Notes under the pieces: generated by a model
What the model was told of the DNA's origin: nothing
Seen by the model: only the letters and a program-made list of their open reading frames with translations
The model's database searches: none
Assembly: GCF_000022265.1 (NCBI RefSeq)
Contig: NC_011979.1
Coordinates: forward strand, 330,001 to 362,000
Reading direction: 5' to 3'
Length of the DNA stretch: 32,000 nucleotides
DNA from: Geotalea daltonii FRC-32
GTDB lineage: Bacteria > Desulfobacterota > Desulfuromonadia > Geobacterales > Geobacteraceae
Program-made: the position numbers and the translations under genes
Part shown: positions 1-32,000 of the stretch, one piece after another
Layout of the letters: every line of letters starts with the position of its first letter
How positions within the stretch are numbered: the first letter of the stretch is position 1

Positions 1-469
1 GCAGGTCCAGCAGCTGACTGCCGGTGCGGATGCTGCCGAAGGTGGTACTGTCCACTCCGTCCATGGAGAGACAGATCCTGTCGAGACCGGCATCGAGCAG
101 GGTCATGGCCCTCATGTTGGTTAGCAGAAGGCCATTGCTCTGGAAACCGATCCAGCCGTGGGACGGCATCAACTTTTTCGCCCGGGTGATGAACTGTTCC
201 AGGCGGGAGTTGAGCAGAGGCTCACCTACACCATTGAGTACCAGGGCATTCAGATTGGGCAGGGCCGGTTCCAGGGCAGAAAAGGTGCCCATGTCCAGAT
301 CGCCATCCCCCGTGCCACCATCATTTTGTTTCATGCACATGACGCAGCTCAGGTTGCAGCGGCTGGTGGTCTCGACGAAAAGCCTGGACGGGTAAGGCAG
401 CAGGGCCGAATCGACCGCCGGGTACCGTTGTTCAAGTGTCATGGCGGCAGTGCAGTTTTGCATGGTCAT
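1..469 (-). CDS. Radical SAM enzyme, N-terminal part only (3' end runs off the window)
   Basis: The minus-strand frame is open from position 1 to ATG 467-469. A second ATG at 461-463 has SD AAGGA 5 nt upstream. Translation MTMQNCTAAMTLEQRYPAVDSALLPYPSRLFVETTSRCNLSCVMCMKQ...LVLNGVGEPLLNS carries the CxxxCxxC radical-SAM cluster motif. It is absent from the ORF track because it has no stop inside the window. Plus-strand ORFs 24..395 and 158..580 are antisense artefacts. Confidence 0.85.
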   Translation of the reverse strand, partial: MTMQNCTAAMTLEQRYPAVDSALLPYPSRLFVETTSRCNLSCVMCMKQNDGGTGDGDLDMGTFSALEPALPNLNALVLNGVGEPLLNSRLEQFITRAKKLMPSHGWIGFQSNGLLLTNMRAMTLLDAGLDRICLSMDGVDSTTFGSIRTGSQLLDL

Positions 470-587
470 CCTTATGTCGATCGGGCAGAAACCTCCGGCC
501 ACTGTTTAGGCGATCATGGCCATGCAGTTGGGGCAGCTCACGCAAGTGGCGCCGGGTTCTCTTTGGAGGGCCTTGGGTAAGCAGCCC

Positions 588-782
588 TCAGATGTGCAGC
601 GACATGTCCGTGCCGTGGGACAACTCCCACTGCTGCCGCAGGAGGGTGAAAGCATCCCGCATGAGGTCCGCTGCGGACAGATTGGTCATTTCCATGATCT
701 GGCGGAACTTGTCCATCTCCTCATCTGTGACGCGCATGGAAACGATATAGGGCTTTCTCGGGTTGTTGTACTTCCTTGCCAT
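588..782 (-). CDS. Small ribbon-helix-helix (CopG/MobC-like) protein, 64 aa
   Basis: ATG 780-782 lies 8 nt downstream of AAGGAGG; the track ORF begins at TTG 806. MARKYNNPRKPYIVSMRVTDEEMDKFRQIMEMTNLSAADLMRDAFTLL fits the strand-helix-turn-helix pattern of RHH proteins. It is co-directional with the radical SAM gene and 118 nt upstream of it. Confidence 0.6.
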   Translation of the reverse strand: MARKYNNPRKPYIVSMRVTDEEMDKFRQIMEMTNLSAADLMRDAFTLLRQQWELSHGTDMSLHI

Positions 783-850
783 CTCTTCTTCCTCCTTCTC
801 AGACAACCAGCAACCTTAAAATTGAAGATTGCTGCTGGAAATGGGCAGAG

Positions 851-865
851 GCAATTTCGGTACCA
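851..865 (-). promoter_or_regulatory. sigma54 (-24/-12) promoter candidate
   Basis: The minus strand reads TGGTAC-CGAAA-TTGC. The invariant GG and GC sit at canonical spacing (consensus TGGCAC-N5-TTGC), about 70 nt upstream of ATG 782. Confidence 0.55.
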
Positions 866-1286
866 ACACCCATTACGCACGCAGACCGGGTGGCCGCCCA
901 GATGGGTCGAGCCGTTGAATACAGGGGAATGGGACGCTTTTCCCGGGAGTGTTGAAAAGAAGGTAGGGGGAGTTTTTACCGCCGGCAAGAGTGAATGGGA
1001 GCGTTCCAGACTATGACATGTGCTCCATTATGGAACAGTCCACGTGTGCCATTTCAGAACAAAGTTCATTAAACAAAGATTGCCAGGGGGCAGTCGTTGA
1101 GGTCCAACCGCCTATTTTTACAGCTGCTTGCCCCATATGTTTCCAGAAATATGGTGGCTGGTAAAATTGTTGGTATAGGGTTTGCGGTATAGTAAAAAAA
1201 CGTTTTAGAAAACCGTATGCAGGAGATGGTTCAAGGCACAAAAAACCAATGTGGTTGATTCCACAAAATACAAAGGAGGAGCAACA

Positions 1287-2450
1287 ATGGCATTAGCAGA
1301 ACAGACGTACGGATTTTTCATTCCAACAGTTTCATTGATGGGGATAGGTTGCTCCAAGGAAACGGGGGCCCAGGCCAAGGCGCTGGGTGCGACGAACCTG
1401 CTCATTGTCACTGACGCCGGTCTGTCCAAGATGGGGGTCGCCGACAAGATCAAGGCCCAGCTGGTGGAAGCCGGTCTGAAAGCGGTAATTTTCGACGGCG
1501 CCGAGCCCAACCCCACCGACAAGAACGTCCATGATGGCGTCAAGGTCTACCTGGACAGCAAGTGTGACGGGATCGTTTCCCTGGGTGGCGGCAGCTCCCA
1601 TGACTGCGGCAAGGGGATCGGCCTGGTCATCGGCAATGGCGGCAACATCCGCGACTTCGAAGGGGTCAACAAGTCCACCAAGCCCATGCCCCCGTTCCTG
1701 GCCATCAATACCACCGCCGGCACCGCTTCCGAGATGACCCGCTTCTGCATCATCACCAACACCGATACCCATGTGAAGATGGCCATCGTCGACTGGCGCT
1801 GCACACCGAACATTGCCATTAACGATCCGGTCCTCATGGTGGGCAAACCCCCCGCACTCACCGCTGCCACCGGTATGGACGCCCTGACCCATGCCGTTGA
1901 GGCCTACGTCTCCACCATCGCCACCCCCATTACCGATGCCTGCGCCATCAAGGCAATTGAGCTGGTCGCCGCCAATCTGAGCGTGGCCGTAGCCAACGGC
2001 GACAACCTGGAAGCCCGCGATGCCATGGCCTATGCCGAATATCTTGCCGGCATGGCCTTCAACAACGCCAGCCTGGGCTATGTCCATTCCATGGCCCACC
2101 AGCTGGGGGGGTTCTACAATCTGCCCCACGGCGTCTGCAACGCCATCCTGCTGCCCGCCGTCAGCCAGTTCAACCTGATTGCCTGCCCGAAACGCTTTGC
2201 CGACATCGCCGTTGCCCTGGGTGAGAACATCGCCGGTCTTTCCGTGACCGAGGCGGCAGAAAAAGCCATCAGCGCCATCCGCAAGCTCTCCGCCTCCATC
2301 GGTATTCCTGCCGGTCTGAAAGAGCTGAACGTCAAGGAAGAAGATTTGAAGATCATGGCCGAGAACGCCAAGAAAGACGCCTGCCAGCTGACCAATCCAC
2401 GCAAAGCGACGTTGGAGCAGGTGATCGACATCTATAAGGCAGCGATGTAA
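1287..2450 (+). CDS. Iron-containing (group III) alcohol dehydrogenase
   Basis: ATG 1287 follows AAAGGAGGAGCAACA; track start 1251 has no SD. MALAEQTYGFFIPTVSLMGIGC..., GGGSSHDCGKG and the HSMAHQLGG...PHG metal-ligand region are typical of the Fe-ADH (FucO/Adh4-like) family. Confidence 0.9.
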   Translation: MALAEQTYGFFIPTVSLMGIGCSKETGAQAKALGATNLLIVTDAGLSKMGVADKIKAQLVEAGLKAVIFDGAEPNPTDKNVHDGVKVYLDSKCDGIVSLGGGSSHDCGKGIGLVIGNGGNIRDFEGVNKSTKPMPPFLAINTTAGTASEMTRFCIITNTDTHVKMAIVDWRCTPNIAINDPVLMVGKPPALTAATGMDALTHAVEAYVSTIATPITDACAIKAIELVAANLSVAVANGDNLEARDAMAYAEYLAGMAFNNASLGYVHSMAHQLGGFYNLPHGVCNAILLPAVSQFNLIACPKRFADIAVALGENIAGLSVTEAAEKAISAIRKLSASIGIPAGLKELNVKEEDLKIMAENAKKDACQLTNPRKATLEQVIDIYKAAM

Positions 2451-2481
2451 GCGGAGGCACAGAGGAAACCAAACCTCAATG

Positions 2482-2654
2482 CACCACTAAGGCACGAAGG
2501 ACACGAAGAAAGGCAACAATTAAATAACAACCTAATGTTACGGTTTTTGATTCTCTTAGTGGCTCTTAGTGTCTAGTGGTGAATAAAAGATTCCGTATGT
2601 TCATGGTGAATTGGGTTTAGACCTTCCTTCGTGCTCTTCGTGTCTTCGTGGTAG
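2482..2654. repeat. Nine CAC[G/T]AAG heptad units in three modules that form a long imperfect inverted repeat
   Basis: Module 1 is forward (2485-2491, 2493-2499, 2502-2508). Module 2 is reversed (cttagtg 2555-2561, 2565-2571; ctagtg 2573-2578). Module 3 is reversed (cttcgtg 2627-2633, 2636-2642, 2644-2650). cacgaagaaagg (2502-2513) is complementary to ccttccttcgtg (2622-2633) at 11 of 12 positions. Confidence 0.8.
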
Positions 2655-2671
2655 GCGATTTTAATTCATGT

Positions 2672-2768
2672 ATCATCTCCGAGCCGTGCAGCCTAACAGG
2701 TTCCCTCATGGTGCCCGGCCTACGGGTTTCGCTGGAAACGGCGGGGCCTCCCTTTCGGAAAGGAGTAA
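2672..2768 (+). promoter_or_regulatory. Moco/Tuco-class riboswitch aptamer, copy A (Moco RNA motif)
   Basis: Conserved blocks: CUCCGAGCC (2677-2685), GCUGGAAACGGC hairpin with GAAA loop (2731-2742), GCCUCCC (2747-2753) and GGAAAGGAG (2757-2765). CUCC 2677-2680 pairs with GGAG 2762-2765 (P1). It sits upstream of the tungstoenzyme gene aor. Confidence 0.8.
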
Positions 2769-2813
2769 GCAAGCCCTTGCGGGTAAACACTATGATTGGG
2801 AGAAGATAAAGAA

Positions 2814-4544
2814 ATGGACAAGATTTTACGCGTCAACATGACCGACCTCACCACCAGGACCGAGCCGGTACCGGCCGCCTGGGCCGGTTTGGGGGGCCGT
2901 GCCCTTACCTCCACCATTGTTGCGGCCGAAGTGCCTGCCACCTGCCATGCCCTGGGTGAGAACAACAAGCTGGTCTTTGCCCCCGGGCTTCTCACCGGTA
3001 CCCCTGCCGCCAACTCAGGCCGCCTCTCTGCAGGGGCCAAGAGCCCGCTTACGGGCACCATCAAAGAATCGAACGCCGGCGGCACTGCGGCCCAGATGCT
3101 GGCCCGCCTTGGGGTCAAGGCCCTGATCATCGAGGGGCTGCCCAAAGCGGACAAGTGGTACAGCCTCCATGTCTCCAAGGACGGCGTCACTGTGCAGGAG
3201 GAGAGCGAGCTGATCGGCAAGGGCAACTTCGCCGTCATCGAGGCACTGGAAGCCCGCCTCGGCAAGAAGACCGGCATCCTCACCATCGGTCCGGCAGGTG
3301 AGCTGAAGATGACCGCCGCCAACATCTCGGTCAAGGACCCGGACAGCAAGATCCGCAGCCATGGCCGTGGCGGGCTGGGGGCCGTCATGGGTTCCAAGAA
3401 GATCAAGTTCATCACCATCAATGACGAAGGGGCACCGGGCGTGAAGATTGCCGACCCGGAGAAATTCAAGGTGGCCGCCCGCACCTTTGCCAAGGCGCTC
3501 CTGGATCATCCGGTCAGCGGCGAGGGGCTCCCCACTTACGGCACCAACGTTCTCGTCAACATCCTCAACGAGGCGGGGGGGCTGCCGACGAAAAACTTCA
3601 CCCTCGGCCAGTTCGAGGGGCACGACAAGATCTCGGGTGAGACCTTGCACGATACCATCGTTGCCCGCGGTGGCAAGCCGAAGCACGGCTGTCACGCCGG
3701 CTGCATCATCCAGTGCTCCCAGGTCTACCACGACAAGGATGGCAAGTACGTTACCTCCGGTTTCGAATACGAGACCATCTGGGGGCTCGGCGCCGACTGC
3801 TGCATCGACAACCTGGATGACATCGCCCTGGCGGACAACATCATGGACGATATCGGCGTCGATTCCATCGAGACGGCGGTCATGTTCGGCGTGGCCATGG
3901 AGGCAGGCATTCTTTCCTTTGGCGACAGCAAGGAGATGCTGCGCCTGCTCAGGGACGAAATCGGCACAGGCACACCCCTCGGCCGCATCCTGGGTGGCGG
4001 CGCCGCCAGCGTCGGCAAGGCCTACGGCGTTACAAGGGTCCCGGTGGTGAAGAACCAGGCGATTCCCGCCTATGACCCCCGTTCGGTCAAGGGGATCGGC
4101 ATCACCTACGCCACTTCCACCATGGGAGCGGACCACACCTCCGGTTACACCATCGCCACCAACATCCTTAATGTGGGAGGTTTCGTCGATCCGTTGAAGA
4201 AGGACGGCCAAGTCGAGCTTTCCCGCAACCTGCAGATTGCCACCGCAGCCGTCGATTCCACCGGCATGTGCATCTTCGTCGCCTTCCCGGCCCTGGATAT
4301 TCCCGAATGCCTTCCCGCCCTGATCGACATGATCAATGCCCGCTTCGGCATCTCGCTTACCGGGGACGATGTCACCGACCTGGGAAAACAGGTGCTGAAG
4401 ACCGAGCGCCAATTCAATATCGAGGCGGGCTTCACCAAGGAGCACGACCGTCTGCCCGAGTTCTTCAAGACGGAGCCGGTGGCGCCTCACAATGCGGTCT
4501 GGGACTTCAGCGATGAGGAAATCGACGAGTTCTGGAACTTCTAA
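2814..4544 (+). CDS. aor: Tungsten-containing aldehyde:ferredoxin oxidoreductase (AOR family)
   Basis: MDKILRVNMTDLTTRTEPVP... is a typical AOR N-terminus. The AOR N-domain is followed by the Cys-rich HGCHAGCIIQC segment and the distal DSTGMCIFVAF cluster-ligand region. ATG 2814 has a GGGAGAAG SD; track start 2796 is a TTG. Confidence 0.9.
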   Translation: MDKILRVNMTDLTTRTEPVPAAWAGLGGRALTSTIVAAEVPATCHALGENNKLVFAPGLLTGTPAANSGRLSAGAKSPLTGTIKESNAGGTAAQMLARLGVKALIIEGLPKADKWYSLHVSKDGVTVQEESELIGKGNFAVIEALEARLGKKTGILTIGPAGELKMTAANISVKDPDSKIRSHGRGGLGAVMGSKKIKFITINDEGAPGVKIADPEKFKVAARTFAKALLDHPVSGEGLPTYGTNVLVNILNEAGGLPTKNFTLGQFEGHDKISGETLHDTIVARGGKPKHGCHAGCIIQCSQVYHDKDGKYVTSGFEYETIWGLGADCCIDNLDDIALADNIMDDIGVDSIETAVMFGVAMEAGILSFGDSKEMLRLLRDEIGTGTPLGRILGGGAASVGKAYGVTRVPVVKNQAIPAYDPRSVKGIGITYATSTMGADHTSGYTIATNILNVGGFVDPLKKDGQVELSRNLQIATAAVDSTGMCIFVAFPALDIPECLPALIDMINARFGISLTGDDVTDLGKQVLKTERQFNIEAGFTKEHDRLPEFFKTEPVAPHNAVWDFSDEEIDEFWNF

Positions 4545-4561
4545 ACAATGGTAAAACCCCT

Positions 4562-4593
4562 GTCCCCCGGCGTCATCGATGATGCCGGGGGAC
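4562..4593 (+). other. 32-nt near-perfect palindrome/hairpin between aor and the moaD-like gene
   Basis: GTCCCCCGGC-G-TCATCGATGA-T-GCCGGGGGAC. The 10-bp GC-rich outer stem encloses the self-complementary TCATCGATGA. No U-tract follows. Confidence 0.8.
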
Positions 4594-4612
4594 ACCAGTA
4601 TGTGAGGCTATC

Positions 4613-4837
4613 GTGAATATTACCGTCAAACTATTTGCCACCTTCAGAAACGGCCGGTTCAAGATCGACAACCAGGAGTGGCCTGAAGGGACGGATTGCC
4701 GCAGGATCGTTGCCAGCCTGGGGCTTACGGAAGAGGAGATCGGCATCGTCCTGATCAATGGCCGGCATGTTCCCCTGGAGCAGCAGTTGGCGCAGGCCGA
4801 TACTCTTTCACTTTTCCCGCTGGTAGGAGGGGGTTGA
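4613..4837 (+). CDS. MoaD/ThiS-family small sulfur-carrier-like protein (C-terminal GG)
   Basis: 74 aa with a GTG start and a GAGG SD. A ubiquitin-like small protein ending ...LFPLVGGG, the hallmark of MoaD/ThiS carriers. Its stop lies 1 nt before the thiF-like start. Confidence 0.75.
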   Translation: MNITVKLFATFRNGRFKIDNQEWPEGTDCRRIVASLGLTEEEIGIVLINGRHVPLEQQLAQADTLSLFPLVGGG

Positions 4838-4838
4838 T

Positions 4839-5687
4839 ATGGATGCAGTGCTGCAGTACCTGTGGAGCAAGGCGGAAGGGGACCTTGTGCCCTGGTCTGC
4901 CCAATCGGAAGCGGTCCGGCAGTTCGGCTTGAGCTACGGGCAAGTGGAAAGCCTGATCCTGGAGAAGGGGCTGTTGCCAGCCCGCTACCAGCGCAACCGC
5001 ACCACGGTTTCCACCATCGAGCAGCGACAGCTGTTCAACAGCCGGGTGGCGGTCATCGGCTGCGGCGGCCTGGGGGGCTACATCATCGAGGAACTGGCCA
5101 GGCTGGGGGTCGGGCAGATTGTCGCCATCGATCCGGACATCTTCGAGGAACACAACCTCAACCGACAACTGTTTTCGAGCCCCCATGCCCTCGGCAAGCC
5201 TAAGGTTGAGGCTGCTGCGGCCCGCGTCAGCGAGATAAATCCGGCGGTCAACCTGGTACCGGTCCAGGAGGCTTTCACCACCGCCAACGGGAAGCAACTC
5301 CTGCAGGGGGTGACGGTTGCGGTCGACGCCCTGGACAGCATCGCCTATCGCCTGGAACTGGCGGAAGTTTGCAGCGAGATGGACATCCCCATGGTCTACG
5401 GGGCCATCGGCGGCTGGTACGGCCACGTTGCTACCCAGCTGCCGGGGGACACCACCATCCAGCGCACCTATCGCAACTGGGTGGAAGGGAAGGGAATCGA
5501 AAAGCAGCTGGGCAACCCCTCCTTCACTCCGGCGGTGGTAGCGAGCCTGCAGGTGGCGGAGGTCTGCAAGATCCTCCTCGGCAAAGGGGAGCTCCTGCGT
5601 CATCGGAAGTTAAGCATCGACCTCCTGGAGATGGAGATTTTCGATGTCTCGTATGCGGCGCTTGCGGAGCTGGTGCGTGCGGCGTAA
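4839..5687 (+). CDS. ThiF/MoeB/HesA-family E1-like adenylyltransferase
   Basis: VAVIGCGGLGGYIIEELARLGVGQIVAIDPDIFEEHNLNRQ is the Rossmann/ATP motif of the ThiF/MoeB family. It has a roughly 65-aa N-terminal extension and no CxxC pairs. It appears translationally coupled to the MoaD-like gene. Confidence 0.85.
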   Translation: MDAVLQYLWSKAEGDLVPWSAQSEAVRQFGLSYGQVESLILEKGLLPARYQRNRTTVSTIEQRQLFNSRVAVIGCGGLGGYIIEELARLGVGQIVAIDPDIFEEHNLNRQLFSSPHALGKPKVEAAAARVSEINPAVNLVPVQEAFTTANGKQLLQGVTVAVDALDSIAYRLELAEVCSEMDIPMVYGAIGGWYGHVATQLPGDTTIQRTYRNWVEGKGIEKQLGNPSFTPAVVASLQVAEVCKILLGKGELLRHRKLSIDLLEMEIFDVSYAALAELVRAA

Positions 5688-5698
5688 TTACTCTCCTG

Positions 5699-5728
5699 TT
5701 GACATCAAGGCATACGGAGACATACTCA
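5699..5728 (+). promoter_or_regulatory. Candidate sigma70 promoter for mop (TTGACA-17/18-TACTCA)
   Basis: A perfect -35 TTGACA lies at 5699-5704. A -10-like ATACTC/TACTCA lies at 5722-5728, in the 74-nt gap after the thiF-like gene. Confidence 0.35.
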
Positions 5729-5761
5729 AAGTGGAAACTCCATTTTGAGGAGGATGTCACC

Positions 5762-6190
5762 ATGAACATCAGTGCGAGAAATCTCCTGTCGGGCAAGGTT
5801 ACAACGGTCAGAAAAGGGGCAATAAACTCCGAGGTTGAACTTTCCCTTGATGGAGGGGAAACGATTGCAGCGGTCATTACCAATGCCAGCCTGGAAGAAA
5901 TGGGAATCAAGGAAGGCATGGAGGCATTCGCCCTTGTCAAGGCCCCGCTGGTTATTATCGCCAAGGGAAACACCGGGCTCAAATTCAGCGCCCGTAACGT
6001 CCTGCAGGGCACGGTCAAGAAAATCGCACAGGGCAGTGTCAATGCAGAGATCTCCATACAACTGCAGGGGAGTGGTATCATCACCTCCATCATCACCAAA
6101 GGGAGCGTCGCTGCCATGGCATTGCAGGAAGGGGATCAGGTCAGCGCCATCTTCAAGGCCTCCAGTGTCATACTTGCCGTAAAGGCATAG
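5762..6190 (+). CDS. mop: Di-Mop (tandem TOBE) molbindin, molybdate/tungstate-binding protein
   Basis: ATG 5762 follows GAGGAGG. There are two repeats, each starting with the Mop signature (NISARNLLSGKV... and KFSARNVLQGTV...). The track ORF from 5369 is an artefactual extension that overlaps the thiF-like gene. Confidence 0.85.
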   Translation: MNISARNLLSGKVTTVRKGAINSEVELSLDGGETIAAVITNASLEEMGIKEGMEAFALVKAPLVIIAKGNTGLKFSARNVLQGTVKKIAQGSVNAEISIQLQGSGIITSIITKGSVAAMALQEGDQVSAIFKASSVILAVKA

Positions 6191-6196
6191 GGCCGA

Positions 6197-6233
6197 TTTA
6201 CTGCTTGACAGATTAATGACATAATGGTACTAG
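6197..6233 (+). promoter_or_regulatory. Candidate sigma70 promoter(s) ahead of riboswitch copy B
   Basis: Option 1 is TTGACA (6205-6210), 17 nt, TACTAG (6228-6233). Overlapping option 2 is TTTACT (6197-6202), 17 nt, CATAAT (6220-6225). Confidence 0.45.
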
Positions 6234-6257
6234 TTTACCACAATTGAATGCTCGAAC

Positions 6258-6354
6258 TTTCTCCGAGCCTGTCCGCCTACCGGGAATATTCCCCATGGTG
6301 TCAGGCCTGTGGGCTCTGCTGGAAACGGCAGGACCTTCCTTTGAAAAGGAGAAC
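6258..6354 (+). promoter_or_regulatory. Moco/Tuco-class riboswitch aptamer, copy B
   Basis: CUCCGAGCC (6261-6269), a CUGCUG-GAAA-CGGCAG hairpin, and AAAAGGAG (6344-6351). The P1 extension UUCUCC/GGAGAA covaries with copy C. The core reads GACCUUCC where copies A and C have GCCUCCC. Confidence 0.75.
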
Positions 6355-6380
6355 CTCTCGCCACGCTATGATTGCGTTCT

Positions 6381-6416
6381 AGGGGCTCCTTTATCCAAAG
6401 GAGCCCTTTTTGTTTG
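6381..6416 (+). terminator. Intrinsic terminator forming the expression platform of riboswitch copy B
   Basis: AGGGGCUCCUUU-AUCC-AAAGGAGCCCU is followed by UUUUUGUUUG. Its 5' arm CUCCUUU (6386-6392) is also complementary to the aptamer's 3' strand AAAGGAG (6345-6351), which gives a P1/antiterminator/terminator arrangement. Confidence 0.8.
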
Positions 6417-6469
6417 TGGCTGATCACGTGCTTCGAACATGACTTCAAAACCAGATAAATGATTCTCAA

Positions 6470-6563
6470 CTCTCCGAGCCACGCCGCCTAAAGGGTAGTT
6501 TTCCCATGGCGACCGGCTAGGGTGCCGCTGGAAACGGCTGTGCCTCCCTTTTGGAAAGGAGAG
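6470..6563 (+). promoter_or_regulatory. Moco/Tuco-class riboswitch aptamer, copy C
   Basis: CUCUCCGAGCC (6470-6480), the GCUGGAAACGGC hairpin, GCCUCCC (6542-6548) and GGAAAGGAGAG (6553-6563). P1 CUCUCC/GGAGAG is 6 bp. The porin start lies 116 nt downstream. Confidence 0.8.
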
Positions 6564-6678
6564 CCTCAAAGTACCGGACCTGTTCCTGTATCCAAAGGCC
6601 TCTTTCCATCTGCGGACAGACTCTTTGATGCATTTGGGGGAGACCTTTTCCCCTGTTATTAGAAAACAGGAGGGTACG

Positions 6679-7920
6679 ATGAAGAAACGCAGCTTAGCAG
6701 CAACAGTGGTGGCAATGGGCCTGGTGCTCATCCCGGGTGTTCATGCCAAAACGCTTGAGGATGTGCTCAAGGAGAAAGGGGTCATCACCGAAGAGGATTA
6801 CAAGGAAGTAACCAGGAGCAAGGCGCTGAATTACAAGCCGGGCAAGGGGTTCACCCTGACCTCTGCCGACGAAAAGTTTCAGCTTTCTTTGGGAGGAAGG
6901 CTCCAGACCCGTTACACCTTCACGGATGCCGACGACAACGGTACCAGCAGGGACTCCAACAAGTTTGAGGTCAAGCGCATGAAGTTCTGGCTGAATGGCT
7001 ACGCCTACACCAAGGACCTCACTTACCTGCTCCAGGTGGATTTTGTTCAGGGTGGCTCATCGAAGCTCCTGGATCATGCCTACCTGAATTACCGGTTTGT
7101 CGACGAAGCTCAGGTTCTGGCCGGGCAGACCAAGGTGCCGTTCGGCCGGCAATGGCTGAATTCTTCCGGTTCCCAGCAGTTCGTCGACCGCTCCACCGCT
7201 TCGGACATGTTCCGCCCCGGTTATGAGGCTGGAGTCAAGGTTCACGGAGCTGTGGCCGGCGGCATCGCCACCTACGAGCTGGGTTATTATGGCGGCGCCG
7301 GCCAGAGTACCTTCCGTACCTCCAACGACAATGCCTATGCCGCCAGGATAACCGCAAACCCATTCGGTAAGATGGCCTATGCCGAAGGGGACCTGGATCA
7401 GAGCGAAAAACCTCTCCTTTCGGTGGGAGCCAACTATTATCGTAATACCCTGCAGAAAAGCACAGCTACCGCCTTCGAAACCAACAATGTTACGTTAGCC
7501 GGTTCAACCGGCTGGCTCGGCAAAGGAATTGGTACCTTTGCAAACGGGGAAAAGATCGACATCAACGGCTACGGCGTCGATGCCGCTTTCAAATGGCTTG
7601 GCGCCTCCACCCAGGCCGAGTACCTGTTGGGGCAGGCCGACGGCCACACCAGCGACAAGACCCTCCGTGCCCACGGCTTCTATGCTCAGGCCGGTTACTG
7701 CATCATTCCGAGGAAACTGGAGCTGGCCTTCCGCTACTCCTTCGTCGATCCCAACCGGGACAAGGCCAACGATCAGCAGGTCGACACCCAGGGAGCCATT
7801 TCCTACTATTTCAACAAGCACAACCTGAAGCTGCAGGGGGATGTCACCAACAGCCACGACCAGAGCAAAGGCCGAACGGATGATATGATCTATCGCCTCC
7901 AGGCACAGGTGATCTTTTAA
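6679..7920 (+). CDS. Outer-membrane anion porin, phosphate-selective porin O/P (OprO/OprP)-like
   Basis: ATG 6679 follows AGGAGGG. Signal peptide MKKRSLAATVVAMGLVLIPGVHA. Alternating beta-strand pattern and a C-terminal ...YRLQAQVIF with terminal Phe, typical of OM beta-barrels. FQLSLGGRLQTRY and FEVKRMKFWLNG resemble the Porin_O_P family. Confidence 0.65.
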   Translation: MKKRSLAATVVAMGLVLIPGVHAKTLEDVLKEKGVITEEDYKEVTRSKALNYKPGKGFTLTSADEKFQLSLGGRLQTRYTFTDADDNGTSRDSNKFEVKRMKFWLNGYAYTKDLTYLLQVDFVQGGSSKLLDHAYLNYRFVDEAQVLAGQTKVPFGRQWLNSSGSQQFVDRSTASDMFRPGYEAGVKVHGAVAGGIATYELGYYGGAGQSTFRTSNDNAYAARITANPFGKMAYAEGDLDQSEKPLLSVGANYYRNTLQKSTATAFETNNVTLAGSTGWLGKGIGTFANGEKIDINGYGVDAAFKWLGASTQAEYLLGQADGHTSDKTLRAHGFYAQAGYCIIPRKLELAFRYSFVDPNRDKANDQQVDTQGAISYYFNKHNLKLQGDVTNSHDQSKGRTDDMIYRLQAQVIF

Positions 7921-7934
7921 AAACAGTTAAAAAG

Positions 7935-7954
7935 ACAGGGGGCTTGCCCCCTGT
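7935..7954 (+). terminator. Hairpin after the porin gene (weak terminator or attenuator)
   Basis: ACAGGGGGC-UU-GCCCCCUGU is followed by UUCCC and preceded by AAAAAG. The U-tract is poor. Confidence 0.35.
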
Positions 7955-8042
7955 TTCCCGGAAAACCTTACCCCTCCACTCCAGAACAAATACGGGCAGA
8001 TTCGGATAAAATGTAAGTAACTTATGGGAAAAGGAGAAAACA

Positions 8043-8855
8043 ATGAAACAGTGGCGTATCCTTTTATTAACATTGACCTCCCTTGCTTTCTTCTGCGCTT
8101 CGGCCGGAGCCGAAGAACGCCTGAAGATGTCCACTACCACTTCGACCCAGGATTCGGGGCTTTTGAAGGTGCTCCTGCCACCCTTCGAGAAGAAAAATAA
8201 CTGCCAGGTGGACGTTATCGCCGTCGGCACCGGCCAGTCCCTCAAGCTGGGTGAAGCTGGCGACGTGGATGTGGTCTTCGTCCATGCCAGGAAGCTGGAA
8301 GACAAATTCATTGCCGACGGTTTCGGCGTCAACCGCCGCGACGTCATGTACAACGATTTCGTCATCATCGGGCCGAAGGATGATCCGGCCGGAATAGCCA
8401 GGGCCAAAACCGCTGCCGAGGCGCTGCAGATGATTGCCGCCAAAGGAGCCACCTTTGTTTCCCGTGGAGACAAATCGGGAACCCACATCAAGGAAAAGGA
8501 TCTCTGGCAGGCGGCCGGAATTGCGCCGAAGGGGGGGTGGTATGTGGAGGCGGGCCAGGGGATGGGGCCGGTCATTACCATGGCAACCGAGCGCCGAGGC
8601 TACACCCTGACTGATCGCGGGACCTACAACGCTTTCAAGGGAAAGAAGACCGATCTGACCGTCCTCTTCCAGGGGGAGAAGGGGCTTTTCAATCCCTATG
8701 GGGTCATAGCCGTAAATCCCAGGAAACATCCCCATGTGAAGTACGACCTGGCAATGAAGTTTATCGAGTATGTGACCGGACCGGAGGGCCAGAAAATCAT
8801 TGCCGGTTACAAGGCATACGGGGAGCCGGTGTTTTTCATCTACGGCAAGAAGTAG
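8043..8855 (+). CDS. tupA: Tungstate ABC transporter periplasmic binding protein (TupA family)
   Basis: A signal peptide ending ASAGA, then KMSTTTSTQDSGLL, which carries the TTTS motif characteristic of TupA. PBP fold length is 270 aa. The SD is AAAGGAGAA. Confidence 0.8.
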   Translation: MKQWRILLLTLTSLAFFCASAGAEERLKMSTTTSTQDSGLLKVLLPPFEKKNNCQVDVIAVGTGQSLKLGEAGDVDVVFVHARKLEDKFIADGFGVNRRDVMYNDFVIIGPKDDPAGIARAKTAAEALQMIAAKGATFVSRGDKSGTHIKEKDLWQAAGIAPKGGWYVEAGQGMGPVITMATERRGYTLTDRGTYNAFKGKKTDLTVLFQGEKGLFNPYGVIAVNPRKHPHVKYDLAMKFIEYVTGPEGQKIIAGYKAYGEPVFFIYGKK

Positions 8856-8873
8856 CGCCATAAAGGCAGGCCT

Positions 8874-9587
8874 ATGCAGAACATCATCGAACTGCAAAAC
8901 GTAGCGAAGAATTATGGCAACACAATTGCCTTGCAGCTGAACCGGCTGGCCATAGGGGAGGGTGAGTTGTATCTTCTTGCCGGGCCGAACGGCTCCGGCA
9001 AGAGCACTCTTCTAAACATACTGGGTTTTTTGACTCGCCCGGATCGAGGGGAACTGCTTTTCTCCGGCGAGCGGGTCGATTGGAAGAGGGGAACAATGAC
9101 CCGTTTGCGCCGGCAAGTCACCCTTCTCCACCAGTCCCCCTACCTTTTTCGCGGCAACGTTTACGATAATGTCGCGTATGGCCTTTCCCTGCGAGGCATG
9201 GGAGGTGCCAAGGCACAGGAAGTTGTGTCTGAAACCCTGGCTACTGTCGGGCTTGACGGATTCCAATTGCGCAAGCACACGGAACTGTCGGGGGGCGAAG
9301 CCCAGCGGGTAGCCATGGCCAGGGCGCTGGCACTGAGGCCGAAGTTGCTGCTCCTGGATGAGCCGCTGGCCAACGTGGACCAGAAGAGCGCCCGCGTCCT
9401 TGAAGAAGTCATAGCCGGCCTCCCTTCCATGGGGACCACGGTGGTCATGTCTTCCCACGACCCGCAACATGAAAAAAAGCTTCCCTGCCAAGTGATCCAG
9501 CTGCAAGGGGGGCGGATGAATGCCGATCATCTGGATGAGACCGAGTCCCTTGGCAATCTGCTTGGCTATCCTGCTGTTCAGATCTGA
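8874..9587 (+). CDS. ABC transporter ATP-binding protein (TupC-like)
   Basis: Walker A GPNGSGKST, signature LSGGEAQRV, Walker B LLLLDEP and an H-loop SSHD. It starts 18 nt after tupA. No transmembrane subunit gene is adjacent. Confidence 0.85.
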   Translation: MQNIIELQNVAKNYGNTIALQLNRLAIGEGELYLLAGPNGSGKSTLLNILGFLTRPDRGELLFSGERVDWKRGTMTRLRRQVTLLHQSPYLFRGNVYDNVAYGLSLRGMGGAKAQEVVSETLATVGLDGFQLRKHTELSGGEAQRVAMARALALRPKLLLLDEPLANVDQKSARVLEEVIAGLPSMGTTVVMSSHDPQHEKKLPCQVIQLQGGRMNADHLDETESLGNLLGYPAVQI

Positions 9588-9617
9588 CGGCAATTCCAGC
9601 CCATAAAAGCTGGAAAA

Positions 9618-9654
9618 CTACGGCAGCAATGGAATTACTGCCGTAGCTTTTTTC
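9618..9654. terminator. Bidirectional intrinsic terminator shared by the ATPase gene (+) and the Zn-ADH gene (-)
   Basis: CUACGGCAG-11 nt-CUGCCGUAG is followed by CUUUUUUC on the plus strand and by UUUUCC on the minus strand. Confidence 0.8.
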
Positions 9655-10876
9655 AGTGTGTCATCTCGCGTGTCTGCAACTCCACCTTCAGCCAGCCCGA
9701 CTGGCGCATGTCGAAGGCTCGATAGGCATCCACCGCCGAGGTGAGCGGTTCCCTCCTGGTCAGTATCCTGACCGGATCGACCGTGCCGCTTCTGACCATG
9801 TCCAGCAGGAACGGAATATATTTGCGATGGTTGCAGTTGCCCATCTTGATGGTGAGGTTCTTGTTCATGGCCATGCCGATGGGGAAAAGGGTCACACTCT
9901 CCGGATAAACGCCGATAACGGAGAAGGTGCCCGCCTTGGCCAGGCACTCCACCCCCCAGATGAGGGTCATGGATGGAGCATCGCCGGGATGCCAGTTGTC
10001 ACCGCTGATATTGGTCTGGGGTGCCACGTGGGCCACCTCCTGCCTGAATTCCTCTTCGTGTTCCTTCGCCTCCCTCACTGCCGGGCCAGTATGAGGCGCT
10101 TCAGCATCGACTCCGACGGCGTCGATGGCACGATCGCAGCCGATTCCCCCGGTCATATCCCGGATCATCTGCACCGGGTCCTCCTTGGAAAAGTCGATTA
10201 CCTCGGCTCCCTGTTCCCGTGCCTTTTCCAACCGCGAGGGGATGCAGTCAACGGCGAAGATCCTGCCGGCCTGGAATAGTTTGGCGCTGGCGATGGCGAA
10301 CTGGCCAACGGGTCCGCAGCCGAAGATTGCCACGGTGTTGCCCGGTTTTATCTCGGCCAGTTCCGCTCCCATGTATCCCGTCGGAAAGATGTCCGAGACC
10401 AGGATTGCCTGCTCGTCGGTGACACCGTCAGGAATTTTGACCAGGCCTACCCCGGCAAAGGGTATCCGCGCTTTCTCCGCCTGCAGGCCGTTGACGGGGC
10501 CGGATTTTTCTGGGCCGCCGAAAAAGCTGGTTCCGGCCTGCATGCCGTTTGGGTTGGCATTATCGCACTGGGCATAGTAGCCGTCCCGGCAATAGGAGCA
10601 ATAGCCGCAGGCTATGGTGGATGGAATAAGAACCCGGTCGCCAGGCTTGAAGTTGCGCACGGCAGTACCGACCTCTTCCACCGTGCCGACCCCTTCGTGG
10701 CCGAGAATGGTCCCCGGCCTCATCCCGCTCATGGTGCCGCGCACCATGTGGAGATCGGTGCCGCAGATGGCGCTGGCAGTTATCTTGACGATGGCATCGG
10801 TCTGTTGTTCGATCCTCGGCTCAGCGACATCATCCAGCCGGATGTCGCCCACTCCGTGCCACACAACTGCTTTCAT
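9653..10876 (-). CDS. Zn-dependent alcohol/formaldehyde dehydrogenase (glutathione-independent FDH-like MDR)
   Basis: MKAVVWHGVGDIRLDDV...ICGTDLHMVRG...GHEGVGTVEEVG, the structural-Zn Cys cluster CGYCSYCRDGYYAQC, and GCGPVGQ for NAD binding. The SD is GGGAGG. Confidence 0.85.
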   Translation of the reverse strand: MKAVVWHGVGDIRLDDVAEPRIEQQTDAIVKITASAICGTDLHMVRGTMSGMRPGTILGHEGVGTVEEVGTAVRNFKPGDRVLIPSTIACGYCSYCRDGYYAQCDNANPNGMQAGTSFFGGPEKSGPVNGLQAEKARIPFAGVGLVKIPDGVTDEQAILVSDIFPTGYMGAELAEIKPGNTVAIFGCGPVGQFAIASAKLFQAGRIFAVDCIPSRLEKAREQGAEVIDFSKEDPVQMIRDMTGGIGCDRAIDAVGVDAEAPHTGPAVREAKEHEEEFRQEVAHVAPQTNISGDNWHPGDAPSMTLIWGVECLAKAGTFSVIGVYPESVTLFPIGMAMNKNLTIKMGNCNHRKYIPFLLDMVRSGTVDPVRILTRREPLTSAVDAYRAFDMRQSGWLKVELQTREMTH

Positions 10877-10979
10877 ATCCGTACCTCCCTTCTTGGATTA
10901 GGTCCCGTTAACTGGTAGTGTAGCAGTTGTGGAGGGCATTGCAACGCGCTGAATCCGGGATGACCAGCGAAAAAAGCGG

Positions 10980-11007
10980 TTGTCAGGCCTTTGCACGGTG
11001 TTAAAAT
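10980..11007 (+). promoter_or_regulatory. Candidate sigma70 promoter (TTGTCA-16-TAAAAT)
   Basis: -35 TTGTCA at 10980-10985, a 16-nt spacer, and -10 TAAAAT at 11002-11007. It lies about 50 nt upstream of the DUF2795 start. Confidence 0.5.
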
Positions 11008-11057
11008 TGTTAAGAGCCGACAAGGCTGCGACAAATCTACGAAAAGGAGGTACGCTT

Positions 11058-11333
11058 ATGGCTCCAGGTAATGTCGGACGTGGCGGCGGTCAATCTCCCG
11101 CCAATGTCACCAAGAATCTGAAAGGGATCAGCTTCCCTGCCAGCAAACAGGACCTGATCAAGCATGCCCAGCATGAACATGCGGACAGGGAAGTCATCAG
11201 TCAGCTCCAGAATTTCGAAGAGAGGGAATATGGCAGCATGGCTGACGTAATGAAGTCATACGGCAAGGAACATCAAGGCTCGTCCCGGAGTAAATCATCA
11301 CAGCAGCAGAGCCAGCAAAGCAAAAAAGGCTGA
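11058..11333 (+). CDS. DUF2795-like small protein
   Basis: ATG 11058 follows AAAGGAGG. VTKNLKGISFPASKQDLIKHAQ matches the DUF2795 pattern. The C-terminal tail is Ser/Gln-rich and basic. Confidence 0.6.
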   Translation: MAPGNVGRGGGQSPANVTKNLKGISFPASKQDLIKHAQHEHADREVISQLQNFEEREYGSMADVMKSYGKEHQGSSRSKSSQQQSQQSKKG

Positions 11334-11353
11334 CCGGGACCAGCAAGGCAAAG

Positions 11354-11392
11354 AAAAAGGGCCTGAATCTATTGGATTCAAGCCCTTTTTTT
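11354..11392. terminator. Bidirectional intrinsic terminator
   Basis: AAAAA-GGGCCUGAAUC-UAUUG-GAUUCAAGCCC-UUUUUUU with one mismatch. It serves the convergent genes ending at 11333 (+) and 11410 (-). Confidence 0.8.
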
Positions 11393-11409
11393 AATTCCAT
11401 CACCCGAAA

Positions 11410-11850
11410 TCAGACATGGCCTCCCGAGAGTGCCTCGCGGATGAAGGAGAGATGGCGCTGCTCGTCGGCCCAATTTGAGCGGACGATTGCGGCAATGTCG
11501 GCTGGCCAGCCCAGGCCGCTTGATTTCTCATAGGTGGAGGTGGTAAGCCTTTCGTTGGTTTCCATGGCCTGCAGTGCCCCTTTGGTTCCCATCATGCTGC
11601 GTAGTGCCGTAAATCCCTTGATGAAAAAGCCCTTGAAGTCGGCAGTCAGGTCAGGTGGCGTACCCTGCAGTTCTCTCATCTTTTCCGAAAGCACATCGAT
11701 GTGCCGGCGATGGTCTCCCTGGAATGAGAGAAGCTTGTCCCGGACGATGGATTGATCCATGTTCTTGATTGCCTGGTCATAGGCATGGGTGGCATCCACA
11801 TCCAGCTTGATCAGTTTTTCCAGTTGGTCGAGGATCTCTTCACGGTCCAT
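11410..11850 (-). CDS. Ferritin-like four-helix-bundle protein (DUF2383/PA2169-like)
   Basis: ATG 11850 follows AAAGGAGG. LIKLDVDATHAYDQAIKNM... and ...ADEQRHLSFIREAL resemble the DUF2383 family. Confidence 0.6.
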   Translation of the reverse strand: MDREEILDQLEKLIKLDVDATHAYDQAIKNMDQSIVRDKLLSFQGDHRRHIDVLSEKMRELQGTPPDLTADFKGFFIKGFTALRSMMGTKGALQAMETNERLTTSTYEKSSGLGWPADIAAIVRSNWADEQRHLSFIREALSGGHV

Positions 11851-11887
11851 ATATACCTCCTTTACCATGGTTTGGGCCCCCTGCTCG

Positions 11888-12397
11888 TCAGGCATGAGCT
11901 CTGGGTGGCCGTTTCTGCTGCCTTGGCGCCTTGGCTGCTGCTGGTTCGACCGTTTTGGCCTTTTCTGCAGCTATCTGCTCGCCGATCTGGTTCAAAACGC
12001 TAGCGTCCACCAGTTCCATGGCCTGGGGGAAGATCTCTTCCTCTTCCACATCCACGTGATCGTCCTTGGTATCCTCCAGTGCTTCGCAGTTTGCCTGCCA
12101 CTCCTCTGAGTTGAAGTCCTGCTCGTTCATCTGCTGCAGTATCTGTCTGATGTCATCGTGATCGGCATAGGAATCCTGAACCAGGTCGGCCAGATCTTCG
12201 ATTTCTTCCAGTTTGGGATAGAAAAACTTCTCTTCCTGGTTCATGTGGTTATTGAGTTCTTCCTGCAGTTGGGAAAACAGCTGCTGCTTCTGCTGTCCAT
12301 CGGCCTGCTTGATCTTGTCCATAAGCTTGCTAACTTCCTGGTGGTCAGTGCGCAGGATCTGGAAAACGTCGGTTTCGGAGCTCTGTTTTCTGGCCAT
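11888..12397 (-). CDS. Hemerythrin HHE cation-binding domain protein (copy 1)
   Basis: ATG 12397 follows AAAGGAGG. H..., HMNQEE, H... and HVDVEEEE form the H/HxxxE ligand pattern. It is a paralogue of 14281..14796. Confidence 0.8.
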   Translation of the reverse strand: MARKQSSETDVFQILRTDHQEVSKLMDKIKQADGQQKQQLFSQLQEELNNHMNQEEKFFYPKLEEIEDLADLVQDSYADHDDIRQILQQMNEQDFNSEEWQANCEALEDTKDDHVDVEEEEIFPQAMELVDASVLNQIGEQIAAEKAKTVEPAAAKAPRQQKRPPRAHA

Positions 12398-12468
12398 GTA
12401 ATGCCTCCTTTTGTGGGTGTTGAGCATTGTCACGCCTACGGCTGTCAGTGCTGATCAGGCCGAAAGCA

Positions 12469-12509
12469 CTGCCGGTAGGGAGGAGGAGCAGCTGCCCCTC
12501 CTCCGGCAG
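12469..12509 (-). other. GC-rich intercistronic hairpin directly after the lipoprotein stop
   Basis: CUGCCGG...GGAGGAGGGGCAGCUGCUCCUCCUCC...CCGGCAG is a near-perfect palindrome centred on CAGCTG. No clear U-tract follows. Confidence 0.6.
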
Positions 12510-12511
12510 GT

Positions 12512-14260
12512 CTAGAGCTTTGACATGGTGATGTCGGCGGTGCCGTTGCCGGTCTTAAGGTTGACGCCGGTTGCGCTTCCGGTTTCGGTGGTGTTATCCG
12601 GCTGAGCTGCGCTCCAGCCTAGGACGAACAGGTCATAGAAGGCGCCGGGCAGCGGTGCAGCGGTTGTTCCGCCAGGCAGGTTGCCGGTGGTGTAAGGATT
12701 ATCACCCACCTTGACCTTGTCGCTCAGATCCAGGGTGTCCACAAGGGTGCCGCCGTGGGTAATGAGCATGATTCCCTGGTCAAGCCCCGCATCCTTGACC
12801 GTGATCTTGCCGCTGATGGTTCTGGCCGTGGCCGGTGCCGAGATGGCCAGAGGGGTGAAAGCGATCAGCGGAGTCAGCGAACTGACATTTGTCAGCTGAC
12901 TGGCGTTGAACAGCTCTGCGGTGGCAATGGCTCTGAAACCGCCCAGCCCTTCGTTGGGAGTAACGGGGTTGAAGGTGATCGGTCCCCCATTGGCGAATGC
13001 TCCCACATGGAGCGGGCCTGAGGACAGCTCGATGGGAGTGCTGAAACTGCCGGTGGCACTGAAGGGATCGATGTGCCTGAAGCGGATCTCGTAGGGAACC
13101 GGGTCTGTGGGCAGGGTCTGGTAGAAAGTTATGGCAGCCCCGGCGGGTTTTGCATTTACGTCTACCGCATATTCAGTTCCTGTTGTAAGCCTGATTGGCC
13201 GGGAACTGACGGCGGTAGCCTGCTGCGGGTTGCCACCCTTGTGGACTTTGACACCATTGATGATGATTGTTTCCACGTTGCGCCCTCTGATGACCAGGTC
13301 ATAGGTGGCTGTGGTGGCGGTACCGAAAACCGGCAGCGGGTAAAGGGTGAACCGGCCGCTGCTGTCGATGCTCGTTGCGCGCCGGGCTTGGCGCAATGAG
13401 GTTGCCGGGTTTACCTGCTCGGCCTTGATGGTAAAATTCTTGCCCGTATAGTTCTGGAAGGCGGTCCTGAAGGAACTGCTCATATTGTTAAAGGCGCCGC
13501 TGATATTGCGGAAGGCACTGCTGGAATTGCCGAAAGCAGTTGCAGGAGGCACCAATGTGCCGGTTATGGCACCGGCGTTGTTCATGTCGAAATATCTCAG
13601 ACGGGCCTTGAGAATGAATTCCTTGGCTCTGGTCGGCACGGCGGCAAGATTCTGCGCCGATGACATCCGTCCCTGGCGGAAGATCTGCACCACGTCTTCG
13701 CCGACGTTGAAGTCCAGCGCCAGCTTCAGGTCGCCGCCGGCGACGATGATCGGCGTTTCCGGCAGAACCTTGATCCCCTGTCCGGGGGATGGAATGCGCA
13801 GAGGTACTTTATGTGCGCCGGTGCTGTCGGTATAGTCAACTTCGTTGTTGAAGGTGACCCCGCTGGGTAAGGAAGCCCGGGCTGGACCCTCGGTGGGGGC
13901 CAGGAAGACCCTGATCTGTCCATACTCGCCGGCGGGCAGGTTTAGTCCGCTCCAGACCTCCTGGGTCTGGCCGGCGGTGAGGGCGGCAAGATCGATGGTT
14001 CTTGGCGTTGACAGGGGAAACTTGATCCATCCGGCATCGGTGAGGTCGTCGGTATCCAGCTTGTGGAACCACGCTTCCGTTACCGTAATCCAGACATGGT
14101 CGTAGTTCAGGTCGGGTGCGTCGGTTATATGAATGCTGGCGGTACCGCTGGGTGTTGCTGCTGCGCCCCCTCCACCGCCACCGCATCCTGCTGTTAAAAG
14201 AGTTGTCATGGCAATGAACAATAAAATCACTTCCATCAAGCCGGGTCGTGCTTGTTTCAT
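12512..14260 (-). CDS. Large lipoprotein with DUF4382-like N-terminal domain
   Basis: ATG 14260 follows GAAAGGAGAA. Lipobox LLTAGC is followed by a Gly run. SIHITDAPDLNYDHVWITV resembles DUF4382. The rest is beta-rich and Thr/Gly/Ala-rich. Confidence 0.6.
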   Translation of the reverse strand: MKQARPGLMEVILLFIAMTTLLTAGCGGGGGGAAATPSGTASIHITDAPDLNYDHVWITVTEAWFHKLDTDDLTDAGWIKFPLSTPRTIDLAALTAGQTQEVWSGLNLPAGEYGQIRVFLAPTEGPARASLPSGVTFNNEVDYTDSTGAHKVPLRIPSPGQGIKVLPETPIIVAGGDLKLALDFNVGEDVVQIFRQGRMSSAQNLAAVPTRAKEFILKARLRYFDMNNAGAITGTLVPPATAFGNSSSAFRNISGAFNNMSSSFRTAFQNYTGKNFTIKAEQVNPATSLRQARRATSIDSSGRFTLYPLPVFGTATTATYDLVIRGRNVETIIINGVKVHKGGNPQQATAVSSRPIRLTTGTEYAVDVNAKPAGAAITFYQTLPTDPVPYEIRFRHIDPFSATGSFSTPIELSSGPLHVGAFANGGPITFNPVTPNEGLGGFRAIATAELFNASQLTNVSSLTPLIAFTPLAISAPATARTISGKITVKDAGLDQGIMLITHGGTLVDTLDLSDKVKVGDNPYTTGNLPGGTTAAPLPGAFYDLFVLGWSAAQPDNTTETGSATGVNLKTGNGTADITMSKL

Positions 14261-14280
14261 GTGGTTTTCTCCTTTCATGC

Positions 14281-14796
14281 CTATGGGTGAATTTCTTTTC
14301 TTGTGGGTTTCCTCCTCGCTCCTGGCCTGGCTGAACTTGATTTGGCAGCGCGTGTGAGAAAATGCTCCTTTTCCTGTACCGATTTCCTGGCCATGTCGGT
14401 CAGATCCTGGTCCTTGAGAAACTGGGTGCATTTGGGGAAAATTTCCTGCTCTTCATCCTCGTGATGGTGTCTGATCCCATCCTCAAGCTTGCTGAAGGTT
14501 TCCTGCCAATCCTCGGCCCCAAAGCCGATCTTTTCCAGTTGTAAAAGCAGGTCTTTGGCCTCCTGATGCTCGTCCAGGGCATCTTCCACCAGTGCCTTCA
14601 TGTCCTGAATGGGAAGCAGTTTCGGGTAAAAGAATTTTTCCTCGATCTGGAAGTGCGCCTGCAGTTCGTTGCGCAGGGTGATGAAAGGCTCCTGCCTTTG
14701 TTCGCGGGATGCGGCAGAGATCTGCTGCATGAGCTGCTCCGCCCGGCGGTGATCATTTTTGAGAAGCTCGAAGAACTGGTGAGATTGCTGTGCCAT
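14281..14796 (-). CDS. Hemerythrin HHE cation-binding domain protein (copy 2)
   Basis: ATG 14796 follows CAGGAGG. LLKNDH..., HFQIEEKFFYPKL, DEH... and HHHEDEEQEIFP are present. It shares EEKFFYPKL and E(E/Q)EIFP with copy 1. Confidence 0.8.
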   Translation of the reverse strand: MAQQSHQFFELLKNDHRRAEQLMQQISAASREQRQEPFITLRNELQAHFQIEEKFFYPKLLPIQDMKALVEDALDEHQEAKDLLLQLEKIGFGAEDWQETFSKLEDGIRHHHEDEEQEIFPKCTQFLKDQDLTDMARKSVQEKEHFLTRAAKSSSARPGARRKPTRKEIHP

Positions 14797-14843
14797 GGCC
14801 GCCTCCTGTAAGTGTTGAAACAGCTCGGTTGGCCCTGCTTCCA

Positions 14844-16037
14844 TCAGTGTACGGTCTGGCTGGTCCCCTGGGGCCTGAGGACGATCTTGACGCAGCCGTC
14901 CTGCTTGCGGTCGAAGAGTTCGTAGCCCATGGGTGCATCATTCAGGGACATGCGGTGGGTGATGAGAAACGACGAGTCGATCTCCCCGGTCTCAATCAGT
15001 CGCATCAGCGGCCGCAGGTACTTCTGGACGTGAGTCTGTCCGGCGCGGAGGGTCAACCCTTTGGCGAAAATGGCACCCATGGGCATTTTATCCACAAAGC
15101 CGCTGTATACGCCCGGCACAGAAATAGTTCCTCCCTTGCGGCACGCCTTGATCAACTGGCGCAGGGCAATGGGGCGGTCATTTTCCAGGTGCAGGGTCTG
15201 TTTGACCGTGTCATAGGCTGCTTCGAATCCGGTTCCCTGGGCTTCCATGCCGACGGCGTCGATGCAGGAATCGGGGCCCCGCCCGCCGGTCATGTTGTGC
15301 AGCGCTTCCGTAATGTCGGTTTCTTCATAGTTGAGTGTTTCAGCTTTGCAGTGCATGCGGGCCATTTCCAGTCGCTCGGGGAAGCGGTCTATGGCGAATA
15401 CCTTGCCCGCTCCCAGGTGCCAGGCGCATTTCATTGCCAGAAGCCCTACCGGCCCGCAGCCCCAGACGGCAACCGTGTCCCCTTTCCGAATATTGCAGTT
15501 TTCGGCGGCCTGGTAACCGGTGGGCAGGATATCGGTGAGGAAAAGTACCTTCTCGTCGCCCAATTCCGCAGGGACCTTCTCCAGACCGGTGTCGGCAAAG
15601 GGAACGCGGACGTATTCCGCTTGCCCACCGGCATAGCCGCCGTACAGATGGGAATAGCCGAATATGCCGGCGCCGGTGTCTCCATAGAGTTTTTCCAGCA
15701 TCCAGGAATTGGGATTGGAGTTGTCGCAGAGGGCCCACAGCCCCTCCTGGCAGTACCAGCAGTCGCCGCAGGCTATGGGAAAGGGAACGATGACGCGGTC
15801 GCCGCGGCTGATTGAAGTAATGGCTGAGCCCACCTCGACAACCTCGCCCATGAACTCGTGGCCGAGGATGTCCCCTTCTTTCATGGTCGGGACCTTGCCG
15901 TTATAGAGATGCAGATCTGAGCCGCAGATGCCGGAGAGGGTGACTTTGACGATGGCATCACGAGGGTTGAGGATCTGGGGGTCCGGAACAGTATCTACCT
16001 GCACATTGTGCTTCCCGTGCCAGCAAACAGCCTTCAT
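14844..16037 (-). CDS. Zn-dependent alcohol/formaldehyde dehydrogenase (FDH-like MDR), second paralogue
   Basis: ATG 16037 follows [22 protein letters not shown]...[11 protein letters not shown]...[27 protein letters not shown] and GCGPVG. Confidence 0.85.
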
Positions 16038-16071
16038 AGAGCCTCCTTTCCTGTAGTGTGAGGTGGCCGGA

Positions 16072-16824
16072 TCAGTGGAAGGTTTCACTTCCCCTGTAGG
16101 CCGCCGTGGCGGTTTCTCCAGTCTCCATAATCTGTTTCAGGCGTTTCAGGTCTTCTTCGATGACCTGGGCATTGATGCCGTGGGCAACCCTGGCCGCTAT
16201 TTTTCCGGCTGCTCCACCGGGGGGGCGATAGGACAGATTAACCTTCAGTTCGGTGCCGCGTCCACCGGGGGCTTCCATGAATTCCACCGACCCTTCGTTG
16301 GGGATATCGGCATTACCCAGGGATTGCCAGCTGATCCTCTGCCCCGGGTAGTCTTCCAGTATCTCCGCATCCCATTCAACCGTTACCCCGGCCGGTCCCT
16401 TTGCCTTCCAGTGGGAGGTGCGGCCGCCGGTAGTGCGGACGGTATCCAGGTGACGCATGAATCTGGGGATGTTTTCGAAGTTATGCCAGAATTCATAGAC
16501 TTCCTGTGGAGAGCGGTTGATGGTCAGCACCTTCTCCACGCTCAGCCCCTTGTCTTCAGTTCCGGCGGTGTCAACGCCCATTGCCTCGAACAGATCGCAA
16601 TGGCCGGTTTTGCCGCGGTAGAGGAACATCCCTCCTGCTGCCATCAGTGCCATTCCCGGCAGAATCCGCTTTTGGGCCAGCTTTGTCAGCCCTGAAACGG
16701 CAAGCGCCGCCCCACCGATCATGGATGCGGTCCTCTCGTTTCGGCCCACATTGATCCGCTCCTTTCCATGCTGTTTTGCCCCTCTTTCCAAGCCACTCCG
16801 GGTTGCTCCAGTTGCAGCTTCCAT
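16072..16824 (-). CDS. SRPBCC (cyclase/dehydrase-like) protein with N-terminal DUF2892-like membrane segment
   Basis: ATG 16824 follows GGAGGAGA. The N-terminus [22 protein letters not shown] is followed by [25 protein letters not shown], typical of SRPBCC/polyketide-cyclase-like folds. Confidence 0.65.
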
Positions 16825-16983
16825 TGTGTCTCCTCCATCAGCCCCACGCTCAGGCTTCCGTTAGAATTAGCTAACTTGGTATTCCAAACTAATAACACAC
16901 GGTTAGGAGAATGCAATCTATTGCCGTTATTTAGGTATTGCTGGAATGGGGTGGACGAAAAAGGCCCGGCGGAGGTAATTGGA

Positions 16984-17007
16984 CCCCGTCCAAAAAGGTG
17001 GACGGGG
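16984..17007 (-). terminator. Hairpin downstream of galE (possible terminator)
   Basis: CCCCGUCCA-6 nt-UGGACGGGG, a 9-bp stem located 29 nt after the galE stop. The U-tract is weak. Confidence 0.35.
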
Positions 17008-17035
17008 CAGTGGAAGGTGATATTGGCGTTGGAAG

Positions 17036-18025
17036 TTACGGGAGCTTCCCTTTGAAGAGTTTCTGCTCCCAGCGCCAGGCATCGGTAACGATTTGCGTCA
17101 GGTTATTATGGCGAGGGGTCCATTTAAGGAGATTCCGGGCGTAATCTGCCCTGGCAATGAGGGAGGCCGGGTCGCCGGGACGGCGTGGCGACTCCACCGC
17201 CGTGAATTCCACTCCCGATACGCGGCGTACCACCTCGACCACCTCCCGGACACTTGATCCTTGTCCGTAGCCCACATTGATGATTTCGGATTGCCCTCCG
17301 TTTTCCAGGTAGCGCAAGGCGGCCAGATGGGCGGAAGCCAGATCCTCCACGTGGATATAGTCGCGAATGCCGGTACCGTCGGGGGTAGGGTAATCGGTGC
17401 CGTAGATGGAGACCTGCTGCCGCATTCCCAGGGCCGCCTGGCAGCATACCTTGATCAAATGGGTGGCGTCGGGGGTCCTCTGGCCCATGCGCGCTTCAGG
17501 GTCAGCCCCAGCAACGTTGAAGTACCGTAGCGCCACATATTTCAGCCCATGGGCCATTGAGGTGTCCCTGAGCATCCATTCGCTCATTAATTTGGAAGTT
17601 CCATAGGGGTTGATGGGGACTGTCGGGGACTCCTCCGAAGCAATACCCTCTTCAGGGAGACCATAGACGGCCGCGGTGCTGGAAAAGATAAAACGCTCCA
17701 CACCGAATTTAACGCAGGTTCTGAGCAGATTCATGGTATTGCAGGTGTTGTTGCCATAGTATTTGAGCGGGTCGGAAACCGACTCCGGGGCGACGATGGC
17801 AGCGGCAAAATGAAGTACGGTCTTCGGTGAGTGAGCGCGAAAAACCTGTTCCAACATTTCCGCGTCGGACAGTTCGCCGACAATGAGTCTTTCGCCGTTG
17901 ACAAGGGCCTCGGCAGAACCGGTGGAAAGGTTGTCATAGACAATTACTTCAAGCCCCGCTTCACTGAGCTGACGGACAACATGGCTGCCGATATAGCCGC
18001 AGCCACCTGTTACAAGGATAGGCAT
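17036..18025 (-). CDS. galE: UDP-glucose 4-epimerase
   Basis: ATG 18025 follows AGGAGA. MPILVTGGCGYIGSHVV (NAD motif), YGTSKLMSE (YxxxK) and the overall GalE-like sequence. Confidence 0.9.
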   Translation of the reverse strand: MPILVTGGCGYIGSHVVRQLSEAGLEVIVYDNLSTGSAEALVNGERLIVGELSDAEMLEQVFRAHSPKTVLHFAAAIVAPESVSDPLKYYGNNTCNTMNLLRTCVKFGVERFIFSSTAAVYGLPEEGIASEESPTVPINPYGTSKLMSEWMLRDTSMAHGLKYVALRYFNVAGADPEARMGQRTPDATHLIKVCCQAALGMRQQVSIYGTDYPTPDGTGIRDYIHVEDLASAHLAALRYLENGGQSEIINVGYGQGSSVREVVEVVRRVSGVEFTAVESPRRPGDPASLIARADYARNLLKWTPRHNNLTQIVTDAWRWEQKLFKGKLP

Positions 18026-18303
18026 ATGGATTCTCCTGACGCAAAGGGGTGTGATGCCGGATGGAAATAATGCCACACGGCGACCGGCTCGATAAAGAAA
18101 AAATTTACTCTTTCATTAAAGATTGGCGGACTATCCTGGCGGGTTCCAGTCGGACTCCGGTAAACATAAAGTGTTTTTAATGGTAACAGAGGTGACTGGT
18201 CATTTCAAGTGAAGATCTTGACTCTTTTTTCCCCTTTTATCTCCCTGTGATTTACCGTAGGATATGTTCGCCTCCTTGAAGGGAGGCTGTCGGAGGTGGA
18301 TCG

Positions 18304-19965
18304 ATGAATTCGCTGCTCATAAAAGGCGCAACGTTGGTTGACGGCAGCGGAGGGGCCGCCTGTCCGGCCGATGTTCTGATGGCAGAGGGGCGCATTCTTG
18401 CCGTCGGCCGAGGAAATTCCAGTCTCCCTGCAGACAAGGTAGTGGATGCGGCCGGCCTCGTGTTGGCTCCTGGATTCATCGACATCCACAGCCATACGGA
18501 TATGACCCTGTTCCGATATCCGCTGGTGGAAAGCAAGGCTTTTCAGGGGGTAACCCTGGAGGTGACCGGTAATTGCGGGCTGAGCTTTTTCCCGGTGGCT
18601 GCAGGGGGAGAGCGTCAACTGGCCGAATATCTGGCGCTGCACGACTTCTGCCAGCCCGCGGGCGGCATTGCCTGGAATGACCTCGCCTCCTGGAGCGAAG
18701 CGGTCGAGCGGCCGGGGATGGGGATCAACGTGGCGCCGCTGGTGGGGCATGCTTCCCTGCGTATAGCTGCCATGGGCATGGAAAGCCGACCGCCGACCCC
18801 CGGCGAGCTGGAGCAGATGCAGGTAACGTTGAAAATAGCCCTGCAGCAGGGAGCATGGGGCATGTCCACCGGGCTTATTTATCCGCCGGGAAGCTATGCA
18901 GATCGGGACGAACTGATTGCCCTTGCCCGTACCTTGGCAGATCATGGCGCCCTGTACACGAGCCACATTCGCAGCGAAGGGGAAGGGCTGGCGGCGGCCC
19001 TTGAAGAAGCCATGGCCATAGGCAGGGAGAGCGGAGTGCGGGTGCAGATTTCCCACCTCAAGGCCATGGGGAGGAGCAATCGGGGACACGCCGGAGAAAT
19101 ATTGAAGAAAATTGCAGCGGCACGCGCAACTGGCCTGGATATCGCAGCCGATCAGTATCCCTATGCGGCTTCAGCTACCACCCTGGCGGCCCTAGTCCCA
19201 CAGTGGGCCCACGAAGGAGGAGCTTCTTCCCTCTTGCTGCGGCTGCAGGCACCCGAGCTGCGGGCTCAACTAACGGCTGAAATCGACAGCGCCATGGCTG
19301 CCCGCGAGGGAGCGGCAGGAATCATGATCAGTAATTGCCGCTCCGGGCAAAACCGCCATTTCTCCGGCAAGACTATCGCCGAGATTGCCGACCGCTGGGG
19401 GTGCAACGGCGCCGCAGCGGTGATCAGGCTATTGGTGGAAGAGAAGGGGGAGGTGGGTGCCATCTTCTTTTCCATGGCAGAGGAAGATGTGGTGGCCATT
19501 CTCGCCGATCCGGCAGTCATGGTCGGTTCCGACGGGCATGGCCTCAATGCCGGGGATGCCTCTGGTGAAGCGACCCATCCCCGCTCCTATGGTACTTTTA
19601 CCCGCGTCCTTGGGCGCTATGTGCGGGATGAAAACCTGCTGTCACTGGAGGCAGCCATCCACAAGATGACTGGACTGCCGGCATCCCGCTTGGGGCTGAG
19701 CGACCGCGGGCTGGTGCGGGAGGGTTATGTCGCCGATCTGGTCCTCTTCAATCCGGCAACGGTCAGGGACCAGGCGGATTACGCGGATCCCCACCGCTAC
19801 GCCACCGGCATCGTACATCTTTTCGTGGCCGGGGAACCGGTGATCTGGGACGGCAAGCTTACCGGGCGAAGACCAGGACGGGTCCTGCGCAGGCTCTCTT
19901 CTAAAAAAGAGAACACCTTCCGTTTTGAACAAGCCATTGCTAAAGGAGAATCTAATGTCCCTTGA
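18304..19965 (+). CDS. D-aminoacylase (N-acyl-D-amino-acid deacylase) family amidohydrolase
   Basis: The SD is GGAGGTG. MNSLLIKGATLVDGSG...APGFIDIHSHTD carries the HxH metal motif. Length and C-terminal beta-domain match D-aminoacylases. Confidence 0.8.
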   Translation: MNSLLIKGATLVDGSGGAACPADVLMAEGRILAVGRGNSSLPADKVVDAAGLVLAPGFIDIHSHTDMTLFRYPLVESKAFQGVTLEVTGNCGLSFFPVAAGGERQLAEYLALHDFCQPAGGIAWNDLASWSEAVERPGMGINVAPLVGHASLRIAAMGMESRPPTPGELEQMQVTLKIALQQGAWGMSTGLIYPPGSYADRDELIALARTLADHGALYTSHIRSEGEGLAAALEEAMAIGRESGVRVQISHLKAMGRSNRGHAGEILKKIAAARATGLDIAADQYPYAASATTLAALVPQWAHEGGASSLLLRLQAPELRAQLTAEIDSAMAAREGAAGIMISNCRSGQNRHFSGKTIAEIADRWGCNGAAAVIRLLVEEKGEVGAIFFSMAEEDVVAILADPAVMVGSDGHGLNAGDASGEATHPRSYGTFTRVLGRYVRDENLLSLEAAIHKMTGLPASRLGLSDRGLVREGYVADLVLFNPATVRDQADYADPHRYATGIVHLFVAGEPVIWDGKLTGRRPGRVLRRLSSKKENTFRFEQAIAKGESNVP

Positions 19966-21265
19966 AACAGTACCCGGCATTTTCTGGGGCCTGCTCGGCC
20001 TGGCGCCGCTCCTGGTCTACATTATCCTGGTATTCCGCAATGTGGACATCCTGGCCGCCACCGTGATCTGTGTTGTCATCGGGGCCATTCTCAGTCAACA
20101 GACCCTGGTTTCCCTGGGAACGGCGTTGGCCGGCAGCATGGGATCCTTTCTGGCGCTGGTGGGGCTGATCATCATGCTTGGGCGGGGCCTGGGCGAGGTG
20201 CTCAATGCCACCAAAGTGTCCCACACCATCGTCCACGGCATCATCTACAGTATAGGGGTGGACACGGAGAGGAAGGCCATGCTGGGCATCATGGTTGCTT
20301 GTCTCGTCATTGTCGGTCTGCTGGGGACCATGGCGGGGGGGAATGCCATCATCGCCCCCATCGTCCTCCCCATTGCCGCAGCCCTTGGGCTGTCCCGGAG
20401 CACAGTGGGGGTCATTTTCCAGGCGGTGGGGGAGGAGGCGCTGATCCTGGGGCCCTTTTCCCCGCCGGTGATAACGCTGCTCGGCCTGACCAATATTGGC
20501 TACGGGGAAATGCTGCTCTATGTTTCCGGCCCGGTTGCCCTCATTACCCTCGCGGTGACCTGGTTGATGATTCAGCGCATCCAGCGCAATACTCGCCATT
20601 TGACGCCCTATGAACAACCGGAGGAGTTGGAGCGCTTCGAGCCGACTCGGCAGAACCGGCATGCTACCCTTGCCTTTACGGTGGCCTTTGTTGTCGCCGT
20701 CATCTATGGCATCGCGGTAAAGGCGCCGACTTCGTTTGTCGTGGTTATCATGCTGGGGCTTTCATTCATCACCGGTTTTACCGGGGGCCTCAGGTTCGAG
20801 CAAATCCTCAGGCACATCATCCACGGCATGGCCGGCAATGTGGGGCTGTTCCTACTCTTTCTCCTCCTGGACCCGTTTATCATCTTTGTGGAAAAGGCAG
20901 GTGGCTTTGCTGCCCTGACAACACTGCTGAAACCGATGATGGAGAGCGGCGGCAAGTCGGCCATTGTCATCACCGGCGGATTTCTCGGCGCCTTCGGCAT
21001 CAGCGGCGCGACGGTGGCCACTCTCAAGCTGCTTCACGAGATGTTCAATCCGCTGCTTGCCAAATATGCCGTCTCTATGCTCGCCTGGTCCCTTGCCCTG
21101 GTGGTGGCAACGAGAGTGCACAATTTTGTCTTCCCAGGGGCTAATATGGTCAGTTCCCTCGGATTTGCCGAATCAACCGATATGAAGTCCATGCTGCGTA
21201 ACGGCTGGCTGGTGGCGGCTTGTCAGCTCACCTTCCTGGTTCTCTTCAGCCTGTTTTTTGCCTGA
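19955..21265 (+). CDS. Polytopic permease, ion-transporter superfamily (GntP/DsdX- or NhaC-like)
   Basis: ATG 19955 follows AAAGGAGAA and overlaps the D-aminoacylase 3' end by 11 nt. There are about 11-12 hydrophobic segments. GGNAIIAPIVLPIAAALGLS resembles IT-superfamily hairpin motifs. Confidence 0.6.
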   Translation: MSLETVPGIFWGLLGLAPLLVYIILVFRNVDILAATVICVVIGAILSQQTLVSLGTALAGSMGSFLALVGLIIMLGRGLGEVLNATKVSHTIVHGIIYSIGVDTERKAMLGIMVACLVIVGLLGTMAGGNAIIAPIVLPIAAALGLSRSTVGVIFQAVGEEALILGPFSPPVITLLGLTNIGYGEMLLYVSGPVALITLAVTWLMIQRIQRNTRHLTPYEQPEELERFEPTRQNRHATLAFTVAFVVAVIYGIAVKAPTSFVVVIMLGLSFITGFTGGLRFEQILRHIIHGMAGNVGLFLLFLLLDPFIIFVEKAGGFAALTTLLKPMMESGGKSAIVITGGFLGAFGISGATVATLKLLHEMFNPLLAKYAVSMLAWSLALVVATRVHNFVFPGANMVSSLGFAESTDMKSMLRNGWLVAACQLTFLVLFSLFFA

Positions 21266-21296
21266 AGATCATGAATCCATAAGGAGTGACTTTTGC

Positions 21297-22064
21297 ATGT
21301 TGAAGAACATGTACAGGATTCCCTACAGTAATCTCACAGCTACCTGCCTGTTTCTCCTCCTTCTGATGGCAATGCTGCTTTTTACCGGCTGCGTGCAGAA
21401 TTCCGGGCTCGTTTCTTACCAGCAAAAGGATTACGCCGGAGCACTGCGTCACTTTCAATCGGAAGGTGATTCGGCCGGTGATTTTGCTGCCGGCGTCATG
21501 CATTACAAGGGCGAAGGGGTGCAGCGCGACCCTGCCGAAGCTGCAGTCTGGTTCCAGCGTGCTGCTAACGGCGGTCACGCCAGTGCCCAATTCAATCTGG
21601 GTCTTCTCTACCTGAATGGTGAAGGGGTAGCCAAGGACCTGGGGGAAGCATTCTGCTGGTTCAGTCGGGCGGCGGCCCAGGGGGATGCCCGAGCCCAGTA
21701 CAACCTTGGGTTGATGTATGCCAGGGGGGACGGGGTGGCCGAGGACATGGCCGCAACCCTGAACTGGTTCAGGCTGGCGGCAGAACAGGGCTACGTCAAG
21801 GCTCAGATTTATCTGGGGGGATTATATGCCCGCGGCGAAGGGGTAGAAAAGGACCGCCGGGAGGCGGTGCGCTGGTTCCGCATGGCGGCAGAGCAAGAAT
21901 CCACCGAAGCCCAGGTGTATCTGGGGGTTATGTACACCAAGGGAGATGGAGTGGAAAAAGATAACGACGAGGCAGCTTACTGGCTGAATCGCGCTGCCCG
22001 CAAAGGCTCTATAACGGCTCAGCGCTACCTGGAAAAGCTCTCGGCAAAGACTACTAAAAAATGA
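21297..22064 (+). CDS. Sel1-repeat (SLR/TPR-like) lipoprotein
   Basis: ATG 21297 follows AAGGAG. Lipobox LFTGC. At least six repeats of the A.WF..AA.QG...AQ..LG.MY..G.GV..D type. Confidence 0.85.
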   Translation: MLKNMYRIPYSNLTATCLFLLLLMAMLLFTGCVQNSGLVSYQQKDYAGALRHFQSEGDSAGDFAAGVMHYKGEGVQRDPAEAAVWFQRAANGGHASAQFNLGLLYLNGEGVAKDLGEAFCWFSRAAAQGDARAQYNLGLMYARGDGVAEDMAATLNWFRLAAEQGYVKAQIYLGGLYARGEGVEKDRREAVRWFRMAAEQESTEAQVYLGVMYTKGDGVEKDNDEAAYWLNRAARKGSITAQRYLEKLSAKTTKK

Positions 22065-22203
22065 AAACGCCTCTTTCATCCTCCCTGCGCGTACCGGACC
22101 CTGAAACCCTCAGCGTAAAATAATTCCATCCATGACCATGATGACGGCGCCGGCCACGATTACCCTATGCCCGAAAAAGGCGGATTTGCCGTACTCCCTG
22201 CCG

Positions 22204-22231
22204 TTGACATTGTGGAGTACTCTTTTATTCT
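22204..22231 (+). promoter_or_regulatory. Candidate sigma70 promoter (TTGACA-16-TATTCT)
   Basis: A perfect -35 lies at 22204-22209 and a -10-like TATTCT at 22226-22231, about 40 nt upstream of ATG 22270. Confidence 0.4.
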
Positions 22232-22269
22232 TTTTAAATAAGCACTAATCCAACGCAAGGAGGCACATC

Positions 22270-22473
22270 ATGGCTGAAAAGCTCAAGGACAAGGACTATG
22301 ATCTCATCAGCGTCATCTACAATGCTTCACAGGCGGCGGATACATGTAACCAGTATATGAGGGATGCCGACCAGGAAGGGGACCGTGAGGCTCGCCAGTA
22401 TTTCAACGAGGTGCTGGAGACGAACGCCAACCTGGTGCAGAAGGGGAAGGACCTGTTGAAGAACCGGCTGTAG
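22270..22473 (+). CDS. Small (67 aa) charged helical protein of unknown function
   Basis: A strong SD AAGGAGG lies 7 nt upstream. The composition is predicted all-helical. I do not recognise the family. Confidence 0.6.
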   Translation: MAEKLKDKDYDLISVIYNASQAADTCNQYMRDADQEGDREARQYFNEVLETNANLVQKGKDLLKNRL

Positions 22474-22480
22474 CGATAAC

Positions 22481-22660
22481 TAGTTTCCATCCGGAAACTC
22501 CGGATGAGAAACTAGTGGTTTCCGATTCGGAAAGAGGGGATTTTTTGTTCTGGCAAGGAAATCAAGGGCTTGCGCGGAGACGTACATCGGTACGTCGCAC
22601 AAGTAAGCCCGCAGATTGACGCCGCCAGGGCAGAAAAGAACCCTTTCCGGATGGAAACTA
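22481..22660. repeat. 180-bp MITE-like element with perfect 17-bp terminal inverted repeats
   Basis: tagtttccatccggaaa (22481-22497) is the exact reverse complement of tttccggatggaaacta (22644-22660). Read as 15-bp TIRs, both ends are flanked by TA. An imperfect direct copy of the left arm lies at 22510-22534. The interior holds a hairpin GGGCTT...GACGTAC-ATCG-GTACGTC...AAGCCC (22566-22610). Confidence 0.5.
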
Positions 22661-22744
22661 ACTGCGGCAGAGCGAAGGTAAAGGCCGCCTACGGCTGAAT
22701 TAGATTCGACGGGATGTAGTTACCTACAACTGAAAGGAGCTGCC

Positions 22745-23278
22745 ATGAAAAAAAGGGTATCGATAATTTTATTGATCAGTCTTTTTGTTTTAAGCACTGT
22801 GACAATGCTGGCCTTTGCTGCAGACAAGGGTTTGGCGGGTAAAGACAAGGATTTCATCAAAAAGGCGGCCAGTGGGGGCATGATGGAGGTTGAGCTGGGT
22901 CAATTGGCAGAGTCGAAGGCCCAGAACCCGGAGGTAAAAAACTTCGGCAAGCGGATGGTGACGGATCACGGCAAGGCCAATGAGGAATTGAAGACCCTCG
23001 CCCAGCAGAAAAACGTTACCCTGCCCACCAAGCTTGAGCGCAAACACAGATCCATGGTGGACAAGCTGAACAAGGCTTCCGCCGCCGAATTCGATAAGAA
23101 ATACATGTCCGATATGGTCAAGGACCATAAGCATGATGTGGATGACTTCAGGAAGGCGACCCAGAAGGTGAAGGACCCTGAGGTAAAGGCGTGGGCGGAA
23201 AAGACGCTGCCGGTTCTCGAACAGCATCTGCAGCAGGCACAGGAACTGGCAGCGAAGGTGGGCGCCAAGGTCAAATAG
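22745..23278 (+). CDS. DUF4142-like exported protein (ferritin-like four-helix repeat)
   Basis: The SD is AAAGGAG, with a signal peptide ending AFA. DKDFIKKAASGGMMEVELGQLA and FDKKYMSDMVKDHKHDV are typical DUF4142 motifs. Confidence 0.7.
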   Translation: MKKRVSIILLISLFVLSTVTMLAFAADKGLAGKDKDFIKKAASGGMMEVELGQLAESKAQNPEVKNFGKRMVTDHGKANEELKTLAQQKNVTLPTKLERKHRSMVDKLNKASAAEFDKKYMSDMVKDHKHDVDDFRKATQKVKDPEVKAWAEKTLPVLEQHLQQAQELAAKVGAKVK

Positions 23279-23387
23279 CAACCCGATGGGGATCCTTCTC
23301 CTTGGGTGAGGGCTTGGCCGGATGAGAGGGCTTTTCAGTGCCAACCAGGAAAAATAGTGAACAACCAACGACCGGTATGATGACGAT

Positions 23388-23577
23388 GGCCCGCTTCCTG
23401 CGGGCCTGAGTCTGATGAAAAAGCCCCATCTGCGGCGTTGCCCTTACCAGTCGTCGCTGCGGCGTACCGTTAAGTACGCCTCACTCCTCAGGTTTCGGGC
23501 GCCTTGCACTTAGGGCTTTTTGATCAGCCTTACATATTGTGACTTCGTCAGCAAACTGGGCCCGCTTCCTGCGGGCC
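23388..23577. repeat. Two identical 19-nt hairpins flanking a 116-bp element with 15-bp inverted ends
   Basis: ggcccgcttcctgcgggcc occurs at 23388-23406 and again at 23559-23577. Between the copies, ctgatgaaaaagccc (23412-23426) and gggctttttgatcag (23513-23527) are complementary at 14 of 15 positions. An inner hairpin GGCGTAC-CGTTAA-GTACGCC is present. Confidence 0.75.
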
Positions 23578-23608
23578 TTCGATTTATTAAATGAAAAAGG
23601 AGTAGCAG

Positions 23609-24388
23609 ATGCCGGAGTTGCCTGATCTGACTGTTTTTGCCGAAAACCTGGGTAAGAGGGTAACGAAGAAAATGATACGATCGGTGACGTGCGGGAGAAA
23701 TTTGCGCCTGAATGTTTCTCCCCGGGAACTTGCAGAATCATTGCAGGATCAGGTGATAGAAGGTGTGGAACGCTGGGGAAAGGAGATCCGGTTTCTCCTT
23801 GGCAACGGCAAAATATTACACGTCCATCTGATGCTGACCGGCGGCTTCGTTATAACCGGCAAGCCGGACAAGGTTCCTTTTCCGCAGCTGGTGATCGGCT
23901 TCGAGGACGATACAAGCCTTGTCGTCACCGATGAAAAAGCCATGGCCATGGCGGCACTCGATCCGGAAAAGGCGGAAGCTTCACCTGATGCCCTGGCGGT
24001 AACCGTCGATGAGCTGAAACGCCTGATTTCCAGGTTTCCGAAGGCTAAGGCCAAGGCGTTTCTCATCGACCAGAAAGTGATGCGCGGCATAGGCAACGCC
24101 TATGCTGACGAGATCTTGTGGGAAGCCCGCATCTCACCCCTGTCTTTGATGGGAAAGCTGACCCCCCAGACCATTGAAGTGCTTGCGGAAAAAATACCGG
24201 CAGTCCTGCAGTGGGCCATTGTCTCCATCAAGGAGAGGAATCCCGGCATCACTGCCGGTGAGATCCGGGATTTCCTACAGGTGCATAACCCTTCCCGCAA
24301 AACATCACCCACGGGACGACCGATCATCAAGGAGAAGATTGCCCAGAAGACGACCTATTATACCGATGAGCAGAAACTATATGTATAG
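23609..24388 (+). CDS. Fpg/Nei-family DNA glycosylase/AP lyase with a cysteine-less C-terminal finger
   Basis: The SD is AAGGAG. The N-terminus MPELPDL provides catalytic Pro2/Glu3. WGKEIRF is present, and the H2TH region is MRGIGNAYADEILWEARISP. The C-terminus has no cysteines. Confidence 0.8.
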   Translation: MPELPDLTVFAENLGKRVTKKMIRSVTCGRNLRLNVSPRELAESLQDQVIEGVERWGKEIRFLLGNGKILHVHLMLTGGFVITGKPDKVPFPQLVIGFEDDTSLVVTDEKAMAMAALDPEKAEASPDALAVTVDELKRLISRFPKAKAKAFLIDQKVMRGIGNAYADEILWEARISPLSLMGKLTPQTIEVLAEKIPAVLQWAIVSIKERNPGITAGEIRDFLQVHNPSRKTSPTGRPIIKEKIAQKTTYYTDEQKLYV

Positions 24389-24407
24389 GATAGTACGAAG
24401 AAAATTT

Positions 24408-24437
24408 TTGACTTATTTGTGCGGTTTCAGGTAAATT
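24408..24437 (+). promoter_or_regulatory. Candidate sigma70 promoter (TTGACT-17-GTAAAT)
   Basis: -35 at 24408-24413 and -10 GTAAAT/TAAATT at 24431-24437. It would give a leader of about 155 nt before ATG 24602. Confidence 0.45.
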
Positions 24438-24449
24438 GTTGAAGAAGTG

Positions 24450-24557
24450 TGGTGCTTGACCAACGAGTAGCCATCCGCAAAGGATGAACGGAAAACCTGC
24501 AGGCCTTAGGAATAGCCGGGTTGCCGAAGTCACACGAATCGGCCCCCGGCTATTTTT
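24450..24557 (+). promoter_or_regulatory. Structured 5' leader with terminator; candidate riboswitch with a GEMM-I-like 3' half
   Basis: Hairpin CAUCC-GCAAA-GGAUG (24472-24486), AACGGAAAACC (24487-24497) and UAGGAAUAGCCGGGUUGCCGAAG (24507-24529). This last segment is shared with the 5' arm of a strong terminator. The class assignment is from memory of the GEMM-I consensus and is uncertain. Confidence 0.4.
24512..24557 (+). terminator. Strong intrinsic terminator inside the leader of the 24602 gene
   Basis: AUAGCCGGG-UU-GCCGA-[11 nt]-UCGGC-C-CCCGGCUAU is followed by UUUUUG. It lies 45 nt upstream of the lipoprotein start and after the candidate promoter. Confidence 0.8.
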
Positions 24558-24601
24558 GCGTATCAACCATTTTCAACACAGTCAAAGGAGCAGAACAACT
24601 G

Positions 24602-25756
24602 ATGAAAAGAATTCCGATCCTGGCCGGCAACCGAAAAGGCCTGACTTCCTTTCCTGTCGGTCTGGTATTCCTTGCCATGACCGCAACATTCAGCCTGTCT
24701 GGATGTACCGAGAGCCAATCTTCCCCTGCCCAAGCCAAGGCTTTTGCCGCAGCGACCACGGCAAAGCAGGCAGAGACAGTTGCTGCTCCGGCCGCAGCTG
24801 CATTTGCCACAGCCAGCTCAGCTGCCAAAACGGCTGCCGGTGCGACGAGCAAAACCTATACCTCTGCAAAGGCTGAGGCCAAATCTCCCAAGGGCAAGTA
24901 CCTTGCCGGTGAAGACCCTGCCTATGCCAAGCGTTGCGGCTGGCCGGTCAAGTGTGCGGAGCCGCTGCCCGGCTCCATTCTGCCCAGGAAGCGCATCGTC
25001 GCCTATTACGGCAATCCACTTTCCAAACGGATGGGCGCCCTTGGAGAATTTCAGAAGGACGACATGCTGCGCCGTCTGAAGGGAGAGGCAGCGCGTTGGG
25101 AGAAGGCGGATCCGTCGACTCCGGTGCAGCCAGCCCTCCACCTGATTGCAGTAGTGGCCCAGGGTGAACCGGGCAAGGCAGGCAAGTACAGGATGGTGAT
25201 GCCCGACAAAATTATCAACGAGGTCTATGGCTGGGCGAAAGAGGCCAATGCCGTTCTCTTCATAGATATCCAGACCGGTCATGACGATATCCGTAATATA
25301 TTGCCGCGCTTCGAATGGATCCTGAAGAACCCGGACGTCCACCTGGGAATCGACCCGGAATTCAATCTGATCAAGAGCGGCAAGGTTCCAGGCAAAAAGA
25401 TCGGCACCTATGACGCCGAGGACATCAATTATGCCTCCGGCTATCTCCGCGATCTGGTGAAGAAATATAACCTGCCGCCGAAGCTGTTCACGGTGCACCG
25501 CTTTACTCGCAACGGGGTCACCAACTTCAAGAAGATCGCCCTGCGCCCTGAAGTCCAGATAGTCATGCATATGGACGGCTGGGGGGCGCCATGGCTGAAA
25601 CGCGATTCCTACAAGGACTATATCATCTCCGAACCGGTTCAGTATACAGGGTTCAAGCTCTTCTACCACAATGACACCAAAAAAGGGGATCCACTGATGA
25701 CTCCACAGGACCTGCTCAAACTTGAGCCGAAGCCCCTTTATGTTCAATATCAATAG
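24602..25756 (+). CDS. Lipoprotein of unknown function with Ala-rich linker and a possible glycoside-hydrolase-like C-terminal domain
   Basis: ATG 24602 follows AAAGGAG. Lipobox LSGC. A low-complexity Ala/Thr/Lys linker is followed by a roughly 280-aa globular domain (…IDIQTGH…HLGIDPEF…). The functional call is weak. Confidence 0.45.
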   Translation: MKRIPILAGNRKGLTSFPVGLVFLAMTATFSLSGCTESQSSPAQAKAFAAATTAKQAETVAAPAAAAFATASSAAKTAAGATSKTYTSAKAEAKSPKGKYLAGEDPAYAKRCGWPVKCAEPLPGSILPRKRIVAYYGNPLSKRMGALGEFQKDDMLRRLKGEAARWEKADPSTPVQPALHLIAVVAQGEPGKAGKYRMVMPDKIINEVYGWAKEANAVLFIDIQTGHDDIRNILPRFEWILKNPDVHLGIDPEFNLIKSGKVPGKKIGTYDAEDINYASGYLRDLVKKYNLPPKLFTVHRFTRNGVTNFKKIALRPEVQIVMHMDGWGAPWLKRDSYKDYIISEPVQYTGFKLFYHNDTKKGDPLMTPQDLLKLEPKPLYVQYQ

Positions 25757-25779
25757 ACGCTTATTTTTTCATTAAACAG

Positions 25780-25810
25780 AGGACCGGCTGCTGCCTGCCG
25801 GTCCTTTTTC
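25780..25810 (+). terminator. Intrinsic terminator
   Basis: AGGACCGGC-8 nt-GCCGGUCCU followed by UUUUUC. Confidence 0.8.
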
Positions 25811-25863
25811 ATTGCGTGATCAGTATGAGTGGCGAGATAATGAATTCTGTTTAACTTTTTGGG

Positions 25864-25892
25864 TTGCCAGGTCCGATCTTCTTCTTTATACT
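25864..25892 (+). promoter_or_regulatory. Candidate sigma70 promoter (TTGCCA-17-TATACT)
   Basis: -35 at 25864-25869 and -10 at 25887-25892, about 58 nt upstream of ATG 25950. Confidence 0.45.
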
Positions 25893-25949
25893 TTCAGGGA
25901 GCAGTTTTTTGTAAGCTAAAAAACACTTTATTAATGGGGAGGAGTCGAT

Positions 25950-26276
25950 ATGAACAAAGTCAGAAGATCCATCGTTACCCTGACAGCCTTGGCCGCCCTG
26001 ACTGGTCTCGTTTTTACTGCAGGTTGCCAAACAGGTAGAGGCACTGGCGGCAGTACCGGCAGCGATACCGGGAGCAGCACTTATGGGACAGGGACTGGCG
26101 GATCAACTGGATCGGAAACAACCGGCACCGGGGGCACAACCGGCACCGGCGGCTCGACAGACACCAGTGGTTCCACCGGCTCAAGCAGCGGCGGATCAAC
26201 AGGCAGCGGCACAGGCGGAAGCATGGACAGCGGCACCAGCGGCACAAAGGGCAGTGGTGGGTCCGGTTGGTATTAA
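25950..26276 (+). CDS. Gly/Ser/Thr-rich low-complexity lipoprotein (108 aa)
   Basis: The SD is GGGGAGGAG. Lipobox FTAGC. The mature part is almost entirely G/S/T repeats (GTGGSTGS variants) and ends GSGWY. Confidence 0.7.
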   Translation: MNKVRRSIVTLTALAALTGLVFTAGCQTGRGTGGSTGSDTGSSTYGTGTGGSTGSETTGTGGTTGTGGSTDTSGSTGSSSGGSTGSGTGGSMDSGTSGTKGSGGSGWY

Positions 26277-26337
26277 TTCATTAGCATGAATGTACCCGAT
26301 GCTGTAGTTACGCTGAAGACTTGTATAATTTATGAAG

Positions 26338-26376
26338 GGGGGGACAGGAAACCAAACGGTGCTGTCCCCCCTTTTT
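26338..26376 (+). terminator. Intrinsic terminator
   Basis: GGGGGGACAG-14 nt-CUGUCCCCCC followed by UUUUUGG. Confidence 0.8.
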
Positions 26377-26412
26377 GGTCTCCGACAGATAAAAAGTTTA
26401 ATGGAGTGCTGT

Positions 26413-27006
26413 ATGGCGGCGACCGGACTGAACCATAGCGACGGGGCAAAAAACGGGGAAATGGCTGCCGTTGTCGACCGGAACATCGAGGCACTCCTTG
26501 CCCGGCGCCAGGTGGAAGAGCAGGAGAAAAAACGAGAGGACAGGATCGCCGATGCCATCACCCGTTTCACCGGCAGCATGCCGTTCGTCTACTTGCATGT
26601 TGTGGTTTTCGGTAGCTGGATTCTTATCAACACAGGATGGATGCCATTCATTCATCCCTTTGATCCCAGTTTCGTCATACTGGCCATGGCGGCATCGGTG
26701 GAGGCAATCTTTCTTTCCACCTTCGTCCTTATCAGCCAGAACAGAATGCAGGCCATATCCGACAAGCGGGCAGAGCTGAGCCTGCACATAAGCCTTTTGG
26801 CCGAGCACGAGGTGACGCGTATCATAACTCTGGTGACTGCGGTAGCGGAAAGAATGGGCATCGAGGAGTCACAGAACCCTGAACTGAAGGAGCTGGCAAA
26901 GGACGTGGCACCCGAGCAGGTCCTGGACAGGATGGAACAGGTGGGGGGCCAAGCGTCCGGGAAAAATCTGTCAGAACGGGAGGTAAAGACCGAAAAAGGG
27001 AGGTGA
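26413..27006 (+). CDS. DUF1003-like membrane protein
   Basis: ATG 26413 has GGAG 6 nt upstream; an alternative ATG is at 26401. The track start 26332 lies inside the upstream terminator. ADAITRFTGSMPFVYLHVVVFGSWILIN and two TM helices resemble DUF1003. Confidence 0.65.
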   Translation: MAATGLNHSDGAKNGEMAAVVDRNIEALLARRQVEEQEKKREDRIADAITRFTGSMPFVYLHVVVFGSWILINTGWMPFIHPFDPSFVILAMAASVEAIFLSTFVLISQNRMQAISDKRAELSLHISLLAEHEVTRIITLVTAVAERMGIEESQNPELKELAKDVAPEQVLDRMEQVGGQASGKNLSEREVKTEKGR

Positions 27007-27011
27007 GAACC

Positions 27012-27170
27012 ATGAACCAAACTGACTGGGGCTGGTTTAATTACGGATTCATCTTTGTTATCATCCTGCTCGTTGTGCTGGTGTTATTCAGCTACATATA
27101 TTTCAATCCCAGGAAAAAGGGTAAACCACCCAACATAGACAAGAAAGCGGGGGATGAAGGGGAGGATTAA
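27012..27170 (+). CDS. Unlisted small ORF: 52-aa single-pass membrane peptide
   Basis: ATG 27012 follows GGGAGGTGA and lies 5 nt after the DUF1003 stop. The product is MNQTDWGWFNYGFIFVIILLVVLVLFSYIYFNPRKKGKPPNIDKKAGDEGED: one hydrophobic helix plus a charged tail. A terminator follows. Confidence 0.6.
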   Translation: MNQTDWGWFNYGFIFVIILLVVLVLFSYIYFNPRKKGKPPNIDKKAGDEGED

Positions 27171-27190
27171 CGGGAAATACAGCTTAACAG

Positions 27191-27225
27191 AAAAGGCTGC
27201 TTCCGGCGAAAGCAGCCTTTTTTCA
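27191..27225. terminator. Bidirectional intrinsic terminator
   Basis: AAAAGGCUGCUU-7 nt-AAGCAGCCUUUU followed by UUU. It sits between the convergent small genes. Confidence 0.8.
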
Positions 27226-27248
27226 TGTCTGGTTGTTGCTGAAGGTTT

Positions 27249-27386
27249 CTATTTTCGCTGCATCCGCTCACCACAGCAGCTCAGTTGGCAGTCTTCCTGG
27301 CTGCGGCATTCCTGCAGCACCTGTACTTCAACACCACATTCCTTTCTTGAGCAGCGGTATGTGCTTCCCTTGGCCAATTCGGACAT
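27249..27386 (-). CDS. Unlisted small ORF: 45-aa desulforedoxin-like Cys-rich protein
   Basis: ATG 27386 follows GAAAGGAGG. The product is MSELAKGSTYRCSRKECGVEVQVLQECRSQEDCQLSCCGERMQRK. The YRC....CG.EV.VL and ..CCGE.M pattern resembles desulforedoxin and the Dfx N-terminal domain. It has 6 Cys. Confidence 0.6.
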   Translation of the reverse strand: MSELAKGSTYRCSRKECGVEVQVLQECRSQEDCQLSCCGERMQRK

Positions 27387-27467
27387 AGAGCCTCCTTTCA
27401 GGTTTTCGGCTGTCTCGCACAGCCTCCAGAATTAGAACCAGTTATAAAAAAGCATAGTCCAAAAGGA

Positions 27468-28754
27468 TTGGGAGTCAAGGAACAACTACCTTTATGGAAT
27501 ATGAATTGCATCCGCATCTGTACGGTTCATTCCCCTTCAACAGGAGCTACCTTGCGCCCATTTACCCTGGTCTTCCGAGACCGTGATCTGGAAAAAGAAT
27601 TCCGGAAAGCCAACTACGAAAAAAACCTGCCTCAGATCAGGGTGTGTCTGGCGCTGGGTTTTCTGCTCTATGCCTCGTTCGGAATTCTCGATCATTGGAT
27701 TATCCCTGACATTGAGCAATTTGCCTGGACCGTCCGCTATTACATAGTCTGTCCACTGCTGGTCGGGGTCTTCTTTCTCGCCTATTCCGAAATCCGTTAT
27801 CAGTACATGTATCCGCTGATGGTCCTTGCCGGTTTTGTTGCAGGTGTCGGGATCATAGCTATGATCCTGGGAGCGGGTGCGCCGGGGTGCTTCCTCTACT
27901 ACGTGGGATTACTGCTCTGCCTGATGTTTTATTACACATTTTTCCGTCTGCCTTTCCTCGCAGCGACAGTCCTGTCCTGGACAATCTTTCTTCTTTACGA
28001 GGTCTTGGTCATCTGGACTAAAAGTATTCCCCTGCCGATTCTGACGAATAACACATTTTTCTTTATCGCCTTTAACATTACCGGTATGTCCGCCTCTTAC
28101 TCCATAGAGCGTTACATGCGCCAGGACTTCCTGCAGCGGCGAAAAATAAGGGAGCAGACTGAGAATCTGAAGAAGGCTTTGCTGGATGTGGAAAAATCAA
28201 GGCATGAAGCGGAAGAAATGGCAAAGCTTGATCCTCTTACCAGTCTTTACAACAGGCGTCATTTTTTCTCCATCGCCGAACGTGAATTGGCGCGTTACCG
28301 GCGGTACCGCCACAGCCTGTCCATTATCATGATCGACCTGGACCACTTCAAGCGCGTAAACGACACCTACGGCCATTTCATCGGTGACCAGGTGTTGCAG
28401 GCCTTGGCCGCTGCCATTGATAAGCTGATGCGCAAGGCTGACACACCGTGCCGTTATGGAGGAGAGGAATTTGCCATTCTGATGCCGGAAACCGATCTGG
28501 CAGCAGCCCAAAATCTTGGTCGCAGGATCAAGGATGCCATCGAAAGCACCGAGATCGACACCCGCAAAGGCCCGATAAAAGTGACTCTGAGCATGGGAAT
28601 TGCCTCACTTGACGGTGCCGAGGATGCTTGCATCGAGCAGTTGGTCGAAAGAGCCGATCATGCCCTCTACCAAGCGAAATATTCCGGCCGCAGTCTCATA
28701 AGGATCTGGGATAAATCATCCTCTGCAGAAGCACAGCTGGAACTTCTCACGTGA
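27468..28754 (+). CDS. Membrane-anchored GGDEF diguanylate cyclase
   Basis: About 6 N-terminal TM helices and a coiled linker. The GGDEF domain has LTSLYNRRHF, DLDHFKRVNDTYGH, active site RYGGEEF and I-site RKAD. The start is uncertain: TTG 27468 or ATG 27501, neither with a good SD. Confidence 0.85.
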   Translation: MGVKEQLPLWNMNCIRICTVHSPSTGATLRPFTLVFRDRDLEKEFRKANYEKNLPQIRVCLALGFLLYASFGILDHWIIPDIEQFAWTVRYYIVCPLLVGVFFLAYSEIRYQYMYPLMVLAGFVAGVGIIAMILGAGAPGCFLYYVGLLLCLMFYYTFFRLPFLAATVLSWTIFLLYEVLVIWTKSIPLPILTNNTFFFIAFNITGMSASYSIERYMRQDFLQRRKIREQTENLKKALLDVEKSRHEAEEMAKLDPLTSLYNRRHFFSIAERELARYRRYRHSLSIIMIDLDHFKRVNDTYGHFIGDQVLQALAAAIDKLMRKADTPCRYGGEEFAILMPETDLAAAQNLGRRIKDAIESTEIDTRKGPIKVTLSMGIASLDGAEDACIEQLVERADHALYQAKYSGRSLIRIWDKSSSAEAQLELLT

Positions 28755-28778
28755 TGCCCTATCCGAAAGTCCGGTCTT

Positions 28779-29609
28779 TCAGACGCGGCAAAATGGAGTA
28801 AGCTCAAGAAGAAACTCTCTTACTTCCTCCCAATCCCTGAGACCGTAACCTGCCGCCGATTCCACTGCCTCTTCTCCCACAAAAATGCCGAGACCGGTTC
28901 CCTGCAGGGCGCGAAAGGCATCTTCGTCCGTGGTGTCATCCCCAAGATATATGGGCAGCACCTCAGGGCCATTCATCTCCAGTATGTCCAGCAGAGAGAG
29001 AATGGCTTTTCCCTTGTTCCAGTCCGTGTTGGGGAGCAGCTCGAACATCTTTTTTCCCGCCGTTTTCCGGAGCTGGGGATGGCGGTGGATGGCCTGATCC
29101 ACCGCCGCTTCGACAAGTGTCACTTCTTGTTCGGCAACCAGCCGATAATGGACGGTTATAACGAACCGTTTCCTCTCCACGATGGCGCCTTTTACTTCTG
29201 CCAACTGCCGTGAGATTTCCTGGTGGGTAAGGTCAAGGGTTGGCAGGCACTGAATGCCGATTGGCTGTTCAACGTGGAGCCCCTTCGGACCCCCGATCTC
29301 AAAGCCGTGGCTGCCGGCGTAGACGATCGAATCGATATTGACCCGTTGGCGCACATCGGGCAAATCGCGGCCGCTGATGACTCCCACCGTGCATTTTGCC
29401 GCCAGTCTGAGCATTGCCCGGTGCATCTCCGGGGTGATCAGCGCAGAGTCGGGGGTCGGCGTAATGGGTGCGATGGTGCCGTCATAATCGAGGAAGATGA
29501 CCAACTGCCTGCCTCTGCCGAGCTGCAGAATTTCCTGCAGATTTGCCAGCGCCGAGGGAAGAGACTGATGTGATGTCTGATCAACAAATCCACTGCCTCT
29601 ACCAGCCAT
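28779..29609 (-). CDS. otsB: Trehalose-6-phosphate phosphatase (HAD family)
   Basis: ATG 29609 follows AAGGAG. LVIFLDYDGTIAPI is HAD motif I, VISGRD is present, and YLGDDTTDEDAF is motif IV, typical of OtsB. Confidence 0.8.
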   Translation of the reverse strand: MAGRGSGFVDQTSHQSLPSALANLQEILQLGRGRQLVIFLDYDGTIAPITPTPDSALITPEMHRAMLRLAAKCTVGVISGRDLPDVRQRVNIDSIVYAGSHGFEIGGPKGLHVEQPIGIQCLPTLDLTHQEISRQLAEVKGAIVERKRFVITVHYRLVAEQEVTLVEAAVDQAIHRHPQLRKTAGKKMFELLPNTDWNKGKAILSLLDILEMNGPEVLPIYLGDDTTDEDAFRALQGTGLGIFVGEEAVESAAGYGLRDWEEVREFLLELTPFCRV

Positions 29610-29667
29610 TGATGCTCCTTCTGTCAAACTGTCAGCATATGGATTACACCCGCGGCATATTAACAGA

Positions 29668-29699
29668 AAGCCGCTTACCGGCTTCCCGGTAAGCGGCTT
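29668..29699. other. Perfect 14-bp hairpin in the otsB / PPIase divergent region
   Basis: AAGCCGCTTACCGG-CTTC-CCGGTAAGCGGCTT is followed by AAAAAA on the plus strand. It lies 59-90 nt upstream of the otsB start codon. Confidence 0.75.
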
Positions 29700-30000
29700 A
29701 AAAAAGCGATTTTCACCTGTTTCTTCGGTAGCCCGGCTGTCGATAACCTGAGATTAAATCGGAGATCTGATCAAAGATTATAAACCCGTGACTTTGTGCG
29801 CCAGGAGATTTCTCTCGAAGCTTACCTTTTCGGAAACAGGTTAAGTTAACTATAGCTAATATTGGTGGGGTGTCAATTGTCTACCCTGATAAATTTGTCC
29901 ATGGCTACAATCGCCTGATTTTGCTTGATGGGGCAGGTGAAGTGGTGTAAAAATTACCCGTCGCTAACTTCTTAAGGATTTTGCAATAAAAGGAGGAGTC

Positions 30001-30891
30001 ATGCAGGTCAGAAGTTATTTATTTGCTTTGGTTGCCGGAATGTTGTTGGCAGGAACGGTCCATGCCGAAGAAGTAAATCCGGTGGTGGGCAAAGTGGGGG
30101 ATTTTGTTCTGCGTCAGGCCGACCTGGAAAGAGTTATCGCCAACCTGACACCGGAGGCGCAGCAGAAATTCCAGGGGGAGCAGGAGCAGGCAAGCCTCGT
30201 CAACCAGATCCTGCTGACCAAAGCCCTGGCAGCCAAAGCGCGAAAAGAAGGCTTCGAACGGAAGCCGGAGGTAAAGGAGCAGCTCAGCTACATTATCGAC
30301 CAGTTCCTGGGACAGGAATACCTGCGCAAGGTGGTGACGGCAAATGTGGAAGTGCCGGACGCAGAGCTGAAAAAATATTACCAGGAGCACGAGAAGGACT
30401 TCGTCGTTCCCGAGAGGGTCAAGGTCAGGCACATCTACTTTGCGGCGGCAAAAGACGCGACTGCCGAGGTGAAGGCTCAAGCCAGGGCAAAGGCGGAGAA
30501 AATAGCAGAGCAGCTGAAAAAAGGGGGAGATTTTGCCAAGCTGGCCGGTGAAAATTCCGAAGATACCGAATCGGCAGCCAACGGAGGTGATCTGGGTTAC
30601 CTGACCCCCGGCAAGACCAACTCCGAGGAATTCGAGAAGGCGGCGTTCAGCCTGAAGGCGGGGGAGGTTAGTCCAGTGGTGGAGACCCCCTTCGGTTATC
30701 ACATCATCAAGGTTGACGAACGCCAGGAAAAGCGGACGGCAACATTTGAAGAGACTAAAGATTATATCAGCTCCACATTGAAGGCGCAGCTGGAGGAGAA
30801 AAAGGCCAGGGAATTTCTTGACGCGGTAGCCAAGGAGGGGGGGCTGCAGGTTTTCCCAGGCAAGAAGGCAGAGGAGAAAAGCGGGAAATAA
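30001..30891 (+). CDS. Parvulin-type peptidyl-prolyl cis-trans isomerase (PpiC/SurA/PrsA-like), exported
   Basis: The SD is AAAGGAGGAG, followed by a signal peptide. The parvulin domain includes VKVRHIYF...GGDLGYLTPGK...FGYHIIKVDE. Confidence 0.85.
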   Translation: MQVRSYLFALVAGMLLAGTVHAEEVNPVVGKVGDFVLRQADLERVIANLTPEAQQKFQGEQEQASLVNQILLTKALAAKARKEGFERKPEVKEQLSYIIDQFLGQEYLRKVVTANVEVPDAELKKYYQEHEKDFVVPERVKVRHIYFAAAKDATAEVKAQARAKAEKIAEQLKKGGDFAKLAGENSEDTESAANGGDLGYLTPGKTNSEEFEKAAFSLKAGEVSPVVETPFGYHIIKVDERQEKRTATFEETKDYISSTLKAQLEEKKAREFLDAVAKEGGLQVFPGKKAEEKSGK

Positions 30892-30909
30892 CCATAACCC
30901 TATGAACGT

Positions 30910-30941
30910 AAAATGGCCTGCCAGTGTGCAGGCCATTTTTG
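30910..30941 (+). terminator. Intrinsic terminator (first of two in tandem)
   Basis: AAAAUGGCCUGC-6 nt-GCAGGCCAUUUU followed by U. Confidence 0.75.
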
Positions 30942-30957
30942 CTGTGTTGCAAAATCG

Positions 30958-30981
30958 ACCCGCTCCTGGCGGGTTTTTTTG
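30958..30981 (+). terminator. Intrinsic terminator (second of two in tandem)
   Basis: ACCCGC-UCCUG-GCGGGU followed by UUUUUUUG. Confidence 0.7.
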
Positions 30982-31101
30982 TGTCCGGTGTTTCACTTGA
31001 ATAGACGGTCAGTGAACAACAAACCAAGGAGTGACATTGACAGGACAAAAAGAGAAAATAAACTGTATTAATAAAAGGTTGTTAATTTGATGGAGGCGGA
31101 C

Positions 31102-31344
31102 ATGAAAAACACACTTTCTGCAATAGCGCTCCTTTCTTTTTTTATTATGGCCGGCTGCGGTACTACCGGCGGCACTGCTTCTGTCGGGGCACTTGGTGGC
31201 GCGGCAGCTGGTGGAGGGGTGTATGAGTATCGGCTGCATAAGGCAAAGCAGAGAATAGAGAGCGAACATAAGGCAGGAAAAATGGACGACAAGGAGTACA
31301 ACGCCCGCAAGGACGAGATTGAGCGGTTGCAGCTGCTCAAATAA
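31102..31344 (+). CDS. Small lipoprotein with glycine-zipper segment and SHOCT-like C-terminus
   Basis: ATG 31102 follows GGAGG. Lipobox IMAGC. GALGGAAAGGG is glycine-zipper-like, and the tail KMDDKEYNARKDEIERL is SHOCT-like. Confidence 0.6.
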   Translation: MKNTLSAIALLSFFIMAGCGTTGGTASVGALGGAAAGGGVYEYRLHKAKQRIESEHKAGKMDDKEYNARKDEIERLQLLK

Positions 31345-31376
31345 CGCCTGCAGGTCTAACATTATGGGGAAGCGGC

Positions 31377-32000
31377 ATGGGCCAAATGAAATATATCTGC
31401 ATCTTTGCTTTATACGCGTGTCTTGTCGGCTGTTACGCCATGCATCCCTCCAGCGGCGGAGGCGGGGCGACGGAACTGGCAGAGGATGCCAGAACCGTCG
31501 ATCCTGAAGACATTGCCCTTCCTTTCGGCTATCGCATCGAGGCAGTTGCTATGGGACTGACCTTTCCCACCGGAGTGACCTTTGACGAAAAGGGGAACAT
31601 TTATGTGGTGGAGGCGGGATATTCCTATGGCGAGGTATGGGAAACCCCCAGGCTTCTTCGCGTCAGGGACGGGCAGCTGGAGGTAATCGCCGAGGGAGGG
31701 AAAAACGGGCCGTGGACAGGAGCTACCCGTCACGGTGGGGCCTTCTTTGTTGCCGAAGGGGGGGAGCTCAATGGCGGCAGGATCCTGCGCATCACCGATG
31801 ACGGCAAGATAGCTGTAATTGCCGACCAGCTTCCTTCCCGTGGTGACCACCACACCAACGGCCCTGCCGTCGGGAATGACGGGCTGATCTACTTCGGCAT
31901 CGGCACGGCCACCAACTCCGGCATCGTCGGCGAGGACAACCTTCGCTTCGGCTGGTTGAAACGTTACCCGGATTTTCACGATACTGCCTGTCGCGACGTC
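31377..32000 (+). CDS. Beta-propeller lipoprotein, soluble glucose/sorbosone dehydrogenase-like (partial, runs off window)
   Basis: The frame is open from ATG 31377 (or ATG 31386) to the window end and is absent from the track. Lipobox LVGC. GLTFPTGVTFDEKGNIYVVEAG and HHTNGPAVGNDGLIYFGIG resemble the PQQ-dependent sugar dehydrogenase/NHL propeller families. Confidence 0.55.
   Translation, partial: MGQMKYICIFALYACLVGCYAMHPSSGGGGATELAEDARTVDPEDIALPFGYRIEAVAMGLTFPTGVTFDEKGNIYVVEAGYSYGEVWETPRLLRVRDGQLEVIAEGGKNGPWTGATRHGGAFFVAEGGELNGGRILRITDDGKIAVIADQLPSRGDHHTNGPAVGNDGLIYFGIGTATNSGIVGEDNLRFGWLKRYPDFHDTACRDV

Follow-up and report, generated by a model that had tools for sequence, protein, structure and literature searches.

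The question raised by this locus of Geotalea daltonii FRC-32 is whether several copies of one riboswitch class, situated in front of a tungstoenzyme operon and a metal uptake operon, all act in the same direction. The original prediction recognized three Moco/Tuco-class aptamers here and, by implication, supposed uniform cofactor feedback on both operons. In the window (the whole stretch of 32,000 nucleotides that was analyzed), a cmscan search at the Rfam gathering thresholds returned exactly three matches to RF01055, all on the forward strand, each at about 62 bits against a gathering score of 36 bits, and the predicted intervals (2672-2768, 6258-6354 and 6470-6563) all fall within them:

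2665-2779, + strand: riboswitch A, P3-less RF01055, 5' of aor (62.5 bits, E-value 6e-13)
6249-6367, + strand: riboswitch B, P3-less RF01055, first of a tandem pair (61.9 bits)
6460-6577, + strand: riboswitch C, P3-less RF01055, second of the tandem pair, adjoining the porin gene (61.6 bits)

The cmscan alignments of A, B and C all show a deletion of model positions 60-74, which correspond to P3. This is the Tuco-associated form, an association that is correlative and has two exceptions in 19 organisms (PMC2408646). All three copies contain CUCCGAGCC and GCUGGAAACGGC, as predicted; the third proposed block, GGAAAGGAG, occurs only in A and C, while B carries GAAAAGGAG in its place, a G-to-A substitution that is matched by a compensatory change in P5 (C-G to U-A). 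In the three-copy alignment standard pairs make up 87.9% of cells, versus 44-52% with the 3' partners slid, and two-sided changes were found at 6 pairs, including the P1 extension (UUCUCC/GGAGAA in B versus CUCUCC/GGAGAG in C) and the inner P2 hairpin, so that the compensatory changes noticed earlier are borne out. The same three copies are carried by two independent metagenome contigs, and orthologous ones by Geotalea toluenoxydans and Geotalea sp. SG265; A-type copies precede aor also in the loci L024, L015, L005, L148 and L150-L158. With the E. coli moaA prototype (RF01055, PMC2408646) the window copies share P1, P2 with a receptor-like bulge, a GAAA-capped P4, P5 and the conserved junction blocks CUCCGAGCC and GGAAAGGAG. 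Unlike them, the moaA element possesses P3, responds to Moco and hides the Shine-Dalgarno (SD) sequence in its P1 3' strand (OFF), whereas in the window the P1 3' strand never serves as SD. A, B and C are thus genuine cis-acting riboswitches and belong to the P3-less form of the known Moco/Tuco class.

The genes adjoining these copies, identified by Pfam and NCBIfam, and two sites among them are as follows:

2814-4544, + strand: aor, aldehyde:ferredoxin oxidoreductase, tungstoenzyme family (Pfam AFOR_N and AFOR_C)
4613-4837, + strand: ThiS/MoaD-like small protein (Pfam ThiS)
4839-5687, + strand: ThiF/MoeB-like adenylyltransferase (Pfam ThiF)
5699-5726, + strand: mop promoter-like site, TTGACA-16-CATACT (10/12)
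5762-6190, + strand: mop, molbindin with two Mop/TOBE domains (Pfam, NCBIfam)
6636-6653, + strand: small GGGG...CCCC hairpin 5' of the porin SD (terminator/hairpin scan and fold)
6679-7920, + strand: outer-membrane porin, Porin_O_P family (Pfam)
8043-8855, + strand: TupA-like periplasmic tungstate-binding protein (Pfam PBP_like_2)
8874-9587, + strand: ABC-transporter ATPase (Pfam, NCBIfam)

The predicted links to tungsten and molybdenum genes hold for both operons. The AOR is 100% identical to the FRC-32 protein named by NCBI as aldehyde:ferredoxin oxidoreductase, bis-(molybdopterin)-oxotungsten-binding. The order aor-thiS-thiF is preserved in all relatives, and MoaD-like genes of aor operons are regarded as putative maturation factors of the tungsten cofactor (PMC6365974); the top NCBIfam matches of the ThiF/MoeB-like protein are MoeB and ThiF, all under the curated cut-offs. 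As had been proposed, mop has a separate conserved promoter-like site: this is the top sigma-70 match of the region, and L024 and L015 share its hexamers, so that all three Geotalea species have them, while the spacer varies. The mop gene is absent from the syntenic locus of Geobacter metallireducens. In the uptake operon, the porin is 100% identical to the FRC-32 protein, and its orthologs are preceded by a P3-less riboswitch across Geobacteraceae; hairpins comparable to the one 5' of its SD occur in L045, L009, L010 and L006. The sole NCBIfam match of the TupA-like protein is tung_bind_TupA, at 250 bits versus a cut-off of 400, and the ATPase is 53% identical to the one that occupies the TupC position in the operon of G. 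metallireducens. The uptake operon lacks a permease gene, none lying between tupA and the ATPase gene.

These contexts bear on the ligand. The ligand of the P3-less aptamers might be Moco, metal-free molybdopterin or the two metal forms alike rather than specifically the tungsten cofactor, since direct binding has been shown for neither form and the link between P3 absence and Tuco is correlative (PMC2408646); besides, mod and tup systems are both present in Geobacter species (PMC2700814), and moaE, a gene serving both cofactors, is likewise found behind P3-less copies. We consider such a broader specificity unlikely, because all contexts found (aor, tupA-like, moaE) are of tungsten-type or shared, with zero molybdoenzymes, and because two terminator-bearing P3-less copies of Eubacterium limosum responded to tungsten limitation (PMC11725836).

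The leader of aor contains the following elements:

2671-2680, + strand: P1 5' strand and 5' flank of A, UAUCAUCUCC, candidate anti-SD in this copy, complementary to GGAGAAGAUA
2748-2757, + strand: P4 3' end plus P5 5' strand and loop of A, CUCCCUUUCG, anti-SD in most aor leaders
2788-2808, + strand: expression platform of A, without terminator (complementarity, folds)

This platform (2788-2808) contains no terminator-like site, and in this A resembles about 70 other aor leaders: terminators are lacking from 61 unique ones and from those of 12 aor orthologs taken from genomes and metagenome contigs irrespective of leader length. Terminator absence separates aor from non-aor copies with a Fisher p of 1e-7. 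The platform comprises CACUAUGA (2788-2795), complementary to the P2 3' strand UCAUGGUG (2706-2713), and, 3' of it, the SD GGGAGAAGAUA (2798-2808). In the unconstrained fold of A, UAUCAUCUCC pairs with the SD region GGAGAAGAUA (2798-2808), and 0.79 of the SD pairing in the free ensemble goes to 2671-2680; neither L015 nor L024 conserves the part of this P1 5' flank that extends beyond UCUCC. The segment CUCCCUUUCG forms just 5+3 bp with UGAUUGGGAG in A, while anti-SD segments of its type form a contiguous 6-10 bp in most of 57 aor leaders, being register-specific and with some covariation. Across these 57 leaders, 74.4% of cells pair between the SD with its flank and the CUCCC plus P5 loop, compared with 70.7 ± 1.0% in shuffles (0 of 500 reaching the observed value) and 49-57% when slid, and the covariation score of the SD flank with the aptamer is 0.111 versus 0.068; GGAG-type SDs are all complementary to the CUCC motifs of the aptamer, which by itself would lead one to expect some pairing. 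When the aptamer was enforced, the median probability of the SD being unpaired rose from 0.07 to 0.40, with the SD more open in 47 of the 57 leaders (Wilcoxon p 4e-9).

Apparently, the aor SD would be sequestered by parts of the aptamer itself, namely by the CUCCC and P5-loop segment in most aor leaders and, in A, by the 5' strand of P1 and the 3' strand of P2. Given this complementarity, cofactor-driven aptamer folding should free the SD. The distance of just about 45-60 nt between the adh stop codon and the aor-leader aptamer in relatives fits translational control within an operon. Considering thermodynamic folding and complementarity to conserved aptamer sequence, A would control aor translation, probably switching it ON upon cofactor binding, at about even confidence. 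A very stable P4, which may stay folded without ligand, is a counterpoint to such a sign.

The reading closest to the original prediction is that all three copies are OFF switches exerting uniform negative feedback on both uptake and the aor operon. It finds support in E. coli moaA, the sole tested member of the class, which is an OFF switch (PMC2408646), in the classical sequestor/antisequestor scheme proposed for E. limosum WOR1 (PMC11725836), in the MoaD/ThiF-like genes of biosynthesis type within the aor operon, for which negative feedback is usually expected and which are likewise a counterpoint to ON for A, and in the leader of L015, where the SD does not open but goes the opposite way with the aptamer enforced. 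The stretch from the aptamer to the aor SD, however, contains neither a terminator nor an SD-overlapping hairpin, the SD opens more under the enforced aptamer in the great majority of leaders, its flank covaries with the aptamer core, and the aor platform is strictly unlike those of uptake and biosynthesis copies of the same genomes. Uniform repression is therefore a possible, albeit clearly minority, reading. The gene links behind the predicted feedback stand, but the aor and uptake platforms differ sharply and suggest opposite signs.

Riboswitch B is accompanied by the elements of a conventional terminator switch:

6197-6225, + strand: promoter-like site 5' of B, TTTACT-17-CATAAT with TG (promoter scan)
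6345-6357, + strand: AAAGGAGAACCUC, P1 3' strand plus antiterminator 5' arm, pairing with GGGGCUCCUUU
6381-6416, + strand: intrinsic terminator, 12-bp stem with loop AUCC, followed by UUUUUGUUUG (scan, folds)

B is followed by a standard intrinsic terminator with a competing antiterminator, whose partner GGGGCUCCUUU occupies 6382-6392. When the transcript was folded to a point before the terminator 3' arm, the antiterminator displaced P1 in the window, in L015 and in G. metallireducens. L015 keeps the antiterminator complementarity with other letters (AAAAGGAGAA and UUCUCUUUUU), and the terminator of SG265 differs in sequence with both pairings preserved. The part ATAATGGTAC of the promoter-like site is conserved in L024 and L015, and three Geotalea species retain the full set of aptamer, promoter-like site, antiterminator and terminator of B. 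A terminator of this kind is present in 33 of 39 unique non-aor copies, which lie 5' of porin/tupA, moaE or an unknown gene. With the cofactor bound, P1 would hold AAAGGAG and the terminator would form; in its absence, AAAGGAG..CCUC would pair with GGGGCUCCUUU and RNA polymerase would read through. B would consequently act as a transcriptional OFF switch.

In riboswitch C such a terminator has been replaced, as two further elements suggest:

6571-6584, + strand: GUACCGGACCUGUU, Geotalea-only segment, candidate SD sequestor, pairing with AACAGGAGGGUAC
6596-6607, + strand: AGGCCUCUUUCC, 5' arm left over from the ancestral terminator, candidate anti-sequestor

Alignment with the terminators of G. 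metallireducens, L008 and L005 indicates that the 3' arm and U-tract of the ancestral terminator have decayed in all three Geotalea species, whereas its 5' arm AGGCCUCUUUCC remains complementary to the P1 3' region GGAAAGGAGAGCCU (6553-6566), and the helix 6553-6566/6596-6607 forms in the fold of a partial transcript. As GUACCGGACCUGUU pairs with AACAGGAGGGUAC (6665-6677), which includes the porin SD, it is a candidate sequestor; each of the three Geotalea leaders has this helix in its minimum-energy fold, and in the alignment both its arms are absent from leaders of the G. metallireducens type. The Geotalea-specific helix would cover the porin SD and the old antiterminator pairing would release it, which suggests, with low certainty, translational OFF control by C. 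It may also be supposed that C is decaying, having lost its terminator after the gain of B, and regulates nothing, the SD-covering helix being a constitutive leader feature. This would agree with the degenerate terminator remains and with the folds, in which the enforced-aptamer and alternative structures are near-equal in energy and the SD is paired in both. We find it very improbable, given that the C aptamer scores as high as A and B, that the model R1 matches C at 97-107 bits in L024 and L015 despite P2 sequences unlike those of the window, and that the old antiterminator pairing is retained.

No promoter-like site was found by the promoter scan between the terminator of B and C, and we infer that the two are co-transcribed; C, on the transcript of B, would then serve as a second gate. 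Gene-less tandem pairs 5' of the porin occur also in G. toluenoxydans, Geotalea sp. SG265, Pelotalea chapellei and two MAGs (L009 and L010), while in L042 a riboswitch pair precedes moaE and the porin. Since moaE sits between both riboswitches in L006 and L019 and the corresponding position in G. metallireducens is occupied by one copy only, B could be a relic of the riboswitch of a lost gene, or a stand-alone short RNA, with C transcribed from a promoter of its own, for which a weak -10-like GATAAA/ATAAAT lies just 5' of C. The candidate -35/-10 before C, however, failed the promoter scan and is not conserved in L024 or L015, B retains every one of its elements in three Geotalea species, and the gene-less pairs recur in P. 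chapellei and the two MAGs; we thus regard this possibility as quite unlikely and retain B as a working first gate.

The density of one riboswitch class around a tungstoenzyme, previously considered unusual, proved ordinary for this bacterial group: two or three copies are packed into a few kb in the loci of many relatives, and tandem or triple P3-less copies and aor/tup targets have been published. Syntrophomonas wolfei has at least 15 copies, including three P3-less ones in series with terminators, and tandems occur in G. metallireducens (Regulski et al., 2008, PMC2408646); Moco and Wco tandems were listed by Sherlock et al. (2022, PMC9481103). As in these arrangements, the Geotalea uptake leader puts several complete aptamers (two, versus three in the S. 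wolfei series) before a tungstate/molybdate transport operon, with an intrinsic terminator belonging to the upstream member and a long gap after the last aptamer. Unlike in S. wolfei, the operon begins with an outer-membrane porin, and the second aptamer has swapped its terminator for an SD-covering helix, so that the gates of B and C would act at different levels. In E. limosum, Tuco riboswitches precede WOR1, tupABC, two iron transporters and focA (PMC11725836); likewise, one genome combines P3-less copies before a tungsten oxidoreductase operon and tungstate uptake, with a mix of terminator-type and translation-type platforms. For WOR1 and tupABC a separate RBS sequestor and antisequestor were proposed (PMC11725836), whereas in Geobacterales aor leaders the SD-complementary segment lies inside the aptamer, which implies the opposite sign. 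The closely related aorA1-aorA3 genes of Pelobacter carbinolicus, a related Desulfuromonadales bacterium, are preceded by predicted 'molybdenum cofactor' riboswitches (Aklujkar et al., 2012, PMC3543383); transcriptional control is assumed in that paper, and no mechanism, sign or leader analysis is given.

Taken together, we are fairly confident of the overall reading of three P3-less RF01055 copies with B as a predicted OFF switch, C as a putative second gate and A as a probable ON switch. The new feature is that the type of expression platform tracks the gene class. The net logic for the organism would be that the tungstoenzyme is made when its cofactor is present and that tungstate uptake is shut when the cofactor is plentiful.

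Scanning of the whole window against Rfam at gathering thresholds returned exactly three matches, all of them to RF01055 ('Molybdenum/Tungsten riboswitch aptamer', gathering score 36 bits) and all on the + strand:

2665-2779, + strand, riboswitch A, RF01055, 62.5 bits
6249-6367, + strand, riboswitch B, RF01055, 61.9 bits
6460-6577, + strand, riboswitch C, RF01055, 61.6 bits

Each copy aligned to the complete RF01055 model (positions 1-135), and the coordinates proposed from the sequence alone fell inside these matches; the original prediction of three Moco/Tuco-class aptamers was thus borne out, with scores far exceeding the gathering one. The P3 hairpin (model positions 60-74), by the presence or absence of which the class is divided, was deleted in all three alignments, the junction between P2 and P4 being bridged by one to a few residues; A, B and C are RF01055 members of the P3-less subclass. 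In the three-copy alignment, 88% of the cells of the five-helix structure were standard pairs, as compared to 44-52% when the 3' partners were slid by 1-3 columns. Six pairs were changed on both sides among the copies, and these include the compensatory changes in the P1 extension and the inner P2 hairpin noticed at the outset, so that helices P1, P2 (with its inner hairpin), P4 and P5 are backed by both pairing and compensatory change. The claim of blocks shared by all copies needed an amendment, since GGAAAGGAG is absent from B, which carries GAAAAGGAG, the change being matched in P5 by a C-G pair turned into U-A. Direct reading of the sequence located CUGGAAACGG, with the GAAA tetraloop of P4, in A, B and C, while the receptor-like bulge of P2 (CCUAA...AUGG) reads CCUAAC..CAUGG in A, CCUACC..CAUGG in B and CCUAAA..CAUGG in C. 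No fourth aptamer was found in the window with a covariance model built from A, B and C; two model searches of related loci yielded 33 and 74 additional aptamer matches.

The Moco/Tuco riboswitch class has been known since 2007-2008. It was defined by Regulski et al. (2008; PMC2408646), who split it by the presence of P3, associated its P3-less form with the metabolism of the tungsten cofactor and noted both translational and terminator-type expression platforms; as the ligand is unstable, direct cofactor binding has never been demonstrated in vitro, the prototype included (PMC2408646). The gene context of the P3-less copies is tungsten-related here as well (aor with AFOR_N/AFOR_C, a TupA-like binding protein, MoaD/MoeB-like genes), and the ligand of this form is presumably the tungsten cofactor. 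Riboswitch control was predicted for aorA1-3 in the Pelobacter carbinolicus genome paper (PMC3543383), tandems of Moco and Wco (tungsten cofactor) aptamers were described among riboswitches with multiple expression platforms (Sherlock et al., 2022; PMC9481103), and in Eubacterium limosum P3-less copies with mixed platform types were reported in 2024 before WOR1, tupABC and other operons (PMC11725836). The class and its P3-less subclass, the tandem layout and the links to aor, tup and molybdopterin genes had thus all been published before, so three copies within 3.9 kb are not exceptional, and in place of the unusual density once claimed the locus adds one example. What stands of the original reading as cofactor feedback is the class, the subclass and the gene links; its rarity was overstated, and the regulatory sign was probably oversimplified.

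Geotalea daltonii FRC-32 proteins match both the porin and AOR at 100% identity, and the gene families assigned by Pfam and NCBIfam, together with two promoter-like sites, are arranged as follows:

1251-2450, iron-type alcohol dehydrogenase (Fe-ADH), upstream of riboswitch A
2814-4544, AOR (AFOR_N/AFOR_C), downstream of riboswitch A
4613-4837, ThiS/MoaD-like protein
4839-5687, ThiF/MoeB-like protein
5699-5726, promoter-like site TTGACA-16-CATACT before mop, the best such site of the region
5762-6190, two-domain Mop molbindin, upstream of riboswitches B and C
6197-6225, promoter-like site with an extended -10, just upstream of B, -10 region conserved
6679-7920, Porin_O_P porin, downstream of B and C
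8043-8855, TupA-like binding protein (NCBIfam 250 bits, below the equivalog cut-off of 400)
8874-9587, ABC ATPase, 18 nt after the tupA-like gene

The assignments of aor, the MoaD- and ThiF-like genes and the TupA-like protein agree with the view that the controlled genes are W/Mo-related. A promoter of its own had also been suggested for mop, and both hexamers at 5699-5726 are kept in two other Geotalea species, G. toluenoxydans and Geotalea sp. SG265, the latter with a different spacer; such conservation of the hexamers beside a divergent spacer supports separate transcription of mop. The uptake operon contains no permease gene between the tupA-like gene and the ATPase gene (8855 and 8874), and no BPD_transp or other permease gene was present among the ten larger ORFs scanned elsewhere in the window, whereas a TupABC transporter comprises binding protein, permease and ATPase together, and the G. 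metallireducens operon has the full tupA-tupB-tupC set, including the tupB absent from the G. daltonii locus. Around the aor locus there are three alcohol dehydrogenase genes, the iron-type one and two zinc-type ones (9653-10876 and 14844-16088, both on the - strand), which fits a role of AOR in alcohol and aldehyde metabolism.

Riboswitch B has a clear expression platform. A terminator lies 14 nt past its aptamer, made up of a 12-bp hairpin with UUUUUGUUUG behind it (6381-6416); the 5' arm of this terminator, GGGGCUCCUUU, can pair with AAAGGAG..CCUC, i.e., with the P1 3' strand and the nucleotides next to it. When the B transcript is folded to just before the terminator 3' arm, this antiterminator is predicted to replace P1, and partial-transcript folding displaces P1 likewise in SG265 and G. 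metallireducens; the SG265 terminator has a different sequence and retains both pairings. Judged by these predicted folds, B has the textbook OFF design of a terminator with a competing antiterminator, and terminators of this kind follow 33 of the 39 unique copies at related loci that do not precede aor. Between the end of B at 6367 and the start of C at 6460 there are the terminator and 43 nt with no gene; the sole ORF listed there (6244-6423) overlaps aptamer B. The promoter scan detected no promoter-like site between the B terminator and C (6417-6459), where nothing is conserved either; B and C therefore most likely act in series on a single transcript. The leader carries two complete aptamers, B with a clear terminator and antiterminator and C without a standard terminator.

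As revealed by alignment with G. metallireducens-type leaders, C keeps the 5' arm of an ancestral terminator as AGGCCUCUUUCC (6596-6607), still complementary to GGAAAGGAGAGCCU (6553-6566) of its aptamer; in all three Geotalea species the remainder of that terminator, 3' arm and U-tract, has degenerated. Newly acquired in these species are GUACCGGACCUGUU (6571-6584), immediately past P1, and AACAGGAGGGUAC (6665-6677), which spans the ribosome-binding site (SD) of the porin gene, a helix between the two being part of the minimum-energy fold in all three leaders; this candidate SD sequestor and its antisequestor are conserved in the three close species only. C may have passed from transcriptional to translational control, with the sequestor placed over the porin SD and the former antiterminator now serving as antisequestor. 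Folding of C free, with the aptamer enforced, with P1 blocked or with the antisequestor enforced gave nearly equal energies, the SD being paired every time, so that the modelling favours neither regulatory sign for C, whose very activity as a switch is putative. A small GGGG-loop-CCCC hairpin (6636-6653) precedes the porin SD by 15-25 nt, as it does in four related loci (L045, L009, L010 and L006), and is located downstream of the terminator where the leader has one.

Eighty genome loci, fetched from the porin-ortholog alignment, were searched with the three-copy covariance model. A gene-free aptamer pair stands directly upstream of the porin gene in G. toluenoxydans, Geotalea sp. SG265, Pelotalea chapellei and two MAGs (L009, L010); in locus L042 both moaE and the porin gene follow the pair, a further two loci have moaE between the two copies, and several genomes of this set have a single copy. 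The syntenic locus of G. metallireducens GS-15 comprises Fe-ADH, aor-thiS-thiF behind a riboswitch, and porin-tupA-tupB-tupC-moeA-moaC-moaB behind one riboswitch with a terminator; relative to this layout, mop and riboswitch B are gains of G. daltonii, which has no tupB or moe/moa genes there. The G. metallireducens tandem reported in 2008 was considered as an ortholog of B-C and rejected, since the syntenic locus has one copy before the porin gene, which places that tandem elsewhere in the genome. In related loci, a MoaE-like gene (MV.LVENPI...FHYAV) was observed between two riboswitches (L006, 5239-5777; L019, 5121-5716), after both (L042, 413-1012) or behind a single copy (L032, 5440 onward); the layouts suggest duplication and reshuffling of riboswitch-terminator units in the surroundings of moaE and the porin gene. 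Repeatedly, a P3-less riboswitch with a terminator is followed by a gene whose product starts with M(R)ILISIDDTDN(L/M)DS..GTGAL (at ~480 in L003, at ~3180 in L013 and, on the minus strand, upstream of 353 in L122), and this gene may belong, so far unrecognised, to the tungsten/molybdopterin regulon.

No terminator follows riboswitch A, the aor start being only 48 nt past the P1 3' strand. Metagenome contigs were searched with an aor-leader pattern (AAAGGAG, 30-60 nt, conserved N-terminal aor codons), and a P3-less aptamer was present at the expected spot in ~60 of the 65 matched loci; the pattern loci, the window and three genome loci made up 58 unique aor leaders. Their shared plan consists of the aptamer, a short variable self-contained hairpin, an A-rich linker, the SD and AUG. 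The SD, almost always GGGAG and often GAAAGGGAG, is complementary together with its 5' flank to CUCCC and the P5 loop, contiguously over 6-10 bp in most leaders, and variants of the P5 loop are mirrored in the SD flank (UUUC/GAAA, UUUU/AAAA, CCCA/UGGG). In the anchored alignment this pairing was found in 74.4% of cells vs 70.7 +/- 1.0 after shuffling (0 of 500 shuffles reached it) and 49-57% in slid registers, with a covariation score of 0.111 vs 0.068. In unconstrained ensembles the SD had a median unpaired probability of 0.07, its main partners being the P5 region (0.55) and the P1 5' strand (0.16); once the aptamer was enforced, the median was 0.40, and the value was higher than in the free state in 47 of 57 leaders. 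In the window's A, the SD-P5 pairing is weak (5+3 bp), the SD partner is the P1 5' strand (2671-2680), and the P2 3' strand pairs with the nucleotides immediately preceding the SD. The long pairing between the 5' flank of A (UAUCAUCUCC) and GGAGAAGAUA was rejected as a conserved anti-SD, for beyond UCUCC it is not kept in SG265 (L015) or G. toluenoxydans (L024); the UAUCAUCUCC extension appears therefore to be a copy-specific pairing, and that of the P5 region the general one.

Terminators were absent from all 61 leaders of the first aor count, in which the pattern allowed 30-60 nt between P1 and aor; leaders long enough for a terminator would have been missed by so biased a count, so orthologs were picked by protein identity alone. 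They came from G. uraniireducens, G. pickeringii, G. argillaceus, Geomonas oryzae, a Desulfuromonadaceae MAG and a metagenome protein, and the set of 12 also counts the window, SG265, G. toluenoxydans and the related loci L005 and L148. All orthologs so chosen had a short leader without a terminator (0/12 in total), in contrast to the 33 of 39 other copies that have one (Fisher p 1e-7, uncorrected for shared ancestry). Apparently, a regularity exists in Geobacterales sequences: a terminator (OFF) is borne by nearly every copy ahead of uptake and biosynthesis genes and by none ahead of aor, where the SD pairs with the aptamer core instead.

In the aor leaders, the sequence covering the SD would be part of the aptamer itself (the 3' end of P4 with P5 and its loop, or the P1 5' strand). 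With the anti-SD inside the aptamer, the ligand-folded aptamer and the covered SD should exclude each other, and activation by the cofactor is predicted. Considering these models, we give even chances to the proposal that the aor-linked P3-less riboswitches of Geobacterales, A included, are translational ON switches with an aptamer-borne anti-SD. Caveats to it are that a GGAG-type SD always finds CUCC in the aptamer, that the stable P4 may stay closed, and that SG265, one of the four closest leaders, departs from the SD-opening trend. Uniform negative feedback, with all copies acting as OFF switches, is opposed by the differing platforms of aor and other copies and seems to us rather unlikely. 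If the aor copies are ON switches, apo-AOR and the MoaD/ThiF-like helpers, which in aor operons are putative W-cofactor maturation factors (PMC6365974), would be made only in the presence of the cofactor, and tungstate uptake would be shut by the same signal. The literature searched, with incomplete coverage, contained no mention of an activating Moco/Tuco-class member, of which the A-type switch may be the first, and nothing relevant on tungsten-dependent expression in G. daltonii. In some relatives the Fe-ADH stop is ~45-60 nt before the aor aptamer, with a hairpin between (L152, 1315-1354; L156, 1342-1387); so short a gap leaves little room for a promoter, which fits translational control inside an adh-aor transcript, where the aor riboswitch may reside in these relatives.

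Several further features of the leaders were observed. The aor leaders of loci L109 and L116 have a six-U run directly after the P1 3' strand, and a hairpin of the P5 region with that strand could serve as a terminator formed only with the aptamer unfolded. Directly upstream of A there is a 31-nt imperfect inverted repeat (2483-2513/2622-2652, 84% complementary, 108 nt apart), accompanied by the short direct repeats CTCTTAGTG (two copies) and CTCTTCGTG/TCTTCGTG (2553-2571, 2634-2650); similar repeats are present in G. toluenoxydans and not in SG265 or G. metallireducens, and the inverted repeat is possibly a mobile or regulatory element of small size. A 9-mer, CTATGATTG, is located a short way past both aptamer A (2789-2797) and aptamer B (6366-6374) and can pair with the P2 3' strand (CAUGGUG); U-to-C changes in both partners improve this pairing in the G. 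toluenoxydans copy of B (AUGGCG/CGCCAU), and in B the helix would cross the antiterminator.

The significance of these results is modest: they offer gene-class-specific expression platforms and a testable prediction, and otherwise change the picture of a known class little. If the aor copies are indeed ON switches, one riboswitch class with one aptamer fold and one ligand would give opposite outputs in a single locus, and the G. daltonii locus, or the simpler one of G. metallireducens, would be a convenient genetic system for comparing both outputs; such control would also help to explain how cells avoid apo-tungstoenzyme.

Follow-up and report, generated by a model that had tools for sequence, protein, structure and literature searches.

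Two aptamers of one Rfam family, B and C, follow one another in front of an operon for a porin and a TupA-like tungstate-binding protein in Geotalea (Geobacter) daltonii FRC-32, and the question arises whether the two report on different cofactors or act one after the other on the same signal. The sequence-only reading of this locus had proposed two complete riboswitches in series, whose non-identical cores might form a two-input gate (Moco versus Tuco). The features considered here are listed in Table 1, with positions in the window, i.e. the whole stretch of 32,000 nucleotides that was analysed.

Table 1. Features of the tandem riboswitch leader and of the neighbouring genes in the window
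Feature	Position	Strand	Evidence or remark
Aptamer A	2665-2779	+	RF01055, 62.5 bits; context only
Promoter-like region 5' of B	6205-6240	+	-35 TTGACA 6205-6210; promoter scan
Aptamer B	6249-6367	+	RF01055, 61.9 bits, E 9.6e-13; model positions 1-135, untruncated
B antiterminator	6345-6392	+	AAAGGAG 6345-6351 and CCUCU 6354-6358 with AGGGG-CUCCUUU 6381-6392
B intrinsic terminator	6381-6418	+	terminator scan; MFE and centroid folds
B-C spacer	6417-6459	+	no conserved element; 37% identity to Geotalea sp. SG265, least conserved segment
Aptamer C	6460-6577	+	RF01055, 61.6 bits, E 1.2e-12; model positions 1-135, untruncated
C anti-P1 helix	6552-6608	+	P1 3' strand region 6552-6566 with 6596-6608 (GGCCUCUUUCC); constrained fold
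Long-range helix burying the Shine-Dalgarno sequence (SD)	6571-6677	+	6571-6575/6673-6677 and 6579-6584/6665-6670; RNAalifold consensus, three Geotalea leaders
Hairpin GGGGGAG/UUUCCCC	6636-6653	+	sequence; in alifold consensus
Hairpin CCCCUGUU/AACAGG-A-GG	6650-6657 with 6665-6673	+	read from sequence
Porin SD AGGAGGG; start codon AUG	6668-6674; 6679-6681	+	read from sequence
Porin-tupA-ATPase operon	6679-9587	+	Pfam, NCBIfam, synteny table
Porin_O_P porin	6679-7920	+	Pfam; first gene of the regulated operon
TupA-like tungstate-binding protein	8043-8855	+	Pfam, NCBIfam
ABC ATPase	8874-9587	+	Pfam, synteny table; third gene of the operon

The aptamers and the operon they precede

In the Rfam cmscan (RF01055 gathering score 36 bits), B and C both matched the model over its full length, which bears out the proposal of two complete riboswitches in series. 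Their starts are 211 nt apart, and no ORF lies between them. P1 is formed by 6259-6264 and 6348-6353 in B and by 6470-6475 and 6558-6563 in C. A, B and C alike lack the model positions of P3, which places them in the tungsten-associated (Tuco/Wco) subtype; in the aligned homologues P3 is replaced by 2-4 nt. All three aptamers also contain GGAAAC with the GAAA tetraloop of P4. In an alignment of 39 related aptamers, 91.2% of the cells were paired and 16 of the 30 pairs changed on both sides, values reached by none of 500 shuffles, and slid controls were paired to at most 51.5%. Covariation backs the helices P1, P2 and P4 as well as a short helix adjoining P1.

B and C are located 5' of genes of the Mo/W type, encoding a porin, a TupA-like binding protein and an ABC ATPase. 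The porin comprises 413 amino acids and matches the G. daltonii porin with 100% identity from end to end. The second gene product reached 250 bits with the NCBIfam TupA model, its sole NCBIfam match, which is under the equivalog cut-off of 400. A permease gene is absent from the operon according to Pfam, NCBIfam and the synteny table. Aptamer A precedes an operon for an aldehyde:ferredoxin oxidoreductase, a MoaD/ThiS, a MoeB/ThiF and a Mop protein (Pfam), in which the oxidoreductase with its AFOR_N and AFOR_C domains occupies 2814-4544. The neighbouring genes, namely the AFOR-family oxidoreductase and the TupA-like protein, point to the use of tungsten, and the ligand of B and C is presumably the tungsten pterin cofactor, as for the P3-lacking type. 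Ligand binding by P3-lacking aptamers was deduced solely from gene association (Regulski et al. 2008, Mol Microbiol 68:918, PMC2408646), and published genetics of cofactor-dependent repression concern E. coli moaA only (PMC2408646).

The pair is already known, since it was tabulated for this strain in 2008. The supplement of Regulski et al. (PMC2408646) lists Geobacter sp. FRC-32 with "RNA->RNA->Porin_O_P", where B is named Gsp-1-4, C Gsp-1-2 and A Gsp-1-5, and the contig offsets given there (9841, 13425 and 13636) match the distances in the window from A to B (3584) and from B to C (211). The aptamers are thus identical, both P3-lacking Moco RNAs in tandem; that work only lists the FRC-32 pair and does not describe platforms, a comparison of the cores or the evolutionary origin. 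The tandem examples in its main text are those of Syntrophomonas wolfei and G. metallireducens. The only riboswitch mentioned in a 2026 paper about G. daltonii and trace elements is a B12 riboswitch.

Transcription control at B and the start of the leader

For B, a transcriptional OFF switch had been read from four segments (CUCC 6261-6264, AAAGGAG 6345-6351, CUCCUUU 6386-6392 and AAAGGAG 6397-6403); all of them lie at these positions, and the terminator and antiterminator found by scan and folding agree with this reading. The stem of the terminator (6381-6408) consists of 12 bp, 6 of them G-C pairs, with a loop of 4 nt, and is followed by UUUGUUUGUG. For the nascent RNA from 6340 to 6396, the minimum free energy was -18.4 kcal/mol, with 6345-6351 paired to 6386-6392 and 6354-6358 to 6381-6385. 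A terminator whose 5' arm is complementary to the 3' strand of P1 follows nearly every homologous aptamer, and Geotalea sp. SG265 keeps a terminator at the site of B with an altered stem sequence. As modelled by these folds, B is a clear terminator/antiterminator OFF platform.

The promoter scan detected overlapping sigma-70-like sites at 6197-6244. The promoter-like region overlaps a perfect palindrome, TGGTA-N6-TACCA (6225-6240), which is unique within the window; three Geotalea species, G. metallireducens and the metagenome locus L113 carry it 5' of the first aptamer. This palindrome is a candidate operator. No terminator was found between the stop codon of the Mop gene (6190) and B, and therefore some transcripts may derive from the upstream operon.

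It had also been considered that C possesses a weak promoter of its own (TTCGAA-18-TAAATG, 6432-6461). In that case B would be a terminated leader in its own right, or a small RNA derived from the riboswitch, and the two aptamers would not act in series. The hexamers can indeed be read in the sequence, and the terminator of B is strong, but no promoter-like site between 6417 and 6470 passes the promoter scan, G. toluenoxydans has other hexamers at this place, Geotalea sp. SG265 has a deletion of the -10 hexamer, and the spacer shows the lowest conservation of all segments (37%). In addition, the conserved promoter-like region and the palindrome sit 5' of B, no reading frame separates the aptamers, and a terminator followed by an aptamer is the usual order across about 27 tandem sets. 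The internal promoter is thus unsupported, so that, on the present evidence, B does not stand alone as a leader; we consider separate action of B and C very unlikely.

The leader of C and the proposed working of the pair

P1 of C begins 54 nt past the U tract of B, and neither the terminator scan nor the comparison with homologues and tandem sets revealed a canonical terminator after it, both in agreement with the sequence-only reading. The leader of C aligns to the terminator platforms of single riboswitches at the orthologous locus of G. metallireducens, which has one aptamer with a terminator, and at the loci L005, L007 and L008. Its anti-P1 helix is the homologue of the antiterminator and terminator 5' arm in these single riboswitches, while the complementarity of the 3' arm and the U tract have been lost. 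Between G. daltonii and Geotalea sp. SG265, identity amounts to 81% in the C aptamer, 76% in the C leader, 37% in the spacer and 64% at third codon positions of the porin gene; the value of the leader, compared to the latter two as neutral proxies, speaks for a functional platform under purifying selection. Judged from these alignments, the leader of C is a remodelled ancestral terminator that has been conserved.

Two mutually exclusive hairpins around the porin SD (6636/6637-6653 and 6650-6657/6665-6673), the second of which buries it, had been suggested as the platform of C. Both can be drawn as described and are kept in two other Geotalea species, where one-sided changes preserve pairing in the hairpin 6636-6653 (G.U to G-C and G.U to A-U). 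The complementarity between leader and SD is, however, not above chance (144 of 1000 dinucleotide shuffles were equal or better), and SD-sequestering hairpins can therefore not be claimed as non-random. Nor is 6650-6657 the strongest anti-SD, since its duplex with the SD reaches -11.7 kcal/mol and that of 6571-6584, the best in the leader, -15.2 kcal/mol. The corresponding long-range helix encloses a central hairpin (6587-6632) and the hairpin 6636-6653; RNAalifold found no double-sided covariation among the three Geotalea leaders. In two-state constrained folding of C, the probability of an unpaired SD (bound/free) was 0.33/0.23, 0.33/0.33 and 0.20/0.50 in the three Geotalea species, so that no consistent change of SD accessibility was found and neither the earlier pair of hairpins nor the relay models are confirmed.

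Two other routes were rejected. An "SD-mimic" that the central hairpin would release to titrate the anti-SD, GGACAG (6615-6620), is not conserved, the counterparts being GGAGAG in G. toluenoxydans and GGCAAG in SG265. A long-loop terminator of C (UCUUUCC with GGGGAGA, then UUUU) would reach about -11.6 kcal/mol with a tract of four U followed by CCCC and is missing from the alifold consensus; it is at most a minor possibility.

According to these models, C probably acts on translation of the porin; its output could instead be Rho-dependent termination, or regulation could be weak or absent. It is also conceivable that C is decaying or largely redundant, the ancestral terminator having degenerated after B with its strong terminator was added upstream, so that B does essentially all of the regulation. 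The lost 3' arm complementarity and U tract, the lack of a clear switch in two-state folding and the chance-level SD complementarity would fit this explanation. Nevertheless, the aptamer of C scores as well as A and B, its sequence and its leader are conserved in SG265 to the extent given above, the leader more than the spacer and the third codon positions, and five unrelated tandems (L094, L106, L109, L115 and L105) likewise have no terminator after their last aptamer. A redundant C is therefore rather unlikely.

It is probable that B and C are two independent, complete P3-lacking riboswitches which share a promoter near 6205-6240 and serve as serial OFF switches on the porin-tupA-ATPase operon; for C, we infer the OFF direction and the pairing route, as well as the effect of the pair on the dose-response. 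When the cofactor is abundant, P1 of B would form and pre-empt the antiterminator (6345-6358/6381-6392), and the terminator stem with its U tract would halt transcription. Transcripts escaping B would reach C, which in the bound state would free GGCCUCUUUCC (6597-6607) from the 3' strand of its P1. The freed leader may then fold so that the SD is sequestered by pairing, most probably to 6571-6584, and translation of the porin would fall. The net result would be a tighter and steeper shut-off. In published terms, the modelled pair can be called "pseudo-cooperative": aptamers of one class lie in a single 5' UTR with a short gap and no intervening ORF, and B has its own platform, the terminator and antiterminator, while C may have one in its conserved leader with the predicted anti-P1 helix and the SD pairing options. 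Possibly it is also "bi-mechanism", with transcription controlled first and translation second.

Core differences, other tandems and the question of a second signal

The cores of B (GACCUUCC) and C (GCCUCCC) differ by one covarying base pair and one C.A mismatch, so that the difference noted from the sequence is real. The covarying pair is the outer pair of the 2-bp helix adjoining P1, which is U-A in B, formed by U6337 and A6344, and C-G in C. An alignment of the two core types, proposed earlier as a check, confirmed the difference but showed strict covariation at this pair, with U-A in 27 aptamers, C-G in 11 and an unpaired state in none. The mismatch concerns the fourth pair of P4, which is C.A in B, formed by C6314 and A6333, and U.G in most aptamers. 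In its protonated form a C.A wobble is an isostere of U.G. As far as the sequences tell, the changes U-A/C-G and C.A/U.G are structure-neutral substitutions and give no indication that specificity differs.

Of the two cores, the B-type is more frequent in Geobacterales, and six aptamers with the C.A variant make up a small B-like subfamily. A B-like aptamer is the sole riboswitch 5' of porin-tupA at the loci L013, L026 and L009, and a C-like one at G. metallireducens, L005, L007 and L008; the two types are thus interchangeable as single riboswitches at orthologous operons. Of about 25 porin loci with aptamers, 8 had a tandem, and in 5 of these 8 both members share the same core pair (L042, L011, L012, L029 and L040). 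About 20 further tandem sets from metagenomes were P3-/P3-, except for one P3+/P3+ set. No mixed P3+/P3- tandem occurred among the porin-locus tandems or these metagenome sets, a sample limited by the search pattern. In every tandem examined (about 27 sets), a terminator-like hairpin follows the first aptamer. The tandems at porin-tupA include pairs with terminators only as well as pairs of a terminator with a non-terminator platform, and they apparently arose more than once, since near-identical copies make up some of the pairs but not all. The porin locus of G. metallireducens, with its single aptamer, was discarded as the published tandem of that genome, which (Gme-1-4) sits 5' of an oxidoreductase, and the porin relatives P0005 and P0006 were discarded as intermediate forms, being paralogues in unrelated contexts.

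For a two-input gate, B and C would have to differ in ligand, for example Moco versus Tuco, or clearly in affinity, so that the operon integrates two pools. The two core differences and the subfamily marked by C.A would agree with this idea, affinities may differ, and no paper on a three-dimensional structure of an RF01055 riboswitch was found in the literature searched. Both aptamers, however, lack P3, the sole published correlate of Mo versus W specificity, the U-A/C-G difference is perfect covariation, and the C.A mismatch would, from general RNA structural knowledge, be compatible with the usual U.G. The occurrence of either type alone at porin-tupA operons, the shared core pair in five of the eight porin-locus tandems and the absence of mixed sets among the metagenome tandems also speak against a gate, as does the relation of both adjoining operons to tungsten (aldehyde oxidoreductase and TupA-like protein). 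We attach very little probability to a gate in this sense. We hold it to be very unlikely, too, that the B-type (U-A, C.A) and the C-type (C-G, U.G) differ in specificity or markedly in affinity and form an integrator of two signals or two thresholds, whose second unit, once the first had been added, would have changed from a terminator into a translational platform.

The tandem of SAM-I and AdoCbl riboswitches upstream of metE in Bacillus clausii, which Sudarsan et al. are said to have described in 2006, reportedly works as a two-input NOR gate. The B/C leader resembles this tandem in carrying two complete riboswitches one after the other within a single 5' UTR. Unlike the metE gate, which combines two classes with different ligands, B and C belong to the same class and subtype and therefore lack the defining feature of a logic gate. 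Since such a gate requires aptamers for different ligands, of different classes or specificity subtypes, the comparison of the sequences makes a two-signal gate unlikely, and the pair is a same-class tandem and not a new logic gate.

Serial action on one ligand has closer parallels. Regulski et al. 2008 (PMC2408646) read the triple P3-less arrangement of S. wolfei as more "digital" control, and Sherlock et al. 2022 (RNA Biol 19:1059, PMC9481103), who define the pseudo-cooperative and bi-mechanism classes, list Moco and tungsten-cofactor (Wco = Tuco) tandems and class them as "pseudo-cooperative". As in these tandems, one-class aptamers stand in series, the upstream members have terminators, and the last aptamer is followed by a long gap without a terminator, for which a more digital response to one ligand was proposed. 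The sharper dose-response suggested for B and C earlier is thus the standard published reading of such tandems (Regulski et al. 2008; Sherlock et al. 2022) and would apply here by analogy. G. daltonii differs from S. wolfei in having two aptamers and the porin-tupA uptake operon as target. In the SAM-II/SAM-V tandem of Candidatus Pelagibacter ubique, as Poiata et al. 2009 is summarized in Sherlock et al. 2022, the first unit likewise uses a terminator, the second lies terminator-less just before the RBS, and both bind one ligand, whereas B and C are of one structural class and control of the RBS by C is predicted. The tandem TPP riboswitches of Bacillus anthracis are, as Welz and Breaker 2007 is cited in Regulski et al. 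2008 and Sherlock et al. 2022, also two complete independent riboswitches for one ligand, with a steeper dose-response that was measured there; both members use terminators, unlike the B/C pair with its single terminator, for which a steeper response would be expected.

New in comparison to the earlier listing is that tandems at the porin-tupA operon recur in several lineages. Furthermore, the platform of the second unit in Geotalea is visibly derived from the terminator of a single riboswitch of the ancestral type and provides a natural example of a platform changing its mechanism, and the U-A/C-G and C.A/U.G differences appear to be structure-neutral. The locus is a reasonable test bed for the response of P3-lacking aptamers to the tungsten cofactor.

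Riboswitches and gene neighbourhood

Three aptamers of the Moco/Tuco riboswitch family, referred to as A, B and C, were detected in the window, all scoring above the family gathering score of 36. Stem P3 of the Moco motif is lacking in all of them, as the respective model positions are deleted in the Rfam alignments. The gene order was assigned by Pfam and NCBIfam.

Riboswitch aptamers and neighbouring genes in the window
Feature	Position	Strand	Remarks
Fe-alcohol dehydrogenase	1251–2450		5' of aptamer A
Aptamer A, RF01055	2665–2779	+	Rfam covariance model, full-length, 62.5 bits
AFOR-family aldehyde:ferredoxin oxidoreductase	2814–4544		3' of aptamer A
ThiS/MoaD-like protein			between AFOR-family gene and ThiF/MoeB-like gene
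ThiF/MoeB-like protein	4839–5687
Mop protein, two TOBE domains	5762–6190		followed by aptamers B and C
Aptamer B, RF01055	6249–6367	+	Rfam covariance model, full-length, 61.9 bits, E 9.6e-13
Aptamer C, RF01055	6460–6577	+	Rfam covariance model, full-length, 61.6 bits, E 1.2e-12
Porin_O_P porin	6679–7920		3' of aptamers B and C; 100% identical to the porin of Geotalea (Geobacter) daltonii FRC-32
TupA-like binding protein	8043–8855		sole NCBIfam match TupA, 250 bits, under equivalog cut-off
ABC ATPase	8874–9587

Aptamer A probably acts at the translation level too, since it has no terminator and the start codon of the oxidoreductase lies about 50 nt past the 3' strand of its P1 (2759–2816). No terminator was detected in the interval from the Mop stop codon to aptamer B (6190–6249), and transcripts of the upstream operon, under control of aptamer A, might read into B and C. 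In the Geotalea operon (window 8043–9587; Geotalea sp. SG265, L018, 4827–6402) the TupA-like gene is followed after an 18-nt gap by the ABC ATPase gene, without a permease gene, whereas G. metallireducens (L081, 6408–8708) and most other loci possess tupA-tupB-tupC.

Expression platforms of B and C

The sequence-only reading had assigned a textbook OFF platform to B, and its coordinates for B were all correct when checked against the sequence. P1 of B is formed by 6259–6264 and 6348–6353 in the Rfam alignment. Both alternative structures were found by folding: the terminator, a 12-bp stem (6381–6408) followed by UUUGUUUGUG, dominated the MFE and centroid folds, and the nascent RNA up to 6396 adopted the antiterminator fold (-18.4 kcal/mol), in which AAAGGAG (6345–6351) pairs with CUCCUUU (6386–6392) and CCUCU (6354–6358) with AGGGG (6381–6385). 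As modelled, the platform of B is a standard OFF design.

P1 of C (6470–6475 with 6558–6563) begins 54 nt past the U tract of B. A separate weak promoter for C, as had been considered, is not borne out: a promoter scan of 6417–6470 gave no site, the candidate hexamers are changed in G. toluenoxydans, with the -10 deleted in SG265, and the B–C spacer is the least conserved segment, sharing 37% identity with SG265. Two elements upstream of B are conserved: TTGACA (6205) and the perfect palindrome TGGTA-N6-TACCA (6225–6240). Taken together, these observations make a single leader for B and C the simplest reading. In the comparison with SG265, aptamer C is 81%, the C leader 76% and the porin third codon positions 64% identical, and by these identities C is under constraint despite the missing terminator.

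The palindrome overlaps the promoter before the first aptamer of the porin leader (window 6225–6240; L081, 4706–4721; L018, ~3040–3056; L113, ~13737–13752). It recurs in three Geotalea species, G. metallireducens (as TTGGTA-N6-TACCAA) and one metagenome tandem, and makes a candidate operator, at which a regulatory protein might act in addition to the riboswitches.

No canonical terminator was found 3' of C, as the sequence-only reading had stated. The orthologous locus of G. metallireducens contains one C-type aptamer and then a clean terminator, GGGGCCUCUUUCC-GUUU-GGAGAGAGGCCC-UUUUU, to whose region the C leader can be aligned (window 6540–6678; L081 4843–4930). The former 5' arm of the terminator, GGCCUCUUUCC (6597–6607), can still pair with the P1 3' strand of C in a constrained fold (6552–6566 with 6596–6608), and the 3' arm and U tract are remodelled. 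The C leader is homologous to the single-riboswitch terminator of G. metallireducens, and its expression platform appears to have been converted in the course of evolution.

The RNAalifold consensus of three Geotalea leaders contains a central hairpin (6587–6632) and a long-range helix (6571–6575 with 6673–6677, 6579–6584 with 6665–6670) that buries the porin Shine-Dalgarno sequence (SD, 6668–6674). Two mutually exclusive hairpins around the SD had been proposed previously, and both are possible as pairings. The first (6636–6653) is present in the consensus, where one-sided changes keep the pairing, but the second (6650–6657 with 6665–6673) is weaker than the long-range helix (-11.7 versus -15.2 kcal/mol). 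Translational control by C is likely according to these models; it is graded no higher because double-sided covariation was absent among the three leaders, which come from just three close relatives, because the complementarity between leader and SD was equalled in 144 of 1000 shuffles, and because constrained two-state folding of the C leader gave no consistent switch.

Distribution of the tandem arrangement

An alignment of porin homologues yielded 78 loci from the genome collection, among which a covariance model built on A, B and C detected 38 aptamers in 24 sources, including the window. With the G. metallireducens locus added, about 25 porin loci bear aptamers, which all lack a P3 insertion, and a TupA-like gene follows the porin at nearly all loci. 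Two aptamers 190–320 nt apart precede the porin at eight of them: the window, G. toluenoxydans (L025), SG265, Pelotalea chapellei (L042) and the MAG loci L011, L012, L029 and L040. The others have one aptamer at most ~600 nt upstream, except L003 (~1.3 kb). As the pairs of L029 and L042 are near-identical local duplicates and those of L012 and Geotalea dissimilar, the arrangement appears, by sequence comparison, to have arisen more than once. A terminator-like hairpin follows nearly all other aptamers that were examined, both members of the non-Geotalea porin-locus tandems included; among porin loci, the chief exception is Geotalea C. The porin of G. toluenoxydans (L025, 3501–4738) was recovered as two overlapping tblastn pieces (3501–4235 and 4181–4738), which suggests a frameshift or assembly error in the draft genome.

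When metagenomes were scanned with a pattern of two consecutive 5' cores, 34 loci matched, which resolve to ~20 distinct tandem sets. All lack P3 in both members except L105, which has P3 in both. A first member with and a last member without terminator also occur in L094, L105, L106, L109 and L115; this layout is not unique to the Geotalea locus.

In L093 (663–1414) four P3-lacking aptamers and in L088 (5635–6214) three are arranged serially, with a terminator-like hairpin after every unit; the quadruple exceeds the doublets and triplets reported for Moco riboswitches (Sherlock et al. 2022). L105 (369–710), the sole tandem of P3-bearing aptamers in the sample (133 nt each), precedes a TupA-like gene by 121 nt, an odd combination of Moco-type aptamers with a gene for a tungstate-type binding protein.

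Core differences and ligand specificity

From the non-identical cores of B and C, a possible two-input gate with different ligands had been suggested. The difference is real: the 2-bp helix adjoining P1 reads UC...GA in B versus CC...GG in C in the Rfam alignment. Among 39 aptamers its outer pair is U-A in 27, C-G in 11 and unpaired in none, a clean covarying pair by alignment, and the U-A version of B is the majority form in its clade. Furthermore, the "GAC" of B results in C.A at the fourth P4 pair (C6314.A6333; alignment columns 78 and 98), where 30 sequences have U.G. Six aptamers share C.A, namely B of the three Geotalea species (window, L025, L018) and those of L026, L013 and L009. In RNA structures generally, C.A wobbles are isosteric with U.G once protonated, and C.A in this B-like subfamily may be a protonation-dependent isosteric substitution. 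Genomic context argues that both types are interchangeable, because each serves as sole riboswitch before porin-tupA (B-like in L013, L026 and L009; C-like in G. metallireducens, L005, L007 and L008) and because, at porin loci outside Geotalea, the two members of a tandem share one core pair.

The P3-present/P3-absent split of the Moco motif, which correlates with Moco and Tuco genes, is the one feature published as correlating with specificity for Mo or W (Regulski et al. 2008, PMC2408646). As P3 is absent from B and C alike, the two-input reading is without support; no mixed pair occurs among the ~20 metagenome sets either, and we regard sensing of different ligands by B and C as very improbable. 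The best-supported explanation, which we consider probable, is a serial OFF switch for one ligand. Regulski et al. 2008, who described the motif, reported tandems in S. wolfei and G. metallireducens and read serial P3-less units as a means of more digital control. Moco and Wco tandems were placed among "pseudo-cooperative" systems by Sherlock et al. 2022 (PMC9481103), who term a terminator followed by RBS control, e.g. SAM-II/SAM-V, a "bi-mechanism" tandem.

The supplementary table of Regulski et al. 2008 lists for Geobacter sp. FRC-32 Gsp-1-5 at 9841, before COG2414-MoaD-ThiF-MopI, Gsp-1-4 at 13425 ("RNA->RNA->Porin_O_P") and Gsp-1-2 at 13636. Since these offsets, 3584 and 211, equal those from A to B and from B to C in the window, the exact tandem is already catalogued. 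Little of this is novel, as both the element and its occurrence in tandem were known for this strain; small additions are the apparent origin of the C platform from a remodelled terminator and the reading of the core differences as neutral.

Follow-up and report, generated by a model that had tools for sequence, protein, structure and literature searches.

A candidate tungstate/molybdate porin of the OprP fold downstream of tandem Moco/Tuco-type riboswitch aptamers in Geotalea daltonii

Models of tungstate and molybdate uptake begin at the periplasmic binding protein, and the crossing of the outer membrane is assumed to be non-specific. Sediments and groundwater usually contain very little tungstate, so that flux through the outer membrane could limit tungsten enzymes of Geobacter such as aldehyde:ferredoxin oxidoreductase (AOR) or the benzoyl-CoA reductase BamB. 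Does the porin gene that lies between two riboswitch aptamers and a tupA-like gene in Geotalea daltonii FRC-32 encode a channel for these oxyanions? We studied this gene within a stretch of 32,000 nucleotides ("the window", whose coordinates are used throughout), and sequence and context make its product a real, well-supported candidate for a tungsten/molybdenum (W/Mo) channel. The original prediction had interpreted the porin in this way from the DNA letters, and our analysis supports that interpretation.

The open reading frame of the porin spans 6625-7920 on the forward strand, and the ATG at 6679 is its likely start given the AGGAGGG ribosome-binding site (RBS) just upstream and the full-length alignment of P0002, a 413-residue homolog with 98% identity. 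Read from this ATG, the gene (6679..7920, + strand) encodes a protein of 413 amino acids, the N-terminus of which (MKKRSLAATVVAMGLVLIPGVHA ahead of KT) reads in translation as a signal peptide of 23 residues (6679..6747, + strand; cleavage between VHA and KT), and its C-terminus ...QAQVIF ends in phenylalanine. In an hmmscan search, residues 71-401 match positions 3-353 of the 370 positions of the PF07396 Porin_O_P profile (E=2.4e-25; 90 bits vs a cutoff of 20.9), while NCBIfam gave no match at E<=1e-5. An AlphaFold (AF2) model built with a 120-sequence alignment reached a pLDDT of 87.6 and a pTM of 0.82, with values below 50 pLDDT for the signal peptide (residues 1-23), and its best structural matches in the PDB were found by Foldseek to be OprP (2o4v; E=1.2e-20, TM 0.70) and OprO (4rjw; TM 0.66), with general porins scoring lower. 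Profile comparison with hhalign relates the protein to OprP at 96.8% probability; the two share 18% identity, or 27% in the hhalign alignment. The signal peptide, beta-barrel, terminal Phe and likeness to phosphate porins that had been read from the sequence are therefore all borne out, and the Porin_O_P assignment is the one that the original prediction had expected from hmmscan. We consider it probable that this protein is an OprP-fold beta-barrel of the trimeric porin type with a positively charged constriction that lets tungstate, and probably the near-isosteric molybdate as well, enter through the outer membrane.

Similar to OprP and OprO, the window porin belongs to PF07396, adopts the same barrel fold and retains the constriction motif of loop L3, and the 45 Arg and Lys residues of its mature form compare with 47 basic residues quoted for OprP/OprO (PMC5877670). 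Seven of them are invariant among 120 homologs (R78, R157, R171, R213, K305, R352, and K384), and R100, K102, K112, R139, K152, R223, K244, R330, K345, R360, and R406 are conserved in at least 90%; the lysines conserved by sequence, which would be the candidates for a periplasmic lysine cluster as in OprP, are K53, K102, K112, K152, K244, K305, K345, and K384. The central phosphate site of OprP is formed by D94, Y62, S124, S125, K121, K126, R34, and R133 (PMC5877670). Five of these eight residues are kept in the window porin according to the hhalign alignment at 27% identity—R34, D94, S124, S125, and R133 correspond, by sequence alignment only, to R74, D132, S162, S163, and R171—and K102, W159, and G164 take the places of Y62, K121, and K126. 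OprP R59/R60 correspond to K99/R100; around R59-Y62, phmmer and hhalign alignments differ by two residues, and the profile alignment was used. An Arg/Lys ladder along the channel had been suggested as a structural check, and here the outcome is mixed: the model folds as an OprP/OprO-like barrel and five of the eight central-site residues align, but the arginine ladder of OprP loop 5 (R218, R220, R222, R226, and R242) has no counterpart in the hhalign alignment, where these residues meet a 10-residue gap or T, A, and L in a region of low alignment confidence. Unlike OprP, the window porin also carries a conserved N-terminal helical extension (residues 24-48).

The leader of the porin gene points to tungsten rather than phosphate as the probable controlling signal. 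Directly downstream of the stop codon of the preceding mop gene (6190), a consensus scan identified two overlapping sigma-70-like promoter candidates (6197..6244, + strand; 9/12 matches each), one of which has an extended -10 TG, as a consensus match only. They are followed on the same strand by two Moco/Tuco aptamers, both full-length matches to the Rfam model RF01055 (gathering score 36): aptamer 1 at 6249..6367 (61.9 bits, E=9.6e-13; 106.6 bits with our own covariance model) and aptamer 2 at 6460..6577 (61.6 bits, E=1.2e-12; 97.8 bits). The aptamers show the P1, P2, P4, P5 architecture with a GAAA tetraloop and contain the conserved GGAAAC and AAAGGAG elements, and the P3 columns of the Rfam alignment are deleted in all three aptamers of the window (the third is described below) and absent from 27/27 aligned aptamers of relatives. 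To our knowledge, the identity of the ligand of Moco/Tuco riboswitches has never been shown biochemically. The P3-less class has been correlated with Tuco metabolism (Regulski et al. 2008, PMC2408646).

Aptamer 1 has a strong intrinsic terminator as its expression platform (6381..6418, + strand), with a stem of 12 bp (6 of them G-C), a loop of 4 nt and a T-run, that forms in both the MFE and the centroid fold. The 5' arm of this terminator, CTCCTTT, can alternatively pair with AAAGGAG at the 3' end of aptamer 1, and we infer from this alternative pairing that the element works as an OFF switch. The region from aptamer 2 to the start codon (6578..6678, + strand) contains a weak hairpin at 6636-6653 and the AGGAGGG RBS at about 6669-6675. 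A pairing of ACCUGUU (from 6578) with AACAGG in the RBS region is possible according to the MFE fold, the z-score of which is only -1.06. Tandem units resembling this arrangement were noted previously for G. metallireducens and S. wolfei among the riboswitches described by Regulski et al. 2008 (PMC2408646), and in the window leader the intrinsic terminator follows the first of the tandem aptamers. The main text of that study names as targets transporters as well as enzymes that make or use the cofactor and does not contain the word "porin" (PMC2408646); unlike these listed targets, the first regulated gene here is an outer membrane porin.

The surrounding genes largely belong to tungsten metabolism. 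Upstream on the forward strand, a third P3-less riboswitch (2665-2779; Rfam 62.5 bits) precedes genes for a tungsten-type AOR (2796-4544; Pfam AFOR_N/AFOR_C), a MoaD/ThiS-like protein (4613-4837; Pfam ThiS), a MoeB/ThiF-like protein (4839-5687; Pfam ThiF), and a Mop/di-TOBE molbindin (5759-6190; Pfam TOBE, NCBIfam Mop TIGR00638), and the same riboswitch-AOR-moaD-moeB-mop block is found 5' of the porin in L003, L007, L011, and the G. metallireducens locus L041 (porin at 7001-8245). Downstream lie, also on the forward strand, a gene for a tupA-like periplasmic tungstate-binding protein (8043..8855; PBP_like_2, E=2.1e-52) with a TTTSTQDSGLL motif, the sole NCBIfam match of which, tung_bind_TupA, scores 250 bits and misses the equivalog cutoff of 400 bits, and a gene for a tupC-like ABC transporter ATPase (8874..9587; ABC_tran, E=1.8e-29) that has only generic NCBIfam matches and shares 50-87% identity with the terminal ATPase of tupABC clusters in related loci. 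No tupB permease gene was detected by tblastn between tupA and the ATPase gene or elsewhere in the 32-kb window; tupB is missing from the cluster in the Geotalea loci (window, L007, and L011), while G. metallireducens has it, as do most of the other loci. Just 3' of the porin stop codon, a GC-rich hairpin without a U-tract on the + strand (7935..7954) possibly causes partial termination or stabilizes the mRNA. Geotalea sp. SG265 (L007) has a hairpin at the same position with a different sequence, and L011 has an identical one. This hairpin and a promoter-like site inside the porin gene region (7781-7809) make co-transcription of porin and tupA uncertain. The view of the porin as first gene of a riboswitch-controlled tup operon thus holds for the two aptamers on its 5' side and for tupA and the ATPase gene on its 3' side, but is qualified by the absence of tupB and by the hairpin between porin and tupA.

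Loss of the adjacency among relatives had been named as grounds to discard the prediction. We surveyed 106 homologous loci, with contexts assigned by tblastn, Pfam, and NCBIfam and aptamers called by Rfam scans and our own covariance model; since the survey was seeded by the porin, its counts describe contexts of the porin family and not the share of tup operons with a porin. Moco riboswitches, often in tandem, precede the porin in 18 of these loci and a canonical ModE operator lies 50-220 nt upstream in another 20, 9 loci have Mo/W genes only, 8 a Ppx/CHAD context, and 2-3 a sulfate context. The adjacency to tup/mod genes and the presumed control by riboswitch or ModE are therefore recurrent features, so that this test does not refute the prediction, and the porin family is linked to two independent Mo/W sensors. 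In loci with either element, the genes that follow the porin are mostly tupA(B)C or modE-modD-modABC: the order riboswitch(es), porin, tupA(B)C is found in L003, L004, L005, L007, L011, L012, L015, L018, L021, L023, L041, L044, and L054, the porin is followed by modE-modD-modABC in L019 and L026, and a separate Deferrimicrobiaceae-like clade shows a ModE operator, the porin, and then tupA-modE-tupB-tupC-moeA/moaC. L008, a member of the clade of the window porin, has a riboswitch and then the porin alone with no adjoining tup genes. The ModE boxes (CGyTATATA-N6-TATATArCG) amount to 21 sites in 20 loci vs 1 in 976 kb of shuffled sequence, and the operators of one porin lineage match the E. coli ModE consensus quoted in PMC2700814. 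The strong sites are found in metagenome and Deferrimicrobiaceae-like loci; the exact pattern does not occur in the first 40 loci, where consensus scoring gave one site (L026).

The combination of porin and Mo/W context is conserved across Geotalea, Geobacter, Pelotalea, Oryzomonas, and the Deferrimicrobiaceae-like lineage. The clade of the window porin is recovered in 59/60 neighbor-joining bootstraps, and 16 of its 19 loci have Mo/W regulation or Mo/W genes; the three without a Mo/W marker are L002 and L006 (nif regulators) and L072 (a TonB receptor and an fn3 protein). Other porin clades adjoin polyphosphate (CHAD-Ppx) or sulfate ABC transporter genes, so that the family looks, from its sequence contexts, like a set of oxyanion channels that are each paired with their own importer. 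Because the layout of the window recurs in so many relatives, the channel probably is an uncharacterized first step of tungstate/molybdate uptake.

The L3 motif FGRQ..SS..VDR and the core basic residues are common to tup-, mod-, sulfate-, and Ppx-linked paralogs, the "type B" clade combines Tup, Mod, Sbp, and Ppx contexts, and the tup-linked Deferrimicrobiaceae-like clade has D133/E159 just like the Ppx-linked porins. All of this would suit a general small-anion channel that discriminates little between tungstate, molybdate, sulfate, and phosphate and is co-regulated with tup genes, so as to make the outer membrane more permeable to anions under cofactor shortage, without being dedicated to their substrate. 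We regard this as rather unlikely, given that paralogs of differing context are kept in single genomes (L036 with tup and L038 with Ppx; also L003/L010), which suggests that they are not interchangeable, and that the window clade and the Ppx-linked paralogs each have their own fixed residues at positions 133 and 159 of the constriction region (H133 and W159 vs D and E). H133/W159 as a universal sequence signature of W/Mo porins was dropped in view of the "phosphate-like" D133/E159 of the Deferrimicrobiaceae-like porins, a third tup-linked clade. A second porin clade is marked by the loss of R74/R171.

That the protein is an OprP/OprO-type porin selective for phosphate or polyphosphate, with the tup genes adjacent by coincidence, appears very improbable. 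Public databases do name it "phosphate-selective porin", its family and its nearest solved structures are those of phosphate porins, and of the five central-site residues shared with OprP the retained D94-equivalent acidic residue (D/E132) makes phosphate permeation possible. Yet the two Tuco-type aptamers lie directly 5' of the gene, a riboswitch or ModE operator occupies this place in 38 related loci, and in L008 the riboswitch controls the porin alone. No Ppx or CHAD homolog was found in the 32-kb window and the CHAD-Ppx context is held by separate paralogs, and the channel itself departs from OprP in the missing loop-5 ladder and the exchange of Y62, K121, and K126 for K, W, and G. Least probable of all, and hardly more than conceivable, is a channel for another Mo/W-related solute such as thiomolybdate/thiotungstate, a pterin, or a cofactor precursor. 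The hosts are anaerobic sediment bacteria, thiomolybdate and thiotungstate species dominate in sulfidic sediments, and moaE, moeA, and moaC are among the operon neighbors in several loci, but the immediate 3' partner of the porin is almost always an oxyanion-binding TupA or ModA, and the conserved OprP-like central site suits a small tetrahedral anion.

For an entry channel of tungstate and probably molybdate, the architecture of the locus suggests the following course of events. Transcription would start at about 6200 and produce a leader with two complete Tuco-type (P3-less) aptamers. When the tungsten cofactor is scarce, both aptamers would be unliganded and the terminator at 6381-6408 pre-empted, so that porin, tupA, and the ABC ATPase would be produced. 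Accumulation of the cofactor would lead to termination via aptamer 1, and aptamer 2 could serve as a second checkpoint, perhaps via RBS occlusion, to sharpen the response. Much as OprP serves phosphate, the porin would boost the influx of an oxyanion available at nanomolar levels, and high-affinity TupA would capture it in the periplasm for the inner membrane ABC importer.

Such an assembly would resemble OprP by analogy, as an anion channel encoded with the genes of a high-affinity periplasmic binding-protein ABC transporter and presumably induced under scarcity. Compared to OprP, control appears to be exerted by Tuco-type riboswitches (and ModE operators in relatives) instead of phosphate starvation, and the neighbors are tup/mod genes where the OprP/OprO pattern has pst genes. 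The porin heads operons that otherwise resemble textbook tupABC or modE-modD-modABC; described tup/mod systems are not known to have an outer membrane component, and here a porin is added as the promoter-proximal gene. Our literature searches for a W/Mo porin, for a porin linked to Moco riboswitches, and for the G. metallireducens locus tags yielded no relevant paper, and the statement that no W/Mo porin had been characterized stands insofar as we found no paper describing one. Rodionov 2004 described only Fur-linked porins. A close precedent is ExtI of Geobacter sulfurreducens, a porin-like protein implicated in selenite/tellurite reduction (PMC5877670; NCBIfam NF040900), the levels of which did not respond to phosphate limitation (PMC5877670). 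Like ExtI, the window porin is a Geobacteraceae Porin_O_P protein that is annotated as phosphate-selective and argued to handle another oxyanion. Unlike ExtI, it has no NF040900 match (only a Ppx-linked paralog has one, a weak match at 44 bits vs a cutoff of 150), and the extI gene resides in a cytochrome/rhodanese cluster whereas the window porin gene has a tup context.

If the channel function is correct, this cofactor-regulated porin would be a missing component of the W/Mo uptake pathway and the first case we found of a Moco/Tuco riboswitch or ModE controlling an outer membrane porin, and hundreds of "phosphate-selective porin OprO/OprP" entries in these lineages are probably misnamed. A bolder reading, which we find possible but doubtful, is that Porin_O_P has radiated in Desulfuromonadota and Deferrimicrobia-like bacteria into channels that are each dedicated to one substrate (tungstate, molybdate, sulfate, or phosphate) and genetically wired to a sensor of their own (a Tuco riboswitch, a ModE operator, or a two-component system) and to an ABC importer of their own, with the window clade being truly W/Mo-selective by virtue of His and Trp in place of the acidic D133/E159 of phosphate-type paralogs. 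If so, this exchange would parallel the way in which periplasmic binders of phosphate and of sulfate/molybdate separate protonated from fully ionized oxyanions, and the W/Mo-, sulfate-, and phosphate-linked OprP-fold paralogs would form a natural series on how narrow pores discriminate near-identical tetrahedral anions. The role of the porin would be directly testable in the genetically tractable G. metallireducens, where its ortholog is located between moeB and tupA.

The porin encoded at 6679-7920 (+) is supported as a candidate OprP-fold anion porin that lies promoter-proximal in Mo/W-cofactor-regulated tungstate/molybdate uptake clusters of at least two lineages. As the original prediction had it, the protein carries a signal peptide (ending in …VHA ahead of KT) and a C-terminal Phe, and AlphaFold with a 120-sequence alignment gives a confident beta-barrel (pLDDT 87.6, pTM 0.82). 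The proposed resemblance to phosphate/polyphosphate-selective porins is borne out by a Pfam Porin_O_P match of 90 bits and by the nearest solved structures, OprP (2o4v; E=1.2e-20, TM 0.70) and OprO (4rjw; TM 0.66), which rank ahead of all general porins. OprP is also the sole match in a sequence-level PDB search (E=1.5e-4), and a profile alignment spans OprP residues 13-310 with 96.8% probability. The best public match is a "porin" of Geotalea toluenoxydans (98% identity). Ahead of the barrel, residues 24-48 (window 6748-6822) form a segment near-invariant throughout the family, KTLEDVLKEKGVITEEDYKEV, with two short predicted helices; the OprP alignment, which begins at OprP residue 13, does not cover it, and periplasmic contact or trimerisation are possible roles.

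The functional residues of OprP were taken from the list in PMC5877670 and mapped by profile alignment. The central anion-site residues R34, D94, S124, S125 and R133 correspond to R74, D132, S162, S163 and R171 of the window porin, and K102, W159 and G164 take the places of Y62, K121 and K126. An Arg/Lys ladder, raised by the original prediction as a feature to look for, is recovered in part: besides the five central-site residues, the ladder pair R59/R60 is found as K99/R100, but the loop-5 arginines R218, R220, R222, R226 and R242 have no counterpart in this alignment. Considering this mapping and the missing loop-5 ladder, a defining trait of OprP, the protein is a Porin_O_P superfamily member with an OprP-like basic constriction and not a close relative of OprP/OprO, with pore-lining positions assigned solely from alignment and strand periodicity. 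The mature protein contains 18 Arg and 27 Lys, and many basic residues are invariant or nearly so across 120 homologs. OprP and OprO, substrate-specific anion channels induced together with a high-affinity ABC system, serve as a working analogy for the window porin; it shares their Pfam family and fold, but neither the ladder specific to OprP nor a Pho context. Within the genus, its closest precedent in function is ExtI (PMC5877670), which resembles Porin_O_P proteins and has been linked to selenite and tellurite; the window porin gave no match to the ExtI model.

The gene is part of a tungsten module on the + strand at 2.6-9.6 kb of the window. A P3-less Moco/Tuco aptamer (2665-2779, +), the third in the window, lies directly 5' of an AOR-moaD-moeB-mop block. 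Its 3' end is ~17 nt ahead of the annotated start of a tungsten-type aldehyde:ferredoxin oxidoreductase (AFOR_N/AFOR_C), which is followed on the same strand by a ThiS/MoaD-like gene, a ThiF/MoeB-like gene and a gene for a di-TOBE Mop protein (Pfam/NCBIfam). An aptamer before this block is also found in L003, L007 (Geotalea sp. SG265), L011 and L041 (G. metallireducens). After the mop stop codon, promoter-like hexamers (6197-6244, +) precede two full-length RF01055 matches without a P3 stem at 6249-6367 and 6460-6577 (both +), confirming the predicted position of the porin behind two W/Mo-cofactor aptamers, and a leader of 100 nt with an AGGAGGG ribosome-binding site connects the second aptamer to the porin ORF. 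Downstream on the + strand lie a GC-rich hairpin without a U-tract just 3' of the porin stop codon (7935-7954), a gene for a TupA-like binding protein (8043-8855) and one for an ABC ATPase (8874-9587), and then a convergent gene for a Zn-dependent alcohol dehydrogenase. The porin had been described as heading a tup operon, and this holds insofar as a tupA-like gene follows; the hairpin intervenes, however, and tblastn with TupB of L003 found no tupB match anywhere in the 32-kb window. Geotalea clusters (window 8043-9587, L007, L011) share the order porin-tupA-ATPase with a tupA-ATPase gap of just 18 nt, and tupB sits between these two genes in G. metallireducens and most other loci, so the permease of the Geotalea clusters must be encoded elsewhere or the clusters are incomplete. 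The hairpin may set the porin:transporter expression ratio; one of different sequence occupies the matching place 3' of the porin in Geotalea sp. SG265 (L007 ~9255-9285).

The P3 stem is missing in all 27 aptamers aligned from related loci, and P3-lacking representatives were found to track tungsten-cofactor (Tuco) metabolism in previous work, which also described tandem arrangements in G. metallireducens, with the argument that such tandems make the response more digital (Regulski et al., PMC2408646). The first aptamer has an unambiguous terminator as its platform (6381-6408, +; GC-rich 12-bp stem with T-run), whose 5' arm could alternatively pair with the AAAGGAG at the aptamer's 3' end in the usual OFF-switch logic. 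The platform of the second aptamer may act by pairing with the ribosome-binding region, and its fold was no better than shuffles. At L008, a riboswitch lies immediately 5' of a porin gene with no tup genes after it, which shows that regulation targets the porin in its own right rather than only a gene beside it.

We surveyed 106 homolog-encoding loci (40 drawn from species-representative genomes, 60 from metagenomes and 6 from exact-protein look-up). Their annotation combined tblastn searches using proteins of the window and of the loci, Pfam/NCBIfam, Rfam, a covariance model of our own and ModE-box scoring. In 18 loci the porin has one or two Moco/Tuco aptamers 5' of it, and 20 carry a canonical ModE operator (CGyTATATA-N6-TATATArCG; 21 sites versus 1 in shuffled sequence), almost always 50-220 nt 5' of either the porin or a modE-porin pair. 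A further 9 have Mo/W genes alongside with no regulatory element detected, although L028 among them is really sulfate-linked. Typical arrangements are AOR-moaD-moeB / riboswitch / porin-tupA-tupB-tupC-moeA-moaC-mog in G. metallireducens, tandem riboswitches ahead of porin-tupABC in Pelotalea chapellei, porin-modE-modD-modA-modB-modC in Oryzomonas japonica, and a ModE box ahead of porin-tupA(-tupA)-modE-tupB-tupC-moeA/moaC in a Deferrimicrobiaceae-like lineage. In 8 loci (L013, L016, L025, L037, L038, L048, L052, L066) the porin lies directly behind CHAD-Ppx/GppA polyphosphate genes, and in 3 (L028, L049, L053) it precedes genes for a sulfate-binding protein (NF008022, 543 bits) and CysTWA-like proteins. 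The other ~49 fall outside these classes, with many distant (26-45% identity) or on short contigs and several adjoining two-component systems.

In a neighbor-joining tree of 86 full-length homologs (60 bootstraps), the clade of the window porin is recovered in 59/60 replicates in core and extended versions alike. The tup/mod linkage on which the original prediction had been staked recurs among these relatives, with a riboswitch, ModE box or tup/mod genes in 16 of the 19 loci. At the exceptions, the contig ends at the porin (L002), a NifA-like sigma-54 activator and DraT flank the porin (L006), or it is found 3' of the genes for a TonB-dependent receptor and for an fn3 protein that gave a weak purple-acid-phosphatase N-terminal match (L072, 2292-7197; 69% identity, H133/W159; no Mo/W marker nearby). 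A Deferrimicrobiaceae-like clade (59/60) uniformly has a ModE box and tup genes, and contexts are mixed within a third clade (59/60), where Tup, Mod, sulfate and Ppx neighbours all occur. Two MAGs each encode both a tup-linked and a Ppx-linked paralog (L036/L038 and L003/L010), which argues that the paralogs divide the work among themselves and against a single porin serving every purpose. One MAG (Geobacter sp. clean984) has three paralogs of the window clade (L001, L002, L027; 75-79% identical to the window porin), each on a contig of its own; two of them lie behind a riboswitch and a TiaS-like ORF.

At two constriction-region positions the window clade and the Ppx-linked paralogs differ: position 133, beside the counterpart of D94, is His/Tyr in the former and Asp in the latter, and position 159, the K121 equivalent in L3, is Trp versus Glu (or Tyr). 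By analogy with periplasmic binding proteins, such loss of acidic groups would suit fully ionised WO4(2-)/MoO4(2-) as opposed to partly protonated phosphate. A single W/Mo sequence signature is ruled out, however, since the tup-linked Deferrimicrobiaceae-like clade retains D133/E159 and the mixed-context clade has lost R74 and R171 instead. Without a signature shared among tup/mod-linked clades, sizeable weight falls on the alternative that the window porin is an anion pore co-regulated with tup genes yet poorly selective. The porin's candidate substrate, tungstate or molybdate, is suggested by genomic surroundings and regulation that are unusually consistent.

RF01055 aptamers and ModE operators are standard, and the novelty is the porin as their target. 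A full-text search of open-access papers and preprints found no description of an outer-membrane molybdate/tungstate porin or of a porin under Moco-riboswitch control, with earlier mention possible elsewhere or in regulon databases. Geobacter genome papers give the gene only as "phosphate-selective porin", the porins under discussion in Rodionov et al. 2004 are all linked to Fur, and the riboswitch paper makes no mention of porins (Regulski et al., PMC2408646).

Two further genes recur beside the porins. A ~290-aa NifH-like (Fer4_NifH) gene repeatedly adjoins porin or mod genes (L019, L022, L026 at 9468-10358, L028 at 9382-10257, L062, L065); together with the NifA-like/DraT flanks at L006, this suggests that some porins are linked to nitrogenase-related molybdenum demand. 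The other encodes a conserved ~250-aa protein (L001 485-1267; L043 8487-9230 and 9257-10063; L015 11251-12057 and 12794-13666; 57% identity between L001 and L043) that matches no Pfam family above threshold and has weak TiaS-TCKD / methanogenesis-marker-11 similarity. It often lies beside an amino-acid-kinase-family protein with a Moco/Tuco riboswitch 5', and this kinase-fold partner, we speculate, resembles molybdenum storage protein subunits.
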